Shown here: in pieces, positions 1 to 64,000 of the stretch
How positions within the stretch are numbered: position 1 is the stretch's first letter
How the letters are laid out: every line of letters begins with the position of its first letter
Source: Hafnia paralvei ATCC 29927
GTDB taxonomy: Bacteria > Pseudomonadota > Gammaproteobacteria > Enterobacterales > Enterobacteriaceae
DNA: 64,000 nt
Direction: 5' to 3'
NCBI RefSeq assembly: GCF_001655005.1
Contig: NZ_LXET01000009.1
Coordinates: forward strand, 43,706 to 107,705
Program-made: the position numbers and the translations under genes
The notes under the pieces: generated by a model
Database searches by the model: none
Seen by the model: only the letters and a program-made list of their open reading frames with translations
What the model was told of the DNA's origin: nothing

Positions 1-1250
1 AGTATGAAAAAGTGCCTGATACCTTGGACGTATGGTTTGATTCTGGCTCAACCAGCTTCTCTGTGGTTGATGCGCGTCCTGAATTCCACGGTCACACGGC
101 AGATATGTATCTGGAAGGTTCTGACCAGCATCGTGGTTGGTTCATGTCCTCGCTGATGATTTCTACCGCGATGAAAGGCAAAGCGCCTTATCGCCAGGTA
201 CTGACCCACGGTTTCACCGTTGATGGTCAGGGACGCAAGATGTCCAAATCAATCGGTAATACCGTAAGTCCACAGGATGTGATGAACAAGCTGGGTGGCG
301 ACATCCTGCGGCTGTGGGTTGCATCTACCGATTACACCGGCGAAATCGCGGTATCCGACGAAATTCTGAAACGCTCTGCGGATTCTTATCGTCGTATTCG
401 TAACACTGCACGCTTCTTACTGGCTAACCTGAATGGTTTCGATCCGAAACAGCACATGGTTAAGCCTGAAGACATGGTGGTGCTGGATCGTTGGGCGGTT
501 GAGCGCGCGATGGAAGCACAGAAGGAAATTCTGGTCTCTTACGAGAACTATGACTTCCATGAAGTGGTTCAGCGTCTGATGCAGTTCTGCTCGGTTGAAA
601 TGGGCTCCTTCTATCTGGATATCATTAAAGACCGCCAGTACACCACCAAAGCAGACAGTATTGCGCGTCGCAGCTGTCAGACCGCGCTGTACCATATCGC
701 TGAAGCATTGGTTCGCTGGATGGCGCCAATTATGTCCTTCACCGCTGATGAACTGTGGGGCTATCTGCCGGGCGACCGTGCCGAGTTTGTCTTCACTGAA
801 GAGTGGTATCAAGGGCTATTTGGTTTGGGTGATTCCGAGTCCATGAATAATGACTTCTGGGCTGAGCTGCTGAAAGTTCGTGGCGAAGTGAACAAGGTGA
901 TTGAACAGGCGCGTAACGATAAGCGCGTTGGCGGCTCTCTGGAAGCGAGCGTCACGCTGTACGCCGATGATGATCTGATGGCTAAACTGAACAGTCTGGA
1001 AGATGAGCTGCGTTTCGTGTTGATCACCTCTGGTGCTCAGGTTGAAGCGTTGGCGAATGCGCCGGCCGATGCAGTACAAAGCGACGTGTTGAAAGGGCTG
1101 AAAGTGGCGCTGAGCAAGGCTGATGGCCAGAAATGTCCACGCTGCTGGCACTTCTCTACCAAAATTGGTCAGAGCGCAGAGCATCCAGAATTGTGCCCAC
1201 GCTGCGTGATCAACGTCGCCGGTCATGGCGAACAACGTAAGTTTGCATAA
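1..1250 (+). CDS. ileS: Isoleucyl-tRNA synthetase, C-terminal part (5' end lies outside the window)
   Basis: In-frame ORF contains the class-I aaRS KMSKS motif and a C-terminal Zn-binding CxxC...CxxC region. It sits in the ileS-lspA-fkpB-ispH synteny. Confidence 0.95.
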
Positions 1251-1750
1251 TGGTAGGTGCAATGAAACGACCTATGATGTCTACAGGACTGCGCTGGCTC
1301 TGGCTGGTGCTGGTCGTGTTAGTGATAGATTTAGGCAGTAAGTATTTAGTCCTACAAGAGTTCGCTTTAGGCGAAACCAAAGTATTGCTGCCATCGTTAA
1401 ATCTTCACTATGCACGTAACTACGGCGCCGCTTTCAGCTTTTTAGCTGACAGCGGTGGCTGGCAGCGCTGGTTCTTTGCTGGCATTGCCATTGGGATCTG
1501 TGTGGTGTTGTTAGTGATGATGTATCGCTCAAGTGCGACGCAAAAACTGAATAACATCGCCTATGCCCTGATCATCGGTGGTGCGCTGGGCAATTTGTTT
1601 GATCGACTCTGGCATGGGTTCGTCGTCGATATGATCGACTTCTACGTTGGAGACTGGCATTTTGCCACCTTTAACTTAGCGGACTCCGCCATTTGCGTTG
1701 GCGCTGCGCTCATTGTTTTGGAAGGTTTCCTTCCTAAGAAAAAGGGATAA
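1250..1750 (+). CDS. lspA: Lipoprotein signal peptidase II (the true start may be an internal Met at ~1262)
   Basis: 166-aa multi-TM protein, near-identical to E. coli LspA (…[10 protein letters not shown]…[17 protein letters not shown]…). Its start overlaps the ileS stop. Confidence 0.95.
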
Positions 1751-1755
1751 CCGTT

Positions 1756-2226
1756 ATGACTCAGCAAGTGCAGAGCAACAGCGCAGTACTCGTGCATTTC
1801 ACCTTGCAGTTAGAGGATGGCACTCAGGCTGAATCTACGCGCAGCAGTGGCAAGCCCGCTCTGTTTCGTTTAGGCGACGGTAGTTTGTCTGACGCGTTGG
1901 AAGAGCACTTGCTGGGACATAAGGTGGGCGATAAGTTTCAGTTCACTTTACAGCCGCAGGATGCTTTTGGTGAGAACAGCCCCGATCTTGTTCAGTTCTT
2001 TACCCGCCGTGATTTCGCCGATGTAGGCGTTCCAGAGGCGGGAACTATTATGATGTTCACTGGCCGAGACGGCAGCGAAATGCCGGGTATTGTGCGTGAA
2101 GTTGCCTGTGATTCAGTGACCGTTGATTTTAACCATCCGCTTGCGGGACATCCGGTCGCCTTTGACGTAGAGGTGCTGGAGATTGACCCGCAGCAGGGAG
2201 ACGTTGATGCAAATCCTGCTGGCTAA
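1756..2226 (+). CDS. fkpB: FKBP-type peptidyl-prolyl cis-trans isomerase
   Basis: 156 aa, collinear with E. coli FkpB ([11 protein letters not shown]…DFNHPLAG…VLEIDP). Confidence 0.9.
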
Positions 2227-3154
2227 TCCGCGTGGTTTCTGCGCGGGTGTCGACCGGGCTATTAGTATCGTAGAACGCGCGCTAGAAATTTATGGCGCGC
2301 CGATTTATGTCCGTCATGAAGTGGTGCATAACCGTTATGTCGTCAACAGCCTGCGTGAACGCGGAGCCGTGTTTATTGAAGAGATCAGCGAAGTCCCTGA
2401 TAACACGATTCTGATTTTCTCCGCTCATGGCGTTTCTCAGGCGGTACGTGCAGAAGCCAAAGCGCGTAATCTTACTATGTTGTTTGATGCAACCTGTCCG
2501 CTGGTGACTAAAGTCCATATGGAAGTTGCCCGTGCTAGCCGTAAAGGCACTGAAGCCATTTTGATTGGGCATGCAGGGCATCCAGAAGTCGAAGGCACGA
2601 TGGGCCAGTACAGCAACCCTGAAGGGGGGATGTATCTGGTTGAATCGCCAGAGGACGTGTGGAAGTTACAGGTTAAAAATGAAGCTAACCTGTGTTTCAT
2701 GACGCAAACTACGCTTTCAGTGGATGACACATCAGACATTATCGACGCACTGCGCGAGCGTTTTCCGCAGATTATTGGCCCACGCAAAGATGATATTTGT
2801 TATGCGACCACTAATCGTCAGGAAGCCGTACGTAACTTGGCTGCTGAGGCCGAAGTGGTCCTGGTTGTTGGTTCAAAGAACTCATCGAATTCAAATCGTT
2901 TAGCCGAATTAGCACAGCGAGCGGGCATTCCAGCATTTTTGATCGATTCTGCTGAAGATATTCGCGAAGAGTGGTTAGAAGGTGTGAATTGCATCGGCGT
3001 CACCGCGGGCGCTTCAGCCCCCGATATTCTGGTGCAAGAAGTGATTAAACGTCTTCAGGCATTAGGCGGAGAAGGTTCGGTTGAGATGCAAGGACGTGAA
3101 GAAAACATTGTTTTCGAAGTGCCGAAAGAACTGCGAGTTAAACTATTAGATTAA
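2207..3154 (+). CDS. ispH: 4-hydroxy-3-methylbut-2-enyl diphosphate reductase
   Basis: [19 protein letters not shown]… matches IspH/LytB. The internal Met at 2207 aligns with the E. coli start. It overlaps the fkpB end. Confidence 0.93.
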
Positions 3155-3157
3155 AAT

Positions 3158-3185
3158 TTTGCCCCACTTCAGTGGGGCGCTTAAT
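3158..3185 (+). terminator. Hairpin after ispH (GCCCCA-cttca-GTGGGGC), weak U-tract
   Basis: Stem-loop seen directly in the sequence. The T-run is poor, so it may be only a partial terminator. Confidence 0.35.
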
Positions 3186-3244
3186 GGATGTTGTACGAAA
3201 CGGAGTTTCTCATGGAAGGTTACAAGTATTTCTCTAAGCGTGTA

Positions 3245-4195
3245 ATGACGCTGATGGTTTTGGTTGCCAGTGTGTTTGTCAGTGCGTGTGATAACAGCGC
3301 AGCGACTCCAGAGAGTTTGAGCAGTGCTCGAGCAAAATTCAAAACAGAAATTGTCGATACCAGCTTCCAAGGCGATGGTGAACCGGCAACTCCCCCCGCA
3401 GATATCTTTTCCCTCGTAAGCTATCCTGCCCAAGATGGCAAAATGGCGGCATTTCTGACACCTGATCCCCACGATGGAAAAAAACACCCTGCGGTTATTT
3501 GGCTGGTTGGTGGATATGGCGGCATTGGTAGCGATGATTTTTTCTGGACCGAGCAAGATCGCAGTAACGATCAAAGTGGTAGCGCATTTAGAAAATCGGG
3601 CTTAGTGATGATGGTGCCCAGTTTTCGTGGAGAAAATGCTAACCCAGGAAAATATGAGATGTTTTATGGTGAAATTGACGACTTAGAGTCAGCCAGAAAA
3701 TACTTAGCATCACAGCCTTACGTTGATCCAAATCGGATTTATTTGGCGGGGCACAGCACGGGGGGAACTCGTGTTCTTTTAGGCAGTGAGTATCTAACAG
3801 GATTTAGAGCGGCATTTTCTCTGGGCGGAATTCCCGATCTGAAAAAACGTATCGAGGGAGGGAAGATGATGGTTGCCGTACCCTTTAATCAGAATAACCC
3901 TGAAGAGTTTCGCCTACGCTCCCCTGGCGAGTTTATAACATCAATAAAATCGCCAACCTTTTATTTCGAAGGTGAAGAGTATTTCTGGCCGGAGTTCGAT
4001 GACTTAAACGTGGTTGCCAAAGAAAAGTCTATCCCGCTGCATATCTATAAAATAGATGGTGGAGACCATTTTAATATCATTACTCCGGTAACCGAGATGA
4101 TAGCCCAAAAAATTCTGCAAGATACCGAAGATAAAGTGAATATTTCGTTCAGCGATGGCGATCTGCGTACCATTCAAAACGGTATCTCTCACTAG
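3245..4195 (+). CDS. Putative lipoprotein of the alpha/beta-hydrolase fold (esterase/peptidase S9-like). The ORF is open from 3188 and the start is uncertain.
   Basis: N-terminal signal with lipobox-like …VFVSAC. There is a GHSTGG nucleophile elbow (GxSxG) and a later GGDH region. No E. coli counterpart occupies this position, where rihC normally lies. Confidence 0.6.
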   Translation: MTLMVLVASVFVSACDNSAATPESLSSARAKFKTEIVDTSFQGDGEPATPPADIFSLVSYPAQDGKMAAFLTPDPHDGKKHPAVIWLVGGYGGIGSDDFFWTEQDRSNDQSGSAFRKSGLVMMVPSFRGENANPGKYEMFYGEIDDLESARKYLASQPYVDPNRIYLAGHSTGGTRVLLGSEYLTGFRAAFSLGGIPDLKKRIEGGKMMVAVPFNQNNPEEFRLRSPGEFITSIKSPTFYFEGEEYFWPEFDDLNVVAKEKSIPLHIYKIDGGDHFNIITPVTEMIAQKILQDTEDKVNISFSDGDLRTIQNGISH

Positions 4196-4240
4196 TTTCT
4201 GTGTGTGGGTTTAAATTTTTACGGAAATTTTTCTGCTGTT

Positions 4241-4266
4241 AAAGGCCAGTTTTACTGGCCTTTTGT
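4241..4266. terminator. Bidirectional intrinsic terminator (aaaGGCCAGT-ttt-ACTGGCCtttt)
   Basis: Perfect 7-bp inverted repeat flanked by A-run and T-run, between convergent genes. Confidence 0.7.
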
Positions 4267-4454
4267 GAATGTCGTCGGTTACGTAGATTCGTTAAACAAT
4301 ATTTGTTCCAGAAACATGAGCATAATGAATTCGGATAATGCTTCTTACTAGCACGGTAGAGTGAGTGGAAAGGCGATGACAGCGATTTTAGGTGCTCTAA
4401 ATGGATAGAGCACCCGTTGAGTGTCCTGCTTATTCCTAGCCAGCAAATATTCTG

Positions 4455-4931
4455 CTATTCATCCCTACATGCATCTACTGCGCGGATCACCATTTGATAC
4501 CCTGTGCAACGGCATAGATTACCCGCTAATCCCCGGCGGATTTCTTCGTGCGTCAGCGGGCGAGAGGTATGTTTAGCCAGCAAGGCCGTCGTTGCCATCA
4601 CCAAACCCGGCGTGCAGAATCCGCACTGTACCGCGCCAGCATTGACGTATGCCTGTTGTACCTTTGATATTTCCCCATTTCTCACCTCGCCTTCGGCGGT
4701 GCGGATCTGCTTACCATCGGCCCATACGGCGAGGTATAAGCAACTGTCAGTGGCAACGCCGTCAATCAGCACGGTGCAAGCACCGCATTCTCCGACTCCG
4801 CATCCCTGCTTCACGCTGGTTAGGCCTTGTTCACGTAGCAATTCCATTAAAGACATCGCTGGAGACAGGCAAAATTGATAGGTTTTGCCATTAATTTGGC
4901 ACTCAATATCAACCCAGTTTTTATGTTTCAT
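4455..4931 (-). CDS. xdhC: Xanthine dehydrogenase-family [2Fe-2S] subunit
   Basis: 158 aa with two 2Fe-2S cysteine clusters ([10 protein letters not shown]…; …CGFCTPG…CRCTGY). Same size and order as E. coli XdhC. ATGA overlap with the upstream gene. Confidence 0.85.
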
Positions 4932-5806
4932 TGGATATGTCCTCCAGCGCGTTCAACGGCTAATGTGATAGCCCGTTGGGCCAAGGTGCGGATCAGATGT
5001 AGACGAAATGATTTTTCTGCGCGCCAAGATGAGCGTGGTGAAACATCTTGCGCAACGGCCTCGCTAACGGCGGCGAGAGTTTGCTGGGTAATTGGCTGAC
5101 CGATGGCGCAGTTCTCAGCCTGTGGGCAGCGAATTGGGGTCGGTGCAGCCACCCCATAGGTTAAGCGCAATTCTGTAAAACGCCCTTCGGCAATGCGACA
5201 AACTGCCGTGCAGCCAATAGTGGCGATATCCATCGCACCGCGCATCGCGTATTTAATGTAACTGCTGCCGATATTTTGGTAGTAGGCCGGAGCAAAGTGG
5301 AAAGCCACCACGATTTCACCTTGCTGTAGCGCCACTTTACCGGGGCCGGTGTGAAAACCTTCGATTGAGCGCTTATAGCTTCCGCTTTGGGTGGCGATTT
5401 CTAATTCGGCCTTAAGCGCCAGCGTGGGGGACGCCGAGTCTGCGCTGGTGGCACCGTTGCAGATATTGCCACCGAAGGTGGCTACGTTACGCACCTGTGG
5501 CCCCGCGATGGTAGCCGCAGCCTCGGCAAGTAGAGGCAGATGCTGTTGGATCAATGGATGTTCAATTATTTCAGTAAAGGTCGTGGCTGAACCGATCCGC
5601 AGATGGTTATGGCGATCGAGCGTGATCCCTTTGAGTTCAGCTAAGTCGTGAATATCGACGATATGACGATACTTAGGATTAAGGTGATGCAGTTGGATTA
5701 ACACATCCGTGCCACCGGCCAGCAGACGAGCCTGTGGGTGTTCAGTGAGCAGCTCACAGGCATGTTGTACGTTGCGAGCGCGGTGATAGCTTTCAATATC
5801 GTACAT
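4928..5806 (-). CDS. xdhB: Xanthine dehydrogenase-family FAD-binding subunit
   Basis: 292 aa (same length as E. coli XdhB). FAD-binding CO-dehydrogenase/XDH medium-subunit motifs (…AGGTDVL…). Confidence 0.85.
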
Positions 5807-5808
5807 GA

Positions 5809-8094
5809 TTACTCCCTGATGAGTCCGGCGAGAACAAATTCGTTAAACAGCGTTTTAGGCGTGATAGGCAAGGTGTTAATTGCCACGCCGGTCGCCATGC
5901 GGATTGCATTCCTGATTGCCGGAGCGGGCGAGATAATCGGTGGTTCACCCAGTGCTTTATGCCCATACGCAGACTGCGGTTCGTAGGTGTCAACAAAGGC
6001 ACAGTCCAGATCGGGCAGATCCATAATGGTGGGGAACTTATAGTCCAGCAGGTTTGGATTGCGTACTACACCGGTTTTCTCATCGATGATCATCTCCTCA
6101 AACAGCGCCCAACCAATTCCCATTCCCATGCCGCCATGTACCTGACCTTCCGCTAACTGAGGGTTAAGAATTCGGCCAGAATCATGCATATTGAGGATCT
6201 TGTTGATGGTGACTTTGCACAAAGGAATATCGATAGTGAGGTCGACAAAGGTGCAGCCAAAAGCCGGTGGGTTAGTCGTGGTTTTGTGCGAGATTTCAGC
6301 CAGCAACTGAGCGCCGATTTCCTGATGATAATAGGCATGCATAGAGACGTCAGCGACGCTCATCAGTACCATTTCAGGCTGCGCGGCCATCACCACATTT
6401 CCATCGAGTAGCGTAAGCCCCCACTGAGGCTGGTGGCTAATCAACTCGGCATGAGCCAGAATTTTGCTACGCAGCTCGGTTGCCGCCTGTCTAACCGCGG
6501 GCGCTGCTACGTAGCTCTGACGCGATGCAAATGCGCCCGGATCGTAGGCGGTAATATCGGTGTCTTGGGTGGAGATGACGCGAATATGCTCAAAAGGGAG
6601 TCCTAGCGTTTCCGCCGCCATCTGAGCGAATACGGTATCCGAGCCTTGCCCAATTTCCGTCGCGCCGATTTGCAGATTAACCGTACCGTCTTGATTAAGC
6701 AGCATTCGAGCGCCCGCAATTTCAACGCCGACCGGATAGGTATTGGAGCCATAGCTGAAGCAGGCAATGCCAATGCCGCGCCGCACATCTCCGTTTTGCT
6801 GCAGGCATTCGGCTTTGCGCGCGTCCCACTCAAACATGTCGCGGCCTTTTTCCAAGCATTCGACTAATCCAGCGCTGTATATGGTTTTGTGGTTAACCGG
6901 ATTAATATCGCCGCTGCGTGCGGCATTCAGTAAGCGCACCTCTACGGCATCCAACCCGAGTTTTTCGGCGGCATCATCTAATAAGCACTCAAGGGCAAAA
7001 GCGACCTGAGGCGCACCGTATCCCCGCATGGCACCCGCGGCAGGATAGTTGGAGTAGTGGGTGAGGGCCGAATAGCCAAAGGCACTGCGGGGATAGAGAT
7101 AGCTAATTTTGTTGGCACCGGCAGATGCAATAGAGTGCCCATGAGAAGCGTAAGCGCCGGTATTGGAGAGCACATCAAGCTGATAGCCCGTGAGTATGCC
7201 GTCTTTATTGAGCCCTAACTTGGCATCAATGCTAAATGCATGGCGAGTCCGAGAGGCAAAAAAACACTCTTCACGACTCAATTCGACTTTAACCGGAATC
7301 CCCCCCATTTTCAGCGTTAGAAACGCTGCCATAGGTTCTTCTAAAACGTCCTGCTTGTTACCAAAACCACCGCCAATATAGGGTTTAATCACGCGAATAT
7401 TTGACCATGGTAATCCCAACGCTTGAGCAACGGTGCGGCGAACGATTTGAGGAATTTGGGTGCTGGACACAATCACAATGTGATCGGGCTGCTCCATATA
7501 AGCGAAACAGGTCACGCTTTCCATGTGGCAATGCTGAATCACTGGCGTTTGAAAATGAGCGCAGAGCTGTAAATCAGCCGCGGAGATCGCCTCTGTGGGC
7601 TGATTAGCGCTGATGTCGCTTTTTTTCAGTATGTTTCCCGTTGGATGGATGGGCGTTGCGCCTTCTGCCAGTGCGGCTTGGGCATTAGTGATGACCGGTA
7701 ATTCTTGATAGGTCACGTCCACAAGTGCTGCGGCGCGTTCTGCCGTAAGCGCATCTCTGGCGACCACAATCGCCACCCCATCACCAAAATGGCGGACGTG
7801 CTGGGTCAACAGACTACGGTCGGCAACGTCACGTTTGGCGGCCTCTAAGGACCAAGCGTGCCCAGCGGTAGGGAAGAGGAGTTCGGGCACATCTTTAAAG
7901 GTAAAAATCGCTTCTACGCCTGGCATGGCAAGCGCAGCAGAAGTATCAATAGCGGTGACCTTCGCATGGGCAACAGGACTGCGTACGTATTTGGCATAGC
8001 GCATCCCCGGCATTTGATGATCGTCGGTATAACGGGCGCGTCCGGTAACCTTTGCTTCAGCATCAACCCGTTTGAGTGGTGATCCTAACGACAT
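5809..8094 (-). CDS. xdhA: Xanthine dehydrogenase-family molybdopterin-binding subunit. The ORF is open to 8262, but the start is placed at the Met at 8094.
   Basis: 762 aa from MSLGSPLKRVDAEAKVTGRARYTDD…, collinear with E. coli XdhA throughout. Strong RBS AAGGAGAAAGCT before the ATG at 8094. Confidence 0.85.
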   Translation of the reverse strand: MSLGSPLKRVDAEAKVTGRARYTDDHQMPGMRYAKYVRSPVAHAKVTAIDTSAALAMPGVEAIFTFKDVPELLFPTAGHAWSLEAAKRDVADRSLLTQHVRHFGDGVAIVVARDALTAERAAALVDVTYQELPVITNAQAALAEGATPIHPTGNILKKSDISANQPTEAISAADLQLCAHFQTPVIQHCHMESVTCFAYMEQPDHIVIVSSTQIPQIVRRTVAQALGLPWSNIRVIKPYIGGGFGNKQDVLEEPMAAFLTLKMGGIPVKVELSREECFFASRTRHAFSIDAKLGLNKDGILTGYQLDVLSNTGAYASHGHSIASAGANKISYLYPRSAFGYSALTHYSNYPAAGAMRGYGAPQVAFALECLLDDAAEKLGLDAVEVRLLNAARSGDINPVNHKTIYSAGLVECLEKGRDMFEWDARKAECLQQNGDVRRGIGIACFSYGSNTYPVGVEIAGARMLLNQDGTVNLQIGATEIGQGSDTVFAQMAAETLGLPFEHIRVISTQDTDITAYDPGAFASRQSYVAAPAVRQAATELRSKILAHAELISHQPQWGLTLLDGNVVMAAQPEMVLMSVADVSMHAYYHQEIGAQLLAEISHKTTTNPPAFGCTFVDLTIDIPLCKVTINKILNMHDSGRILNPQLAEGQVHGGMGMGIGWALFEEMIIDEKTGVVRNPNLLDYKFPTIMDLPDLDCAFVDTYEPQSAYGHKALGEPPIISPAPAIRNAIRMATGVAINTLPITPKTLFNEFVLAGLIRE

Positions 8095-8589
8095 AGCTTT
8101 CTCCTTAGAGGAGCGTGGTTTTTTTAATAAAATTAAGAGGAATGTATAAACAGAATAAAAGCAGCAAGATGCACGCCATCGGGTGCTATTGAATAGTGTG
8201 ATTTTCGGAAACGTGAGCATGATCGGTTGTTTTTCACCTGCAAGGCCACAGAATGTGACCAACGGCAGTTTTAGGCCTTGAAAGGGGGGCTCAGGCCTAT
8301 CAAAGTGGGAATGTTGGTATCAAATTGACACTGAACTTATCGTAATGAGATGTTAGTTCTACCGGCGCTAACTGTTTGGTTTTGCATGATTATGCGGATG
8401 ATTGTTTTTTATTCTTTGCTTCTGTTTTAGGCCAAAAACATACTGTCTGGGAATTGTTATTGCTGATGATATTGAGCTCTCATCGCAATTTTCTAATTAC
8501 AGCGCATTTTTTCTGGCAGTGACATCTTAGAGCCGTTAACCTGAAACTAACATTGCAGGCTCATTGACCATATTGCTGAGCGAAATTAA

Positions 8590-9429
<840 letters not shown>

Positions 9430-9477
9430 GTGAAATGCGTATTTTTGTTTGATTTTGTTGTTTTTAATTTTATTTTA

Positions 9478-9521
9478 AACCCATAAATAACAAGGTGTTA
9501 TTTATGGGTTTTTGTTTTTTT
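9478..9521 (+). terminator. Rho-independent terminator after dapB
   Basis: AACCCATAAATAA…TTATTTATGGGTT stem followed by a TTTGTTTTTTT run. Confidence 0.8.
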
Positions 9522-9854
9522 ATTAGCTGATTTTGTATTTGACTGTAAGGTTGGTATAAATCACCATATTTTACTTTTTATTAACCTTGGCGGAAACTCT
9601 GATTGACCTTTGTAGAGGAAAATTGCATCATAACCCCATTGCCGCTGAACTCCGATACTGGCAACCGTTTTCTATTTTCAATTAATATCTTCTTTTAACC
9701 ACTTCGCTGTAAAAATCAATTCAAAGCTGTAAAAAACACAAAAAAATCCCGTTTTCATGTAGACAAGGATTCGTCGCGTCTTTAGAATGCGCGCAATTTG
9801 CCGGAAATTAGTCAAGAAGGCAGTTTTTTGCATTGATTTAGATCGAATGATCTG

Positions 9855-9890
9855 CATTAATATGCAAATAATGTGACTGAATATTCTTTG
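9855..9890 (+). promoter_or_regulatory. carAB P2 region with tandem ARG boxes (ArgR operator)
   Basis: TGCATTAATATGCAAATAATGTGACTGAATATTCT is near-identical to the E. coli carAB P2 ARG-box pair. It lies immediately upstream of the carA SD and TTG start. Confidence 0.55.
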
Positions 9891-9899
9891 GAGGGTGTT

Positions 9900-11087
9900 T
9901 TGATTAAGTCAGCTATATTGGTTCTGGAAGACGGAACCCAGTTTCACGGTCGGTCGATAGGCGCAGATGGATCGGCAGTGGGCGAGGTGGTCTTCAATAC
10001 GTCAATGACCGGTTATCAAGAAATCCTTACTGATCCTTCCTATTCCCGCCAACTAGTCACTCTTACTTATCCTCATATCGGCAACGTCGGCACTAACGCC
10101 TCTGATGAAGAATCCTCCGCTGTTCATGCTCAAGGTCTGATTATTCGCGATCTGCCTCTGATTGCCAGCAACTACCGCAGCACAGAATCGCTCTCTGATT
10201 ATCTGAAACGTCACAACGTTGTCGCTATTGCTGATATTGATACGCGTAAGCTGACCCGCCTACTGCGTGAGAAAGGTGCACAGAACGGCTGCATTATTAC
10301 TGGCCCGGTAGATGGCTCATTGCCTGATGCGCAGCTCGCGCTGGAAAAAGCGCGCGCGTTCCCAGGCCTAAAAGGAATGGATCTGGCCAAAGAAGTCACA
10401 ACCCGAGAATCTTACGCATGGACTCAAGGTAGCTGGACGCTGATGGGCGATTTGCCCGCCGCGAAAGAGGCGTCTGAGCTGCCATTCCACGTGGTTGCCT
10501 ACGATTACGGCGTCAAACGTAACATTTTACGCATGTTGGTAGACAGAGGCTGCCGCTTGACGGTCGTACCCGCGCAAACCCCTGCTGAAGATGTGCTGAA
10601 ACTTAATCCAGATGGCATTTTCTTGTCGAATGGTCCAGGGGATCCTGAACCATGTGATTACGCTATTCGCGCAATTAAAACTTTCTTGGATACGGATATT
10701 CCGGTGTTTGGCATCTGCTTAGGTCATCAACTTTTAGCGCTGGCTAGCGGAGCCAAGACTATCAAGATGAAGTTGGGTCACCACGGCGGCAACCATCCGG
10801 TAAAAGATCTGGATAAAAACGTTGTGATGATCACTGCTCAAAACCATGGTTTTGCCGTAGACGGCGATAATTTGCCGCAGACGCTGCGCATTACGCACAC
10901 ATCACTGTTTGACCACACGGTTCAGGGCATTCACCGTACCGATAAGGCCGCATTTAGCTTCCAAGGGCACCCTGAAGCCAGCCCTGGTCCACATGATGCT
11001 GCGCCGCTGTTCGACCACTTTATTGATTTAATTCAGAACTACCGTTCCACGGGCTCAGTCAATACCCCAGCCGTAAACGCTAAATAA
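9900..11087 (+). CDS. carA: Carbamoyl-phosphate synthase small subunit, TTG start (the ORF track's ATG at 9873 is probably not used)
   Basis: [18 protein letters not shown]… aligns with the E. coli CarA N-terminus MIKSALLVLEDG. GGAGGG SD is 5 nt upstream of the in-frame TTG at 9900. E. coli carA is known to use UUG. Confidence 0.9.
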
Positions 11088-11104
11088 TCAGGAGCAATAA
11101 ACAA

Positions 11105-14100
11105 ATGCCAAAACGTACTGATATAAAAAGCATCCTGATTCTGGGCGCAGGCCCGATTGTTATCGGCCAAGCATGCGAGTTCGACTACTCTGGTGCGCAG
11201 GCATGCAAAGCGCTGCGCGAAGAAGGCTACCGCGTCATTCTGGTGAACTCCAACCCAGCCACGATCATGACCGATCCAGAGATGGCTGATGCGACATACA
11301 TCGAGCCCATCCACTGGGAAGTCGTGCGCAAGATTATTGAAAAAGAGCGTCCTGATGCCGTTCTTCCGACGATGGGGGGCCAGACCGCGCTGAACTGTGC
11401 GCTGGAGCTGGAACGTCAGGGCGTACTCGCTGAGTTTGGCGTCACCATGATTGGTGCCACCGCTGACGCGATTGATAAAGCTGAAGACCGTCGCCGTTTT
11501 GATATTGCGATGAAGAAAATTGGTTTGGACACCGCGCGTTCCGGCATTGCCCACACCATGGAGGAGGCGCTTGCCGTCGCGGCTGACGTTGGCTTCCCAT
11601 GCATTATCCGCCCTTCCTTCACCATGGGGGGAACCGGTGGCGGTATTGCATATAACCGCGAAGAGTTTGAAGAGATTTGCGAGCGCGGCTTGGACCTTTC
11701 CCCAACTAAAGAATTGCTGATTGATGAATCGCTGATTGGTTGGAAAGAGTACGAGATGGAAGTGGTGCGTGATAAAAATGACAACTGCATCATCGTCTGC
11801 TCGATTGAAAACTTCGATGCGATGGGGATCCATACCGGTGACTCCATTACCGTCGCGCCAGCGCAAACGCTGACAGATAAAGAATATCAAATCATGCGTA
11901 ACGCTTCGATGGCGGTACTGCGTGAAATTGGTGTAGAGACCGGCGGTTCCAACGTACAGTTCGCGGTGAACCCGAAAAATGGCCGCCTAATTGTTATCGA
12001 AATGAACCCGCGAGTCTCCCGCTCTTCGGCGTTGGCCTCGAAAGCGACAGGTTTCCCGATTGCGAAAGTTGCGGCAAAACTGGCAGTGGGTTACACCCTT
12101 GACGAACTGATGAACGACATCACTGGCGGTCGCACTCCGGCGTCGTTCGAACCGTCTATCGACTATGTTGTCACCAAAATTCCTCGCTTCAACTTCGAAA
12201 AATTTGCAGGCGCCAATGACCGTTTGACCACCCAGATGAAATCAGTGGGTGAAGTGATGGCCATTGGCCGCACGCAGCAAGAATCCTTACAGAAAGCGTT
12301 ACGCGGGCTGGAAGTCGGCGCGGCTGGTTTTGACCCGAAAGTCAGTCTTGATGACCCTGAAGCGCTGACTAAAATCCGTCGTGAACTCAAAGACGCTGGC
12401 GCTGAGCGTATTTGGTACATCGCTGATGCCTTCCGTGCAGGGCTGTCCGTGGATGGCGTATTTAACCTGACTAACATTGACCGCTGGTTCTTGGTGCAAA
12501 TTGAAGAGTTGGTGCGCTTGGAAGAACGAGTGGCGGAAGTGGGCATTAATGGGCTGAGCTACGAATTCCTGCGCCAACTGAAGCGTAAAGGTTTTGCCGA
12601 TGCGCGTTTGGCTAAGCTGGCTGGCGTCGCGGAGACTGAGATTCGTAAACTGCGTCATAAATACAATCTGCATCCGGTCTACAAACGCGTCGATACCTGC
12701 GCCGCAGAATTTGCGACTGACACGGCTTACATGTACTCCACCTATGAAGAAGAGTGTGAGTCTAACCCGAATAACGATCGTCCAAAAATCATGGTGCTGG
12801 GTGGTGGTCCGAACCGTATCGGCCAAGGGATTGAGTTTGACTACTGCTGCGTCCATGCATCGCTGGCGCTGCGTGAAGATGGCTATGAAACCATCATGGT
12901 TAACTGTAACCCAGAAACCGTTTCAACCGACTACGACACCTCAGACCGACTGTACTTCGAACCCGTCACGCTCGAAGACGTGCTGGAAATTGTCGCAGTT
13001 GAAAAACCTCAAGGCGTCATTGTGCAATACGGCGGCCAAACTCCGCTGAAATTGGCTCGTGCGCTGGAAGCTGCGGGAGTACCGGTGATCGGCACCAGCC
13101 CTGATGCCATTGACCGTGCTGAAGACCGCGAGCGTTTCCAGCAGGCGGTGGTTCGTTTAGGCCTGAAGCAGCCAGCAAACGCGACGGTGTCAACGATTGA
13201 GCAGGCGATTGAGAAGGGCGCCGCGATCGGCTATCCGCTGGTGGTTCGTCCTTCCTACGTGCTTGGTGGGCGCGCGATGGAAATCGTTTATGACGAAATC
13301 GACCTGCGTCGCTACTTCCAGAATGCGGTTAGCGTATCTAACGACGCGCCGGTGCTGCTGGATCACTTCCTAGATGACGCCGTTGAAGTTGACGTTGATG
13401 CCATCTGCGACGGTGAGCGGGTGCTGATTGGCGGTATCATGGAGCACATCGAACAGGCGGGCGTTCACTCCGGTGACTCTGCATGCTCTTTGCCTGCCTA
13501 TACGCTGAGCCAAGAGATTCAGGACGTGATGCGTCAGCAGGCTGAAAAGCTGGCGATGGAGCTGGGCGTGCGTGGCTTGATGAACGTACAGTTTGCGGTC
13601 AAAGATAACGAAGTTTATCTGATTGAAGTTAACCCACGTGCGGCGCGTACGGTTCCGTTTGTATCGAAAGCGACGGGGGTTCCGTTAGCGAAGGTTGCGG
13701 CTCGAGTCATGGCCGGTCAAACGCTGGCTCAGCAGGGAATCACGAAAGAAGTGATTCCTCCGTACTACTCTGTGAAAGAAGTCGTGCTGCCGTTCAATAA
13801 GTTCCCGGGCGTAGACCCTATTTTAGGGCCAGAAATGCGTTCGACAGGGGAAGTGATGGGCGTGGGCCGCACCTTTGCGGAGGCCTTCTCGAAGGCGATG
13901 CTAGGCAGCCAGTCTAAGGTGAAAACGCCGGGCCGTGCGCTGTTATCGGTTCGCGAAGGGGATAAGCACCGCGTGGTGGACTTAGCCGCTAAATTACTTA
14001 AGCAAGGCTTTGAGCTGGATGCCACTCACGGTACCGCAATTGTGCTGGGTGAAGCAGGGATTAACCCTCGCTTAGTCAACAAGGTGCATGAGGGGCGTCC

Positions 14101-14329
14101 TCATATTCAGGATCGCATCAAAAACGGTGAGTATTCTTACATTGTGAATACTACCGCTGGTCGTCAGGCGATTGAAGATTCTAAGCTGATTCGCCGCAGC
14201 GCGCTGCAGTATAAAGTGCACTATGACACCACGCTTAACGGTGGTTTTGCTACTGCAATGGCACTGAACTCCGATCCAACCGATCAGGTTATCTCGGTGC
14301 AGGAAATGCACGCTCGTCTGAAAGGATAA
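11105..14329 (+). CDS. carB: Carbamoyl-phosphate synthase large subunit
   Basis: 1074 aa, duplicated ATP-grasp halves, collinear with CarB. Confidence 0.97.
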
Positions 14330-14348
14330 CCTGTATTTTGTTATATAA

Positions 14349-14388
14349 AGCCTGACTTCGGTTGGGCTTTTTTTTTAGGAATTTTCAC
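14349..14388 (+). terminator. Rho-independent terminator after carB
   Basis: AAGCCTGAC-TTCG-GTTGGGCTT stem followed by a 9-T run. Confidence 0.8.
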
Positions 14389-14562
14389 TCCATTCAAAAA
14401 GTTGAGAAACTTATTTAAATATTTCGGATTTTATTTTTCTCTATTGCTGTCATGCTATTCACTGAGTTAGACCTTAAGTTTTACCTGTTTCATCTAGCCG
14501 ATATTAATGACATTAATATTTGTGTCTAAGATAAATTAAGGCTTCCGTACAACGAGAATCGC

Positions 14563-15135
14563 ATGATCCTGATTATTTACGCCCATCCTTATCCTCGGCA
14601 TTCTCATGCCAATAAGCGCCTATTAGACGCGGTGTCTAATATTCCAGAAGTCAAAGTCCGTTCGCTCTATGACCTTTACCCCGATTTTAATATCAACGTG
14701 GCTGCCGAGCAGCAAGCACTTAGTCAGGCCGACCTGATTATCCTGCAACACCCGATGCAGTGGTATAGCGTGCCGCCGTTGCTCAAACTATGGATGGACA
14801 AGGTTTTGGAGCACGGTTGGGCCTACGGACATAACGGTAAAGCTTTGGAAGGCAAGGATTTCATGTGGGCGGTCACCACTGGGGGTAACGATCACCATTT
14901 TGATTTGGGCGATCATCCCACTTTTCCGGTTTTGTCCCAGCCAATCCAAGCCACGGCTCTTTACTGTGGTATGAATTGGCTGCCTTATTTTGCCGAACAT
15001 AATACGTTTTCCTGTGATGAGCCTGCGCTTATACGCGCCAGTGAGAGCTATCGCCGGCGCCTGATGAACTATCTGATGCTGCATGCCGAAACGGAATTAC
15101 CGCCAACCGATGCAGAGGAACCGACTCATGGATAA
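14563..15135 (+). CDS. kefF: Glutathione-regulated K+ efflux ancillary protein / NAD(P)H quinone oxidoreductase
   Basis: [11 protein letters not shown]… flavodoxin-like fold. The 3' end overlaps kefC. Confidence 0.9.
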
Positions 15136-17014
15136 TCACGGCATGATGATTGAGGGGCTGATTTATCTTGGCTCTGCGGCGCTGTTCGTGCCACTTGCGG
15201 TACGCCTAGGTCTAGGCTCGGTTTTAGGCTATTTGATTGCGGGTTGCATCATCGGTCCGTGGGGGCTAAGGCTGGTATCGGATGCGGAATCTATCCTCAC
15301 CTTTGCTGAGATCGGCGTGGTGTTGATGCTGTTTGTCATCGGGCTTGAGTTGGACCCTAAACGCCTATGGACGTTACGTGCTTCGGTGTTTGGCGGCGGT
15401 AGTATTCAGATGGTGGGCTGCGGTCTGGTGCTGAGTCTGTTCTGCTATCTGCTGGGATTAAGTTGGCAGGTCGCGTTGCTCATTGGTTTAACGCTGGCAC
15501 TTTCTTCGACCGCAATTGCGATGCAGGCGATGAGCGAGCGTAATTTAACGCCTTCTCCGGTTGGGCGTTCCTCGTTTGCGGTGCTGCTGTTTCAGGACAT
15601 TGCCGCGATTCCACTGGTTGCGATGATCCCCTTGCTCGCCAGCAGTGGTGCGACGACGACCATGGGCGCATTTGCCATGTCAGCGGCTAAGGTAGTCGGA
15701 GCGTTAGCGGTTGTGATCCTGCTTGGGCGCTATGTCACTCGTCCACTGCTGCATTTTGTGGCTCGCTCTGGTATGCGAGAAGTGTTTAGCGCCGTGGCAT
15801 TGTTCTTGGTGTTTGGTTTCGGTGTGCTGCTGGAAATGGCCGGAATGTCGATGGCGATGGGGGCATTTTTGGCTGGCGTGCTTCTGGCGAGCTCAGAGTA
15901 TCGACATGCACTCGAAAGTGATATTCAGCCGTTTAAGGGATTGTTACTTGGGCTGTTTTTTATCGGTGTGGGGATGTCGATCGATTTTGGCACGCTGTTT
16001 AGTCACCCATTACTGATTGCGACGCTGCTGTTTGGATTTCTGATCCTTAAGGGAGTTTTGCTCTGGCTAGCGGCTCCTATTTTGGGCGTGCCGCGCAAGC
16101 AACGCGCGTTGTTTGCCGTTCTGTTAGGGCAGGGAAGTGAATTTGCATTTGTGGTCTTTGGGGCCGCGCAAATGGCGGGGGTGTTACCTGCTGAATGGGC
16201 GAAATCGCTGACGCTGGCAGTGGCGTTATCAATGGCGGTAACACCGATTTTGCTGGTGATTTATTCGCGGCTCGAGAAGAACGTTAAGCAGGAAGAGCGA
16301 CCACAGGACATTATCGATGACGAAAATGCCAGTGTGATTATTGCCGGTTTTGGCCGCTTCGGACAGATCGCGGGGCGCCTACTGTTAGCCAATGATGTGC
16401 ATACGGTGGTGCTGGATCACGATCCCGATCACGTTGAAACGTTGCGTAAATTTGGCATGAAGGTCTTTTATGGCGACGCAACTCGCGTCGATTTGCTGGA
16501 GTCTGCTGGTGCGGCGAAGGCCAAAGTCTTAATCAACGCCATCGACGATGTAGACGCCAATCTGCAACTTACCGAGTTGGCGCAGGAACATTTTCCACAC
16601 CTGAAAATTATTGCGCGCGCGCGTGATGTCGATCACTACTATCAACTACGCCAGCGCGGGGTTGAGTTTGTCGAACGAGAGTTGTTTGAAGGTTCGCTGC
16701 GCGTAGGGAGAAATGTCTTAGAACACCTTGGCTGTGGTGCGTATGAAGCACGTGAAAAGGCAGATATTTTCCGTCGCTACAATGTGCAGATGCTGGAAGA
16801 TACGGTGCCTAACTACGAGGATGTCGAATTCCGTTTGGCGAGCTTACAGCGGGCTAAAGAGATGTTGAGTCAGGCGATAGAACACGATAAGGCGCGTTTG
16901 ACCATTGCTCAGCAAAGCGGTTGGCGCGGTAGTATCGATGGTAAGTCACCGGATCTCGATCCTATGGTAACCATTCATGAAGAGGACGTGCCGAAGTTTC
17001 AGAAAGAGGCATAG
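15128..17014 (+). CDS. kefC: Glutathione-regulated potassium-efflux system protein KefC. The ORF is open from 15083, but the start is taken as MDNHG… at 15128.
   Basis: [26 protein letters not shown]… is a CPA2 antiporter with a C-terminal KTN/RCK domain. It aligns with E. coli KefC from the internal Met. Confidence 0.9.
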
Positions 17015-17019
17015 TCTTC

Positions 17020-17052
17020 CGCCCTCTTCTTCTTTGATATAAGAAGAGGGCG
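17020..17052. terminator. 12-bp hairpin between convergent kefC and the lysE-family gene
   Basis: CGCCCTCTTCTT-ctttgatat-AAGAAGAGGGCG. No clean U-tract follows, so it is a probable bidirectional terminator. Confidence 0.55.
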
Positions 17053-17058
17053 TCTTAA

Positions 17059-17673
17059 TTAGCTTAAGGCAACTTTCAAGCCTAATCCAATCAGCATCAC
17101 ACCCAGTAAACGATCGATGATTTTCTGCGCTTTTGTCAGAGCACGGCGCACCGGGGCGCTTTGAATCAGTATCACCAACATCGGCCACCAAATGAAAGAT
17201 AAACCTAAAATTATCCCCGCATACCACAGTTTTTCAATAAAACCTGAGTTAACCTCTAATACTTGAGTAAATACCGCTAAGAAAAACAGCGTGGCTTTAG
17301 GGTTAAGCAGGTTACACAGGTAGCCTTGTAAGAATGCACTTTTCAGGCTGACATTGAGAGGTGCTTGGCTATCTAGATGAATTTTACTGCCGCCACGAGA
17401 AAGTAGGGCGTGGATACCAATCCAAACGAGATAAGCGGCACCGGCGTATTTCAGGATATTAAATAGCCATGGTGTCGTGGTGATAACAACGGCCAAGCCT
17501 GCAACACAATATGACATATGGGTGGCGACACCGCAGATAACACCGAGTGCGGTCATCATGCCCGCCTGACGTCGATAGCGCGCCGCATTTTTGATCACTA
17601 AAAAGAAATCAGGGCCGGGCGATAACATCCCTAATGTCGCAATACTTGCAACAAACAACGAGGTTTCGAGCAT
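17059..17673 (-). CDS. LysE/RhtB-family amino-acid exporter
   Basis: 204 aa with six TM segments. The N-terminal LSPGPDFF motif is typical of the RhtB/LysE family. Confidence 0.8.
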   Translation of the reverse strand: MLETSLFVASIATLGMLSPGPDFFLVIKNAARYRRQAGMMTALGVICGVATHMSYCVAGLAVVITTTPWLFNILKYAGAAYLVWIGIHALLSRGGSKIHLDSQAPLNVSLKSAFLQGYLCNLLNPKATLFFLAVFTQVLEVNSGFIEKLWYAGIILGLSFIWWPMLVILIQSAPVRRALTKAQKIIDRLLGVMLIGLGLKVALS

Positions 17674-17837
17674 GATGAGATCCGTGATGTAGGTGGTTAA
17701 AACAAGATAATAACGCCGCCTTTCCGTGAGTGTATCAGATCTATTAAGGAGCTATATCGGTGATGTCATAAGAATTGAGGTGAGTTGTTTTTAAACGATA
17801 GTGGTATGGATAATAATCAATTGAGTCAGGAATAACC

Positions 17838-18614
17838 ATGGATGTGGATTCAGACAGGCAGCGGGAGCTCACGCGACTGTGCATACAATGCGCGCTTTTT
17901 TTATTGCAGCACGGCGCTGAAAGTATGCTGGTCGAGCAGCTTTCCTCTCGTCTAGGCATTGCGCTAGGGGCTGAGAGTGTTGAAAGCTCTATCTCTGCGA
18001 ATGCGGTGGTGCTCAGCACGATCATTAATGGTCACTGTATGACGTCGACGCGCAAGAACGTCGATCGCGGTATCAATATGCATGTGGTGACGGAAGTGCA
18101 GCATATTGTGATTATGGCTGAACACCATTTGCTAGACATTAAAGATGTTCGCCGCCGCTTTGAGCATATCAAGCCGTTGCGCTATCCGCGCTGGCTGCTG
18201 GTGTTAATGGTCGGGCTTTCTTGTGGCTGCTTTTGCAAACTGAACGGTGGAGGTTGGGACGGTTCTGTCGTGGCATTTATGGCCAGCGCCGTGGCGATGT
18301 ATGTGCGTCAGGTGCTCACGCAGCGGCAAATGCATCCACAAATTAACTTCTGCATCACGGCTTTCGTTGCAACCAGCGTGTCGGGATTGCTGATCCAATA
18401 CGATCCATTCAAAACAACCTCGACTATTGCGATGGCGGCGAGCGTGCTGTTGCTGGTGCCGGGATTTCCTCTGATAAATGCCGTGGCAGATATGTTTAAA
18501 GGCCATGTGAATACTGGGCTTGCACGATGGGCGATGGCTTCGTTGCTGACCCTAGCAACCTGTATTGGTGTGGTGATGGCGATGTCGTTGTGGGGGCTAA
18601 GAGGATGGATTTAA
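17838..18614 (+). CDS. yjjP: ThrE/YjjP-family putative threonine/serine exporter subunit
   Basis: 258 aa, resembling E. coli YjjP (ThrE/YjjP family). Paired and overlapping with the downstream yjjB-like gene. Confidence 0.75.
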
Positions 18615-19078
18615 TCGATTTGTTGCTCGCGCTGCTGCAAGACATGATTTTGGCCGCGGTGCCCGCAGTGGGTTTTGCCTTGGTGTTTAATGTGCCGGTT
18701 CGTGCTTTACGTTACTGCGCACTGCTCGGCGCTATTGGCCATGGCTCACGTATGCTCATGATGCATTTTGGCATTAACATCGAGTGGTCTACTTTGGGCG
18801 CGGCAATATTGATTGGCGTGCTGGGCATTCAATGGTCTCGCAGGCTGCTTGCTCACCCGAAAGTCTTTACCGTTGCGGCGGTGATCCCTATGTTTCCGGG
18901 GATTTATGCTTATACGGCGATGATCTCCGTGGTGAAAATTTCACATCAGGGTTTTAGCGATGCGCTGTTTGAAACGATGGTGACAAACTTCCTAAAAGCG
19001 TCATTTATTGTCGGTGCGCTCTCCATCGGCCTGTCGTTGCCAGGATTATGGTTATATCGTAAGCGCCCGAGTGTATAA
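18605..19078 (+). CDS. yjjB: YjjB-family inner-membrane protein, partner of YjjP. The ORF is open from 18527, but the start is taken at Met 18605.
   Basis: Hydrophobic 157-aa protein [31 protein letters not shown]…. Its start overlaps the yjjP stop. Confidence 0.7.
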
Positions 19079-19200
19079 ATAATGTTGGTTTATCTGAGAG
19101 TTAGTTTAAGTAGCGCTAAATGACGTCATCTGGCTATCGACACCTGCAACCCCTTTACTTATAGTGTGCGCAATTTTTCTACTTGATAGGATCGACCATC

Positions 19201-19683
19201 ATGAATATCAGCCTGATTGCTGCGCTTGCGGCAGATCGTGTTATTGGTATGGAAAACGCGATGCCGTGGCATTTACCGGCTGATCTCGCGTGGTTTAAAC
19301 GTAATACGCTGGATAAACCGGTTATTATGGGGCGTAAAACATTTGAATCTATTGGCCGTCCTTTACCTGGACGTCACAACATTGTATTGAGTAGCCAAGC
19401 AGGTACTGACGATCGCGTGACGTGGGTGGTTTCACCTGAGGCTGCTATTGCCGCTGCGGGCGATGTGGAAGAGGTGATGGTGATTGGTGGTGGCAGCATT
19501 TATTCTCAATTCCTGCCGTTAGCCCAACGCATGTACCTGACGCATGTTGATGCTGAAGTGGGAGGTGATACCTACTTCCCTGATTACGAGCCAGATGAAT
19601 GGGAAACCACATTTAGCGAGTTTCATGATGCAGACAGCGCTAACTCGCACGGCTATTGCTTTGAGATTTTACATAAGCGCTAA
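19201..19683 (+). CDS. folA: Dihydrofolate reductase (start at MNISLIAAL)
   Basis: Aligns residue for residue with E. coli DHFR ([40 protein letters not shown]…). The internal Met at 19201 matches the E. coli start. Confidence 0.93.
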
Positions 19684-19703
19684 TCACGCATGACCTATGC
19701 GAT

Positions 19704-19733
19704 TAAATACCCTTCAAGGCTGAAGGGTATTTA
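19704..19733. terminator. Bidirectional hairpin terminator between folA and the LysR gene
   Basis: AATACCCTTCA-aggc-TGAAGGGTATT, an 11-bp stem flanked by A/T runs. Confidence 0.6.
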
Positions 19734-19754
19734 AAATAGCTGAATAAGATTATG

Positions 19755-20678
19755 TTAATTCACGTTTTTTAACGCAACTGGCGCAGCGATTCGCGTTGGT
19801 GATAGATGGCTGACAATGCTTTCCGCAATATCTGACATTCCATTCGATTTATTATAAATCATATATATAGATGCAGAGGGTAATTGATTACTCGAATCAA
19901 TCATTGCGACATCGAAAGACTGCGAAAATTTCCCATATAGCCATTTGGGTAATACACCCACTTTATCAGAGTCCTCAATAATAGACAGAAGGGCAAAGCA
20001 GGAGTCGCTCTTTAGCAACGTCAATCTTTCCCCGAAAGTCTTTCTGATATGAAATTTCTGTGGGTTGAATTTTTCATCAGGCGTTTCGAAAGCAATGAAC
20101 GTTTCATGGCTAACATCGCCGCATAAAAGTTGATTAATTCTTGGATGCTGCTTAGAACAGAAAAGGCATAATGGATCGTCTAAGACAGCAGTATTGATCA
20201 TTGAACGACTTAGATTCGGCTTAAGGTCGAAAAACAGATCGTTCATCCGCAGTCTGACACCCTGAATATTGTTTTTGGTATCTGAGAAATTGCTTCGATG
20301 AATTATTTCGCAGTCAGGGTTTTTTTGCCAGATAATATTAGACACATCGGCAAGTAATCGCGTAGAGATATAAGGTGAGCAATGGACTGATATTTGGCTG
20401 AAATTGTTGATTTTGCCAAATGAATTCACGTTTCTGACTAATTTATCAACGTCATCTTGCAAATAGCTAAATAGTTCATGAGCTATTTTTGTCGGTGCCA
20501 GATTTAGTCCCTCTCTTAAAAAGAGCGGATCGCCAAAATGACTTTTCAGTTTGGTTAATGCATTAGAGACGGCCGTGGTTGAAAGACCAAGGGTAATACC
20601 TGCTTTAGTTATACTTTGATGTATATATATTTCAATAAAAATAGGTAAGAGATTTAGGTCTAATTTTTTTTCGTCCAT
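19755..20678 (-). CDS. LysR-family transcriptional regulator (fimbrial-island copy 1)
   Basis: N-terminal HTH LNLLPIFIEIYIHQSITKAGITLGLSTTAVSNALTKLK. Roughly 60% identical to the 28208–29113 paralogue. Confidence 0.8.
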   Translation of the reverse strand: MDEKKLDLNLLPIFIEIYIHQSITKAGITLGLSTTAVSNALTKLKSHFGDPLFLREGLNLAPTKIAHELFSYLQDDVDKLVRNVNSFGKINNFSQISVHCSPYISTRLLADVSNIIWQKNPDCEIIHRSNFSDTKNNIQGVRLRMNDLFFDLKPNLSRSMINTAVLDDPLCLFCSKQHPRINQLLCGDVSHETFIAFETPDEKFNPQKFHIRKTFGERLTLLKSDSCFALLSIIEDSDKVGVLPKWLYGKFSQSFDVAMIDSSNQLPSASIYMIYNKSNGMSDIAESIVSHLSPTRIAAPVALKNVN

Positions 20679-20849
20679 TCTGTACTCACATTCAATCCTG
20701 TTGAATATAATTTTTAGGCAGATAAAAACGTTAATATCTGCTGAATGAATTTCCTATCTCACTTTTCTCGATGAATTTTTAAGATGATTATCTTTCAAAC
20801 AATAATCATTGTTAAAGCAGCATCTGGTATATTGCAGATGCTGCTTTGA

Positions 20850-21377
20850 CTACCCATAAAAAAATGTTAACTCCATTTGCCCTGTGACCGTGCCTGACGT
20901 TGCCCCCCCCTGAGGAGAAACCATCTGCGCCTTCATAGGGAAAGATGCGGTGTGCGTTTTAGGGTCGATATTGATTTTGGTTGAAGTGCCTGGATTAAGC
21001 GCTTTTCCATCCGCATCATTAACGACATCGATAACCACATTCGTACTGGTGCCGGTATTTTTATAATACTGAGTATAAACAGGATCGGTTGTCCCACCCA
21101 ACGTTAACGTCACCGTGGTGCTGGTGGATGGGCATTTTTCTAGGTCAACTTTAAATGGCACCCAGGTCGTCGTGCTACCTGCGGTGGTTAAATTTGACGA
21201 AGTGTAAGCTCCCAAGTCAACCTCAGGCGTTGCCACCAGTGCGCAAGGAGAGGCAGTCACTGTTGCGTTCACCGCCAAATTTGTATCTGCATCCGCCATG
21301 CAAGGCATCGCGTGAAGCAGTAATGTGGCAGTGATGCAATATGCAGAAATCTGCAATCTGCTATTAAAGATGCGCAT
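20850..21377 (-). CDS. Fimbrial minor subunit
   Basis: 175 aa with a signal peptide, a Cys pair, and a C-terminal pilin beta-strand (…GQMELTFFYG). Confidence 0.75.
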   Translation of the reverse strand: MRIFNSRLQISAYCITATLLLHAMPCMADADTNLAVNATVTASPCALVATPEVDLGAYTSSNLTTAGSTTTWVPFKVDLEKCPSTSTTVTLTLGGTTDPVYTQYYKNTGTSTNVVIDVVNDADGKALNPGTSTKINIDPKTHTASFPMKAQMVSPQGGATSGTVTGQMELTFFYG

Positions 21378-21396
21378 AATTTACCTGCTTATAATA

Positions 21397-21930
21397 TCAA
21401 TGGTATGCGTAGGTAACCTCAATCGGCGTGGTGTAAACACCCGGCTTGACGCCTCCTGCAATAGAGTGCATATAGGCTTTCAATTTAAATGTCGCTGCGC
21501 CGCCAGACGGTGTTACCGTATAGGTGTTAGCAGTATTGCTGATCACGGCGCTGGTATCAGCATTTGCTAGGCGAATACTGCCCGTTGTCACGATGGTACC
21601 GCCTGAATCTTTCATGCCGAAGCCACTGGTGTCGCCTGCAACAGACGGGCCACTAAATTTGGCATCAATGCTTGTCGTGGTAGACGGGCAGCCAGACAGA
21701 TCAATATTTGCAGTACCAGATGCTATCGAATCTACGCCTGCCGTAGCCACTTCACTGGCGTCTAGGGTAAATCCAATATTGATTGTGCTCGGCGCTTTCA
21801 CCGTGCACGGCGTTGCGGTGACGGTTGCCGTAATATTAATGGTGGTATCAGCCGCCGCCTGAGCATTGACTGCTGAAATCATTCCTACCACAGCGAATGT
21901 GCTCAGGAGAGATAATTTTTTATATTGCAT
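21397..21930 (-). CDS. Fimbrial subunit
   Basis: 177 aa with a signal peptide and a pilin-like C-terminus …PIEVTYAYH. Confidence 0.75.
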   Translation of the reverse strand: MQYKKLSLLSTFAVVGMISAVNAQAAADTTINITATVTATPCTVKAPSTINIGFTLDASEVATAGVDSIASGTANIDLSGCPSTTTSIDAKFSGPSVAGDTSGFGMKDSGGTIVTTGSIRLANADTSAVISNTANTYTVTPSGGAATFKLKAYMHSIAGGVKPGVYTTPIEVTYAYH

Positions 21931-22001
21931 GATAAGTCCTTTTTATTTCCGGTAATAGAGTGTGTAAACGCTCAGTTTTAATGAGCGATGCTTGTAACGA
22001 A

Positions 22002-22526
22002 TTAGTTGTAACTAAAGGTCGCTGTCACTACCGCTCTAACGGTGCCTGGTGTTGCAGCACCATTTCCGTTATTTAACAACCGCGCTTTCAATGGAATTGA
22101 AATAGCGGTTTGCTGGGGTTGTAGCTGGAAAGCCTGCACTGAACTATTCTGGTAACTGATGTTTTTATCATCGCCAGACAGTTCAATCATAATATTATTT
22201 GCCGTGCCTTCATTTTTATAAAACTGAATATCTTGGTCTGGTGTGCCTGCCATCCTCATATATATTTTTAAGCCGGGTTCACAGTTTGTCAGTTCAATGC
22301 TGTGTCCGCTATTCCACTCTGTCATATTACCGAGTGTTTCCAGCATATTGGCCCCAATCGCATCTTCAAATACAATATCCACGTTGCTGGTGTGAACTTC
22401 GCACGTAGCAGGCCGTACACCAATGGAATAATTAATGGTGAAGTTATTCACATCTGAAGCTATACCGGATTGCATTGCCAGCAGGAATAACGAGAATGAC
22501 ATTCCGTAAGACAGTAATTTTTTCAT
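22002..22526 (-). CDS. Fimbrial minor subunit
   Basis: 174 aa with a signal peptide and C-terminus …VTATFSYN. Confidence 0.75.
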   Translation of the reverse strand: MKKLLSYGMSFSLFLLAMQSGIASDVNNFTINYSIGVRPATCEVHTSNVDIVFEDAIGANMLETLGNMTEWNSGHSIELTNCEPGLKIYMRMAGTPDQDIQFYKNEGTANNIMIELSGDDKNISYQNSSVQAFQLQPQQTAISIPLKARLLNNGNGAATPGTVRAVVTATFSYN

Positions 22527-22541
22527 TTTAAATTCCTGGCC

Positions 22542-23546
22542 TTAGCGATAAGAAAACATCATCGTGACGGTGCCGTTATAATCCCCTGACTTAACGGGGG
22601 CGCCAGAGTTGATAGCCACAGGCTTAGCCGATACGTCAAACTGTTGAGCTTTGATGGTGTCGTGCACTGTTTCGTTCATATTGATGGGCTGACCCGTACT
22701 AACCCAACTCAGCTGTAGCCCCAAATTGTTACTGCCATCGCTATCCGTTTTGACAATACCCTGAGCTGCGTTGACATAACCACGGCTGGATGAGAATGTA
22801 ATTGCAACGGGAGTTGGAACGTCCCCACAGTCTGCGCCCACGCGAGCTTCTTGAGGGGGTACGACACCGCTGATAATGTCTGCCGAAGAGAGGTTGATCC
22901 AGCTCAGGTTGGCCTCACTCGCATTTAACTGGCAACTGGTGAAAATAACATTCAGGTTGAAAGCCCCCATGATAACGGGGATGCTTTGAGCGGTTTGCCT
23001 AAAATAGAGAGTACCCACCTGACCGGAAAAAGAATGAGCCCCAGCAGTCACTGCGCTGCCATTATTAAGAGAAACCAGGTCAACGCCAAACTCCGCGTTG
23101 AAACGTTGAGAGGCAGGGAACCCCGCGTTAGGTCGATTCAAAAAATTCGAAAACCAGACTGGCGAACGTCCTTCTGGCGTTTCATAGACTTCAATGCCTA
23201 ACCCACCCCCGGTTAATGACACCGCGGTATTCCCCTGAAAGTCTGGACCAAAAGGACTACTAGGATCAAACGACCCGCTCGGGTTGGCGTTTAATGTAGC
23301 GGTGGGCGCTTCGTCGTTATATTGACAAGTAAAGGTGACATTAAGAGTCGATAATACATAATTGCCACGCATTACCGGGTCAGTGTAATCCCTAGAAACA
23401 TAAATTGTTTTGGTTGTGCCAGGTAGCTCAATAGGAACATTGGTTTGGCAATCCGCAAACGATGTATTGCAAAATAAAATTACGGGCAATAATAAAATAC
23501 TGGCGTAATTAAAACGTATTTTTTTCAAAACGGAAATATTCCACAT
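22542..23546 (-). CDS. Putative two-domain fimbrial tip adhesin
   Basis: 334 aa, about double pilin size. Signal peptide and a C-terminal pilin domain (…GTVTMMFSYR). Confidence 0.6.
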   Translation of the reverse strand: MWNISVLKKIRFNYASILLLPVILFCNTSFADCQTNVPIELPGTTKTIYVSRDYTDPVMRGNYVLSTLNVTFTCQYNDEAPTATLNANPSGSFDPSSPFGPDFQGNTAVSLTGGGLGIEVYETPEGRSPVWFSNFLNRPNAGFPASQRFNAEFGVDLVSLNNGSAVTAGAHSFSGQVGTLYFRQTAQSIPVIMGAFNLNVIFTSCQLNASEANLSWINLSSADIISGVVPPQEARVGADCGDVPTPVAITFSSSRGYVNAAQGIVKTDSDGSNNLGLQLSWVSTGQPINMNETVHDTIKAQQFDVSAKPVAINSGAPVKSGDYNGTVTMMFSYR

Positions 23547-23547
23547 A

Positions 23548-26205
23548 TTATTTCACCTCGCCAGGCTGGCATGTAGCCGCAGCGGTTAATATCGAATTTT
23601 CTAGATCCTGCTGGCTAAGTTGATAGTTAATTTTGCACTGTTGATTAACCCCTTTACCCCATTGGGCAATCAGGGAACCTTTTTCTGGCAAACCACTTAA
23701 ATAGGTCACACCCTGCTCACCGACGATGCCCGCGTTGGCATTGTCGTTGCCGGCTTTATCTGCACTTTCATCTATCAGCGCAACGGTGGCGCCAAACGGT
23801 AGCGATTTGCCGTCCGAGCGGGTCAAGGTCATCATGACGCGATAGCCGACGTGGGCATTGAAACGCGCTCTCACCACCGCTCCGCGGGTTGGGATGACGT
23901 CTTTGGCGCTTTCCTCTATTTCCACTTTATCGCCTAAGCTGGTGGTATCGAGGCTGACGCGGGTACGGCGATACGGGCTGATATACGGCACAACCGCATA
24001 ACCACGTAAATCGGTTTTAACCCCGATGTTGTTCAGTATTTTGGTGTTATCGGCTCCCGATGCCGACACCAGTGCCACGGTTTCACCCAGCGGCTGTGAA
24101 AGCGTAATTCCTTCGCTGTGCGCAACGATGCCGCCCTGTACACCGTAGTTCACTCGACGAGTGTCTTTGCTGTAGCTGTAGCCAACGTTGCTGTTACCGT
24201 ACTGGCCTTGATAATTCAGGTTAGCGTTACCGCTGTCGCCTTCACCCTGATTGGCATAGCTTTCGGAAACGCTGTAGCTCAGATTGTTATCATCAAGCAA
24301 GGTGCCACTGACGCCCGCCATTTGCTGTACTCGACCATCTGAGCCATGGTTAACGCTGTAGTTAGCCCATGCTGATTTCACCCAGCGATCGAGCTGGATT
24401 GATACGGAGAAAGATATCTGCTTATCGTGCTTTTGATCTTCGTTGCTGATGTAGTTATCTGAATAGGCAATGTTATAGCTGATGCCATCCCAGGTATTGC
24501 TGTAGCCTGCCTGCAGCGTTTGTTCTTTGCTGCTGTCATCGTAGTAGTCTTGCATGCTAGCCGAAACATAGAGAGAACCCGCGTCTTCCCCTAGCTGCTG
24601 GTTAAGCGAACTTTCAATACGGCTGCGTTTGTGGGTGCGAATATTGTAATCGGTATAGTCATTATTCTGGTCATTCAATATGACGGAGTCATCAAGGCTG
24701 TAAAAGCCGCTAGTGGAATAGCGGTAACCGACTAAGCGGAGGTCGGTATCGGTCTCGGCAAAGGTTTTTGCATATAAGAAGCGATATGACTGACCCTGCG
24801 ATGAATTAGTATCTGGAAGCTGAGTGCGAGCCTGCGTGACGTCAACGGAAATTGCCCCGAAAGAGCCTAAGTTTTGCCCGTAGCCGAGCGCCGCCGCGGT
24901 ATAATTCTCTGTTGCCTGCATACCGCCATACAGCGTGATGCCTTTGCTAAAACCGTGAATCAGCGTGAATTGAGCAAAATCCGGTTTATCAGAACCGTAG
25001 CCGTTACGGTATTGACCCGCCGTCAGGCTAAATTTGGTGTGGCCTTCGCGCTGTAAAATAGGGACAGAGGAATAGGGCTGGATAAAGGTCTGCGTGCTGC
25101 CATCTTCTTCTTTGATTTTAACGGTTAAATCGCCGCCATCGGAGCTTGGATAGAGATCGGTAATCTCAAATGCGCCAGGCGTGACATAGCTTTGGTAAAC
25201 CATATAACCGTTTTGCTCAACGGTCACTTGGGCATTGGTTTTCGCAATGCCGCGGATCACCGGAGCAAAGTTTTTCTGGCTATCGGGAACCATGTCGTCA
25301 TCGGAGGCGAGCTGAACGCCTCGGAACTGAACGCTGTCAAAAACATCAGAGCCAGAGTAGCTATCACCTAGGGTTAAACCCGCTTTTAACGCGGCAATGG
25401 AGCGCTGCACATAGGTATTGACGTTGGTAAACTGACGAACACCGTTGTTGTCGTTCCAAGTGGAGTAGTTACGCAGGCGCCAAGCGCCCAAGTTCAAACC
25501 GCTGCGCAGGTTGAGATAGTAATTACTCTGATCGTCGCTGTCGTTGGCACCGGTGAAATTATAATTCAGCAGCAGGGCAGGGATACCGTCATCCCACATA
25601 GAGGGATCGACATACCCGCGCGCTGAATTCGAAACTAATAACTGCGGTACGCTAATATTTAAACGTTGATTCGAAAAGTCAAAATTCGTCTTAGCGGAGG
25701 GGATCGCTTGCAGTAATAAATTGCACTTTGCACTATCGGCCGGCTGAGTTGCGGTATCCGTATTGTCTTTCGTGGCGGCAGGCATCGGGGAATCCGTGCC
25801 TTTTTTTATCATGGCAAGAGCCGCATCGGTTTTGATACCGTAGTCTTTTAGCTCTTCTTCGGTAAAGCAAGGAATGAGCCCCGTCTTATCATTGGCGTTA
25901 GGCCCTTTATACGCAATAAAGGTCACTTCACGATGATCTACGGGGTTCTTGTTAAGATAAATATCGACGACATATTTACCCGGTATCTGACCGCCTTCTG
26001 GCAACGCGTAGGTAGAGAGATCGGTGACTTCATTGCTAGAGTCTATTTGCTCTAGAAATGCGGGGTCAAAGCCACCGGCAGCGTAGCCGTTGGCGGACAT
26101 GATCAGAAGCGTCAGTGCACTTAGCGAAAAATATCTATAACTTTCCTTGTGCAAAGAGTGCGATGGTGCCGAATGACTCTTTTTAGATATTTTTAACAGC
26201 ATCAT
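23548..26205 (-). CDS. Fimbrial outer-membrane usher (FimD/PapC family). The ORF is open to 26241.
   Basis: About 885 aa of large beta-barrel usher, following the chaperone gene. The start is probably MMLLKISKK… . Confidence 0.85.
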   Translation of the reverse strand: MMLLKISKKSHSAPSHSLHKESYRYFSLSALTLLIMSANGYAAGGFDPAFLEQIDSSNEVTDLSTYALPEGGQIPGKYVVDIYLNKNPVDHREVTFIAYKGPNANDKTGLIPCFTEEELKDYGIKTDAALAMIKKGTDSPMPAATKDNTDTATQPADSAKCNLLLQAIPSAKTNFDFSNQRLNISVPQLLVSNSARGYVDPSMWDDGIPALLLNYNFTGANDSDDQSNYYLNLRSGLNLGAWRLRNYSTWNDNNGVRQFTNVNTYVQRSIAALKAGLTLGDSYSGSDVFDSVQFRGVQLASDDDMVPDSQKNFAPVIRGIAKTNAQVTVEQNGYMVYQSYVTPGAFEITDLYPSSDGGDLTVKIKEEDGSTQTFIQPYSSVPILQREGHTKFSLTAGQYRNGYGSDKPDFAQFTLIHGFSKGITLYGGMQATENYTAAALGYGQNLGSFGAISVDVTQARTQLPDTNSSQGQSYRFLYAKTFAETDTDLRLVGYRYSTSGFYSLDDSVILNDQNNDYTDYNIRTHKRSRIESSLNQQLGEDAGSLYVSASMQDYYDDSSKEQTLQAGYSNTWDGISYNIAYSDNYISNEDQKHDKQISFSVSIQLDRWVKSAWANYSVNHGSDGRVQQMAGVSGTLLDDNNLSYSVSESYANQGEGDSGNANLNYQGQYGNSNVGYSYSKDTRRVNYGVQGGIVAHSEGITLSQPLGETVALVSASGADNTKILNNIGVKTDLRGYAVVPYISPYRRTRVSLDTTSLGDKVEIEESAKDVIPTRGAVVRARFNAHVGYRVMMTLTRSDGKSLPFGATVALIDESADKAGNDNANAGIVGEQGVTYLSGLPEKGSLIAQWGKGVNQQCKINYQLSQQDLENSILTAAATCQPGEVK

Positions 26206-26249
26206 GGTGTTCTCTAATAAAAGGAAATAGATATTTATCAATTAAGTGA

Positions 26250-26942
26250 TTAATTAGCGGTTGCACTAATAAGTTCAGATACGCCGCCGTAGTCATTAAT
26301 AAAAGCAAAGGTGACGTTATTTCCTGCTCCGGCAGGCCAAGCGTAGTGTGTCTCTGATTTTGGCAAGACCATGTTGATATCTTTAAGCGCTTTGCCTGAG
26401 AGGTTAATTTCATTAAAACTCACGGAATAATTGGTCGGGTTTTTCACCACGAGATCGTTGCCTTGGTGGCTCCACTGCAGCTGCTTGCCTGATTCTGCAG
26501 GATTGCCCGTCAGACCTTTAGGGCGATAGAACATTTTGATCCGCGTTTTGATCGCGAGCTGGAGCGTGTTCTGGGCGTTTGTGTTTTCAGGGACTGGCGG
26601 AATAGCTTTCACATTGATATAAAAAACAGATTCGCGATCGCTAGGCAGGTCGCCAGCGGTTTTCAAAATACGCATCATGTTTTCTTTTTCAGCGTCTAAA
26701 CGAAACAGCGGGGGGGTGATGGCAAATGGAACTTTTTTATTCCCATTTTCATCATCAATCCACGATTGAACCAGAAAATACTGGTCGCTATTTTTATTAT
26801 TTATCGTTATTGAGGCTTCTTTATTATTGGCGTCATAAACTACTCTTGTTGCGCCTAATACAATACCGCCAGAACCCGCAGCGAAAGCTGACTGAGAGGC
26901 TATTAATAATGCAAGTGAAGAAATAATTAATTTACCGTACAT
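26250..26942 (-). CDS. Periplasmic fimbrial chaperone (PapD/FimC family)
   Basis: 230 aa with a signal peptide and the conserved PapD-like N-domain (…PPLFRLD…). Confidence 0.85.
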   Translation of the reverse strand: MYGKLIISSLALLIASQSAFAAGSGGIVLGATRVVYDANNKEASITINNKNSDQYFLVQSWIDDENGNKKVPFAITPPLFRLDAEKENMMRILKTAGDLPSDRESVFYINVKAIPPVPENTNAQNTLQLAIKTRIKMFYRPKGLTGNPAESGKQLQWSHQGNDLVVKNPTNYSVSFNEINLSGKALKDINMVLPKSETHYAWPAGAGNNVTFAFINDYGGVSELISATAN

Positions 26943-27075
26943 AAAGATGACCTTTTTTAGTGTTAAAAGCCTGAGTGAACTCGGTTAATGTCGCTATATA
27001 AAGAGCAACATTAGCGAATAACACTCAGACTTGGTTTCTTCATCCGTTAGATAATGAAGAAGGGGGGTATTACCA

Positions 27076-27618
27076 TTATTGGTAAGTCAGCGTAAAATCA
27101 CTGGTTGCGTTAGCATCACCGGTGGTTGCAACGCCATAGGCTTGATAGTTAGCTGTGAAATAAAGCGATTGTGATGCGATACTTGGCGTTAACGTGATAG
27201 AGCTTGATGCTACGTTAGGTTTAATATCCACGCCTTTTGAATCGGCGACTTCAATACCCACATTCGTGGCCACAGTGCCGGCAGCGGTGCCATCTGGAGA
27301 TGAAATGTTAAACAAGGCATCTTTTCCAGCAGGACTTGATCCACCAAATGTTACCGTGACTGATTTAGCCGCAGCGGAACAATTCAGCAAATCAATTTGG
27401 AAGTTCTTAGCTGTCGATTTCAGCCCTGATGCGTTCAGGTCAGCGGCAGGCACTGTACCTAAATCAACAACCTGATTTGATGAAGGAATAGAAACGCTAC
27501 ACGGCGCATCTGAAATCTTACCTTTAAAATTGACAGTACCATCGGCAGCCATTACGGATGCAGATGCCAAACCAGCTAAAGACAATGCTAAGCAAAATGT
27601 AGTTTTCTTGAATGACAT
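27076..27618 (-). CDS. Major fimbrial subunit
   Basis: 180 aa, first gene of the operon. Signal peptide with AAD cleavage. Cys pair and pilin C-terminus …DFTLTYQ. Confidence 0.8.
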   Translation of the reverse strand: MSFKKTTFCLALSLAGLASASVMAADGTVNFKGKISDAPCSVSIPSSNQVVDLGTVPAADLNASGLKSTAKNFQIDLLNCSAAAKSVTVTFGGSSPAGKDALFNISSPDGTAAGTVATNVGIEVADSKGVDIKPNVASSSITLTPSIASQSLYFTANYQAYGVATTGDANATSDFTLTYQ

Positions 27619-27864
27619 AAAAATTTCCTTATAACCTATACTGAAAGTCCAATCATTTGGACGATTTTATTTTGTTGCATTAAACAACACGGGACTAATA
27701 TCAAGCCTAATCATTTCCTAAGACTGAGTTCGTTGACCGAACAGAGCAGAAAGAGCGACATTCACGATTAACTCAAATTGAATTAATTGACTCGGTAAAT
27801 GCTAAGCGTGATTTGGCTCAGATATTAAATAACTAATCGACTTCTTTCGTAACTGGGCCATATG

Positions 27865-27905
27865 TTATTCCTTTTTTTTCTTTTGCAAAGAGTCCAAAAA
27901 TAGAC
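27865..27905. promoter_or_regulatory. Conserved ~40-bp element in the fimbrial promoter region (copy A)
   Basis: TTCCTTTTTTTTCTTTTGCAAAGAGTCCAAAAATAGAC. A near-identical copy lies at 31183–31222. Confidence 0.5.
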
Positions 27906-28207
27906 TGTTGTTATTTTGGGTGAAACAACAAGGCGAAATGAATTGTTGATTAATTTATAAATAGAAAAAATAAATCCGCATTTAAAAAAATCAATAAAAT
28001 CAACGTCATTTTTCAGCGCTTGTTGCATGGGTAATTAATTCGTTAAATCCACTTAATATTGAATTAATTTATGCTTTACACATTCAGCCTGTAAAAGAAT
28101 GCGTATCTGAATGTATTAGCGAAAGCTTTAAACCTGTTTTTTAGAAAAAATATTCTATATAGCGAGGGGAGGCGCAGCTCCCCACTATCTTAAACTCATG
28201 CGATGCA

Positions 28208-29113
28208 TCATTGGGCGGATAAAACAGAAATAATATCACCCGCAATACTCGAGATTGGGGATGATTTGTCATAGATTAAATGTATGGATATTGACGGCAT
28301 CTTTTTTCCTTGATCAAGCGCGGTGACATTGAACGAAGGTGAAAATTTCTCATATAACCATTGGGGCATGACACCCAGTTTGTCCGAGTTTTCGATAATC
28401 GACAGCAATGCAAAGTAAGAATCGCTCTTTAATAATGTTATATTTTCACCAAGCGCTTGCCGAATTGCTACGTGTTGCTGAGTAAATTTGTCATCTGGCG
28501 TTTCAAAAGTGACAAATGTCTCAGCGCTGAAATCCTTGTTGATAAGCTTGTCCATTCTTGGATGCTGCTGGGAACAAAACAAATACATAGGCTCGTCTAA
28601 AACGGGAACGCAAATCATCGATCGGCTAGAGTTAGGTTTAAGCGCAAAAAACAGATCGTTCATCCGCAGCCTAACGCCGTGGATGTTATTTTTAGCGTCA
28701 GAAAAATTGCTTCTATGAATTATTTCGCAACTGGGATTTTTCGCCCATATGGCATTCGACACCTTTGGCAGCAGCCGAACAGAGATATAGGGGGAGCAAT
28801 GAATCGCTATTTTATTAAAATAATCGTTTTGACCAAATGAATTCACGTTGTTAACTAACTTATCAACGTCATCCTGTAATGATATAAACAGTTCTTGGGC
28901 TGTTTTTGTCGGCGATAGAACCAATCCATCTCTTAGGAAAAGCGGATCACCAAAGTGATACTTAAGTTTAGCTAAAGCATTAGATACCGCGGTGGTTGAA
29001 ATGCCGAGCGTTATACCTGCCTTAGTGATACTTTGATGAATAAATATCTCAATAAAAATAGGTAAAAGGTTAAGGTCTAACTTTTTGTTGGTGTTTTTAT
29101 CCTTAGAATTCAT
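28208..29113 (-). CDS. LysR-family transcriptional regulator (fimbrial-island copy 2, upstream of the operon)
   Basis: Paralogue of the 19755–20678 gene with the same HTH (LNLLPIFIEIFIHQSITKAGITLGISTTAVSNALAKLK). Confidence 0.8.
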   Translation of the reverse strand: MNSKDKNTNKKLDLNLLPIFIEIFIHQSITKAGITLGISTTAVSNALAKLKYHFGDPLFLRDGLVLSPTKTAQELFISLQDDVDKLVNNVNSFGQNDYFNKIAIHCSPYISVRLLPKVSNAIWAKNPSCEIIHRSNFSDAKNNIHGVRLRMNDLFFALKPNSSRSMICVPVLDEPMYLFCSQQHPRMDKLINKDFSAETFVTFETPDDKFTQQHVAIRQALGENITLLKSDSYFALLSIIENSDKLGVMPQWLYEKFSPSFNVTALDQGKKMPSISIHLIYDKSSPISSIAGDIISVLSAQ

Positions 29114-29243
29114 AATGTCCTCTGAACGTCATTTATTATCTCAGCGTAAAATAACCTGATATGCAGGTGCGTAAGCAATAGACAAAAACGGCTATGCTAT
29201 AATTTCGTGTGTACAATCCTATACATCATGTGGTGAAAACATA

Positions 29244-29912
29244 ATGCGTGAGTTTGAGACTAATATGACGGTTGGCTCCTCAGTTCAACCGATGGCTAAG
29301 CCTCTTAAGGCAATCAGTAGGCTGATGTCGCTCTTTCGCACAGAGTCAGTCCCACTTGTTTTTGAAAACGAGGATTGCATCGTCAGGTTGCATAACCCAT
29401 CGGGCGAATTACACGTTCTTCTCGTCGTAGAAGGCTTAGTTGATGCGTATCGCACTTCTGATGAACTCCTTTTCGCTACCGCGGCTGCTCCCGCAATCTT
29501 CGGTATGCAGGGCTCGGCTTATCGTTATGATATGTATACATTTCAATCTAATCCCGACAGCAAACTAGAAACATTGCCGCTAACGCGAGCCATTGAACTG
29601 GTGGCGCAGCACGGTCTCCTAGAAGACCTGTTGGCTTATCAAATTTATTTTAATGACTATCAGGCTTATCGAAATAACTTACTCATTAATAAATCAGCCT
29701 ACGAAATTGTTTGTGCATTGCTTTTTGAACTTGAAAAAATTCCCGCCGATAAACGGGCTCATATCAGCGTGCTAAATTTTATTCTTGCACGTAGCCATCT
29801 GGCACGTAGCGGGATTATGAAAATACTCGCTAATTTACGGCAAGGTCTTTACATCAATATTGAAAATGGAAAGTTAATTAGCATTATTCGTAAATTCCCT
29901 AAAGAATATTGA
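29244..29912 (+). CDS. Hypothetical protein with a possible C-terminal winged-helix/HTH (Crp-like fold?)
   Basis: 222-aa ORF with coding-like composition. The C-terminal segment …ARSHLARSGIMKILANLRQGLYI… resembles a DNA-binding helix. Function not established. Confidence 0.45.
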   Translation: MREFETNMTVGSSVQPMAKPLKAISRLMSLFRTESVPLVFENEDCIVRLHNPSGELHVLLVVEGLVDAYRTSDELLFATAAAPAIFGMQGSAYRYDMYTFQSNPDSKLETLPLTRAIELVAQHGLLEDLLAYQIYFNDYQAYRNNLLINKSAYEIVCALLFELEKIPADKRAHISVLNFILARSHLARSGIMKILANLRQGLYINIENGKLISIIRKFPKEY

Positions 29913-30042
29913 TATATTTTCTCAGATTAGTTCTTTATTGATAAGTCAATGACAATTCAACGAGCCCAGAAACAGCGCCCACTTGTGCGTTGCCTTTTGG
30001 CGTGATCATTCGGGTTTTAAGGCGTATGTGGCAGCATGTCAC

Positions 30043-30345
30043 TCAGCTCAATAGCCACATTTTGTGTATTTGCAGCGTAGGACAATTAACTCGCTCAATG
30101 TAAAATGGCATCGACTGACCAGCGCTGCCGGCGTCATGCATATCTGCAGAGCGCATTTTTCCTAAATGAACGCTGTTAGTGTCGCTAGAAGGATTGATAA
30201 CAGTAGAGACCGATTCCGTTATGGTTGCAGAAATATTAACCTCAGCATTATCCCCCTGAATAGAAGGTTCTTCGGTATATCCACATTCGGATAATGCCAG
30301 CGGGAAAAATAGCGTTAGCCACTGAGAGCAAGCCCTGTTAAACAT
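30043..30345 (-). CDS. Small secreted hypothetical protein
   Basis: 100 aa with an N-terminal signal-like hydrophobic segment, downstream of a fimbrial subunit gene. It may be a remnant. Confidence 0.35.
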   Translation of the reverse strand: MFNRACSQWLTLFFPLALSECGYTEEPSIQGDNAEVNISATITESVSTVINPSSDTNSVHLGKMRSADMHDAGSAGQSMPFYIERVNCPTLQIHKMWLLS

Positions 30346-30365
30346 ACTATCGTCCTTGTGCTAGC

Positions 30366-30908
30366 TTATTTGTAGGAAAAGGCCACGTTGATAACTGAAG
30401 ACACTCTGCCCGGTGTGACGCCGCCAGATTTTGTATACAGGCGTGCCGACAGCGGTATTAATGCGGCGCCGGTTTCAATAGGTATATCTATCACCTCATT
30501 ATTTCTTATTGGGTCGGTGCTGCCACTGGGTTTCAATTGCACGCTCACGTTTGTGGCTGCTCCCGTTCCTGTATCCATATTTAAGAAGCTACCAGCGCCA
30601 CCGTTGGGATCGGGGGGGCCAGTAAACGTCATCAAAACTTCCGTGGTTCCTGCAGGGCAATTGGCTAATTTTATCGTTGCCGTCGACGTCATCTCTGACC
30701 ATGCAGTATAAACATTGGCGCTTTCTAGCGTCGACGCTTCAATATTTCCCAAGGGAATGGTGAGGTTAGGCGATAGAACCACACAGGGGGAGGCCACGAC
30801 GTTTGCTGTCACCATCACGGCGGTCTGATCACCGGCAGCACTCGCTGTTGATGAGAGCGCGGCGAGTAAAAATAACCCACTCGTTGATTTCCAAAGTCTA
30901 TTTTTCAT
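30366..30908 (-). CDS. Orphan fimbrial subunit. The ORF is open to 30971, but the start is taken at MKNRLWK….
   Basis: Signal peptide …LSSTASAAGD, Cys pair, and pilin C-terminus …VINVAFSYK. Confidence 0.7.
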   Translation of the reverse strand: MKNRLWKSTSGLFLLAALSSTASAAGDQTAVMVTANVVASPCVVLSPNLTIPLGNIEASTLESANVYTAWSEMTSTATIKLANCPAGTTEVLMTFTGPPDPNGGAGSFLNMDTGTGAATNVSVQLKPSGSTDPIRNNEVIDIPIETGAALIPLSARLYTKSGGVTPGRVSSVINVAFSYK

Positions 30909-30974
30909 GGTAATTCGTAACCTAATGAATGGATAAAAATTATTTAACGGTATAGGCAACCGTTGTGACACCGA

Positions 30975-31140
30975 TGACGGTCCCCAGCGATGATGCTGTC
31001 TTTTAAGTGTCCTTCGCGTTGTAAAATGGGTACCGCTGAATAGGGCTGTACAAAATGTAGTTCGCTACCATCTTCTTCTTTGATGGTGACATCTAAATCA
31101 CCGCTGTCTCGATATTTAATAAAGATTGGCTCAGTAATTA
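30975..31140 (-). pseudogene. Fimbrial usher gene fragment (remnant of a second chaperone-usher operon)
   Basis: Nucleotide and protein similarity of 30995–31120 to an internal segment of the intact usher (25040–25160: …CCATCTTCTTCTTTGAT…). No intact ORF remains. Confidence 0.65.
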
Positions 31141-31182
31141 AATGATGAGTCGGAATATGTCCTCATTCCTGAGTGCAATATA

Positions 31183-31222
31183 TTCCTTTTTTTATTTTTG
31201 AAAAGAGTCCAAAAGTAGACCG
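31183..31222. promoter_or_regulatory. Conserved ~40-bp fimbrial promoter-region element (copy B), upstream of the usher remnant
   Basis: TTCCTTTTTTTATTTTTGAAAAGAGTCCAAAAGTAGAC. Confidence 0.5.
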
Positions 31223-31530
31223 AAATCGAGATGTGGAAATAAAGAGGGGAGTCAAGTGTTTTACTTAATTCAATAAATTGCCTGGCTAAATATGTTGTCA
31301 AAAAAAAGAGAATAATTAATAGGATAGGTGTGCTCTTTTATGTTCCAAAATATTTATTTAGGGAAAGTGAATATTGAATTAATTTATACTTACTGCTGGG
31401 GGCGGTGAAAATATCTGCGTTGAAGGGTGTTATTTTGCGGCAGCGGGATTGATTAAGGGAGGAATTGCCCAAGGGTTAATTGGGCATACATTAACTTAAC
31501 TGATTGCTGATCCTTCAGCACGGCGAAATT

Positions 31531-32364
31531 TTATTGCTCAATCTCTTTAGGCCGCAGAGACGGCTGGGTGAAATATTGTTTGTCATCCCAACGTAACATC
31601 GTTAGCTCTCCCCCCCAGCAGCAGCCCGTATCGAGAGCATAAACCTGCGATGGTGTCCCTTTACCCTGCAATGATGCCCAGTGACCGAAAGCAATGGAGT
31701 ATCCGGCATCCAGCACTTTGCTGGGCAAATCAAACCATGGTTTAAGAGGGGACGGCGCTTCACCTGGCGCATCTTTGCAGATCATGTCCAGTTCACCGCC
31801 AGGGAAACAATAGCGCATGCGGGTCAGCGCATTGGTAGAAAAGCGCAGGCGCTGAAGTCCGGTTAAACCGTCAATCCAGCTGTTGGGCATATCACCGTAC
31901 ATGGCATTTAAAAATAACGGATAGCTGTCACTGCTGAGTACGGCTTCAACTTCACGGGCGCATAGCTGTGCGGTAGCAATATCCCACTGGGGGCTGATAC
32001 CCGCATGGGCCATCACCAGTTTTAGCTTATCATCAACCTGCAGGATGGGCTGACGGCGTAACCAATTGATCAGGCTATCTGCATCAGGGGCATCCAGCAG
32101 CGGAGTAATTTGATCTTTGGGCTTATTACGGCTGATGCCTGCGTAGACCGCTAAAAGGTGTAAATCATGGTTGCCCAACACCATGCGAACGCTGTCGCCT
32201 AATGACTGTACGTAGCGCAGAACCTCTAGGGAGTCAGGGCCGCGGGCGACTAAGTCCCCGGTTAACCACAGCGTATCCTTAGCAGGATCAAAATCAGCTT
32301 GTTCCAATAGCGCCCGTAGCTCTGCGTAGCAACCGTGGACATCGCCAATCAATAATGTAGACAT
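31531..32364 (-). CDS. apaH: Bis(5'-nucleosyl)-tetraphosphatase, symmetrical
   Basis: [13 protein letters not shown]… metallophosphatase motifs (GDxHG, GDxxDRG, GNHE). 277 aa. Confidence 0.93.
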
Positions 32365-32421
32365 TCAAACCCTTCTTACTTGCTGCTCTGTCGCAACTCA
32401 AAATATTTTGTGAATATACAA

Positions 32422-32799
32422 CTAGTTAATTAGAGTTGGGATTGCTAAACGAAATACGGGAATCGCAATACGGAACTCCTGACCCTGATGGTCAATCATT
32501 TCATAATGACCTTCCATTGTGCCGCAAGGCGTTTCAATAATGGCACCGCTGGTGTATTGGAACTCATTGTTGGGCAAAATCAGTGGCTGTTCACCGATGA
32601 CGCCTTCGCCCTGAACTTCCGTCTGACGTCCGTTACCATTGGTAATCAGCCAGTAACGCCGCAGGAGCTGCACATTGAATCGTCCTAGATTCCTGATGGT
32701 GATGGTATATGCAAAAACAAAACGCTCTTCATCTGGAAGTGATTGGGTTTCGGCATAGGCACTTTGTACCTGAACACACACACGAGGTGAATCAATCAT
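32422..32799 (-). CDS. apaG: ApaG (DUF525) protein
   Basis: 125 aa, conserved apaG position between rsmA and apaH. Confidence 0.85.
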
Positions 32800-32875
32800 A
32801 ATGTACGGCTCCCGTTATGACGTTGTCAGCGAGACCTATACCCTCATCGATTAAACGAAAAGGGCATTACACCCA

Positions 32876-33688
32876 CTATTCTGGCGATTTTTCGCATAGC
32901 CAGTTGGCGAGCTTGCAATAGTTTTCAACAGAGATGTTCTCTGCGCGCTGGGCTGGATCGATCCCCAACTCGGTCAATTGCTCTGGTGTGAACAGGTGAC
33001 CTAAGCTATTACGCACGGTCTTGCGGCGCTGATTAAATGCTTCAGTGGTAATACGGCTGAGCACACGGATATCTTTGACCGGATGCGGAATGGTCGCGTG
33101 TGGGATCAGCCGAACCACGGCCGAGTCAACTTTTGGCGCTGGACGGAATGCTGTTGGCGGCACTTCCAATACAGGAATGACCTGACAATAGTATTGTGCC
33201 ATGACGGTCAAACGACCATAGGCCTTGCTGTTTGGGCCAGCAACCAGACGGTTCACTACCTCTTTTTGCAACATGAAATGCATGTCGCTGATAGCACCAG
33301 TATAGGTGAAGAGGTGGAACATCAAAGGGGTTGAGATGTTATAGGGTAAATTACCAAATACGCGCAGCGGCTGGCCGAGTTCTTGAGACAGCTCGCCAAA
33401 ATCAACGGTCATCGCATCTTGCTGGCGAATGTTTAATTTACTGCTGATGAATGGGTGAGTCGCCAGTCGAGCCGCCAAATCGCGGTCAAGCTCGATGACC
33501 GTCATTTTATCCATGCGATCGGCAACAGGTTCGGTCAATGCGCCCAATCCCGGGCCGATTTCCACCACTGCCTGACCTGGCATTGGATGAATAGCGGACA
33601 CAATGCTATCGATCACATATTGATCGGTAAGGAAGTTTTGTCCGAAACGTTTACGAGCCAGATGGCCTTGGTGAACTCTGTTATTCAT
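32876..33688 (-). CDS. rsmA: 16S rRNA (adenine1518/1519-N6)-dimethyltransferase
   Basis: KRFGQNFL… KsgA/RsmA family. Overlaps pdxA as in E. coli. Confidence 0.93.
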
Positions 33689-34700
33689 TACTGTTATTTA
33701 TCATTTTAATAGCGAGATTTAATGCTGTTCTGAAACTACCAACATCAGCGAGGCCAGTAGCAGCCAGATCCAGCGCGGTGCCGTGATCGACAGAGGTGCG
33801 TATAAACGGCAACCCCAGAGTAATATTCACAGCGCGGCCGAAGCCTTGGTATTTTAACACCGGTAAGCCCTGATCGTGATACATCGCCAAAACCGCATCG
33901 GCGTGCGCCAAATATTTAGGCTGGAAAAGTGTATCTGCAGGTAAAGGCCCAATGAGATGAAGACCTTTTTGACGCAACGATTCTAGCGTCGGAATAATCA
34001 CATCGATCTCTTCACGCCCCATATGGCCGCCTTCACCTGCGTGTGGATTAAGGCCACAGACATAGATTTGCGGTTCACGAATGCCAAACTTGGTGCGTAA
34101 ATCGTGATTAAGAATAGTGATGACTTCATCGAGCGTTTGCGCCGTGATCGCTGCGGGAACCTCCAACAGAGGAAGGTGCGTCGTGGCTAGGGCGACACGC
34201 AGTTCTTCGGTCGCCAGCATCATCACCACGCGTGCGCAGTGGCTGCGATCGGCAAAGAATTCGGTATGTCCGGTAAATGGCACTCCGGCATCATTAATAA
34301 TGCCTTTGTGTACTGGCCCAGTGATTAAGGCGGCAAACTCACCGCTGAGACAGCCATCGCACGCACGCGCCAGAGTGTCGACAACGTAAGTACCGTTATT
34401 GACATCTAACTGACCCGCGACAGCTTGGCTGTGTAGCGCGATTGGTAAAATCGTCAGTGTATTTGCATCTTGTGGGCGTGCAGGTTCATGAGGCTGATAT
34501 TCGCGCAACGTTAATGGCAACTTTAACCATTGGGCGCGTTCAAGCAACAAGGCCGGATCGGCGCACACTACAAGCTCCGCAGGCCATGCCTGTTGAGCGA
34601 GAGCGATAACCAGATCCGGCCCGACCCCGGCGGGTTCGCCGGGGGTTATGACGACACGAAACGTGTCATGTGAACTATTACTGGGCATTGCTACCATCAA
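33681..34700 (-). CDS. pdxA: 4-hydroxythreonine-4-phosphate dehydrogenase
   Basis: …[15 protein letters not shown]… collinear with E. coli PdxA. The exact start among the N-terminal Mets is uncertain. Confidence 0.9.
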
Positions 34701-35976
34701 TAATTTTTACGTAGGCGCTGGCGCGTTCTTCCTGCATCCAGGTTTGCGCTTCTTCAGCAAATTTACGGTTGAACAGCATACGGTATGCACGATCTTTTTG
34801 TGCATCATCGGTGCGGTCAACTTGGCGAGTATCCAGAAGTTGGATCAAATGCCAGCCGAAGGAGGAGTGAACCGGTGCGCTCAGTTCGCCTTTCTGCAGT
34901 TTCATTAAGGCGTCGCGGAAAGCCGGATCGTACATGGTTGGCACTGCCCAACCTAAGTCACCCCCTTTCAATGCTGAACCTGGATCTTGAGAAACCGCAC
35001 GAGCAGCTTCATCAAAGGTAATTTGCTTACTTTTGATTTGCTGAGCAATTTCTTGCAGTTTTGCACGAGCCTGATCGTCGGTCATAACCGGCGATGGGCG
35101 CAGCAAGATATGGCGAGCATGAACTTCGGTGACAGACACATTTCCCTGACCGCCGCGGAGATCATTAACTTTCAGGATATGGAAGCCAACACCTGAACGG
35201 ATTGGGCCAATGATGTCGCCTTTTTTAGCCGTTTGCAGTGCAGCCGCAAACAGGGATGGCAACTCCTGAATTTTACCCCAACCCATTTGGCCACCTTTCA
35301 GCGCCTGAGAGTCAGCGGAGTAGCTGACGGCCATTTTGCCAAAATCAGCACCTTTGTTCAGTTGGTCAACCAACTGACGAGCTTGTTGCTCTGCATCATC
35401 AACCTGTTGCTGAGATGGGTTCTCTGGCAGTGCGATGAGAATGTGGCTGAGGTTAAGTTCGGTATCCGCACCATTCTGTGCGCCAACTTGTTTTGCCAGC
35501 GCTTCAACTTCCTGAGGCAGGATGGTGACACGACGGCGAACTTCGTTGTTACGTACTTCTGAAATCAGCATTTCTTTGCGAATTTGGTCGCGGTAGGTTT
35601 TGTAGTTAATCCCATCGGCGGCCAAACGGCTACGCATCTGATCCAGTGACATATGATTTTGCTGAGCAATATTGCCGATAGCGCGATCAACATCGGCATC
35701 GTTGATATCAATGCCCATCTTTTTCGCCATCTGCAACTGGATGTTATCCATAATCAGACGCTCAAGGATCTGGTGACGTAAGGTTGCATCATCAGGTAAT
35801 TGCTGACCGGCTTCACGCGCGTTCAGTTTTACGGACTGCATCAGACCATCGACGTCACTTTCCAGCACCACACCGTTATCAACCACGGCCGCTACTTTAT
35901 CAACGACTTGAGGGGCTGCAAACGCAGTGTTGGCACAGAATGCCACACCGAGGATCAGCGTTCTCCAGTTCTTCAT
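34678..35976 (-). CDS. surA: Periplasmic chaperone / PPIase SurA. The ORF is open to 36057, but the start is taken at MKNWRTL….
   Basis: Aligns with E. coli SurA from MKNWKTLLLG. Signal peptide plus two parvulin domains. Confidence 0.92.
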
Positions 35977-36084
35977 ACCTTTTCCATTTGTCCAATCCGC
36001 ATGACTGCGGGTTAATGTCAAAACTCTGCTTTTACTAATCAAGATGCAACTAGGCAACGATTAGACCACAAAAATCTCAAAATG

Positions 36085-38463
36085 TTAGAAAGCTCTCTGA
36101 TAAGGCAGAATACCTTTCTGCAGCATATCGGCGGTACCCAAGCTGTAGTTGGTTCCCAGTCCGCGAAGTGCGAAGGTGAACGAGAACTTGTTGTCATACT
36201 TACTGTTTGGTTGAGAGGCGGTGGAATCCCATGAGGTAATTTTACGTTCATAGTTCACGCCGACAGACCAACAGCAGGTGTTGTACTGAAGACCAACCAG
36301 AGAATCCGCGGTCTGGTTAGCATTGGTGTCGTAATAGTAAGCGGCAACCAGCGCCCAACGGTCTGCAATAGGAATACTGCCGATAGTACCCACTTGGCTG
36401 ATCCCTTGGTTATACAGATCGTTACTTGCATAACGTGGGATCATTGCGGTCACGTATTCAGGGCTAGCATAACGATAGTTTAACTGGATCATCGTTTCGG
36501 CATCTTTACGATATTCCATTATTGCATCGCCTAGCGCGACGCTGTTTAAACGGGTGTCATACTGCAAGCCGCCACGGATGCCCCAATGGTCGGTAATTTT
36601 CCAATAGGAATCGCCTGCCCAAACCAGACTGCCGGTATCTTTATCTTTGTCAGTCGACAGCGTTTCATCACCGGTACGTGAACGTTCGAAGTAGTAGATT
36701 TGACCCAAAGAAGCGTTAAACCGTTCAACCAATGCGTCATCATAGATACGGGTTGTCAGACCGGTAGACATCTGGTTTGCCGAAGCAATACGGTCCAGAC
36801 CGCTATAGATACGGTCACGGAACAGACCGGTATAGTCCATCTGTAGCAGCGTAGAGTCGTAAACGCCGATATCACTTTGATCACGATAAGGGATATACAA
36901 GTACTGAGCGCGCGGTTCCAGCGTCTGGGTATAGCCTTGAGCCCAGTCCATATCACGGTCAAAGGTGACTTTGCTGTCAACTTTAAACTCAGGCATCACT
37001 CGGTTAACAGAATCAGCCAGATGAGCCGCTGAACGGTTAGTGGTGTAATAACTGTCTGGTACTGTTTGCTGATAGTGAGTTGCTAACAGTTTGGTTTCAG
37101 TATTCACGCTTGCCCAACCGTTAGACCAAGGAAGATCTATCGTTGGTTCAAAGTGATAACGATCGGCCTCTGGCTGATTATCGCTTTCATTGGTGAATTT
37201 AACCGCCTGACCATACATATGCAGGTCGAAGGGACCGATGTCATTTTTGTAATAGTTCAGGTCTAACTGCGGCTCAGCACGATATGAGTTCGAGTTACCC
37301 GCGTCCGCAAAGACTTGGAACTGCGTGGTTGATAGGGTCGCATTCCAGTTTTGCTCGGCGTATCCCAAGCTGAATTTCTGCGTGGCATAACCGTCGGTGC
37401 TGGAACCGTGAGTCGAATCCAGATCGTTAAAGTAGTAAGGATCGCTTACCTTGGTGTAGTCGACGTTGAAACGCCACACCTGATCCATTACACCGCTGTG
37501 CTGCCAGTAGAACAACCAACGCTTTTTATCGTTTTCTGCGTCGGAAATATTGTTCTTATTTAAACGATCGTCGGCATATTGTTTATCTTGGTTTAACCAA
37601 TCCAACTCCATCAAGCCGGAACCCGCAACGGTCAAGTAACGGAATTCGTTCTGCAATTGCAGACCACGGTTTTCCATGTAGTGCGGGGTGATGGTCGCAT
37701 CGACCTGTGGCGCGATGTTCCAATACCACGGCAGGCTGAACTCAACGCCGTCTGTGCTGGAGTATTTAAAATCGGGGATCAAGAAACCTGAGCGACGCTT
37801 ATCACCGAGAGGCAACTGAAGGTACGGGCTGTAGAACACGGGCACTGGGCCAATCTTAAAGCGGGCGTTCCAAATTTCAGCGACTTCTTCCTGACGGTCC
37901 TGAATAATTTCAGAACCGGCGACGCTCCAGCTGTTATCGCCCGGCAAACAGGAGGTAAATGTCCCGTTCTCCAGAATGGTATAGCGGTTTTCAGCGCGGG
38001 TTTTCATCAGGTCCGCGGTGCCGCGACCTTGACGACCGACGAACTGATAGTCGCCCTGCCATACGTTGGTGTCTTTGTTATTCAAATTAGACCACGCATT
38101 CGGGCCTTTCAGTTTTACCTGATTATCTGAATAGTTGACGTTACCAGTCGCGGTCACGGTACGCAGCGGATCGGGCTTATCTTTAAGAAACTTCTGATCC
38201 AGCTGAACCTGATCGGCTGTCAGTGTGCTGTTTCCCTGTTCGATGTTCACGTTGCCGCTGAACACCGCATTATCAGGATAGTTGGCATCACTTTTATCGG
38301 CCTGAATATGAACCGGTAAATCATTTGGATTGCCGGATACCAGCGGTTTGTTATACATAGGCACGCCGAGCAGGCATTGCTCAGCGAGATCGGCCAGAGC
38401 GTTCTGGCTATAGAGTGCCGACCAAACCAAGGTGGCAACCAGTGTTGGAATACTTTTTTTCAT
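36085..38463 (-). CDS. lptD: LPS-assembly outer-membrane protein LptD. The ORF is open to 38487, but the start is taken at MKKSIPTL….
   Basis: About 792 aa, collinear with E. coli LptD including the C-terminal CC and the …LPYQ end. Confidence 0.93.
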
Positions 38464-38646
38464 ACGCGGTTTCAGAAGTTCCGTCATCAGAGGCGTCGAG
38501 CAGCGAACGGTCAGAGACTATATCACCCCTAAGCGTTACGCTAGTGTTAAATTGACGCATTCTTGGTTGCTGTCGTTAGGCGTCAGAATAAATGACAGGT
38601 ATGATAAAGCAAATTATGTCCCACGGCATGATGAATTGAGGACGAT

Positions 38647-39480
38647 ATGCAGTATTGGGGTAAATTAATCGGATTAGTTCTTGGTCTAATGTCAGGAACG
38701 GGCTTTTGGGGTGTGGTGTTAGGGCTACTTATCGGTCATATGATCGATAAATCGCGTCAGGTAAGAAGCAGTGGTTATTTTTCTAATCAGGCTCAGCGAC
38801 AAGCTCTGTTCTTTAGCACCACATTTCAGGTTATGGGGCATCTCACGAAGTCCAAAGGACGTGTGACTGAGGCGGATATCAACCTTGCTAGCGCGCTGAT
38901 GGAGCGAATGCAGCTGCATGGCGCGGCCAGAACGGCGGCACAGCAGGCGTTTCGTGAAGGTAAACAGGGCGATTTTCCACTGCGGGAAAAACTGCGCGAG
39001 TTACGCAGCATTTGCTTTGGACGTGTCGATCTGATCCGCATGTTTTTGGAAATCCAGCTACAGGCCGCGTTTGCTGATGGTTCGTTGCATCCCAACGAAC
39101 GTGCAGTTTTGTACGTGATTGCGGAAGAGCTCGGTTTCTCACGCGTTCAGTTTGAGCAGTTTCTTAGCATGATGGAAGGCGGACGCCAGTTTGGCGGTGG
39201 CTATCAGCAGCAAGGACAGTATCAGCAGCAGGGCGGATTCGGTGGTTACCAGCGTCAGACGGGGCCTACGTTGGCGGATGCTTGCAAAGTTTTAGGTGTT
39301 AAGCCCAATGACGATGCGACGACGATTAAACGCGCCTATCGTAAGCTCATGAGCGAACATCATCCTGATAAGCTGGTGGCAAAAGGATTACCGCCAGAAA
39401 TGATGGAGATGGCGAAGCAAAAGGCTCAAGAGATTCAGGCTGCTTACGATTTAATTAAGAAAGAGAAGGGTTTCAAGTAA
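38647..39480 (+). CDS. djlA: DnaJ-like membrane co-chaperone DjlA
   Basis: N-terminal TM, glycine/glutamine-rich linker, C-terminal J-domain with HPD (MSEHHPDKL). Confidence 0.93.
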
Positions 39481-39490
39481 TCCTTTCTGA

Positions 39491-39652
39491 AGAGAGCCCG
39501 CATTCGCGTAGCATTGTTTACTTAAGCTCGATTTTAGGGGGAGCACCCCGATGGGGTCGTAGCGGCGTAAGTCGCCGGAGTGCCCCGCGGAGTGCTAGAC
39601 CCGTGAATCTCGATCTCTTAAACGAACGGCATTACGCATTCGCGGGCTTTTT
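39491..39652 (+). other. GC-rich structured intergenic element bracketed by an interrupted inverted repeat plus T-run (terminator-like, with a ~110-nt insert)
   Basis: AGCCCGCattcgCGTA … TACGcattcGCGGGCTTTTTT. Internal hairpins GGGG-agca-CCCC and CGGCG-taagt-CGCCG. Direct repeat GGAGTGC x2. Confidence 0.4.
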
Positions 39653-39657
39653 TACGT

Positions 39658-39915
39658 TCATTGACCGAAAGACGGCGGCGAGACGGGGACATATCTCCCT
39701 TCGGCGCAACGAAAAATAGCGGAGGTTTCTCCGTCTACCCACCATTGTGCCAATTCTGTCGCCGTACAGCTCAGCCGAATACTCAACCCGCAGCCGCTAC
39801 TGAGCTGGCGTGGGATATCCGCGACTTTGAATTCTCGATTCTGAGCCTGAAGCCGTTTTTTTAAGCGAACCACGCCTAGCGTGCTGTGGAATAAAAACAG
39901 AAATTCATCCTGCAT
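39658..39915 (-). CDS. Small ORF (85 aa) overlapping the 3' end of the activase gene by 11 nt. Unvalidated.
   Basis: ORF-track only. Position suggests a third cistron of the dehydratase operon, with no recognisable motif. Confidence 0.2.
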   Translation of the reverse strand: MQDEFLFLFHSTLGVVRLKKRLQAQNREFKVADIPRQLSSGCGLSIRLSCTATELAQWWVDGETSAIFRCAEGRYVPVSPPSFGQ

Positions 39916-40693
39916 GACTCCTCCTCTTTTTCTGACGGCACCCCATTAGTGCCGCGCCTATCGCTCCCGCAAATTGAGCGTCGGAGTGCGTCGCCACTGG
40001 CGTATTGAGCGTATCGCTCAGATGCTGACGAAATGCATTACAGCGGCTAACGCCACCGGTAAACAGCACCTGTGGATGTACGCCTAATCGCCCGATAAAG
40101 TTGGCGCTGCGGCGCGCCATAGAGTAAACGATGCCCGATAGAATGGACTCAGGTGCGACACCCGCCGAACGTAGGCTGATGACTTCAGACTCGGCAAACA
40201 CGGTACACATACTGGAGATGGCATGCGGAGCAACGCCTGTGACTAATTCGTCAAGCTGGTTAATTTGTGCGCCAAGGGTGTGTGATATGACTTCCAGAAA
40301 ACGGCCTGTCCCAGCCGCACATTTGTCATTCATCAGAAAGTCGGTCAGTTTTCCCTCCTCATCCAGATGAATGACCTTACTGTCTTGCCCGCCGATATCA
40401 ATGATGGTGCGCGCTTCGGAGCACAGAAACCGAGCACCGACGCCGTGGCAGGTGATTTCAGTGACTTGCTTATCGGCAAAATCTATCAAGCCACGCCCAT
40501 AGCCAGTGAGAGTAAGATGCGGGCGCTCGGTGAGGCCTTCACACAGTTGTGACCATGCTTGCTCAATAGCCTCCTGTGGACGAAATGAAGTCGGAGCGAG
40601 AAAACGGCGCAGAATCTGTCCCCCGTTTGCACTATTCAATAAGATCCCTTTGGTCGCCGTTGAGCCTGAATCAATACCAATACTTAAACTCAC
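39905..40693 (-). CDS. BadF/BadG/BcrA/BcrD-type ATPase; 2-hydroxyacyl-CoA dehydratase activator (HgdC/YjiL-like)
   Basis: MSLSIGIDSGSTATKG… acetate/sugar-kinase-fold ATPase. Conserved Cys for the bridging [4Fe-4S]. 262 aa. Confidence 0.8.
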   Translation of the reverse strand: MSLSIGIDSGSTATKGILLNSANGGQILRRFLAPTSFRPQEAIEQAWSQLCEGLTERPHLTLTGYGRGLIDFADKQVTEITCHGVGARFLCSEARTIIDIGGQDSKVIHLDEEGKLTDFLMNDKCAAGTGRFLEVISHTLGAQINQLDELVTGVAPHAISSMCTVFAESEVISLRSAGVAPESILSGIVYSMARRSANFIGRLGVHPQVLFTGGVSRCNAFRQHLSDTLNTPVATHSDAQFAGAIGAALMGCRQKKRRSHAG

Positions 40694-40702
40694 ATGCGCT
40701 CC

Positions 40703-41854
40703 TTACAGCATTTCGATAAACGCACTTACGCGAGTATTGAGCTGGCCTATATCTGAATTGGAGTAATCCGTTTCTATCGCCATATAAGGAACATCATGCT
40801 GTTGGCGAACATGGCGCTTAATGGCTAAAGACTCCACGGCGTAGGTATGACAGGCCTGAAGGATCACGTCGATGACGCCATCTACCTGATATTCTTCAAT
40901 CATTTGGCTAAGCAGGGTTAAACGCTGGGTATTCGGAGAGATACAGGAGCAGCCAATGGCGAGATATTTATCGGTTAACGCATCGTAGACATCGCCTTCT
41001 TCACTTACCTGCATTTCGGTAGCTTTAGCACCGGTACAGTTTTCATATCCAACGACCCAACCGCCGTTTTCTTCAATTGCTCGTACCACTTTTTCTGCCG
41101 CCCCGCCAATCGGGCAGCCGGTGATCAGTATGCGTGGGCGATCTTCTAACCGCTTGCCTTGTTGGTATTCGCTGCGTACTTTTTCGCTTAATGCATTGAG
41201 CTCATCTATCAGGGTATTTTTATCGAATTTGAACGTTGCGCCATATACCACCTTGAGAATTTCGCTACCAGAGAGCGCGGGCGGATTAAGCTGTCCTAGA
41301 CGGTAGAACGACGACAAGGCGGCCCGTTCGCGGTTTTTTAGCGTAATTGCTGCACGTAAGTCTTGTTCGCTGATGGTGCAGTTGAATTGTTGTTCCAAGG
41401 CTGACTGCAAGCGCAAAATTTCGCTGCGCCACAGCGCGCGCGAGGCGGCGTCATCGGCGCTATTAGGAAGTTGCATCACATGTACAGGCTTAAATTCCGC
41501 CATGTATTCGTACATTTTTTTCTTGCCGTCGCAGGTCGTCTCTCCCACCACTAAATCAGAAAAGTAGAAATACGGGCATTTATCCGTTTTGCCAAATCCG
41601 TAGCTACTTTTGATTAATGGACACAGGTTACGTGGCAGATCTTTCTCGGCTTCTTCAATCGTTTCATCGCTGGTGGAACAAAGCGAAACCACAACCGCAC
41701 CGGCAGCCAGCGCGATCTCCTGTGGCATAAAGGTACAGTAGGTGCCAACCAGCGGGATATTCTGTTCTTTAAGTTCTAATACGGTAAGAAAGCCCTGACG
41801 GCGGGCATCGGAAAAATGATCGAAAATGGCGGGTAGTTCATTGATAAGAGACAT
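40703..41854 (-). CDS. 2-hydroxyglutaryl-CoA dehydratase D-component-family protein (YjiM-like). The ORF is open to 41905, but the start is taken at MSLINELP….
   Basis: HgdB/BcrBC-type dehydratase family by sequence character (Cys-rich …CSTSDE…, …TTCDGKKK…). Strong RBS GGAAGGAATAGCC before the ATG at 41854. Confidence 0.7.
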
Positions 41855-42010
41855 GGCTATTCCTTCCCCGGACCCGGGCGAATGATTAGTAGATAGAAAA
41901 CCCACAGCAAAAAAGTGCGGTAGGAAAATCGAATGACCGCGAAGGACTATAACCCTAACAAGGTGATGGGTATAGGAGGTGGCTCACAGAGCCACCGGAT
42001 GAGGAGGGGA

Positions 42011-42757
42011 TTAAAAATCAGGCTCGCAGCGGAAATGCATCGGTGTGCCAAACTCTGGGTGCGTGATCTGTAATTCTTGTGCGTGAAGCTGTAACCGTGA
42101 AGCCATCGCTTTAGCTTCTGGGTGAGCGTAGAACTTATCGCCCAGAATGGGGTGGCCTAACGCCAGCATATGCACTCGCAGCTGATGTGAACGTCCCGTG
42201 ATGGGCGTAAGCTTGACGCGGGTCGAACCATCAGCATCACGACTGAGTACCTGATACTGAGTTTGCGCCGACTTACCATGCTCAAAACACACTTTCTGCT
42301 TAGGGCGGTTCGGCCAATCACAAATCAAAGGCAAATCAATCAGACCTTCATCGTGCTCCATATGTCCCCAAACACGCGCGATATAGCTCTTCTTCGGCTC
42401 GCGTTCGCGAAATTGGCGCTTGAGCTCACGTTCAGCGGCTTTCGTCAGCGCCACGGCAATAACGCCGCTGGTCGCCATATCTAAACGATGCACTGACTCG
42501 GCGATAGGAAAATCGACCTGAACGCGCGTCATCACGCTGTCTTTATGTTCCTCTGCTTTACCGGGAACGGACAGTAACCCGCTGGGTTTGTTGACCACGA
42601 TGATGTGGTCATCTTGATACAACACGTGCAGCCAAGGTTCGAGCGCGGGGAAGTATTCCCCCAACTTTATCGCCGGTAGCGCCAGATCACCGCCACTGGC
42701 GACGGAGTTAATAAGGGTGTTATGCAAAACACCCTTATGGTTCTCAGAAGAGGCCAT
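42011..42757 (-). CDS. rluA: 23S rRNA/tRNA pseudouridine synthase A, with a ~30-aa N-terminal extension relative to E. coli
   Basis: …EPWLHVLYQDDHIIVVNKPSGLLSVPG…HRLDMATSGVI… Its start codon overlaps the rapA stop (translational coupling). Confidence 0.88.
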   Translation of the reverse strand: MASSENHKGVLHNTLINSVASGGDLALPAIKLGEYFPALEPWLHVLYQDDHIIVVNKPSGLLSVPGKAEEHKDSVMTRVQVDFPIAESVHRLDMATSGVIAVALTKAAERELKRQFREREPKKSYIARVWGHMEHDEGLIDLPLICDWPNRPKQKVCFEHGKSAQTQYQVLSRDADGSTRVKLTPITGRSHQLRVHMLALGHPILGDKFYAHPEAKAMASRLQLHAQELQITHPEFGTPMHFRCEPDF

Positions 42758-45663
42758 TATTGATGTGACACCACGATGAGGCGAATCGCATCCAGACGCC
42801 AGCCTGCCTGATCCAGATTCTCAAGGACCTGACGACGGTTGAACTCCAGCGTTTCCAGCTCGTCATCACGAATATTCGGGTTAACGGCTTTCAAGGATTC
42901 CAAACGCGCTAACTCGGCGCTCAGTTTTTCATCTGCTTCGCGCTTCGCTTCGTTGATCAACGCAGTCGCTTGTTCACCAATCAATGCTTCACCTGCCTGT
43001 AGCATAGCGTGCACGTTTGGCTGAACGGCATTGACCAGCTTGCTGGAGGTATGGCGGTTGATCGAGTTCAGCTGACGGTTAAAACTCTCAAACTCGACCT
43101 GAGCCGCCAGATTAGTACCTTTGGCATCGAGCAGCATACGCACCGGCGTTGGTGGCAGGAAGCGGGTCAGTTGCAGATGCTTCGGTGCCTGAGCTTCGAC
43201 CACATAAATGGCTTCCAGCAGCAGTGTTCCAACGGGCAGCGCTTTGTTCTTCAGCAAGGATACGGCGCAGCTACCGGTATCGCCGGAGAGGATTAAATCC
43301 AAGCCGTTACGAATAATCGGATGCTCCCAGCTAATAAACTGAGCGTCTTCACGCGACAGAGCCTGTTCGCGGTCAAAAGTCACGGTACAACCATCCTGCG
43401 GCAGACCAGGGAAATCAGGCACCAGCATATGTTCTGACGGCGTGAGGATGATCATGTTGTCGCTCTGATCGTCCTGATTGATACCAACAATGTCGAACAG
43501 GTTCAGCGCAAAGTTAACCAAACCGACATCGTTATCTTGGTCGGCAATGGCTTCTGCCAGTTCTTGAGCCGCGTCACCGCCGTTAGAATGCATTTCTAGC
43601 AGACGATCGCGCCCTTGCTCCAACTGCGCTTTCAACGCATCGTGCTGAGTACGACACGCTTTGATGAAGTCATCAAAGCCTTCCAACTGAGAAGGCGCCG
43701 CTAAATAACCCAACAGCGTTTGATAGCTGCTGTCATAGATGGTGCGACCGGTTGGGCAGGTGTGCTCAAAGGCATCTAGACCTTCGTGATACCAACGAAC
43801 CAAAACTGACTGCGCGGTGTTTTCCAGGCAAGGAACAAAAATTTTGATGTCGTGGTTCTGGCCAATGCGGTCCAGACGACCGATACGCTGTTCCAGCAAA
43901 TCAGGGTTAAACGGCAGATCGAACATCACCAAATGGTGAGCAAACTGGAAGTTACGTCCTTCGGAACCAATTTCAGAACACAGCAGCACCTGTGCGCCTT
44001 CTTCTTGTGATGCGAAGTAGGCCGCTGCACGGTCACGTTCGATGATGGTCATGCCTTCATGGAATACGGCGGCACGGATCGCTTCACGCTCACGCAGTAC
44101 CTGTTCCAAATTGACCGCTGAAGCCGCCTGAGCACAAATCACCAACACTTTTTCATCGCGGTGTGAGGTCAGGAAGTTCATCAGCCACTCAACGCGTGGA
44201 TCGAAGTTCCACCAGGTTGCGTTTTCGCCCTCAAATTCCTGATAAATACGCTCTGGGTACAGCATATCGTTCGCGCGGGCTTCAACCGTTTTCTTGCTGC
44301 CCATAATGCCGGACACTTTAATCGCGGTTTGATACTGAGAAGGCAACGGCAGGGTGATTTGGTGCAGCTCACGCTGTGGGAAACCTTTCACGCCCTGACG
44401 GGTATTACGGAATAACACGCGGCTAGTGCCATGGCGATCCATCAGCATTTTGACCAGCTCGTTGCGCGCATCTACGCTGCCGGTGCCGCCTGCGTTAGCC
44501 GCTTTCAGTAACGGTTCAATATCTTGCTCGGCGATCATTTCGCTCAGCATATTGAGCTCTTCGTTGGTCAAATGACCATCGTTGAGCAGCAGGGTGACAG
44601 CGTCAGCCACCGGACGATATTTCTGCTGCTCGCTGACGAATTCCTGATAGTCATGGAAGCGGTTTGGATCGAGCAGACGCAGACGTGCGAAGTGGCTCTC
44701 TTGGCCTAATTGCTCAGGAGTTGCTGTCAGTAGCAGTACGCCCGGAATGTGCTCGGCAAGCTGTTCAATCACCTGATATTCGCGGCTAGGAGCATTTTCG
44801 CTCCAGGCCAGATGATGCGCTTCGTCAACGACGAGCAGATCCCAAGAGGCATCGGCCATCTGCTCTAAACGCTGACGGTTGCGACGCACGAAGTCTAGGG
44901 AGCAAATCACCATCTGTTCGGTTTCAAACGGGTTGGTGGCATCCAGCATAGCTTCTGAATAACGAGCATCGTCAAACAGCGAGAAACGCAGGTTAAAGCG
45001 GCGCAGCATTTCGACCAGCCACTGGTGTTGTAGAGTTTCAGGCACCACGATCAGGATGCGTTCTGCGCGACCGGCTAGCAGTTGCTGATGAATAATCATC
45101 CCTGCTTCGATGGTCTTACCCAAGCCCACTTCATCGGCTAATAAAACACGCGGCGCGTGACGTTGGCCGACTTCATACGCAATGTGCAACTGATGAGGGA
45201 TCAGGCTGGCGCGCATGCCGCGCAGACCGCTCCACGGCAGTCGGAACTGCTCGCTTTGATATTTACGCGCACGAAAACGCAGAGCAAAGCGATCCATACG
45301 GTCGATTTGTCCGGCAAACAGGCGGTCTTGTGGTTTGCTGAAGGTCAACTTGCTATCGAGTAATACTTCGCGCATCACGACGTTAGCTTCTTCAGTATCC
45401 AATCGGGTGCCGATATAGATCAGCAGACCATTTTCCTCTTTGACTTCATCTATCTTCAACTGCCAACCGTCATGGCTGGTGATAGTGTCACCCGGGTTAA
45501 ACATAACGCGAGTAATTGGGGAGTCATTACGTGAGTAAAGGCGGTTTTCACCGGTCGCAGGGAAAAGCAATGTCACCATGCGCGCATCCAATGCGACCAC
45601 AGTTCCTAATCCTAATTCGCTTTCCGTATCGCTGATCCAGCGTTGACCTAAGGTAAATGGCAT
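42757..45663 (-). CDS. rapA: RNA polymerase-associated SWI2/SNF2 ATPase RapA (HepA)
   Basis: 968 aa, [24 protein letters not shown]…, DEAH helicase motifs. Confidence 0.95.
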
Positions 45664-45893
45664 AGATTATCGACTCAACTTTTTATGTATTGAACACTGA
45701 TGATTGAACAACTACTGCGTAGGCAGCAGGCGCTGCCGTGGGTAAGTGATTTTCACTTGGCCTACATTAATTAGCGATAGCAGGCCGCTTCGTTGCTTTG
45801 AATAAGCAATGAAGTCAATATTTGAAATGAGGGAAGGCCGCTATGTTAATGGATGACAGCGCTTTCGTCACCCCCAAAAAAGATTTGTCTGAA

Positions 45894-48248
45894 TTAAAAC
45901 AGTCCAAGCTGACCAGCAACCAGCGTAGAAAAGTCATCCTGCATGAAGGGTAAAATAGCATCGGCGACCGGCTGAAGCTGGCGCGAGAGGTAATGATCGT
46001 AGTCAATGGGCGCACGTTGGCACTCTAATGGCTCCGGCCCTGCGGTGGTGATGACATAGCTAATCCAGCCGCCGTTTTGATACTGCAACGGACGATTGAG
46101 CTCGCGGTTATATTCATCGGCAATTTTCGCCGCGCGCGCATGAGGTGGGACGTTACGCTGGTAATCGCTCAGCTTTCGTCTTAGGCGTTTACGATAAACC
46201 AGTCTGTCATCGAATTCAGCGTTCATCAGACGAGCCGCATAATCACGAATAAACTCCTGATACGGCTGTTTGAGGAAAATACGTTGATACAGTTCTTGCT
46301 GAAATTGCTGTGCCAAAGGCGTCCAGTCACTGCGCACGGTTTCCATTCCTTTGTACACCATTTCATCGCCTTTAAGCCCTGCATAGCGTTTTTTACTGCC
46401 CAGTTCGGCACCGCGAATGGTTGGCATTAAGAAGCGGCGATAGTGACATTCATATTCTAATTCTAATGCACTTTCTAAACCGTATTCGGTGCGAAGATGC
46501 TCTTTCCACCACTGGTTTACGACGGTAATGAGATGTTGTCCAATGGCGGCGGCTTGCTGTTCGTCGTGTGCCCGATTAAGCCACACAAAGGTCGAGTCGG
46601 TATCTCCGTAAATCACGGGATAGCCTTCAGCCTCGATCAACTCTCGGGTGCGGCGCATAATTTCGTGTCCGCGCATGGTGATCGATGATGCCAAACGCGG
46701 ATCGAAGAAGCGGCAACCGCTTGAGCCAAGCACACCATAAAAGGCGTTCATGATGATCTTTAACGCCTGTGAGAGCGGCGCATTCTTCTCTCGTTTGGCG
46801 GCTTCGCGCCCCTGCCAGATTTGGCTAACGATGTCTGGTAAACAGTGCTGTGCGCGGGCAAAGCGCGCACCGCGAAAACCGGAGATAGAATGCGCGTCGT
46901 CTGGTTGTCGCAAACCTTCAATTAAGCCGACGGGGTCGATAAGAAACGTACGGATAATCGAGGGATACAGGCTTTTATAGTCCAACACCAACACGGAGTC
47001 ATACAAACCGGGGCGCGAATCCATCACAAAGCCGCCGGGGCTCGCCTCTTCTGGCAAATCGCCCTGATTAGGCGCGACAAATCCGACGCGATGCATACGT
47101 GGCAGATAGAGATGGGTAAATGCGGCGACGGAGCCACCGTTACGGTCAGCATTCAGGCCTGTGACCGTCGCGCGCTCAAGCAAAAACGTCATCAAATGCG
47201 TATGGTCAAAAATGCGGGTCACTAGCTCACAGTCTTTCAGGTTGTAATGAGCCAGCGCTGGCTTATCTTCGCGAAAGCGTCGGTCGATCTCCGACATCCG
47301 ACTGTAAGGATCGTCCATGGCTTTACCCTCGCCCAACAGCGTTTGTGAAACGTTTTCTAAGCTGAACGAAGGGAAATTCCAAAATGCGCTTTTGAGCGCC
47401 TCAATGCCGTCAATAATCAACCGGCCGGTGGCAGAGGCAAAAAAATGCCCTTGCTTAAAACCGTGCTCGCGCCATTCTAAAACGTCGCCACCGCGTCCTA
47501 AACGCAGCGGTATCGCGTAGCGTTCGGCGTGTTTTTGCAATACGCGTAGGTCAAATTGGATCAGGTTCCAGCCGATGATCGCATCAGGATCGTGCTGCGC
47601 TATCCACTGATTTAACGCTTCTAATAGCTGAGGACGACTGTTGACATAGATCAGTTCGAAATCTAACTGACTGGCATCACCGTTTTCTGGCCCCAACATA
47701 TAGACCACGCGCTGGCCACAGCCATGAAGTCCGATGGAATAGAGTTCACCGTGCATGGTGGTTTCGATATCCAACGAGACTAGCTTAAGCGTGGGGCGAT
47801 AGGAGGGGTTCGGTTTCAATTGGGTATTACGCCAAACGCCTTGAGTATCCTGATGGCCAGAAAACCACACCGGAGCACAGATGAAACGCTCCATCAGATA
47901 GCGATCCGGTGGGCGAATATCGGCCTCATACAGCGTGATTCCATGTTCCTTGAATGTCTTTTCAAGGTTCATCAGTTGGCGATAGCTGTGACAATAGACG
48001 CCGACCACGGGACGATGATGAAAATCCTTCATCGGCAATGGTTTGATTTCCACATGACGTTCGCTATGCAGCAGTTTTTCAGCTTGTGGAAGCTGCTCCG
48101 CGGGCAAAAAGGCCACTGCTTTCTGCGGCGGTAGAATAACTTTTTGTGGTCCATTATCGGTTGCCAGCCACAGCTCCACCGACACGCCGGCCGGTGTATC
48201 CCGCCAATGACGGGTGAGGACGAAGCCTTGCTGTGGGGATTGGGTCAT
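45894..48248 (-). CDS. polB: DNA polymerase II (family B)
   Basis: 784 aa, collinear with E. coli PolB (…[11 protein letters not shown]…, …YGDTDS…). Confidence 0.95.
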
Positions 48249-48442
48249 CGTGGTGCTTTTGGCCGATAAAGGGAAAGTATTGATTGCTAGTATGAGTATT
48301 TATACAGTGGTTGTCTACGGGGTGCTTGGCTCTTGTATGTTAGAACGATGTAATGTTTCGTACGCCTAATGCACCGAAACTGATATGCACTCCGTGCCAG
48401 CGTCCGAGCAAGGCAGCTCAATCTCCGACTTCCATCCAGATT

Positions 48443-48911
48443 ATTTCTATACTAGAACGGTGAAGGTTTTCGTCCGCCCGTCAGCATTTGTGTTTCCATG
48501 ACACGGCTGGCGTAGGCGTCCGACGAGCGGTTGCCAGCGCGCAACCTCTCGACTCTCGCGCTTTTTACCGCGTCGCTTGGCCGACCGGTCTCAGAGCGCA
48601 CATCCTGTACGCCCTCGACCTACCGCCATCTTCCCTGATGGCGGTTCTAAAATGCATTCTTTCAACACAAAAATACGTCAGAACCTTTCTATGTAAAAAT
48701 GGTGAAAGTTTTCGTCCGCCCGTCAGCGTTTGTGTTTCCATGAAACTGCTGGCGTAGGCGTCCGACGAGCGGTTGCCAGCGCGCAACCTCTCGACTCTCG
48801 CGCTTTTTTACCGCGTCGTTTGGCCGACCGGTCTCGGAGCGCACATCCTGTACGCCCTCGACCTACCGCCATCTTCCCTGATGGCGGTTCTATCATGCAT
48901 TCTTTCAACAC
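48443..48911 (+). repeat. Tandem array of two ~242-bp structured repeat units (subfamily A)
   Basis: Units starting GGTGAA(G/A)GTTTTCGTCCGCCCGTCAGC at 48459 and 48701 are more than 95% identical. T-run length differs (5 vs 6 T). Confidence 0.85.
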
Positions 48912-48934
48912 GAAAAAACAAAACAATATTGTTT

Positions 48935-48958
48935 TGCCTTTGCCTTTGCCTTTGCCTT
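48935..48958. repeat. Hexanucleotide microsatellite (TGCCTT)4
   Basis: Four perfect tandem TGCCTT units in the intergenic region. Confidence 0.9.
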
Positions 48959-49029
48959 TTTAATCGTTTAAGTCTTGGTAGGGAGAGCCGCCGATACAGG
49001 GATGTATCGGCGGAGTTTGGGGCGCCCTG

Positions 49030-49176
49030 GATGGGCGATACCAAACCGGAGCGGGAATGGCGTCTCGGATAAAAGCGCGCGAGTTGAGAGCCCCCGCGCA
49101 ACGGGGCTCTCATCGGTCGCCTTCGCCAGCAGTTTCATGGAAACGCATTTGCTGACCGGCGAACGAAATCTTACAC
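49030..49176 (-). repeat. Inverted, diverged copy of the same repeat family (subfamily B)
   Basis: The reverse complement reads GTGTAAGATTTCGTTCGCCGGTCAGCAAATGCGTTTCCATGAAACTGCTGGCG…CTCGCGCGCTTTTATCCGAGACGCC. It shares the GTTTCCATGA core. Confidence 0.8.
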
Positions 49177-49371
49177 AGCTGCTTCATAAACGGTTGGCGA
49201 ACGAAATATGACACAGTCGCTTCATAATCGTCATTCAGCCGAAATCCCCACCATTACCTATACTCATTAAGTTACTCATTTGTAAATAAACGTTTATCCC
49301 CTCAATGAGATGTTGACGACAAAGAGGGCGCTACGCAAAATCGCTGGCTCATTATTTCCGGTGGAAGAATT

Positions 49372-50139
49372 ATGGAAGCATACCTGCAACACTTGGTGAC
49401 TCAGTCAGTGGCCTACTCATTGATCGCCGTATTTTTAGTGGCGTTTTTAGAGTCTCTGGCGTTGGTGGGGCTGCTTTTGCCGGGAACCGTCATGATGGCG
49501 ACGCTAGGTGCTCTGATCGGTAGTGGACAGGTGAATTTTTACTATGCTTGGGGCGTGGGGATTTTGGCGTGTTTTGCTGGTGACTGGATTTCATATTTTA
49601 TTGGCCGCGCCTTTAAAGATCCATTACATCGTTGGTCATTTATCAAGAAGAATAAAGCGCTGCTGGATAGAACAGAACATGCGCTGCATCGTCATAGCAT
49701 GATGACAGTGTTGATTGGACGCTTCGTAGGCCCTACTCGTCCCGTTGTGCCGATGGTGGCGGGAATGTTGGCGCTCCCACCGCGCAAATTTATTCCACCC
49801 AATATCATTGGCTGTATTACGTGGCCGCCGGTTTATTTCTTTCCAGGCATTCTGGCGGGAGTGGCGATTGATATCCCCGCCGGTAGTGGCAGTACGCTAT
49901 TCAAAGTGCTGCTCGCGTTAGTTGTGGTATCGATTTGGATTGCTGGCTGGCTAAGTTGGCGCTGGTGGCGAGAAGGGAAACGCTCGGCGGATAAACTCTC
50001 TCAGTGGTTAACACCGCTGCGCCTGCGTATCGCCACCGTGACCATGTGGGGTTTGGCCGCAGTGAGTTTTGTCTTTATGCACAACCATCCCCTCATGCCC
50101 ATTTATCGCTCGCTATTGTGGAAGGTGGTGCATTTTTAA
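49372..50139 (+). CDS. yabI: DedA-family inner-membrane protein
   Basis: 255 aa, MEAYLQHLVTQSVAYSLIAVFLVAFLESLALVGLLLPGT…, DedA/SNARE-associated family. Confidence 0.85.
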   Translation: MEAYLQHLVTQSVAYSLIAVFLVAFLESLALVGLLLPGTVMMATLGALIGSGQVNFYYAWGVGILACFAGDWISYFIGRAFKDPLHRWSFIKKNKALLDRTEHALHRHSMMTVLIGRFVGPTRPVVPMVAGMLALPPRKFIPPNIIGCITWPPVYFFPGILAGVAIDIPAGSGSTLFKVLLALVVVSIWIAGWLSWRWWREGKRSADKLSQWLTPLRLRIATVTMWGLAAVSFVFMHNHPLMPIYRSLLWKVVHF

Positions 50140-50207
50140 GGTTAGGGGCGGGTTGATACCAGCCCTTGATATTTAACCTTTCTCAGTTTTGTTATGAAAG
50201 CTTGGGG

Positions 50208-51206
50208 TTAACATCCGTCAGTGTTAAAGCTATCGATGACAGAAGATAAATTATCATTCATCGTGTTTGCTTCCTGCTGAGCAGGGGAACCTCGTTGCAT
50301 ACTCGCCATACCTGGGAAGGCGGCGGGGGGAACCGTGGTGTATTCTGTTCTATCATGTTTCAGTTCATTGCTAATAGTGCGCGCTGAGGCTAAAAATAAA
50401 GTCATGCTACTCAGACAGGTACCGCCGGTAACCGTTTTAGTTTTGTCATAGCCTTTAACTAGCGTGTTCATCAAGTTGATATTTTCATCCAGTTTGGCGA
50501 GGCCGGTATTATCCGCTTGAGAAATGGCTTCTTTTATTTCACGGCTAATGAGTTTGCCGTAGTAAATAACGCCTATTTTATAATAGGACAATGATTCTTT
50601 TTTAGCGCTATCGAACGTCTGCTTTATATTTTTCTCATCAAGTATCTGTATCTGTTCTTTAAACTCATTCTCCGCTAACAGAACTTTTTTGAGTTGTTCA
50701 AACAACGCGGGTTCTTTCTCCATAAATAGCTTACCACCGTCTGAAAGATATTCCTTAGTACTTCCATACATGGATAGTTCTTGATTCAGTGGTTCGAGAA
50801 CGTTGAGCGCTTGCAGGTATTGTTCCGCTGCAACGTCCAGTTCAGCGAGGTTTCCTTCCATTTTAAGGGCGTTCTCTAGCCCTTTTTTCTTGCCTTGAAT
50901 ATTATTGTCGTTGACTGCGAAGTAATTTTTTAACGGTTTTTTATTTTCAATGTTGTCGTTGATGAATTGCATCTGCGTCTCAAAATCACCGGAGAAACCA
51001 TCGGTAATGAACTCAGCATTAGCAACATCAATATAAGCATTGTATTTAACTATTTGGTGTTGCTCTTTATCTCTAACCTGTTTCTGCGTGTCGTTCTCTG
51101 ATGTCGCAGTCTTGGTGCTTTTATTATCATCACAGGCAGTGATGGTTGTGGTGCTTGCCAGCAATATGCACAGTGCTAGCTTTTTCCATTTATATAAAAT
51201 TTTCAT
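50208..51206 (-). CDS. YiiG-like (DUF3829-type) lipoprotein; AT-rich, likely horizontally acquired
   Basis: 332 aa with lipobox LLASTTTITAC. Lys/Glu/Asn-rich. Local GC is markedly lower than the flanks. Confidence 0.55.
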   Translation of the reverse strand: MKILYKWKKLALCILLASTTTITACDDNKSTKTATSENDTQKQVRDKEQHQIVKYNAYIDVANAEFITDGFSGDFETQMQFINDNIENKKPLKNYFAVNDNNIQGKKKGLENALKMEGNLAELDVAAEQYLQALNVLEPLNQELSMYGSTKEYLSDGGKLFMEKEPALFEQLKKVLLAENEFKEQIQILDEKNIKQTFDSAKKESLSYYKIGVIYYGKLISREIKEAISQADNTGLAKLDENINLMNTLVKGYDKTKTVTGGTCLSSMTLFLASARTISNELKHDRTEYTTVPPAAFPGMASMQRGSPAQQEANTMNDNLSSVIDSFNTDGC

Positions 51207-51407
51207 ATTTCCCTATTTTGTATTTATAAAATAATGTATCCGGTGACAATTGTATCATGGTGACAATATCTAATTTAGAACAGGAGGGAATAATAATTAT
51301 TAAAATAACAAAACTTATAAAATAATAAATAGAATAAATGATACGCTGAAAATAGATTGCGTAAACTGACGCATTTATCATCTTCTCAGCATATGAATGA
51401 TGTCGAT

Positions 51408-52103
51408 TTAACGTCCTAGTAGCGCCGCAGCCAGCGGATCTTTCCCATCGAGCAAATCTTGGGTGCTGCCGTCGTAGGCGAATCGTCCATCGGCGATCAG
51501 CAACGTGCGCGACGCAATGCGCGCGGCATCATCTAGGTTGTGCGAAACCATCAGCAGAGTGAGGTTTTGCTCTGAACACACCTGTTCCAACAGTTGCAGC
51601 ATCTCGCCACGTAGCGCCGGATCGAGCGCGGAGAAGGGTTCATCGAGCAACAGGATGGGCTGATGACGCAGCAGACAGCGCGCCAGCGCTGCCCGTTGAC
51701 GTTGTCCACCAGAAAGCTGGGACGGCAATCGGGGTAAACAATCGATAATTCCGACCCGCTGCGCAATCTCATGTAAGCGCTGTTTTTGAGTGCGGTTCAA
51801 ACGTAATCCCGCATCAAGCCCTAATCCTAAATTTTGCTCAATGCTCAGATGAGAGAACAGATTATTCTCTTGAAATAACATAGATACGGGGCGCTTAGAG
51901 GGGGGCGTGTTGGTGTGATTGATACCATCAAGCATCACCGTGCCTTTGTCTGCCATGAGAAAACCCGCAATTAACGCCAGCAGAGTGCTTTTGCCTGCGC
52001 CGCTTGGCCCCAATATGGCAATCCGCTCTCCCGCAGAAACATCGAGTGAAAAACGCATCGGCTGATGCTCATAGAGATAAGTGAGATCGTTCAGCGTAAT
52101 CAT
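51408..52103 (-). CDS. thiQ: Thiamine ABC transporter ATP-binding protein
   Basis: Walker [10 protein letters not shown], signature LSGGQRQR. 231 aa. Confidence 0.9.
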
Positions 52104-53716
52104 GATTTATCCCGCCCTGGAAGGCGTTCCAGCAGAGTGAAAAGTAAGAAACACAAGATCAATAATAACAGCGCGGTGACTGCACCATCTTGGCTGCGAT
52201 AAGCCCCAATTTGCTGATAAAGGTAGAATGGCAGCGTACGGAATTGCTCATTGCCAAATAGCGCCACCACGCCAAAATCCCCCAAGGACAGAACGCAGGC
52301 GAACGCCATGGCTTGAGACAGCGGGCGCTTAAGCGCGCGTAGCTCAATCAGCCTGAGTCGGTTAATGCCTTGAATGCGCAGCGATAGACACAGCGGATTA
52401 TAACGCTCAGCCAGATCGCGCATTGGATTTTCAAGCACTTTAAGCGCGTACGGGATGGCCATAAGGGCATTGGTTAGAATCACTAATCCGTAGGCGGACT
52501 GTGGAATGCCAATGGTATCCGTGAGCAGCAAAAAGAAGCCGGTGGCTAGCACAATGCCCGGCATCGCTAAAATCAGCATTCCGGTTAACTCCATGCCTTG
52601 CCCCAGCCAGCGTCGCTGGCGCAGCACCAGTTCACGACTGCTCCACAACAGCATCATGGTTAGCAACACGGCCAGCAAACCAGCGCCGAGTGCAATTTTT
52701 AACGATGTAAGCGTGGCCTGCCACAAAATAGGCTGGACGAGCACGCGGTTAACCGCCTGATTTAAGCCATCAGCAACCACGGCAAACAGCGGGGGCAGAA
52801 TAAGCAGCAGGGCGCATAAAATTACGCTACCGTCGATCCAGCGAGCGAAGAGAGTGTCTTGCGGATTACGCCATTTGATGGCTCGTGTATGGCCGACGGG
52901 GAGAATACCGCTGAGTTTTTGGCTCAACATCACTAAGCCTAAACAGCAGAACAGTTGCAGCATGGCTAAAAGCGCAGCCCTGCTGAGGTCGTAGTCGTAG
53001 CTTAAGGCCTGATAAATAGCGAGTTCGATAGTCGTCGCCTGAGGGCCCCCGCCAAGAGACAGCACGGTGGCAAAGCTGGCGAAACATAACATAAAGATGA
53101 GCGCGCCAGCGGGCAGGATTTGGCGGCGCAGATAGGGCCATTCAACAAAACGGAACTGCTGCCAACTGCTCATGCCGAGTTGAGCGGCGAGCTGGCGTTG
53201 CTCTGTGGGGATATTCTCCAGCGCCTGTAGCAATAGGCGCGCCGCTAACGGCAGGTTAAAGAAGATATGCGCAAGCAAAATGCCCTGTAAACCATAAGGC
53301 GAGAATGCGTAATCAATCCCCAGCCATTGGCAAATTTGCGCCAGCCAGCCTTGCCTTCCATAAACACTGAGGATACCGAAGACCGCGACCAGTACCGGTA
53401 GCACCAGTGTCATGGCACAGAGCCGCAGCAATAGCTGCCTGCCGATGAATCGGCGACGGAACAGCGCCCGTGCGAGCAAGATGGCAGGGAATACGGAGCA
53501 CATGGCGGACAGAAACGCCTGCCAAAAAGTAAAACGCACGACATGCCACAGGTAGTCATCTTGCAACAGGCTATGCCAATCCGACTCCGGAGCGTGACGC
53601 CAAAGGGCGCTAAACGCTGCCGTCGCCACGGCAATAATAGCAATGGCGGCGAACAGCCCTGGAAGTAACCAGAATGGAATTAACGGCTGACGGCGGCTTG
53701 CCATGAGCGGATCCAT
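52100..53716 (-). CDS. thiP: Thiamine ABC transporter permease
   Basis: 538 aa duplicated-permease ThiP. Overlaps thiQ and thiB. Confidence 0.9.
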
Positions 53717-54678
53717 GTTGCGCGGTTTTGAGCGACTTCGGCTGGGGTGAATTCGAGAGCCTTAGCGGGGACGTTTAACTGTTCAAAGCCCTGTGGCAGC
53801 GTCGTTTGGATAACCGGATACATCCAGTTTCCAGTAGGCATTTCATTCTGGAATGCCGGTGTTGTGATGAACTGCATAAATTTATGTGCCAGTTCTGGTT
53901 GTTTGCTGCCCGCAAGCTGCGCTGCAACTTCTACCTGCAGATAGTGCCCTTCGCTAAATTCAGCGGCGGCGTAGTTATCTTTTTTTTCTTCGATGATGTG
54001 ATACGCCGGCGATGTGGTGTAACTCAAGACTAAATCGGCTTCGCCTTTAAGGAATAAACCGTACGCTTCGCTCCACCCCTTGGTGACCGTCACGGTTTTT
54101 TGCGCCAATTTTTGCCACGCCTGTGGCGCTTGGTCGCCATACACCTTTTGCATCCACAGCATCAGGCCAAGACCGGGTGTACTGGTGCGTGGATCTTGAT
54201 AAATCACTTTCCATTTTTCAGGGTTTTCTATCAATTGCTTCAGGCTAGTTGGCGGATTTTTCAACGTGTTTTTGTTGTAAACGAAGGCAAAATAGCCATA
54301 GTCATAAGGCACAAATGTGTTATTCCGCCAGCCGCCAGGGACAGTGAGTGTCTGCGTATCAACGTTGCTAGGCACGAACAGCCCCGTTTTTTCCGCCGCC
54401 TGCACCAAGTTATTATCCAGCCCCAACACTACGTCGGCACTGCTCTTTTGGCCTTCCATTCGAATGCGGTTTAACACCGAAACGCCGTCTTCTAGCGCCA
54501 CAAATTTCAGCTCGCAGCCACACTCTTTTTCAAAAGCGGCTTTCACTTTCGGGCCAGGCCCCCATTCCGCAGCAAAAGAGTCATAGGTATAAACCGTTAG
54601 AACCGGTTTATCGGCAGCGCTATGCACCGCAAAAGCCGTAGATATCAGCATCAAGGCAGGAATTATTCGTTTCAACAC
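53680..54678 (-). CDS. thiB: Thiamine-binding periplasmic protein
   Basis: 332 aa with a signal peptide. ThiB/TbpA SBP family. Confidence 0.9.
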   Translation of the reverse strand: MLKRIIPALMLISTAFAVHSAADKPVLTVYTYDSFAAEWGPGPKVKAAFEKECGCELKFVALEDGVSVLNRIRMEGQKSSADVVLGLDNNLVQAAEKTGLFVPSNVDTQTLTVPGGWRNNTFVPYDYGYFAFVYNKNTLKNPPTSLKQLIENPEKWKVIYQDPRTSTPGLGLMLWMQKVYGDQAPQAWQKLAQKTVTVTKGWSEAYGLFLKGEADLVLSYTTSPAYHIIEEKKDNYAAAEFSEGHYLQVEVAAQLAGSKQPELAHKFMQFITTPAFQNEMPTGNWMYPVIQTTLPQGFEQLNVPAKALEFTPAEVAQNRATWIRSWQAAVSR

Positions 54679-54729
54679 TTTGCACTCCGTGAGTTAAGTC
54701 AGGTCGCAAAGGTCTTTGAGCAAGCGTGG

Positions 54730-54846
54730 ATACGCTCTCAAATCCCTCCGCCGGTATTATCCGGATCAGGTTCGACGGGTTTCTCTCAGCAAAAAACTGG
54801 TTGCGCCCGCGTTGATCCGATGTCGTGCGGTGCTCGTAATCCTCAC
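54730..54846 (-). ncRNA. TPP (thi-box) riboswitch in the thiBPQ leader
   Basis: Minus-strand sequence …GCUGAGAGAAACCCGUCGAACCUGAUCCGGAUAAUACCGGCGGAGGGA… matches the thi-box consensus (CUGAGA; ACCUGAUCYGGNUAAUNCCRGCG). Confidence 0.85.
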
Positions 54847-55006
54847 ATACTATTGTATGCTGCGGTTACTCCGCTCCGGCCTCCATCGGCTGAACGCTTG
54901 CTCACGGCGTTTTTTAGATCGCCGATCCAACTCTGTTTTCTGCACCCCGTTGAGAACAGCGCGTTATTGTAAAGAGAGCATGTGTTATTAGAAAGGATTA
55001 ATAACG

Positions 55007-56725
55007 TTATCGAGGTTTTTCACAGCCGGTTGAAACGGTTAATTCGTGAATATCGCTTTCGTTGGATTGCGCTGGAGGCGCGAACCATGCGGATTTGAAG
55101 TCGAACCAGCCGAGAGTGTTCATCCGGACACCGCGCATGCTGTGCTGTCCGTGGAGTTTGAGCCAGTGATGAAATAGGGGGTGAAGCTGATGCTCTTGCA
55201 CTAGACGTTGGCTCCATTCCGCCATCGGCAGAGCGTTGTTACGCCACTGGCTGGCATCTTGCTGCAAATCGCCACTCAGGCAGTGCTGTAGCAGAGGCAA
55301 TTCATACATCATCGAAAAAATCGAGAATTCGAGCGGCATGTAAAAGTTAGCACTACCCAGCCACAGATCGCTTTTTGCATCGCCTTCATACCAGCGGCTA
55401 TAGCTGATTTCTTGCATCGTGAGCTCAACGCCATAGTCTGCAAGCAGCGGTTTTAGTGCCAAGAATATTGCGTGAAACTCCGAGTGCTTGGTGTACACCG
55501 TCAGCGTGAGATGGGTCAGATGGGCCGGTTTCTCGTTATCGCTAATCAGTAGGTTGTGGTGCCAGCGAGGCAAAATGCCATACGCAGGTGACCAGTAGCG
55601 TTGATGGATCTTGCTCGCTTTATTCAGCAACGCGATAGGGTTGATGACCTGACACAGCCATTCACGCACTGCGGGGTCGGAGGTGATTGCTGAGCGCTGA
55701 TCAAACAGCATGAAATAGCAGCCCTCTTCCAAACGACTTTCTAATTCATCTTTTCCGGTTTCATCGGACTGAAGCTGCACGCCTGCGTGCACCAGTTCTT
55801 CCGAAATTTCGGGTAACACCCAGATATTGACTTCATCGATTAGCGCGCGAAAACCAAAGTAGTCGTCATAGGCGCGGATTTTAAGCTGAGTCTGGGTATT
55901 ACGTACCACCTGATAGGGCCCAGTCCCGATGGGGGAGCGAGTAAAATTGGGCAGTGATTTCCATTCGCGCGGTAGAATCATGGCGTTGACGCTGCCGAGT
56001 AGCCACGGTAGCCACTCATCTGGCGTGCTTATTTGAATATCAATAACGTACGGATTTGGGGAGGTAATGCTTTTCAGATGTGAAAACAGCGGTTGTTCCC
56101 GCAGCCGTTCAAGAGAGTGGATCACATCGGCCATTTCTAGCTCGCGTCCGTTATGAAAACGAATAGCGGGGCGTAGGTAAAAGCGCCAATGCAGCGGCGT
56201 TAAAGCCTGCCAGTGATGCGCTAGATCGGGCTCGAGTTCCCCGTTTTCCTCATTTAGCTGAGTGAGGCCGCTAAATATCTGTCGGGCCAAATGGGTTTCG
56301 GAGCGACGCATTGGCGTTCCTGGAAGCAAATTAAACAGCGGGCGATAGTAAAGAATACGCAGGATATGCTTACCCTGACGGAAGCTGCGTCCTAGCTGAG
56401 AGAGCAGCATTTGGCGCACTGAGCTGCGGTCGCCAACCAGTTGCACTAACTGCTCGATATGATCTTGGTCTAGCAGCTCTTCGGCGCGTAACTGCTGTAC
56501 CTGAAGGCCAGTTGATTGGAAAGTGAGTGTGGAGCGTTTACCACGTCCAGACTCGGCCTGCCAATGTAACCATCCTTGTTGCTGCATAGCGTTGAGTAAG
56601 GTTCGCACATGACGACGCGAGCAACTGAGCGTTTCTGCCAGATCGGCTAGCGTGGTTTCCGCTGATTTGCCTTGAAAACTTTGCCATAAGCGGATGAATT
56701 GATGTTGTAAACGCGACGTCGCCAT
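55007..56725 (-). CDS. sgrR: Sugar-phosphate stress transcriptional activator SgrR
   Basis: 572 aa, collinear with E. coli SgrR (…RLQ.QFIRLWQ…; C-terminal SBP-like domain). Divergent from sgrS. Confidence 0.9.
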
Positions 56726-56784
56726 AAAAGAGGAACCTTTTTAGGTAAAGCTATCAATTTTTCTTTCCCTATATTACGCAGATA

Positions 56785-56905
56785 ATTTCAGCAGATGAAA
56801 GAGAAAGAGGTGAGTAATCATTTGTCTCTCCGACATCAAAGAGTGTTTCTGAGTAATGGTGCTTTTCACCGACCAGCAGGTCTGCCTGCTGGTTTTTTTC
56901 TGTTA
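56785..56905 (+). ncRNA. sgrS: SgrS small RNA (short form; no convincing SgrT ORF)
   Basis: The 3' region AAAGAGTGTTTCTGAGTAATGGTGCTTTTCACCGACCAGCAGGTCTGCCTGCTGGTTTTTTT matches the SgrS seed, terminator and poly-U. The 5' end is approximate. Confidence 0.65.
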
Positions 56906-56950
56906 TCGTACTGCCAGCCGTATTTGATAATGCCAGCTTAGGAAATCAGG

Positions 56951-58132
56951 ATGACCTCTTTGTTGACTGCTCGCCGCCGAATTAATCCCATCTATGCCGC
57001 GTTTTTGATTGTTGCATTCTTAACCGGAATTGCGGGAGCGCTTCAGGCTCCTACGCTAAGTTTATTTTTAACGACTGAAGTGAAGGTGCGTCCCCTTTGG
57101 GTTGGCCTCTTTTATACGGTGAATGCGATTGTCGGGATTGCGGTGAGTTTCTTGCTAGCGAAGCGTTCCGATCGTCAGGGCGATCGTCGCAAACTGATCA
57201 TGTTTTGTTGCGCAATGGCGGTGGGAAACTGCCTGTTGTTTGCGTTTTGTCGCAGTTATTTGTTGCTGATCTCCGCAGGCGTTTTCTTGGCAGCGCTGGC
57301 GAATACGGGAATGCCGCAGATTTTTGCCTTAGCGCGTGAATATGCCGACCGTTCAGCCAGCGAAGTTGTGATGTTTAGTTCGGTGATGCGAGCACAGCTC
57401 TCTTTGGCATGGGTGATTGGGCCGCCGCTTTCATTCATGCTGGCGCTGAATTACGGCTTCACTTTTATGTATTTGATTGCTGCTGCCGTGTTTATTCTTG
57501 CGATTGTGCTGGTGGCCTTTATGTTGCCATCAATGCCCCGCACAGAAACCACGGGTGAAGCCGTCGTTATTCCCACCAATGCGTTTGGCGACAAAAACGT
57601 GGTGATGCTGTTTATCTCCTCCATGCTGATGTGGACCTGCAATACCATGTATATCATTGATATGCCGCTGTATATCACGCAAGATCTTGATCTGCCAGAA
57701 AATTTGGCAGGGCTCTTGATGGGGACTGCTGCAGGTTTAGAGATTCCCGCGATGATTCTAGCGGGTTACTACGTTAAACGTTTTGGCAAACGTAACATGA
57801 TGCTGTTTGCCGTTGCCGCTGGGGTCTTATTTTATGCCGGTTTGGTGTTGTTTAAATTCAAATTGGCATTGATGGTGTTGCAGTTGTTTAACGCGGTGTT
57901 CATCGGAATTATTGCCGGTATCGGCATGCTCTATTTTCAAGATTTAATGCCGGGTCGAGCGGGCAGTGCGACGACGCTATTCACTAACAGTATTTCGACC
58001 GGTGTGATTATGGCAGGGGTATTACAAGGCGCGCTGGCTGAAACATTAGGCCACTACGCGGTATATTGGCTAGCGACAGCGCTGGCGATAGTGGCCTTGA
58101 TTTTGTGCTTGCGAGTGCGAGATGTGCCTTAG
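56951..58132 (+). CDS. setA: MFS sugar efflux transporter (SetA/SotB family)
   Basis: 393 aa, 12 TM. Conserved position after sgrS. Confidence 0.85.
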   Translation: MTSLLTARRRINPIYAAFLIVAFLTGIAGALQAPTLSLFLTTEVKVRPLWVGLFYTVNAIVGIAVSFLLAKRSDRQGDRRKLIMFCCAMAVGNCLLFAFCRSYLLLISAGVFLAALANTGMPQIFALAREYADRSASEVVMFSSVMRAQLSLAWVIGPPLSFMLALNYGFTFMYLIAAAVFILAIVLVAFMLPSMPRTETTGEAVVIPTNAFGDKNVVMLFISSMLMWTCNTMYIIDMPLYITQDLDLPENLAGLLMGTAAGLEIPAMILAGYYVKRFGKRNMMLFAVAAGVLFYAGLVLFKFKLALMVLQLFNAVFIGIIAGIGMLYFQDLMPGRAGSATTLFTNSISTGVIMAGVLQGALAETLGHYAVYWLATALAIVALILCLRVRDVP

Positions 58133-58137
58133 GTAAT

Positions 58138-59715
58138 TTATTCTCCTTTGATGATCTCCCAACTTAGCCCAAAACGCGCCAGATATTTACGTAGACGGTC
58201 GGCGTCATTGGGCTGTTTTTTCAGTTGGCGTGATACGGAGAATAGCTTACGTCCTGCCTCGGATAAGCTGTCTGACGAGCGGCAGACGCTGATCACGCTG
58301 GCTAATTGGCTGCGATCGAACAGATCTAACTCGGGAAGATCGGGTAAAATTTCTGGCTGATCTTTTTGCCAGTTTTGTTGTAGCCGAGCGATTTCTTCTT
58401 GTACCAGTTCGTCATCAATACGGCCTGTATCCGCAAGTGTTGCCATACGGGTGACCGAAGCCGCTAGTTCACGGAAGTTTCCTCGCCATTCAGCCTGCTC
58501 GGAACAGGCAAATTGCAGATAGCGTTGACGTGCTTCTTTATTGAAACGCACCTGTGCTTGCTGTTCTTGGCTATAGCGGTTGAGTTCAAAATCCAGATTC
58601 GGCTCTATATCTTCTCGCCGCTGCGCCAAGCTGGGGAGAGGAAAAGTCCACATATTGATGCGCGCATATAAATCCTCGCGAAAACGTCCTTGCTTGACCC
58701 ATTGCCGCATATCGCGATGGGTGCCTGCAATGAGTTGAAAATCGCTGGAAACCTCTTTATCTGAGCCAAAAGGTAAAAACCTTTTTTCTTCGATTACTTT
58801 GAGCAGCATGGCCTGTTCATCGAGTCCTAACTCTCCGATCTCGTCCAAAAACAGCACGCCGCCGTCGGCTTCTCGCAGCAGGCCGCTACGCGCCTGTAGC
58901 GCACCGGTAAATGCCCCTTTGATGTGACCAAACAAGGTTGACATCGCGTTGTCCCCGCGTAGCGTCGCACAGTTTACGGCCACAAATCGCCCGCTAACTT
59001 TATGCCGTGATTGTCTCAACTGGTAAATACGCTGTGCCAAAAATGACTTACCCGCCCCGGTGGGGCCAGTCAGCAGAATAGGTGCCGTCGAACGTAAGGC
59101 AACGCGTTCAATCTGATCAATCAGCGTATTGAAGGTGGCATTACGAGTGGCAATCCCCGATTTCAAAAATGAAATTGAAGCCTGCTGTTCACGCTGGAAG
59201 CGACGAGTTAATTTGCTATAGCGACTAAGGTCAAGATCGATAATGGAGTAAACACCGGCGGGAGTGGCCTCAGTTTTCTCTTGGCTTTTAGGCGCTGGCG
59301 AGGTTTGTAGCAGGCTGGCTGGGAAATAGCGGGCTTCAGCGAGCAGGAACCAGCAAATTTGTACCACATGGGTGCCGGTGGTGATGTGGATTAAATACTC
59401 TTCGTTATCGGTATCGAAAGGGTAATGGGTGGCAAAGTCGAGAAATGCAGTATAAACCTCTTCAAAATCCCACGGGTCGTGCAGATTAACTTGATGCAGG
59501 CAAACCTGAGTGCTGCCGAGCTGGGCAATATCATCGCTTACCTGCTGCGCCATGCCGAGATCTCTTGGCTGATACAGAAGTTCGAGCCGGTCAATGGGCA
59601 AATCAGGCTGTTGGCATAGTCCTACCGTCGGTCGCCATTTATTCCAACGATTTGCTCGTTTACCGCGCTTATCCAGAACAGTGCCCAGCACACCAATAAC
59701 GACTCTGCGCTTCAT
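58138..59715 (-). CDS. rtcR: Sigma-54-dependent transcriptional activator RtcR (N-terminal CARF domain, AAA+ sigma-54 activator domain, C-terminal HTH)
   Basis: 525 aa. N-terminus MKRRVVIGVLGTVLD…WNKWRPTV…YLIHITTGTHVVQICWFLLAEARYFPA resembles E. coli RtcR. Central GAFTGA-containing AAA+ domain (…GHIKGAFTGA…). Confidence 0.85.
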   Translation of the reverse strand: MKRRVVIGVLGTVLDKRGKRANRWNKWRPTVGLCQQPDLPIDRLELLYQPRDLGMAQQVSDDIAQLGSTQVCLHQVNLHDPWDFEEVYTAFLDFATHYPFDTDNEEYLIHITTGTHVVQICWFLLAEARYFPASLLQTSPAPKSQEKTEATPAGVYSIIDLDLSRYSKLTRRFQREQQASISFLKSGIATRNATFNTLIDQIERVALRSTAPILLTGPTGAGKSFLAQRIYQLRQSRHKVSGRFVAVNCATLRGDNAMSTLFGHIKGAFTGALQARSGLLREADGGVLFLDEIGELGLDEQAMLLKVIEEKRFLPFGSDKEVSSDFQLIAGTHRDMRQWVKQGRFREDLYARINMWTFPLPSLAQRREDIEPNLDFELNRYSQEQQAQVRFNKEARQRYLQFACSEQAEWRGNFRELAASVTRMATLADTGRIDDELVQEEIARLQQNWQKDQPEILPDLPELDLFDRSQLASVISVCRSSDSLSEAGRKLFSVSRQLKKQPNDADRLRKYLARFGLSWEIIKGE

Positions 59716-59851
59716 TGTTTATCCTAAATTATAAATGACGATATTTTAAGATAACTTTACACGCATTTGCTTCAAGGCGATATCGCGAGCGATAAAAATA
59801 AATGTCTTATTTTTCATGTGATTAATTTTTTATTTTGCTGTTTTTAAAAAA

Positions 59852-59867
59852 TGGCACGCTTTTGGCA
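59852..59867 (+). promoter_or_regulatory. Sigma-54 (-24/-12) promoter divergent from rtcR
   Basis: TGGCACGcttTTGGCA vs consensus TGGCACG-N4-TTGCW. GG and GC are at the correct 10-bp spacing, with one mismatch. Predicted TSS ~59878. Confidence 0.6.
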
Positions 59868-59959
59868 ATATTTATAACGCCACTTGCTGGGGTCGTAGGG
59901 ATTCTAAACTCCCACCGGCACATTAAGAACGCCAAGTTGCGTTATCTGCGATGTGTTCT

Positions 59960-60010
59960 GCCAGCGGTAGATGGCCTGGTTAACCTGGGTTCGAATCCCA
60001 GAACATCAAA
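59960..60010 (+). ncRNA. tRNA-like module (T-arm mimic) within the ~350-nt sigma-54-driven leader
   Basis: CTGGG-TTCGAAT-CCCAG (59985–60001) is a perfect 5-bp T-stem with a 7-nt TΨC-type loop, followed by AACATCA with no CCA. It is not a canonical tRNA, since acceptor pairing is imperfect. Confidence 0.5.
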
Positions 60011-60225
60011 TATTCCTGATGGGTAGGAAATTTAGAAATTTATTGTAGTGCCAGCCCGTGTAGCCAAGCCGTTAATGGTTACCGTCGTAGAAAACCAGCT
60101 AACACGCTGGGCAGGTGGCAAGGTCTCGTTAGCGCGAGTATCGGCTAGAGAGTTCTCCCCACCCGCTTCGCGTCACTGCCCGTTTTCTAAGACAGCGGGC
60201 TAATTAATCACAAGGAAGAAAAAAT

Positions 60226-61362
60226 ATGCGTAAGAACATCATTATACAAAAAGGGCAGATCGGTTTACTGACGAAGAAAGGCGATTATCAGAAAGTACTC
60301 GAAGCGGGAGAATATCGCTTTTTTGACTGGACTAATCAGTTGGCAGTGACGGTGGTTAATCTTAGCGATAGCAGAGTGGAACCCGCACTGGCCGAACATT
60401 TACGCAGCTACCAGCCTGAGTGGGTTGAACGCTATTGCACCGCGGTGGATTTATCTGAACAAGAGATCGGCCTGCGCTATGAAAATGACATTTTACAGGA
60501 AATATTGCCACCGGGGACGCGTCGTCTTTATTGGTTGAATGGCAATCAGCAACGCATCGAACGAATTGAGGCTAATAATGTAGAAGTACCGTCAGAGATT
60601 GTGGCTGCGCTGCATCAACCGAAATTACGCAACCGTACGATTAAAGGTGGAGAAGGGGTGTTATTGGTGCAGGTGCCAGCGTGGCATGTCGGCATATTAA
60701 AAATTGATGGTGCAACACAGGCGTTGTTAAGCCCTGGTATTAGTGGATATTGGCGCTTCAACCATGCGGTGGAAGCCGAAATTGTTGATACCCGTTTGCA
60801 GGTGTTAGAAGTCAGCGGGCAAGAGATATTGACCCGTGACAAAGTGAATCTTCGGTTGAACTTAGCCGCTAACTGGCGCTACAGCGATGTGCTGCAATCA
60901 TTTGCTTTGGTTGCTAAACCGCTGGAGCACATTTATCGCGAGTTGCAGTTCGCGCTGCGTGAGGCTGTTGGTACACGCACATTAGACGAGTTGCTGGAGA
61001 ATAAGCAGATTATAGACGACATCGTGAGTGAGCAGGTGTCGCGGAAACTGGTTGGCTATGGCATTGAGGTCGTATCGCTAGGTGTTAAAGACATTGTTTT
61101 ACCGGGTGATATGAAAACCATTTTGTCGCGTGTGGTTGAAGCGGAAAAATTGGCTCAGGCTAATGTGATCCGCCGTCGTGAAGAAACCTCTGCGACGCGA
61201 TCGTTATTAAATACGGCGAAAGTCATGGAAAACAACCCCGTGGCGCTGCGCCTAAAAGAGTTAGAAACGTTGGAAAGAGTCGCAGAGCGTATCGATAAAA
61301 TATCCGTGTTTGGTGGATTAGATCAGGTGCTAAACGGGCTTATACAAATTAAAGGGATGTAA
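60226..61362 (+). CDS. SPFH/Band-7 (stomatin/slipin-like) domain protein with a ~190-aa N-terminal extension and no predicted TM segment
   Basis: The C-terminal half aligns with the stomatin core (…LDELLENKQIIDDIVSEQVSRKLVGYGIEVVSLGVKDIVLPGDMKTILSRVVEAEKLAQANVI…ALRLKELETLERVAE…). RBS AAGGAAG is 7 nt upstream. Confidence 0.75.
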   Translation: MRKNIIIQKGQIGLLTKKGDYQKVLEAGEYRFFDWTNQLAVTVVNLSDSRVEPALAEHLRSYQPEWVERYCTAVDLSEQEIGLRYENDILQEILPPGTRRLYWLNGNQQRIERIEANNVEVPSEIVAALHQPKLRNRTIKGGEGVLLVQVPAWHVGILKIDGATQALLSPGISGYWRFNHAVEAEIVDTRLQVLEVSGQEILTRDKVNLRLNLAANWRYSDVLQSFALVAKPLEHIYRELQFALREAVGTRTLDELLENKQIIDDIVSEQVSRKLVGYGIEVVSLGVKDIVLPGDMKTILSRVVEAEKLAQANVIRRREETSATRSLLNTAKVMENNPVALRLKELETLERVAERIDKISVFGGLDQVLNGLIQIKGM

Positions 61363-62165
61363 TGTTACCTATGGAACTCAGAACTTCATGCGGCGTAAGC
61401 GCCGCAATGCGGATGCGTATTCAACAGACGCTGTGTGCGTTGGAAGAGGAATATCAGATACGCATATTGTACGCCTGTGAATCAGGCAGCCGAGGCTGGG
61501 GATTTGCTTCAACGGACAGTGATTATGATGTGCGCTTTATTTACGTTCATCGACCAGAATGGTATCTGCGAGTTGAGCCCGGTCGTGATGTGATAGAAAT
61601 GCCAATTGACGATGAGTTAGACGTGTGTGGCTGGGAGCTACGTAAAACGTTGGGGTTGATAAAACGCTCGAACCCAACGTTGATGGAATGGCTGGATTCC
61701 CCGATTGTTTATCGCAATGAGGAAAGGGCGACCGCTGCATTAAGAGCATTGTTGCCCGATTACTTCTCTGGCTTACGTGGGCGTTATCACTATTTGTCGA
61801 TGGCGCGGAAAAACTTTCGTGGGTATCTGCAAGGTGAAGAAGTTCGCTTGAAAAAATACTTCTACGTGTTGCGGCCATTGCTGGCGGTGCGTTGGATTGA
61901 AGCAGGTAAAGGTGTTCCGCCTATGCGTTTCGATCAATTAGTGGCTGGCACTGTTGATGACGCTGATTTATTGGATGAAATAGCGCAATTATTGTATGCA
62001 AAATGTGAAGCCAGCGAAGCTAAGTATGGGCCTCGGATGAAGAAGATCCATGAGTTCATTCAATATGAGCTGGATGACAATCTTTCTCGTTGTGAAATGG
62101 TAGACAATGTTGCATGTAGTGATGATGTTTTGAACCGATTGCTGTTTCAGGAGGTTAATTGTTAA
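61362..62165 (+). CDS. Pol-beta-superfamily nucleotidyltransferase (minimal NTase fold, ~267 aa)
   Basis: GS…D.D motif ACESGSRGWGFASTDSDYDVRFIY (hG[GS]x9-13Dh[DE]h). Start overlaps the upstream stop (TAATG). The second Met at 61371 is an alternative start. Confidence 0.65.
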   Translation: MLPMELRTSCGVSAAMRMRIQQTLCALEEEYQIRILYACESGSRGWGFASTDSDYDVRFIYVHRPEWYLRVEPGRDVIEMPIDDELDVCGWELRKTLGLIKRSNPTLMEWLDSPIVYRNEERATAALRALLPDYFSGLRGRYHYLSMARKNFRGYLQGEEVRLKKYFYVLRPLLAVRWIEAGKGVPPMRFDQLVAGTVDDADLLDEIAQLLYAKCEASEAKYGPRMKKIHEFIQYELDDNLSRCEMVDNVACSDDVLNRLLFQEVNC

Positions 62166-62171
62166 GTTGAG

Positions 62172-62211
62172 CAGTAAGCGCAGATGAGGATAACTGTGCT
62201 TACTGATTTTT
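62172..62211 (+). terminator. Strong rho-independent terminator ending the SPFH–NTase operon
   Basis: CAGTAAGCGCAG-atgaggataa-CTGTGCTTACTG followed by ATTTTT. Confidence 0.8.
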
Positions 62212-62358
62212 GGATAAACCACTGTCATACACCCAATCGCATGCACATGGCCCGTGCGCAGTGAGCCTATAAAACGTATGATGTAAGGTGCAAAACCTAA
62301 CTACGCTTGCCTGTCTCGCTTTGAGATACCGACTCACTTTGGAAGAGTTGATGACAAT

Positions 62359-63831
62359 ATGGGTAAATTAACACCGCTTAAACCTATACCTTCGCTGATC
62401 TCCATCGCTATCGCATTGATTATCTGGTTCGTGATCCCTGTGCCTGAGGGCGTTAGTCCAAATGCATGGCACTTGCTTGCGCTATTCGTGGGCACCATTG
62501 CAGCCATTATTGGTAAAGCGATGCCGATTGGTGCCGTGTCCATTATTGCTATTGCGCTGGTGGCCGTTACACAAGTCACGAATCCGGGTAAGCCCACCGC
62601 TGCGCTGGACGATGCGCTCAGTGGTTTTTCAAATCAGCTGATTTGGCTGATCGGGATTTCCATCATGATTTCCCTGAGCCTCAATAAAACGGGGCTGGGG
62701 GCACGCATTGGTTATTACTTTATTTCGCTGTTTGGCAAAAAAACGCTGGGCATTGCCTATGCGTTGGCGCTTGCTGAAACAACGTTAGCGCCGGTTACGC
62801 CAAGTAATACCGCGCGCGGTGGGGGGATCATCCACCCCATAATGAAGTCGATTGCCGATAGTTTTGGCTCGAAGCCGGAGCCGGGCTCAACGGAGAAAAT
62901 TGGTCGCTATTTATCGTTAGTGAACTACAACATCAACCCCGTAACGTCGGCGATGTTTATCACCGCGACTGCGCCCAACCCGTTAATTGTGAATCTTTTA
63001 CTGAAAGGAACGGATTCGACCTTTGAGCTGACATGGTCGATGTGGGCAATTGCTGCATTGGTACCGGGCATTATTTCTCTGCTGGTGATGCCGTTAATTG
63101 TTTACTGGCTGTATCCACCGGAGATTAAAAGCACGCCTGATGCGCCGCGATTTGCCAAAGATAAACTGCGTGATCTGGGGCCAATTTCGCTGGCGGAAAA
63201 AATTACCCTAGGGGTATTCGCGCTGTTGCTCTTCCTGTGGGCAGGAATCCCGGCTTTCCTATTGGGGAGTGACTGGACGGTAAATCCAACCACCGCAGCA
63301 TTTATCGGATTGTCTATTCTGTTGGCCAGCGGTGTTTTGAGTTGGGATGACGTGCTCAAGCACAAAGGTGCTTGGGATACGGTAGTGTGGTTTGCCGCGC
63401 TTGTGATGATGGCGACCTATCTGGGAAAATTAGGGCTGATTAGTTGGCTCTCCCAAACGGTCGGTGGTGCGATTTCTCATCTTGGCATGGGCTGGATTGG
63501 CGGGATGATTTTGCTGACGCTGGTGTACGTCTATTCGCACTATTTCTTTGCCAGTACCACTGCGCACATCACCGCTATGTTCGCCGCGTTCTTTGCCGCA
63601 GGATTGGCGCTGGGCGCACCGCCTGCGCTGCTGGGTCTGGTATTAGCATTTTCCTCCTCGCTGATGATGTCCTTAACCCACTATGGTACAGGGACGGCGC
63701 CTATTATTTTTGGTTCTGGATATGTGACGCTGGGGGAATGGTGGAAAACCGGTTTTGTCCTTAGTGTAATTAACCTGCTGATTTGGATGGTGATTGGGAG
63801 TTTGTGGTGGAAGTGGTTGGGGTATTGGTAA
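62359..63831 (+). CDS. DASS-family (TtdT/CitT-like) dicarboxylate/anion transporter
   Basis: 490 aa, ~12 TM. Overall resemblance to E. coli TtdT (…SGFSNQLIWLI…; …APVTPSNTARGGGII…). Confidence 0.75.
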   Translation: MGKLTPLKPIPSLISIAIALIIWFVIPVPEGVSPNAWHLLALFVGTIAAIIGKAMPIGAVSIIAIALVAVTQVTNPGKPTAALDDALSGFSNQLIWLIGISIMISLSLNKTGLGARIGYYFISLFGKKTLGIAYALALAETTLAPVTPSNTARGGGIIHPIMKSIADSFGSKPEPGSTEKIGRYLSLVNYNINPVTSAMFITATAPNPLIVNLLLKGTDSTFELTWSMWAIAALVPGIISLLVMPLIVYWLYPPEIKSTPDAPRFAKDKLRDLGPISLAEKITLGVFALLLFLWAGIPAFLLGSDWTVNPTTAAFIGLSILLASGVLSWDDVLKHKGAWDTVVWFAALVMMATYLGKLGLISWLSQTVGGAISHLGMGWIGGMILLTLVYVYSHYFFASTTAHITAMFAAFFAAGLALGAPPALLGLVLAFSSSLMMSLTHYGTGTAPIIFGSGYVTLGEWWKTGFVLSVINLLIWMVIGSLWWKWLGYW

Positions 63832-63844
63832 TAGGAACCAGATT

Positions 63845-64000
63845 CCGTCCACTTGTTCTCTGCACTCGCGCGCTTTTATTCGAGACGCCATCTTCGCTCC
63901 GGTTTGGAACGTCAATATCCTATGGGATTACGGTGAAATGTTTCGTTCGCCGGTCAGCACATGCGTTTCCATGAGCCTACTGGCGAAGGCGACCGATGAA
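63845..64000 (+). repeat. Further copies (subfamily B) of the ~242-bp repeat family, truncated by the window end
   Basis: 63866–63908 CTCGCGCGCTTTTATTCGAGACGCC…CCGGTTTGG is the 3' module. 63930–64000 GGTGAAATGTTTCGTTCGCCGGTCAGCACATGCGTTTCCATGA… is the 5' module. Confidence 0.8.

Follow-up and report, generated by a model that had tools for sequence, protein, structure and literature searches.

Between the divergent polB gene and yabI homologue of Hafnia paralvei ATCC 29927 lies a spacer of 1,123 bp that holds three repeated, structured units (A, B and C), and the question that this locus raises is what kind of element such units are. The preliminary description read them as a family of plus-strand small-RNA genes of about 110 nt, with a MITE as the fallback. 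We followed the units across the window, that is, the whole 64,000-nt stretch of DNA that was analysed, and through related Hafnia loci. The spacer and a second locus in the window contain the following features.

45894-48248, minus strand: polB, flanking the spacer.
48336-48426, plus strand: fragment of an L-type arm, with head and first hairpin (nhmmer with the L seed, model positions 46-135, score 38).
48437-48678, plus strand as unit orientation, the likely RNA strand being minus: unit A, an A-type arm (repeat search, alignment, nhmmer; the arm annotated at 48441-48678).
48679-48921, plus strand: unit B, a second A-type arm in tandem with A (repeat search, Tandem Repeats Finder, BLAST, nhmmer; the arm annotated at 48686-48919).
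48916-48959, no strand: AT-rich centre on which the tails of the opposing arms converge, with the palindrome CAAAACAATATTGTTTTG and a (TTTGCC)4.5 microsatellite.
48960-49200, minus strand: unit C, an inverted C-type arm (nhmmer score 235 as the seed; 110-208 at other loci; the arm annotated at 48960-49195).
49158-49230, minus strand: two 'head' repeats 38 bp apart, reading GGCGAACGAAAUcUUACAC.. on the plus strand (repeat search, family D3).
49372-50139, plus strand: yabI homologue of the DedA family, flanking the spacer.
63855-64000, plus strand: second locus of the family, a 5'-truncated C-type piece and the start of a full C-type arm.

Using Tandem Repeats Finder, A and B were detected as a tandem with a period of 243, 1.9 copies and 95% matches (48459-48917); the repeat search gave direct repeats in the two units spaced by 242/243 bp with identities of 91-95%, and BLAST aligned A with B at 93.5% identity across 232 nt. 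The tandem arrangement proposed earlier therefore stands, but the identity of more than 95% given for it does not, the value being about 93.5-95% by Tandem Repeats Finder and BLAST. The inverted diverged copy was also borne out: over a length of 68 nt, the segments 48702-48769 and 49109-49176 show 84% complementarity, and A, B and C can be aligned end to end with a mean column identity of 84%. Unit A has its head (GGTGAAGGTTTTCGTCCGCC) at the left end and its tail at the right end, the microsatellite of the centre occupies 48933-48959 (Tandem Repeats Finder), and the pair of heads at 49158-49230 forms the outer terminus towards yabI. The family is not limited to 48443-49176, since BLAST and nhmmer found a fourth copy at 63855-64000 of the same window. 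This copy lies downstream of a DASS-type transporter gene, and its full C-type arm continues past the window end; the complete second locus, seen in loci L036-L043, consists of a C arm, a centre, an inverted L arm and then leuD.

Outside the window, a metagenome scan with a degenerate first-hairpin motif returned 59 stretches, in which about 50 matches on many contigs were clear family members. Clustering by flanks gave 29 distinct loci, 18 of them within a single metagenome, and this count is a lower bound because the scan motif catches only part of the family. The polB-yabI spacer itself is variable, with one, two, three or four tandem A-type arms in eight contigs that encode an identical YabI, and in the sister species (YabI 96% identical) related units fill this spacer in other combinations. 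The YabI protein of the window places it in Hafnia. In one strain (L004), pmbA replaces polB as the upstream neighbour, and the rearrangement breakpoint lies inside the repeat. The units are thus arms that together belong to a single copy of a mosaic repeat, which occupies many intergenic sites in Hafnia genomes. When the genome-contig collection was scanned with GTCAGCNNNTGNGTTTCCATGA, there were 27 chance matches in unrelated taxa and none in Hafnia, which probably reflects masking or the absence of Hafnia from that collection rather than absence of the repeat, as GTCAGCNNNTGNGTTTCCATGA is abundant in Hafnia metagenome contigs. No match to the repeat was found among E. coli genomes (5,426 complete ones, searched by blastn in distant mode), among plasmids or phages, or among viral contigs, and a literature search for Hafnia repeats or MITEs returned nothing relevant.

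With nhmmer and three seeds, every locus showed the same layout, in which the arms face each other ('>' then '<'): at least one unit runs one way, an AT-rich centre of 20-76 bp follows, and at least one unit runs in reverse, so that tails point inward and heads outward. Each arm, 230-335 nt in length, consists in order of a head (GGTGTAAGGTTTCGNNCGCC, often reiterated each 37-39 bp), two hairpins, a two-hairpin core and a tail. Three arm subfamilies can be distinguished, namely A (the tandem units), C (the inverted copy) and L (about 335 nt), and 32 of the 33 centres have different arm types on their two sides. The centres at other loci often contain (AAAAGAC)n/(GTCTTTT)n-type runs. At the outer ends, head arrays contain 1-8 copies of the 37-39-bp repeat (GGTGTAAGGTTTCGNNCGCC ... 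TTTATG ...), and both ends carry TATG-N7-9-GTGTAAGGTTTCGNNCGCC in inverted orientation. What had been taken for a -10 element (TATACT/TAAAAAT) turned out to be the family-wide TATG of this head repeat, and the promoter scan found no plus-strand promoter there. As for gene context, where both neighbours of a locus are known, they are convergent at about 16 loci, co-directional at 9 and divergent at only 2, of which polB-yabI is one; arms start 13-50 nt past stop codons, usually adjoining gene 3' ends.

The non-coding nature of the units was supported, and a Pfam search of the ORFs crossing A, B and C gave no match. Candidate small ORFs were rejected on reading the sequence: those such as MVKVFVRPSAFVFP in B lose the start codon or shift frame between units, and no Shine-Dalgarno sequence accompanies the short ORFs in the units. 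Likewise, short ORFs spanning the first hairpin are not conserved, nor is an ORF with an SD-like GGAGG-ATG in L arms, for which one copy (L048) has an early stop. Type I toxin-antitoxin or small-protein tandem repeats have a conserved small ORF and a ribosome-binding site per unit, and A, B and C have neither. Folding recovered the hairpins named previously, and the z-scores against dinucleotide shuffles were -2.6 to -3.0 for the 5' halves of the units and -3.1 to -5.4 for the 3' halves. In unit A, the 5' half reached z = -3.0 on the plus strand vs -0.9 on the other, and the 3' half z = -4.7 on the minus strand. The compensatory changes claimed for the second hairpin also hold across the family, with many two-sided changes among 56 members. 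Conserved hairpins with compensatory change are equally expected if a transposase or another protein recognises the DNA.

The probable identity of the units came from the part called the 3' module in the preliminary description, when it is read on the opposite strand. The sole match to a curated RNA family lies here and is to TwoAYGGAY (RF01731), a probable RNA reported in 2010 from gut metagenomes, gamma-proteobacteria and Clostridiales with function unknown (Weinberg et al., PMC2864571), which a 2025 preprint still terms 'relatively unexplored'. A match to a known repeat or motif had been named beforehand as the result that would speak against a new small-RNA family, and TwoAYGGAY is such a match. 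Searching 47000-51000 against Rfam at E <= 1 gave nothing, and the motif surfaced only in shorter stretches and related loci, where the short-stretch matches scored 42.6 bits for an L arm, 35.9 for a C arm and 33.5 for an A arm. Eight L arms exceed the Rfam gathering score of 43 bits, with 44.7-57.3 bits, and one of the eight, a full-length match (L048, 5575-5725), lies in the polB-yabI spacer of the sister species. A and C arms gave weaker matches (23-36 bits), always on the same relative strand. Within the window, unit C matched with 23.4 bits (48989-49046, plus strand, E = 0.5), A and B gave no match at E <= 10, and nothing was reported for the window units at the gathering threshold of 43. 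All TwoAYGGAY matches run on the strand from centre to head, which is minus for A and B and plus for C.

A covariance model was needed to follow the cores further because MAFFT alignments of A and C units together misplaced the core hairpins, which RNAalifold then missed. The model (R1), built from C-type cores only, found A and B in the window and also A and L arms at other loci. The cores of the three units are located as follows.

48585-48646, minus strand: two-hairpin GGA-loop core of unit A (R1 16.1 bits, E = 0.017, whole 64-kb window).
48828-48889, minus strand: two-hairpin GGA-loop core of unit B (R1 19.8 bits, E = 0.0012).
48981-49069, plus strand: TwoAYGGAY-like core of unit C (Rfam 23.4 bits; R1 115 bits, the sequence being in the R1 seed).

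The core hairpins of unit A are CCGCCAUC-AGGGAAG-AUGGCGG and GCGUAC-AGGAU-GUGCGC, and the core of unit C has a closing stem and the hairpins CCGCCGAUACA-GGGA-UGUAUCGGCGG and GUUUGG..CGCCC-UGGAU-GGGCG..CCAAAC. In MFE folds of the relevant strand, both hairpins form in A, B and C. When 67 distinct core sequences were aligned, 91.4% of the cells were paired, compared with 67.8% in shuffles and 32-49% with slid partners, and 23 of 27 pairs showed two-sided changes; these figures come from related paralogues in an alignment fitted to the model. For helices 2-4, pairing amounts to 88-95% and 19 of 22 pairs have two-sided changes, and helix 1 is 85.9% paired with such changes in 4 of 5 pairs, again in the alignment fitted to the model. 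The outer stem P1 is possible in C (GAGAGCC/GGC-G-UCUC), and the R1 matches in A and B span positions 8-69 without P1. Of the 67 distinct sequences, 65 carry GGA in each of the two loops. In all three subfamilies this pair of hairpins is the best-conserved part of the arm, and its stems differ by compensatory changes.

The likeness of these cores to TwoAYGGAY lies in adjacent GGA-loop hairpins, with a possible outer stem in C, in the occurrence in gamma-proteobacteria and the gut, and in many copies per genome; in the original TwoAYGGAY alignment, long flanks are common to the Psychromonas ingrahamii representatives at five or more loci. There are also differences. The loops are AGGGAU/CUGGAU in C and AGGGAA/CAGGAU in A and B, and the wider loops CAGGGAUG, CUGGAUG, CAGGGAAG and ACAGGAUGU stand in place of the literal AYGGAY, which was not found; in place of Y, a G or an A often precedes GGA. 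Compared with TwoAYGGAY, moreover, the window cores are set in a larger arm with a head array and two more hairpins, and in a convergent two-arm repeat. This context is not mentioned in the TwoAYGGAY papers cited here. L-type arms qualify as bona fide Rfam TwoAYGGAY RNAs, and C, A and B are relatives of them, in order of increasing divergence. The window units are tied to the threshold-passing L arms by common heads and hairpin domains (nhmmer) and by the R1 matches. It is therefore highly probable that the polB-yabI units are arms of a dispersed TwoAYGGAY-bearing repeat, and they are best described as a divergent form of a known orphan motif, embedded in a repeat.

What such cores might do is suggested by their loops. 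The consensus obtained for CsrA by SELEX, RUACARGGAUGU, carries its GGA in the loop of a hairpin (PMC4347634), and TwoAYGGAY was independently predicted, by computation, as CsrA-binding in 2015 (PMC4333381). Unit C contains AUACAGGGAUGU at 48994-49005 on the plus strand, which matches the consensus at 12/12 positions and has its GGA looped out in this same way. Across 775 kb of Hafnia loci, 24 occurrences of the 12-mer consensus were counted, the one at 48994 among them; all 24 are in arms and on the GGA strand, and the chance expectation is estimated at about 0.4. Units A and B have ACAGGAUG on the minus strand at 48601 and 48844, and loops of CAGGGAAG are present in both. Of 94 arms, 89 form the more stable fold on the GGA strand, and the cores hold 41 G-U pairs on this strand vs 21 on the other. 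The total number of GGA triplets is near the base-composition expectation (4.6-9.4 observed vs 5.5-7.5 expected). Strand assignment by whole-arm G-U counts was tried as well and dropped as uninformative, the counts being alike on both strands (about 5-6 in A and C arms; 8.2 vs 10.5 in L arms).

We propose that the repeat has a selected function at the RNA level, for which transcripts of the GGA strand would be needed; transcription that runs on from the adjacent genes and crosses the centre is their most plausible source. In such an RNA the two GGA hairpins, separated by about 30 nt, could bind one CsrA dimer, as in CsrB/RsmZ-type decoys, and the repeats would provide distributed CsrA-binding sites. 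A distance of about 30 nt between two sites suits bridging by one CsrA dimer. In a promoter scan, no sigma-70 match was found upstream of A and B on the plus strand, and the single promoter-like site near the units, where A joins B, is a weak match on the minus strand. A sigma-70-like promoter occurs in 2 of 33 centres, and the terminator scan of the units returned 0 intrinsic terminator sites, including at the GC-palindrome and T-run. With so few centre promoters and no intrinsic terminator, autonomous transcription of the GGA strand is unsupported, and at polB-yabI the arms lie between divergent promoters, so that the neighbours provide no read-through there. The CsrA mechanism may be regarded as the best functional guess, though taken by itself it is less likely than not. 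For the whole explanation, which takes in a dispersed mosaic repeat, TwoAYGGAY cores, selected function at the RNA level and CsrA binding, we consider the balance to be slightly in its favour. A further extension, by which dozens of TwoAYGGAY modules beyond convergent gene ends would be exposed as RNA only through centre read-through and form a genome-wide distributed CsrA system, seems improbable. If true, termination efficiency at many loci would feed into free CsrA or, alternatively, CsrA would be recruited to specific 3' UTRs; in that case the orphan TwoAYGGAY would gain a function and the Csr system a new wiring.

Among the other explanations, the one that survives best is a MITE-like non-autonomous element without RNA function, in which the inverted heads serve as terminal repeats for a transposase encoded elsewhere, the hairpins and loops act in recognition at the DNA level, and the sites between convergent genes are tolerated insertions. 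The fallback of the preliminary description comes nearer the truth here than its headline. The dispersal over at least 29 loci agrees with this explanation, and the TATG-preceded inverted heads at both outer ends are compatible with TA-flanked TG...CA termini. The absence of the element from the polB-yabI spacer of relatives, the L004 breakpoint within the repeat and the lack of a detectable promoter or terminator agree with it as well. However, all 16 loci seen in at least two samples are occupied in every sample, including between two Hafnia species with flanks 81-88% identical, and no empty site was found among the fetched loci. No target-site duplication could be confirmed at the termini: the TA that adjoins TG...CA there may have arisen by duplication or may belong to the repeat, and the relative with a repeat-free spacer is too diverged for reading one. 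The heads do resemble MITE terminal inverted repeats, but they end separate arms and are often reiterated, which is atypical for a MITE, and the two arms of a copy belong to different subfamilies and are poor inverted repeats of each other. In addition, plasmid, phage and viral collections gave no match, and the conserved loop content is a CsrA-type GGA motif on one strand. We regard a purely MITE-like element as possible but unlikely.

Second, the arms could be transcription-boundary elements, i.e. terminators or 3'-end stabilisers that insulate convergent genes, like REP/BIME at 3' ends. The prevalence of convergent over co-directional and divergent loci and the position of the arms next to stop codons fit this explanation. 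So does a GC-rich hairpin followed by T4-6 within 6-11 nt, which is conserved on the strand of the incoming gene, and orthologous loci remain occupied across species. Nevertheless, the hairpin is separated from the T-run and the two do not pass the terminator scan, a terminator could be much shorter than these arms, and the conserved GGA loops and head arrays are left unexplained. At polB-yabI, moreover, the flanking genes diverge, and a terminator between them would have no use. Boundary elements as the whole explanation are therefore improbable.

Finally, the headline of the preliminary description, in which A and B are independent plus-strand sRNA genes running from TATACT/TAAAAAT to CTCGCGCGCTTTTT, with transcripts of about 110 nt whose loop GUUUCCAUGA pairs with targets, is very improbable: the 5' halves of A and B fold well on the plus strand (z = -3.0 and -2.7), the T-run is able to pair with the 5' end, a U-G pair is formed on that strand in the stem GUCAGC/GCUGGC and the second hairpin covaries, but the TATG box belongs to the repeated head and for the most part does not end in the T that is invariant in a -10 element, no plus-strand sigma-70 match precedes A or B, the T-run palindrome proposed as the RNA end does not score as a terminator, the loop GTTTCCATGA varies in the family (TCTCTATGA, TTCACATAC, ATCAATGAAG), most copies of the repeat, which is dispersed over at least 29 loci, begin 13-50 nt after a stop codon and would thus fall in 3' UTRs rather than forming separate genes, and the curated Rfam match is on the other strand.

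Compared with known systems, the Hafnia repeat combines features of two groups. Like the sRNAs CsrB, CsrC, RsmY and RsmZ, the arms present GGA motifs in hairpin loops, with a perfect SELEX consensus in C-type arms and sites about 30 nt apart. CsrB-type sRNAs, however, have about 9-22 loop GGA sites compared with 2-3 per Hafnia arm, and they are encoded by one or two genes as opposed to dozens of dispersed copies; the arms have no dedicated promoter or terminator and no sequence homology to them, and cannot be counted as genes of this type. Like BIME/REP, ERIC, YPAL and Correia elements, the Hafnia units are dispersed structured intergenic repeats, mostly at gene 3' ends, and as with BIME/REP and MITEs their copy number varies by strain and short-read assemblies are broken at them. 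BIMEs are mosaics of Y and Z palindromic units, which the Hafnia mosaic of inverted subtypes resembles. In contrast, the Hafnia units (230-335 nt) are much longer than REP (about 35 nt) or ERIC (127 nt) and have no GTAG-type head, and neither Rfam nor nhmmer found similarity to REP, BIME or ERIC that would place them in those families. Our best guess is that the family would act most like a CsrA decoy module, and by analogy it is organised most like a BIME or MITE. Type III toxI-like repeats, attC, CRISPR, retron and Tn3/Tn7/Mu-end elements were considered and dropped, as there was no associated gene or the orientation or size did not fit.

The history of the insertion can be followed at the polB-yabI spacer, which measures 775-1470 bp in Hafnia vs 179-183 bp in relatives whose YabI is 75% identical. 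The short spacers keep LexA-box-like and promoter-like landmarks and lack the repeat, and the repeat appears to have entered the spacer after Hafnia parted from these relatives. Because the site is occupied in both Hafnia species and the spacers of relatives are short and repeat-free, the insertion would predate the Hafnia species split. Orthologous loci differ in length by whole or partial units, and later change probably proceeded through unit duplication, deletion and replacement. The A/B tandem pair would have originated by unequal crossing-over, and arm content seems to have been reshuffled through recombination among copies.

TwoAYGGAY has been an orphan since 2010, and CsrA binding, predicted by computation, is the one function suggested for it. 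In Hafnia, which is closely related to E. coli and amenable to genetics, the motif is shown here to form the core that is conserved within a large mosaic repeat. For the CsrA hypothesis, the Hafnia repeat offers concrete RNAs and loci, with perfect SELEX-consensus hairpins and loci that are occupied in two species. The repeats also matter in practice, as Hafnia assemblies are interrupted at them and they may be taken wrongly for sRNA genes; of the three arm types, only one is recognised by Rfam, so that most copies are missed in annotation. At the polB-yabI locus, the outermost remnant towards polB is the L-type fragment at 48336-48426, which is present also in the strain loci L002, L003 and L005-L008.

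The repeat in the polB–yabI spacer was inserted immediately past a 35-bp stretch, CTAGTATGAGTATTTATACAGTGGTTGTC (window 48283–48317), which lies directly upstream of polB and shows 97% conservation when the two Hafnia species are compared. Its core, TTTATACAGTG, was found again in distant relatives, and the stretch resembles the SOS (LexA) box known for polB/dinA. In one strain (L004), a pmbA/tldD-like gene, not polB, is located upstream of the repeat and yabI (3876–5705), and a HicAB pair and barnase/barstar are encoded near this gene. This gene swap is a rearrangement with its breakpoint inside the repeat, and the repeat copy of this strain is without the inverted C arm.

The head repeat, which includes the 20-nt box GGTGTAAGGTTTCGNNCGCC, forms pure tandem arrays, with eight copies of 39 bp in L068 (~6258–6530, minus strand) and five copies of 37 bp in L057 (1160–1345), and the head-copy number was unequal between the orthologous loci L061 and L068. 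Some L-type arms (in L036, L062, L065, L097 and L105) carry an extra insert of ~75 nt (CAAATTTGCCTGGAGCAAATTTGAACAACGCTTGCGTTGG...) exactly within the second GGA hairpin region, and these insert-bearing arms were broken by nhmmer at model position ~232.

In Psychromonas ingrahamii (NC_008709), one source of the original TwoAYGGAY representatives, long conserved flanks, including further hairpins with CAGGG loops, are common to at least five loci (PMC2864571 supplementary alignment), which suggests that there, too, TwoAYGGAY belongs to a dispersed repeat. When a collection of 185,579 species genomes was scanned with a motif of the Hafnia repeat that dozens of Hafnia metagenome contigs contain, 0 Hafnia matches were obtained, and this collection may lack Hafnia sequence or have it masked. 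Runs of N were found beside the repeat in L036.

When the whole window was compared with Rfam at the gathering threshold, only two families were detected:

54726–54820, minus strand, TPP riboswitch, upstream of the thiamine ABC transporter operon
56794–56900, plus strand, SgrS, adjoining sgrR

Further along the window (58137–62165, calculated by offset from L036), an RtcR-type sigma-54 activator gene on the minus strand adjoins a Band_7 gene and the gene of RlaP, an RNA-repair-associated nucleotidyltransferase, and not rtcBA. A bacterial SECIS element (RF01988, 81 bits) was detected at 7347–7401 of L062, in the gene adjoining the repeat, and the neighbour of this repeat copy is therefore a selenoprotein gene.

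Follow-up and report, generated by a model that had tools for sequence, protein, structure and literature searches.

The operons closest to the one described here are centred on the RNA ligase RtcB. Band-7 proteins, the nucleotidyltransferase RlaP and an upstream tRNA-like RNA were predicted by Burroughs and Aravind (2016; as cited in 10.1101/312249) to be components of RtcB-centred repair operons, the Band-7 gene and this RNA (b7a-tRNA) lying beside RtcB. RNAs of the b7a type stand as predictions without experimental validation (10.1101/312249). The ligand and the oligomerisation of RtcR have been reported (PMC7790460). RlaP adds one or two NMP to RNA 3'-OH ends in vitro, an activity described for two Pseudomonas enzymes only, both from rtcB-rlaP-rtcA operons (PMC12776372). 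The resulting 3'-OH product is not an RtcB substrate (PMC12776372), which fits a role for RlaP that is independent of RtcB.

The Hafnia paralvei locus consists of an RtcR gene, a sigma-54 promoter, a structured leader, a Band-7 gene, a RlaP gene and a strong terminator. It lies in the 64-kb stretch of DNA that was analysed (the window), whose numbering is used throughout, and each of these elements was found where a preliminary description of the stretch had placed it. The parts are:

58138..59715, minus strand: rtcR, encoding a CARF-type sensor domain, a sigma-54 AAA+ activator and an HTH (525 aa)
59718..59754, no strand assigned: candidate RtcR upstream activating site, a conserved block adjoining the rtcR start codon
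59852..59867, plus strand: sigma-54 (-24/-12) promoter TGGCACGCTTTTGGCA, the sole consensus match in the window
59868..60015, plus strand: leader RNA 5' domain (P0, P1, P2 and T-arm), with covariation
59879-59890 with 59961-59975, plus strand: P0, closing stem of the 5' domain
59895-59915, plus strand: P1, hairpin of the 5' domain
59917-59957, plus strand: P2, long stem of the 5' domain
59985-60001, plus strand: T-arm CUGGGUUCGAAUCCCAG of the 5' domain
60004..60021, plus strand: short hairpin CAUCA/UGAUG of the MFE fold, at the position of the b7a-tRNA cloverleaf elsewhere
60090..60187, plus strand: leader RNA 3' domain, nested long-range helices (RNAalifold)
60212..60218, plus strand: ribosome-binding site AAGGAAG of the Band-7 gene, read from the sequence, 7 nt before the ATG
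60226..61362, plus strand: Band-7/SPFH (stomatin-like) gene, PF01145, soluble protein of 378 aa
61362..62165, plus strand: RlaP nucleotidyltransferase gene, PF10127, 267 aa, full-length family match
62172..62215, plus strand: intrinsic terminator, 12-bp stem (62172-62205), 10-nt loop and U5

The 525-residue regulator, first described as an RtcR orthologue, matches RtcR (269 bits, 1.5e-80) and Sigma54_activat (174 bits, 2.2e-51) in Pfam, reaches 838 bits with the NCBIfam equivalog NF038308 (RNA_repair_RtcR; cut-off 650), and shares 62% identity with E. coli RtcR along its full length. The block next to its start codon (TTTATCC..ATAA..CGATAT..AAGATAA) has mostly invariant columns in a four-genus alignment, and the E. 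coli rtcR-rtcB intergenic region holds a similar block (ATATCC..ATAAAAGACGATAT), making it a candidate activating site for RtcR. The divergent sigma-54 promoter is the only match to TGGCACG-N4-TKGCW in 64 kb, where 0.04 would be expected by chance. Its position is conserved: nearly every related locus with RtcR has a single such site 300-700 nt upstream of Band-7, whereas the related loci that lack RtcR have no equivalent sigma-54 promoter upstream of Band-7.

Assuming a transcription start near 59878, the leader is about 348 nt long and folds at -121.5 kcal/mol (z = -3.6), in keeping with the long structured leader described before. The MFE fold reproduces P0, P1 and the T-arm. Across 19 Enterobacterales sequences of the 5' domain, 89.6% of cells are paired compared with 41-48% in slid controls, and compensatory changes occur in 25 of the 33 pairs; the covariance model R1 scores the Hafnia domain at 110 bits. 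With 34 Gamma- and Betaproteobacterial sequences, the paired fraction is 88% and the number of compensatory cells is 195, as opposed to 29-53 in controls. For the 3' domain, the coordinates of which were converted from alignment columns, RNAalifold of 19 leaders places 21 of 53 pairs in columns 269-381, most of them with compensatory changes. Hairpins equivalent to CAUCA/UGAUG, with other sequences, were read by eye in the alignment rows of Klebsiella, Citrobacter, Phytobacter and Lonsdalea. Neither ARAGORN nor the Rfam tRNA model finds a tRNA in the Hafnia leader, but both do detect one at equivalent loci in Betaproteobacteria and Pseudomonas; a cloverleaf tRNA-like gene is absent from all 21 Enterobacterales loci. 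The leader has no Rfam match, the YrlA model included. It is a conserved structured RNA outside Rfam, and its T-arm and strongly covarying helices recur in Betaproteobacteria.

The first gene after the leader matches Band_7/SPFH (PF01145) at 102.8 bits and its product has no transmembrane or hydrophobic segment (KD19 maximum 1.35), as expected of the cytoplasmic SPFH/slipin-like protein that had been proposed. The protein has a beta-rich N-terminal domain (residues 1-135 approximately), an SPFH domain and long C-terminal helices; its matches include P. horikoshii stomatin (2.8e-19) and entries for the human stomatin 16-mer, and it is 55-72% identical to Band-7 proteins that adjoin RtcB. A Foldseek search with the AF2 model (mean pLDDT 65, about 80 in the N-terminal domain) returned stomatin, HflK/C, prohibitin and the major vault protein. 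The likeness to the vault protein is suggestive only because the model is moderate in confidence. The second gene, previously read as a Pol-beta nucleotidyltransferase, encodes RlaP (PF10127, 321 bits, 7.7e-96, profile positions 1-247 of 249) with the motif ESGSRGWGFAS.DSDYD, which is kept in all relatives whether rtcB is present or absent. Its start codon ATG and the TAA that ends Band-7 overlap (TAATG); the two genes had been described as translationally coupled. The terminator, also described earlier as strong, folds at -18.1 kcal/mol (z = -4.55; 200 shuffles gave no fold as stable) and was overlooked by a simple consensus scan because of its 10-nt loop.

The preliminary description found no rtcB, rtcA or Ro60 in the window. 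Searches by tblastn with three RtcB query proteins, RtcA and KptA gave no match in the 64 kb, and there is no TROVE/Ro60 protein among the window ORFs. That rtcB or rtcA might lie just outside had been left open; both are absent from the 10 kb downstream beyond the window; in eight Hafnia contigs that interval is taken up by a DASS transporter, leuDCBA and leuO. Ten other large ORFs of the window are housekeeping genes (surA, pdxA, lptD, rapA, polB, carA and others); the locus lies among such genes and is unremarkable in base composition. The locus is found in H. paralvei and H. alvei, and its arrangement is identical across all eight Hafnia contigs compared.

A neighbourhood survey covered 84 loci holding this Band-7 subfamily, 21 of them from Enterobacterales. 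The common form is rtcR<>Band-7-RtcB-RlaP(-RtcA), in which rtcB sits between Band-7 and RlaP; RtcB is directly downstream of Band-7 in 64 loci, and RtcR, Band-7, RtcB and RlaP occur together, with or without RtcA, in 36. The SPFH and nucleotidyltransferase cargo recurs, and nine of the 84 loci have RtcR, Band-7 and RlaP without RtcB, all nine in Enterobacterales (9 of 21). In the Hafnia operon, rtcB has been precisely removed from between Band-7 and RlaP. One chromosomal site carries an rtcB-containing locus in Citrobacter and an rtcB-less one in K. michiganensis. None of 200 bootstrap trees groups the rtcB-less loci as a clade, 190 of 200 replicates give a minimum of 4-5 changes in rtcB presence, and the junction sequences differ between lineages. 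The gene has thus been lost on some four or five occasions in Enterobacterales, a count taken from neighbour-joining trees that are weakly supported for some sister pairs (Hafnia with Erwinia, 67/200; Superficieibacter with Franconibacter, 62/200). Band-7 and RtcB of Enterobacteriaceae both end in AAAGGATAA, and this 9-nt direct repeat flanking rtcB could provide a route to its clean deletion. RtcR, Band-7 and RlaP have been kept under purifying selection after the loss of rtcB, with dN/dS of 0.05-0.15 in rtcB-less clades, where dS reaches about 1.3; pairs with rtcB retained give similar values (0.045-0.08).

The domain assignments, the survey counts, dN/dS, the conserved promoter and the covarying leader suggest that the Hafnia locus is probably a ligase-less, working derivative of the RtcR-controlled Band-7/b7a-RNA/RtcB/RlaP RNA-repair operon. 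tRNA damage would switch on a module of RNA, Band-7 and RlaP. Judging from published work on relatives, RtcR would oligomerise and then open the sigma-54 promoter, and RlaP would add one or two nucleotides to the 3'-OH ends of damaged RNA. The leader of about 350 nt, which may be excised from the mRNA, could be the RNA partner of a Band-7 oligomer, by analogy with Y RNA and Ro60. The module would work without a co-encoded ligase, for example by restoring (healing) or tagging trimmed RNA 3' ends; sealing, if any, would require a ligase encoded elsewhere.

It is possible, though doubtful, that function is unchanged, with rtcB or another RNA ligase elsewhere in the genome sealing the RNA and the operon keeping its customary part as the Band-7/RlaP accessory arm of RtcB repair. 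RtcB occurs very widely, a genome may have two or more copies (one Ralstonia locus has two within 6 kb), and the linkage of RtcB to this Band-7 subfamily in 64/84 loci argues for a functional partnership. However, a ligase at another locus would escape the RtcR promoter of the Hafnia operon, the failure of the RlaP product as an RtcB substrate (PMC12776372) counts against an accessory arm for an unlinked RtcB, and the repeated precise loss of rtcB alone suggests that rtcB-less lineages either do not need the ligase or pay a cost for carrying it. A new anti-phage or abortive-infection system, with RtcR sensing infection and the nucleotidyltransferase acting as toxic effector or signal synthase, is improbable. 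RtcR has a CARF-type sensor and is matched by the PADLOC RtcR-like CARF_AAA_HTH model, and the CBASS and cGAS signal synthases are Pol-beta nucleotidyltransferases. PADLOC matches neither Band-7 nor RlaP, however, leaving the defence role raised in the preliminary description without support; the in-vitro substrates of RlaP are RNA 3' ends, and cyclic-nucleotide synthesis is not known for it (PMC12776372), the orthologues of these genes usually stand next to those for an RNA ligase and cyclase, and the neighbours are housekeeping genes in DNA of ordinary composition. A decaying remnant, nonfunctional since deletion of the ligase and still unpurged, is scarcely credible: the pathway-defining enzyme is missing, but all ORFs and the RlaP catalytic motif are intact, dN/dS stays low at the dS given above, the promoter and covarying RNA helices are kept in all rtcB-less lineages, and the locus is fixed across Hafnia contigs.

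As a probable derivative of an RNA-repair operon, the Hafnia locus can be set beside several known systems. Its likeness to the eukaryotic vault particle (major vault protein, vault RNA and TEP1) is an analogy and not system homology. Both have a soluble protein with beta-rich N-terminal repeat(s), an SPFH-like shoulder and a long helix, together with a small structured RNA. Major vault protein chains align over 419-470 columns in Foldseek, although with low TM-scores (0.33-0.35) and a moderate-confidence model; the Hafnia protein is far smaller (378 aa, one N-terminal repeat), and a cage built of it would be hypothetical. The Salmonella rsr-yrlBA-rtcBA operon combines RtcR/sigma-54 control with a ring- or cage-forming scaffold beside a structured noncoding RNA that has tRNA-like features (Ro60 with Y RNAs, among them the tRNA-like YrlA; 10.1101/312249), an arrangement that the Hafnia locus resembles. 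In Hafnia, the scaffold is SPFH instead of Ro60 and there is neither ligase nor cyclase. The E. coli rtcR<>rtcBA locus has the divergent RtcR, the sigma-54 promoter and the conserved block beside rtcR, and the activating signal, tRNA halves with 2',3'-cyclic phosphate ends, is presumably shared (PMC7790460); its leader, however, is only about 38 nt and without structured RNA, and its cargo is ligase and cyclase without Band-7 or RlaP. The Pseudomonas rtcB-rlaP-rtcA operons (PfRlaP and PaRlaP; Carruthers et al. 2025, preprint) share RtcR control and a PF10127 protein with its catalytic residues, but RlaP lies there between ligase and cyclase, whereas in Hafnia it follows Band-7 and both partners are absent.

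The rtcR<>Band-7-RtcB-RlaP(-RtcA/-KptA) operons of Citrobacter, Erwinia, Phytobacter, Xenorhabdus, Pseudomonas, Burkholderia and Azonexus match the Hafnia locus in gene order and orientation. The cargo had been called undescribed; Band-7 and RlaP had in fact already been predicted for RtcB operons, and what stands of the claim is that an operon intact in other respects lacks its ligase, which is the distinctive feature of the Hafnia locus. Compared with these operons, Hafnia has lost rtcB, its Band-7 and RlaP frames overlap, RtcA is absent, and it is without the cloverleaf tRNA-like gene of the betaproteobacterial and Pseudomonas operons. Identity to them is 57-76% for RtcR and 45-67% for RlaP, with Band-7 in the range given above, and common to both are the position of the sigma-54 promoter and a homologous leader 5' domain with its T-arm.

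The Hafnia paralvei operon is a ligase-less, reduced-RNA version of a known type of RNA-repair operon and is not categorically new. The preliminary description of its layout was accurate, as RtcR, a unique sigma-54 site, a leader of ~348 nt, an SPFH gene, an overlapping nucleotidyltransferase (NTase) gene and a terminator were all found. The features of the locus are as follows.

58138-59715, minus strand: rtcR, divergent to the cargo genes
59852-59867, ahead of the cargo: sigma-54 (-24/-12) promoter TGGCACGCTTTTGGCA, predicted from sequence and conservation
59879, plus strand: start of leader stem P0, essentially the predicted transcription start
59985-60001, plus strand: canonical T-arm CUGGGUUCGAAUCCCAG, in the covarying leader 5' domain
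60090-60187, plus strand: leader 3' domain, covarying as looked at in Enterobacterales only
60226-61362: gene for a 378-amino-acid Band_7/SPFH protein (Band-7)
61362-62165: gene for the 267-amino-acid RlaP, whose ATG overlaps the Band-7 stop codon
After the RlaP gene, plus strand: terminator (12-bp hairpin followed by U5, -18.1 kcal/mol, z = -4.6)

The identification of the regulator as RtcR was borne out by profile searches. The protein consists of a CARF-like N-terminal domain, a sigma-54 AAA+ domain and an HTH, matches the Pfam RtcR and Sigma54_activat families, scores 838 bits against the NCBIfam equivalog (cut-off 650) and shares 62% identity with its E. coli counterpart. The window holds no sigma-54-type site other than this promoter, against a chance expectation of 0.04. 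A block of ~37 nt (59718-59754; TTTATCC..ATAA..CGATAT..AAGATAA) adjoins the rtcR start codon and is near-invariant across genera, and a comparable block is present between rtcR and rtcB of E. coli (positions 5215-5265 of the collected locus L094). The block is probably the RtcR binding site.

The absence of rtcB and rtcA from the operon, also proposed in the preliminary description, held up in tblastn searches of the 64-kb window, in which RtcA, KptA and the RtcB proteins of three species all gave no match. No PF01139 (RtcB) gene and no RtcA are encoded in the 10 kb downstream, and no RNA ligase of the RtcB or ATP-grasp type was found in the gene cluster (window and neighbouring genes). Ten other large ORFs of the window were checked and are housekeeping genes (surA, pdxA, lptD, rapA, polB, carA, kefC and others), while a DASS transporter gene, leuDCBA and leuO lie outside the window. 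Relative to the E. coli order thiBPQ-sgrR-setA-leuDCBA, rtcR, the operon and the DASS transporter gene are inserted between setA and leuD in Hafnia (window 56951-63831, locus L001). The base composition is unremarkable, with no sign of a foreign island. RtcR, Band-7 and RlaP are each identical to an entry of H. paralvei ATCC 29927, and relatives at 90% identity are found in H. alvei. A literature search for Hafnia and rtcB returned nothing relevant.

Both cargo proteins belong to families that accompany RNA ligases. Band-7 is 55-72% identical over its full length to Band-7 proteins encoded directly before RtcB. It has the layout of SPFH/stomatin-type proteins, in which a coiled-coil helix comes after the SPFH domain, and in sequence the C-terminal half matches stomatin from archaea and human. 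Stomatin, HflK/C and QmcA are anchored in the membrane by a transmembrane helix or hairpin, whereas Hafnia Band-7 has no hydrophobic segment or membrane anchor (peak 19-residue hydropathy 1.35, compared with 2.97 for the SetA control). The AF2 model is of moderate confidence (mean pLDDT 65; ~80 in the N-terminal beta-rich domain), and its best structural matches are the stomatin, HflK/C and prohibitin cages; chains of the major vault protein also match it, over a longer span. The N-terminal domain (~145 amino acids, beta-rich) is doubled in the ~510-530-amino-acid Band-7 proteins of Xenorhabdus, Gilliamella, Snodgrassella, a Providencia MAG, Burkholderia pyrrocinia and Pseudomonas soli (loci L013, L045, L054, L055, L056, L057 and L093), an arrangement that recalls the repeat domains of the major vault protein. 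On a reasonable reading, Band-7 may form a soluble oligomer and serve as a scaffold to which the leader RNA binds.

RlaP matches PF10127 over its full length (321 bits, cut-off 23) and retains an intact Pol-beta GS...DxD catalytic motif, ESGSRGWGFASTDSDYD; a sequence search of the PDB returned no solved relative. The family was named by Burroughs and Aravind (2016) from its operon linkage with RNA ligases, as recounted in PMC12776372. In that December 2025 preprint, two Pseudomonas enzymes, PfRlaP and PaRlaP, attached one or two NMPs to the 3'-OH end of RNA in vitro and preferred damaged RNAs; in these species rlaP is flanked by rtcB and rtcA and is controlled by RtcR. According to its authors, the 3'-OH product of RlaP cannot be joined by RtcB, which makes a ligase-independent role more plausible.

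A survey of 84 loci encoding the same Band-7 subfamily was assembled from one genome-collection scan and individual protein look-ups, with the neighbours classed by tblastn. RtcB lies directly downstream of Band-7 in 64 of the 84, and 36 encode RtcR, Band-7, RtcB and RlaP, with or without RtcA. RtcR, Band-7 and RlaP occur without RtcB at nine loci, all from Enterobacterales (Hafnia, Klebsiella michiganensis, K. oxytoca, Klebsiella sp. MISC125, Citrobacter sp. Cu233, Superficieibacter, Mangrovibacter, Brenneria bubanii and Lonsdalea iberica), which is 9/21 of the Enterobacterales loci sampled. The preliminary interpretation is partly supported: the ligase-less RtcR operon stands, one that recurs across these nine loci, and the view of an undescribed kind of cargo does not. 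The converse form, rtcR<>Band-7-RtcB without RlaP, was observed in Proteus (L021, L025, L026), a Providencia MAG (L055) and Burkholderia (L050, L053, L075). Since RlaP-less operons also exist, each accessory gene can be lost separately.

Several loci depart from these arrangements. In Burkholderiales loci including L061, L065, L082, L083 and L091, the Band-7 subfamily is present without RtcR, RtcB, RlaP or a sigma-54 promoter within 8 kb, and L061 and L065 still carry a tRNA-like gene ~300 nt upstream. A small extra ORF lies between Band-7 and rtcB in Pseudomonas and Chitiniphilus loci (L029 9141-9562, L036 9132-9557, L059 9138-9433), and its product is basic, with Cys-x2-Cys pairs and a zinc-ribbon-like appearance. 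A KptA/Tpt1 RNA 2'-phosphotransferase (PF01885) follows RlaP in Xenorhabdus hominickii (L013 11688-12212). In Gilliamella intestini (L045 10855-17117), ~6 kb of AT-rich, foreign-looking DNA separates rtcB from the edge of the contig, where RlaP is matched in part.

The ligase gene was lost repeatedly, and the remaining genes were then kept under purifying selection. The rtcB-containing Citrobacter locus and the rtcB-less K. michiganensis locus occupy the same chromosomal site, indicating loss of rtcB in place. In trees of RtcR and Band-7 the ligase-less loci were monophyletic in 0/200 bootstraps, and parsimony required a minimum of 4-5 changes between presence and absence of rtcB in 190 of 200 replicates. 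The Band-7/RlaP junction also varies between lineages. In Hafnia and Superficieibacter the codons overlap, most of the Klebsiella clade has a spacer of 5 nt (in K. michiganensis the longest reading frame extends into Band-7), and the gap measures 30-43 nt in Mangrovibacter, Brenneria and Lonsdalea. In Enterobacteriaceae, Band-7 and RtcB both end in ...AAAGGATAA, so that a 9-nt direct repeat brackets rtcB. This repeat suggests a simple route by which precise, recurrent deletion of rtcB could occur. Within the ligase-less clades, dN/dS is 0.05-0.15 for RtcR, Band-7 and RlaP, with dS up to ~1.3; in ligase-containing pairs it is 0.045-0.08. The promoter and leader are retained in the ligase-less lineages. 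Together with the intact RlaP motif, the low dN/dS and the retained promoter and leader argue that the remaining genes kept working long after the loss of rtcB.

The leader is a conserved structured RNA and not a plain untranslated region. The Band-7 ORF begins ~348 nt downstream of TGGCACGCTTTTGGCA, in contrast to the E. coli rtcB leader of only ~38 nt. RNAalifold on 19 Enterobacterales leaders, aligned from promoter to start codon, returned 53 pairs, 38 with compensatory changes. We propose a model of the 5' domain that consists of a closing stem (P0), a hairpin (P1), a long stem (P2) and the T-arm. In the Enterobacterales leaders 89.6% of the cells of this model are paired, compared with 41-48% when the partners are slid, and 25 of its 33 pairs are compensatory; the observed values were reached by 0/500 shuffles. 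A covariance model built from Enterobacterales alone found full-length matches in Azonexus, Dechloromonas, Burkholderia, Rhodocyclaceae and Undibacterium, each of which lies just 3' of the sigma-54 promoter and ends at a genuine tRNA-like gene (ARAGORN or Rfam). Across 34 sequences from Gamma- and Betaproteobacteria, 88% of cells are paired and 195 are compensatory, compared with 29-53 in controls; this alignment had been fitted to the model and so leans towards the structure. On another alignment (A4), an automated search for pairing columns was too noisy to be of use. In stem P2, the pair of 59918 with 59956 (columns 61 and 133 of A5, the 34-leader alignment) is an invariant G-U wobble in 34/34 leaders from the two classes, and the neighbouring pair is G-U in Enterobacterales. 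The invariant wobble may be a protein- or metal-binding site.

The leader differs between the classes in its tRNA-like part. Betaproteobacteria carry a covarying homologue of the Hafnia 5' domain directly before a cloverleaf, and since the full-length covariance matches end at tRNA-like genes, the predicted order there is 5' domain, cloverleaf band 7-associated tRNA-like RNA (b7a-tRNA) and 3' domain. Pseudomonas has two tandem tRNA-like genes. In Enterobacterales, including Hafnia, the cloverleaf appears to have been lost, and the 5' domain with its T-arm, a short hairpin and the 3' domain are kept. Neither ARAGORN, even at 70% of its usual thresholds, nor the Rfam tRNA model found a tRNA or cloverleaf in the Hafnia leader. 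Scanned against Rfam, the region and the Hafnia leader by itself gave a bare T-arm fragment and nothing more, and no significant match was obtained for the Hafnia leader or, apart from its tRNA gene, for a Burkholderia leader. A low-threshold ARAGORN call, a 93-nt fold on the minus strand, was dismissed as meaningless. An "acceptor-like" GAUG/CAUC stem around the T-arm was dropped for Hafnia and the short-leader genera because its 3' strand pairs better with a segment downstream, giving the small hairpin, and covarying P0 takes up part of its 5' strand. An upstream GCGAA/UUCGC stem is possible in Erwinia, Franconibacter, Superficieibacter and Mangrovibacter.

Work on relatives provides a framework for how the operon may act. 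The CARF domain of RtcR binds 5' tRNA halves with 2',3'-cyclic phosphate ends, leading to oligomerisation and an active regulator (PMC7790460), and Hafnia RtcR would be activated by such ends in the same way. By analogy with the Pseudomonas enzymes (PMC12776372), RlaP would add one or two nucleotides at the 3'-OH end of an RNA. The leader RNA would partner with Band-7, and together with RlaP they would heal or tag the 3' ends of RNA with no ligase encoded alongside. It is possible, if rather unlikely as a whole, that the leader RNA, RlaP and a soluble Band-7 oligomer of the vault/stomatin type make up a ribonucleoprotein, self-sufficient and independent of any ligase, that RtcR switches on upon tRNA cutting and that rebuilds or tags RNA 3' ends; the ligase would then be an optional add-on, repeatedly discarded in enterics, perhaps as re-ligation is useless or harmful. 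The ligase-less operons, under purifying selection in tractable enterics (H. paralvei, H. alvei and the Klebsiella oxytoca complex), offer a clean setting in which to study the roles of RlaP, Band-7 and the RNA apart from RtcB, and they bear on the puzzle of an RlaP product that RtcB cannot join. A conserved leader RNA outside Rfam also emerges from the survey, and its 5' domain covaries across Gamma- and Betaproteobacteria.

Among known systems, a defence role, one of those considered in the preliminary description, found no support: in PADLOC-DB 2.0 RtcR alone matches (the RtcR CARF_AAA_HTH model), Band-7 and RlaP do not, and no defence system is assigned. The Ro60/Y RNA module (rsr-yrlBA) is not represented, as the leader has no YrlA match and neither the larger ORFs scanned in the window nor the neighbouring genes include a TROVE protein. 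The canonical Rtc operon (rtcR<>rtcBA) has the same divergent RtcR and sigma-54 promoter as Hafnia, but it encodes the RtcB ligase and RtcA cyclase, both of which are absent from the Hafnia operon. The pairing of SPFH and NTase genes under RtcR had been taken as a new kind of cargo, a view that gives way to 10.1101/312249, which places a Band-7 protein beside RtcB, and PMC12776372, which places RlaP in operons with RNA ligases. In the former (2018), the Wolin and Xiong laboratories describe certain bacteria in which RtcB has a Band-7 protein and a "band 7-associated tRNA" encoded next to it, the latter a prediction that the paper calls experimentally unvalidated. The Band-7/b7a-tRNA/RlaP system of Burroughs and Aravind (2016), as outlined in these sources, has a ligase in the same gene cluster and the Hafnia cluster does not, but the RtcB-linked Band-7 subfamily and RlaP (PF10127) that characterize it are both present in Hafnia.

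Follow-up and report, generated by a model that had tools for sequence, protein, structure and literature searches.

A putative structured, tRNA-related leader RNA upstream of the Band-7 gene in an RtcR-linked locus of Hafnia paralvei

The window analysed here, a stretch of 64 kb from Hafnia paralvei, carries rtcR on the minus strand (58138-59715), which encodes a divergent sigma-54 enhancer-binding activator with an N-terminal RtcR/CARF domain. Its product was matched by the Pfam models RtcR (1.5e-80) and Sigma54_activat (2.2e-51) and is an NCBIfam equivalog (NF038308, 837 bits for a cut-off of 650). On the plus strand, the first cistron (60226-61362, ATG at 60226) encodes a Band-7/SPFH protein (slipin) of 378 amino acids (Pfam Band_7, 3e-29), 100% identical to "slipin family protein [Hafnia sp.]". 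The second cistron (61362-62165, plus strand), whose start overlaps the Band-7 stop, encodes RlaP (PF10127), a Pol-beta-type nucleotidyltransferase (Pfam RlaP, 7.7e-96). The first-pass annotation had expected a nucleotidyltransferase as the downstream cistron; the enzyme is indeed in the operon, but in second place, behind Band-7. Members of the RlaP family add 1-2 NMP to RNA 3'-OH ends in vitro (PMC12776372). The six genes scanned around the leader encode SgrR, an MFS transporter, RtcR, Band-7, RlaP and a DASS transporter. No RtcB was detected in the 64-kb window (best tblastn E 0.47). The rtcR-band7-rlaP architecture recurs in 80 related loci, 63 of which contain rtcB; in L001, L019 and L025, the loci examined, this gene separates band7 from rlaP.

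A sigma-54-type promoter, TGGCACGCTTTTGGCA, lies on the plus strand at 59852-59867 (GG-N10-GC, with the -24 GG at 59853-54 and the -12 GC at 59865-66) and adjoins the divergent rtcR, as expected for an RtcR/sigma-54-dependent transcript. In 66 of 81 loci, the same motif occurs and keeps a constant distance to the 5' domain of the leader. Transcription probably starts at about 59877-59879, and the leader (59878-60225) would be transcribed from this promoter under RtcR. The element was thus correctly placed, at first pass, between the promoter and the first cistron. TTATCC...GATAA-type repeats beside the rtcR start (59716-59755) are conserved as a block when 18 enterobacterial intergenic regions are aligned; they are candidate RtcR upstream activating sites. 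No sigma-70-like site was present in 59600-60400. On the plus strand, neither sigma-70 promoters nor terminators were found inside the leader, and no intrinsic terminator was found between the sigma-54 promoter and the Band-7 start. The leader ends with the Shine-Dalgarno sequence AAGGAAG (60212-18), which together with the Band-7 ATG spans 60212-60228 on the plus strand.

Folding indicated that the leader is structured over ~325 nt, with a z-score of -3.8 for the whole-leader MFE. In RNAalifold analysis of 17 enterics, with which the MFE fold of the window sequence agrees, the 5' domain (59879-59975, plus strand) forms a three-way junction. Its basal helix P1 pairs 59879-59890 with 59961-59975 (core GCUGG 59886-90/CCAGC 59961-65, checked manually) and encloses hairpin A (59895-59915) and hairpin B (59916-59960), the latter closed by the conserved CCGGCAC ... 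GUGUUCUG strands. The linker CUGGUUAAC (59976-59984, plus strand) leads to the T-arm mimic at 59985-60001. In the covariance-model (CM) alignment, it is the counterpart of the CCUGGU linker that runs from the acceptor 5' strand to the T-arm in the beta-proteobacterial "tRNA-like 1". After the post-T segment (60002-60021), an A/U-rich linker (60022-60052, plus strand) ends in GUAGUGCC; sequence comparison showed this to correspond to the conserved GCAGUACCC that other lineages have after their last tRNA-like module. The 3' domain (60053-60201, plus strand), also folded with RNAalifold and recovered with the same helices in the MFE of the window sequence, consists of an outer stem (60053-59 with 60195-201), a hairpin (60060-66 with 60076-82) and a long irregular helix (60088-60137 with 60141-60189), of which 60088-60122/60155-60189 is the conserved, covariation-supported part. 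Its conserved strands are GGCAA and UUCUCCCC.

Covariation was assessed for both parts. In the 5' domain and T-arm, pairing reached 92.7% and 25 of 30 pairs showed compensatory changes (0/500 shuffles; slid controls 34-47%), and in the 3' domain the values were 90% and 20 of 23 pairs (0/500 shuffles); these shuffle counts are not probabilities, given the relatedness of the enterics and alignments that had been fitted to the model. The covariance model R1, built from the enterics, found a single match in the window (59873-60030, 108 bits), and the model of the 3' domain, R2, matched at 60084-60192 (64.9 bits). R2 gave no matches at E<0.01 in beta-proteobacteria and Pseudomonas, with which the visible similarity of the 3' region is limited to its first motifs. 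The long 3' helix was therefore treated as probably specific to a lineage comprising Enterobacterales, Gilliamella and Snodgrassella. Neither the 5' three-way junction nor the 3' helix domain is in Rfam. Altogether, folding, covariance and sequence comparison support the original proposal that the leader is a putative non-coding, structured and tRNA-related element, conserved with covariation.

The T-arm mimic CTGGG-TTCGAAT-CCCAG, described as perfect at first pass, stood up to inspection. It lies on the plus strand 133 nt downstream of the promoter, and its perfect 5-bp stem (CUGGG/CCCAG) and 7-nt loop (UUCGAAU) are those of a tRNA T-arm, for which the loop consensus is UUCRANY. The pattern GGTTCRANTCC has one match in 64 kb for 0.24 expected, and at least one match occurred in 23 of 100 shuffles. 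Therefore, the T-arm is not above chance from the window alone, and its significance comes from comparison across loci. Indeed, 79 of 81 loci from gamma- and beta-proteobacteria carry a T-arm with a paired stem in the interval 180-430 nt before the Band-7 start; its loop is almost invariant and its stem co-varies (CTGGG/CCCAG, TCGGG/CCCGA, TCAGG/CCTGA, GCAGG/CCTGC, AAGGG/CCCTT, GTAGG/CCTAC). In 17 enterics and 10 beta-proteobacteria, the loop is invariant save for one position and the stem co-varies. Homologous loci, which might have lacked the TTCGAAT stem-loop, thus keep it. Two T-arms ~70-79 nt apart were present in 49 of the 81 loci.

An acceptor-like 3' strand without CCA had been proposed to follow the T-arm. 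The position is right and there is no CCA: AACATCA (60002-60008) occupies the place of a 6-8 bp acceptor-like stem in relatives (e.g. TGCGAAG/CTTCGCA in Erwinia and TGGCGATG/CATCGCCA in Undibacterium). In beta-proteobacteria, this stem is formed by differing sequences at a constant spacing of 13-17 nt, and it is real in Erwinia too. In Hafnia, the pairing does not exceed that of shuffles, the best coaxial stem being 4-5 bp (GAUG/CAUC or GTGTT/AACAT; p about 0.23), and no acceptor stem is claimed. The post-T segment (60002-60021, plus strand) can form a hairpin of CAUCA (60004-08) with UGAUG (60017-21), and a hairpin directly 3' of the T-arm is also seen in other enterics; alternatively, CAUC (60004-07) can pair with GAUG (59970-73).

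The leader is not a tRNA gene. It has no cloverleaf, ARAGORN found 0 tRNA genes in the window, and RF00005 had no match at E<=10 in 59600-60400, where the whole Rfam scan at this threshold returned only two chance matches (DGCR5 and mir-34). The hairpin at 60060-82, which has the look of a class II D-arm, was considered as a D-arm relic and rejected: the homologous hairpin lies downstream of the complete tRNA-likes in beta-proteobacteria.

The origin of the T-arm became apparent in the relatives. In Pseudomonas and beta-proteobacteria, ARAGORN and the Rfam tRNA model detected one or two tRNA-like genes with aberrant anticodons, and relatives outside Enterobacterales pass the Rfam tRNA model with 31-51 bits (gathering score 29). 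By the same two methods, none of the 18 Enterobacterales, Hafnia included, has a complete tRNA-like gene. The order in Pseudomonas is 5' three-way junction, two complete tRNA-like genes, hairpin, 3' region and band7. In beta-proteobacteria, the first module is an acceptor and T-arm minihelix. Enterobacterales, Hafnia among them, have lost the second, complete tRNA and retain little more than the T-arm of the first module; the canonical element, with its invariant D-arm and its T-arm GCGGG/CCCGC, is missing in 18 of 18. R1 aligned the 5' domain and T-arm of the enterics to beta-proteobacterial leaders (E 1e-9 to 1e-6), with the enteric T-arm falling on the first one there, and the motifs CCGGYGC, CCUGGU and GCAGUACCC are common to enteric and other leaders. 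The 5' junction domain and the T-arm are kept in every lineage. A blastn search with the intergenic region against 5,426 E. coli genomes gave no match to the leader DNA, which agrees with the absence of Band-7 from the rtc loci of E. coli. Since loci without rtcR still keep the leader RNA and E. coli genomes lack it, the RNA goes with Band-7 rather than with RtcR.

RNAs of this type, named b7a-tRNA, were predicted beside Band-7 and RtcB by Burroughs and Aravind (Nucleic Acids Res 2016), as related in passages of a 2018 preprint in which they were still a prediction (Wang et al. 2018, 10.1101/312249); our literature search for b7a-tRNA returned only this preprint. As far as these passages describe them, they are like the Hafnia leader in several ways: in an RtcR-linked RNA-repair locus with RlaP, both directly precede a Band-7/SPFH gene on the same strand, both have the same T-arm, and covariance-model alignment showed the Hafnia leader to be homologous to the leaders carrying b7a-tRNA. 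By the same account, they differ in three respects. Hafnia has no cloverleaf, D-arm, anticodon arm or clear acceptor stem, and so does not resemble an authentic tRNA; its T-arm is that of the upstream "tRNA-like 1" and not of the canonical, highly conserved tRNA-like 2; and the linkage to RtcB is missing, as rtcB is absent from both the operon and the window. Thus, the Hafnia leader is a stripped-down relative of the tRNA-like RNAs that, according to this source, were predicted beside Band-7 genes in 2016.

The Band-7 protein has a predicted layout of N-terminal beta-repeat region, SPFH domain and long helices, and no SPFH match was found before residue ~150. A Foldseek search with its AF2 model (pLDDT 77) returned stomatin cages (E 6e-13) and major vault protein (MVP; E 1e-10 over 430-540 columns); behind the latter resemblance stand a model of medium confidence and multi-domain alignments whose rmsd is high (12-17 A). 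With modest confidence, the Band-7 protein may therefore be said to resemble stomatin cages and, over its full length, MVP. The locus would recall the vault ribonucleoprotein in its predicted beta-repeats, SPFH "shoulder" and long helices and in the small structured non-coding RNA alongside; however, the leader has no sequence homology to vault RNAs, and the likeness is one of predicted structure alone.

With moderate confidence, and as far as b7a-tRNAs are described in the 2018 preprint, we propose that 59878-60225 is the transcribed leader of band7-rlaP, a conserved, structured non-coding RNA and the reduced enterobacterial form of the b7a-tRNA array that goes with Band-7 genes in RtcR/RtcB RNA-repair loci. 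By inference, its most likely role would be that of an RNA partner for the Band-7 protein, which is vault/stomatin-like. Because every lineage keeps the 5' junction domain and the T-arm, these are proposed as the working core of a modular RNA with a build like that of Y RNA or vault RNA. A protein-binding module, made of the 5' junction and perhaps the 3' helix, would hold a vault/stomatin-like Band-7 oligomer, and the T-arm would present a mimic of the tRNA elbow or of a minihelix to tRNA-handling enzymes such as RlaP, RtcB where present, TruB/TrmA or RNase P. The analysis itself shows the presence, position, synteny and homology of the element, its covariation-supported folds and its lack of tRNA or YrlA identity; transcription from the sigma-54 promoter, RNA processing or stability, Band-7 binding and a recruiting T-arm are inferences. 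In Hafnia, tRNA mimicry may be minimal and the T-loop a purely structural module, because there is neither a D-arm partner for the T-loop nor a convincing acceptor stem.

RtcR-controlled RNA repair is widespread, and the enterobacterial loci amount to a natural minimisation experiment for a tRNA-like RNA. They show that such an RNA can do without the whole second tRNA-like gene, without a D-arm or an anticodon arm and even without RtcB, but not without the 5' junction domain and the T-loop. This offers precise, testable targets in the genetically tractable Hafnia, Klebsiella, Citrobacter and Proteus. The tRNA-like RNA is absent from Rfam. Moreover, the two covariation-supported motifs are candidate additions to RNA family databases. 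A bolder version, which we regard as unlikely, is that the conserved functional unit is not the tRNA look-alike at all but a modular RNA of ~145 nt (5' junction and T-arm), to which a lineage-specific 3' helix domain is added, and that it is the RNA subunit of a soluble, vault-like Band-7 cage; in Hafnia-type loci, the ribonucleoprotein would work with the end-extending RlaP and without a co-encoded ligase. If so, the RtcR response would have a ligase-independent branch that had gone unrecognised, and bacteria would have a counterpart of vault and Ro-Y ribonucleoproteins. Should Band-7 turn out to form a vault-like cage together with an RNA, this would connect bacterial RNA repair with the eukaryotic vault and Ro particles.

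It is also possible, if rather doubtful, that the leader acts purely in cis, as a folded 5' UTR that controls the stability, processing or translation of band7-rlaP after RtcR-dependent initiation, with no trans-acting RNA; RNase P, Z or E might for instance recognise it as a tRNA-like processing signal, or it could sense a small ligand or tRNA that is damaged or uncharged. The RNA is contiguous with the mRNA, with no plus-strand terminator between them, so that the sequence data are equally compatible with this explanation. It is also favoured by a 3' domain that stops only about 10 nt short of the Shine-Dalgarno sequence, by the conserved location of the RNA at the extreme 5' end of the operon, and by a tRNA-like part that in Hafnia is too reduced to look like a free tRNA mimic. 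However, other lineages hold complete tRNA-like genes at this place, which are expected to be excised by tRNA-processing enzymes. One of them is PA4581.1 of P. aeruginosa, a CCA-less "tRNA-arg4" between rtcR and PA4582 (PMC13637947); in qRT-PCR, it was abundant, at about half the level of canonical tRNA, regardless of rtc induction (PMC13637947). Nor was an alternative terminator/antiterminator pair visible. The window MFE pairs UUCCU (60013-17) with AGGAA (60213-17), but an anti-Shine-Dalgarno role of the post-T segment was rejected, as RNAduplex analysis of 17 enterics gave z-scores around 0 (-2.05 to +1.2, most from -1 to +1.2).

A role as sentinel or decoy appears improbable. Anticodon nucleases would cut the leader into 2',3'-cyclic-phosphate fragments that act back on the CARF domain of RtcR, or the leader would soak up the nuclease. 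In Salmonella, RtcR is activated by tRNA fragments or nicked tRNAs (PMC7790460, PMC10159003), and a role as competitive inhibitor has been suggested for YrlA in the literature, where YrlA is however described as uncleaved in Salmonella. The anticodon arm is absent in Hafnia and all other enterics. Where a b7a tRNA-like is complete, its "anticodon" loop has no constant size or sequence and in many cases is a UUCG or GNRA tetraloop. The idea raised at first pass of a cis-encoded ligand or decoy for RtcR is thus not borne out.

We considered it very improbable that the leader is a non-functional relic, either a decaying pseudogene derived from the b7a-tRNA array or what is left of the 3' part of a tRNA gene or of a phage attachment site. 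Such decay would fit the clear stepwise reduction from two tRNA-likes, through one with a minihelix, to the T-arm only, and the lack of an ARAGORN tRNA in the window. It would not explain a T-loop that stays near-invariant across 17 enterobacterial species although their Band-7 proteins share only 59-75% identity and the flanks diverge, nor the compensatory stem changes and the fixed operon position; moreover, no integrase or other mobile-element gene was found among the six neighbouring genes scanned. The tRNA remnant or attachment site that the first-pass annotation had kept in mind is therefore not what the Hafnia segment represents.

The analogy drawn with the Salmonella rsr-yrlBA-rtcBA operon was apt, in that both are RtcR/sigma-54 RNA-repair operons with a tRNA-mimicking non-coding RNA. 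YrlA, which works with Ro60 (Rsr) (PMC4201824; RF02553), also has the same modular logic of a protein-binding part and a tRNA-mimicking part with a canonical T-arm. In contrast, the Hafnia RNA lies at the 5' end of the transcript and not between rsr and rtcB, and its partner would be Band-7 and not Ro60. The suggested identity with YrlA or Y RNA had to be abandoned: RF02553 had no match at E<=10 (gathering score 69), no Ro60/TROVE gene was found among the six genes within 4 kb, and the Ro-binding motif GNCGAAN0-1G is absent, the sole CGAA in 59868-60225 being inside the T-loop and the nearest look-alike being GUCGUAGG at 59892-99. Of the YrlA order (V, T-arm, acceptor-like stem-loop, D-arm), the leader has the T-arm and then the hairpin at 60004-21, with no conserved D-arm after it. 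Relatives gave partial, sub-threshold RF02553 matches of 24 and 33 bits at the junction of first T-arm, stem-loop and D-arm, which are the dimeric-tRNA artefact against which Chen et al. 2014 (PMC4201824) warned. With family membership refuted, a YrlA-type Y RNA binding a Ro60 (Rsr) encoded elsewhere in the genome is hardly credible, despite the T-arm and RtcR operon context common to both.

Finally, the leader can be compared with the tRNA-like domain of tmRNA and with mascRNA. It differs from them in having no Rfam match in the window and neither a CCA end nor an aminoacylatable acceptor, and the mascRNA match in one relative (L022) was insignificant (13.7 bits, E 8.8). What they have in common is a partial mimicry, centred on the T-arm and acceptor minihelix, within a larger RNA.

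Upstream of the Band-7/SPFH gene lies a 510-bp gap that houses the tRNA-like element and extends to rtcR (58138-59715, minus strand; Pfam RtcR and Sigma54_activat; NCBIfam RtcR equivalog, 837 bits). The Band-7 gene (60226-61362, plus strand) is the first cistron of a two-gene operon with the RlaP nucleotidyltransferase gene (61362-62165, plus strand), and an unrelated DASS transporter gene comes next. A sigma-54-type promoter, TGGCACGCTTTTGGCA, was read in the sequence at 59852-59867. From its position, transcription would be expected to start at about 59877-59879, which coincides with the start chosen in the first-pass annotation (59878). Because this promoter lies upstream, and neither a sigma-70-like promoter nor a plus-strand terminator was found in 59600-60400, we infer that the 348-nt segment 59878-60225 is the 5' leader of the band7-rlaP transcript. 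Candidate RtcR binding sites, in the form of TTATCC...GATAA-type repeats, sit directly next to the rtcR start codon at 59716-59755, some 100-135 bp upstream of the promoter; every enterobacterial locus retains these repeats.

The claimed T-arm mimic, CTGGG-TTCGAAT-CCCAG, is present at 59985-60001 as described. Its loop motif occurs once in the window against 0.24 expected, which alone is not significant; therefore, weight must come from comparison with other genomes. ARAGORN detected no tRNA in the whole window, a Rfam scan at E<=10 returned neither tRNA nor YrlA in the segment, and the acceptor-like stem is weak in Hafnia (4-5 bp, ambiguous, p ~0.23).

Related loci from gamma- and beta-proteobacteria (80, one per species; L handles below) were fetched with a Band-7 protein profile. 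Gene order is kept: divergent rtcR, a long gap, band7, usually rtcB (63/80 loci), then rlaP. Of 81 loci, 79 have a T-arm (GGTTCRAnTCC loop and paired 5-bp stem) upstream of band7, and 49 of these 79 carry two, about 70-79 nt apart. Stem sequences vary by lineage with pairing retained. Pseudomonas and beta-proteobacterial loci have one or two tRNA-like genes upstream of band7 according to ARAGORN and the Rfam tRNA model, with odd or unassignable anticodons; in the 18 enterobacterial loci, Hafnia among them, tRNA detectors accepted nothing.

The leader carries two structured domains flanking the T-arm. A covariance model of the 5' domain and T-arm, trained on Enterobacterales (enteric) sequences only, had a single match in the window (59873-60030, 108 bits) and aligned the enteric T-arm with the first T-arm of beta-proteobacteria. 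The flanks agree with this alignment (CCUGGU before, ACAUCGC(C)ACC after). The 5' domain (59879-59975) is a three-way junction formed by P1 (59879-90 with 59961-75), hairpin A (59895-59915) and hairpin B (59916-59960). The 3' domain (60053-60201) comprises an outer stem, a hairpin and a long irregular helix; its helices were recovered by single-sequence MFE folding of the window. The alignments were model-fitted and the species related, so the following figures indicate consistency, not formal probability: 92.7% of cells paired and 25/30 pairs with compensatory changes in the 5' domain (n=27 sequences), and 90% and 20/23 in the 3' domain (n=20). In each case 0/500 shuffles reached these values, and 5' structures slid by 1-3 columns gave only 34-47%. 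The whole leader also folded better than shuffles (z = -3.8). No Rfam 15 family matches either domain, and the model of the long 3' helix matched only Enterobacterales, Gilliamella and Snodgrassella.

Read side by side, the leaders share a common plan: sigma-54 promoter, 5' domain, tRNA-like 1, tRNA-like 2, hairpin, GCAGUACCC motif with further helices, ribosome-binding site and band7. The upstream module, tRNA-like 1, is a full cloverleaf in Pseudomonas, an acceptor and T-arm minihelix in beta-proteobacteria (stem of 6-8 bp with differing sequences, 13-17 nt upstream of the T-stem in every case) and in enterics a T-arm, sometimes joined by a short acceptor stem. The downstream module, tRNA-like 2, is the canonical element, with an invariant D-arm and a GCGGG/CCCGC T-arm, and is missing in enterics. 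Since its variable 'anticodon' loop is in many species a UUCG or GNRA tetraloop, it is unable to decode. Canonical copies (L016-L079; e.g. L022:3134-3208, L036:3157-3228) have a 5-bp acceptor and no encoded CCA.

Comparison of lineages shows that the system can dispense with the anticodon arm, the D-arm, the entire second tRNA and even RtcB, and that the 5' junction and T-loop are always kept. This pattern speaks against a role in decoding or as a decoy for anticodon nucleases, and suggests that proteins recognise the 5' domain and the T-arm or minihelix. In the most economical model, a Band-7 oligomer would have all or a processed part of the leader as its RNA partner, and the T-arm would serve as a tRNA-like handle for tRNA-handling enzymes, an arrangement that would resemble Y-RNA and vault-RNA systems. 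Its chief competitor is a leader that acts only in cis, which the sequence analysis fits equally well. The earlier idea of a cis-encoded ligand or decoy found no support.

The proposal of a tRNA-mimicking RNA in the RtcR operon holds in spirit, but not its YrlA affiliation: RF02553 is in Rfam, yet nothing in the window matches it, and both the Ro-binding motif in the leader and a Ro60 gene among its neighbours are missing. Partial sub-threshold RF02553 matches in relatives (24 and 33 bits, spanning the T1/D2 junction) are a dimeric-tRNA artefact, as described by Chen et al. (PMC4201824). A tRNA-gene 3' remnant or att site was rejected: the stem-loop keeps a fixed position, an invariant loop and a co-varying stem across 17 enteric species with Band-7 proteins at 59-75% identity to that of the window. 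An anti-SD switch was not evident.

A band 7-associated tRNA-like class was already predicted in 2016 (Burroughs and Aravind, via Wang et al. 2018, 10.1101/312249). As far as that citing preprint conveys it, Hafnia and the other Enterobacterales carry a new variant of reduced form: it has no cloverleaf, in Hafnia the operon and the entire 64-kb window lack rtcB, and two covariation-supported domains outside Rfam flank the T-arm, for which we found no description in the literature, the 2016 work being represented by the preprint. The only expression data found concern the CCA-less 'tRNA-arg4' of P. aeruginosa, PA4581.1, which lies between rtcR and PA4582 and is detectable by qRT-PCR at about half the level of ordinary tRNAs (2026 paper, PMC13637947).

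The window's Band-7 protein matches 'slipin family protein [Hafnia sp.]' at 100% identity. Its N-terminal ~150 residues have no Pfam domain or PDB sequence match. In the AF2 model (pLDDT 77), beta-repeats at the N-terminus are followed by an SPFH domain and long helices; Foldseek matched the model to stomatin cages and, along its full extent, to major vault protein (430-540 columns). Homologues in Xenorhabdus and some relatives (proteins P0002-P0012) have ~520 aa versus 375-380 aa elsewhere, which implies an insertion or extension of ~145 residues.

In vitro, RlaP extends RNA 3'-OH ends by one or two nucleotides (PMC12776372), and the 3'-end sequences after the first T-arm are possibly linked to this end-adding enzyme. 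In beta-proteobacteria, an encoded CCA (GCCA, ACCA, CACCA) often follows the acceptor-like 3' strand of tRNA-like 1 (L022, L029, L035, L047, L060, L064); several enterics have ACCU there (L001, L002, L003, L006, L015) and Hafnia CAUC-AAAU.

The window's RtcR-controlled operon has no RNA ligase gene, and the band7-rlaP-only layout recurs in Brenneria, Lonsdalea, Klebsiella, Citrobacter, Superficieibacter and Mangrovibacter (L002, L003, L004, L007, L009, L010, L015). Five loci without upstream rtcR (L054, L063, L066, L071, L078) retain both tRNA-like elements and carry arrays of 3-9 ordinary tRNA genes on the band7 strand, ~1-2 kb upstream, which suggests a different, possibly constitutive, expression of the system. 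In an Acidovorax MAG, rnpB, the RNase P RNA gene, adjoins rtcR (L073:754-1105, minus strand, 205 bits), probably by coincidence. Elsewhere in the window, the gap (56725-56951) between sgrR (55007-56725, minus strand) and an MFS transporter gene (56951-58132), which we take to be the expected place of sgrS/sgrT, holds a 48-aa ORF (56795-56941).
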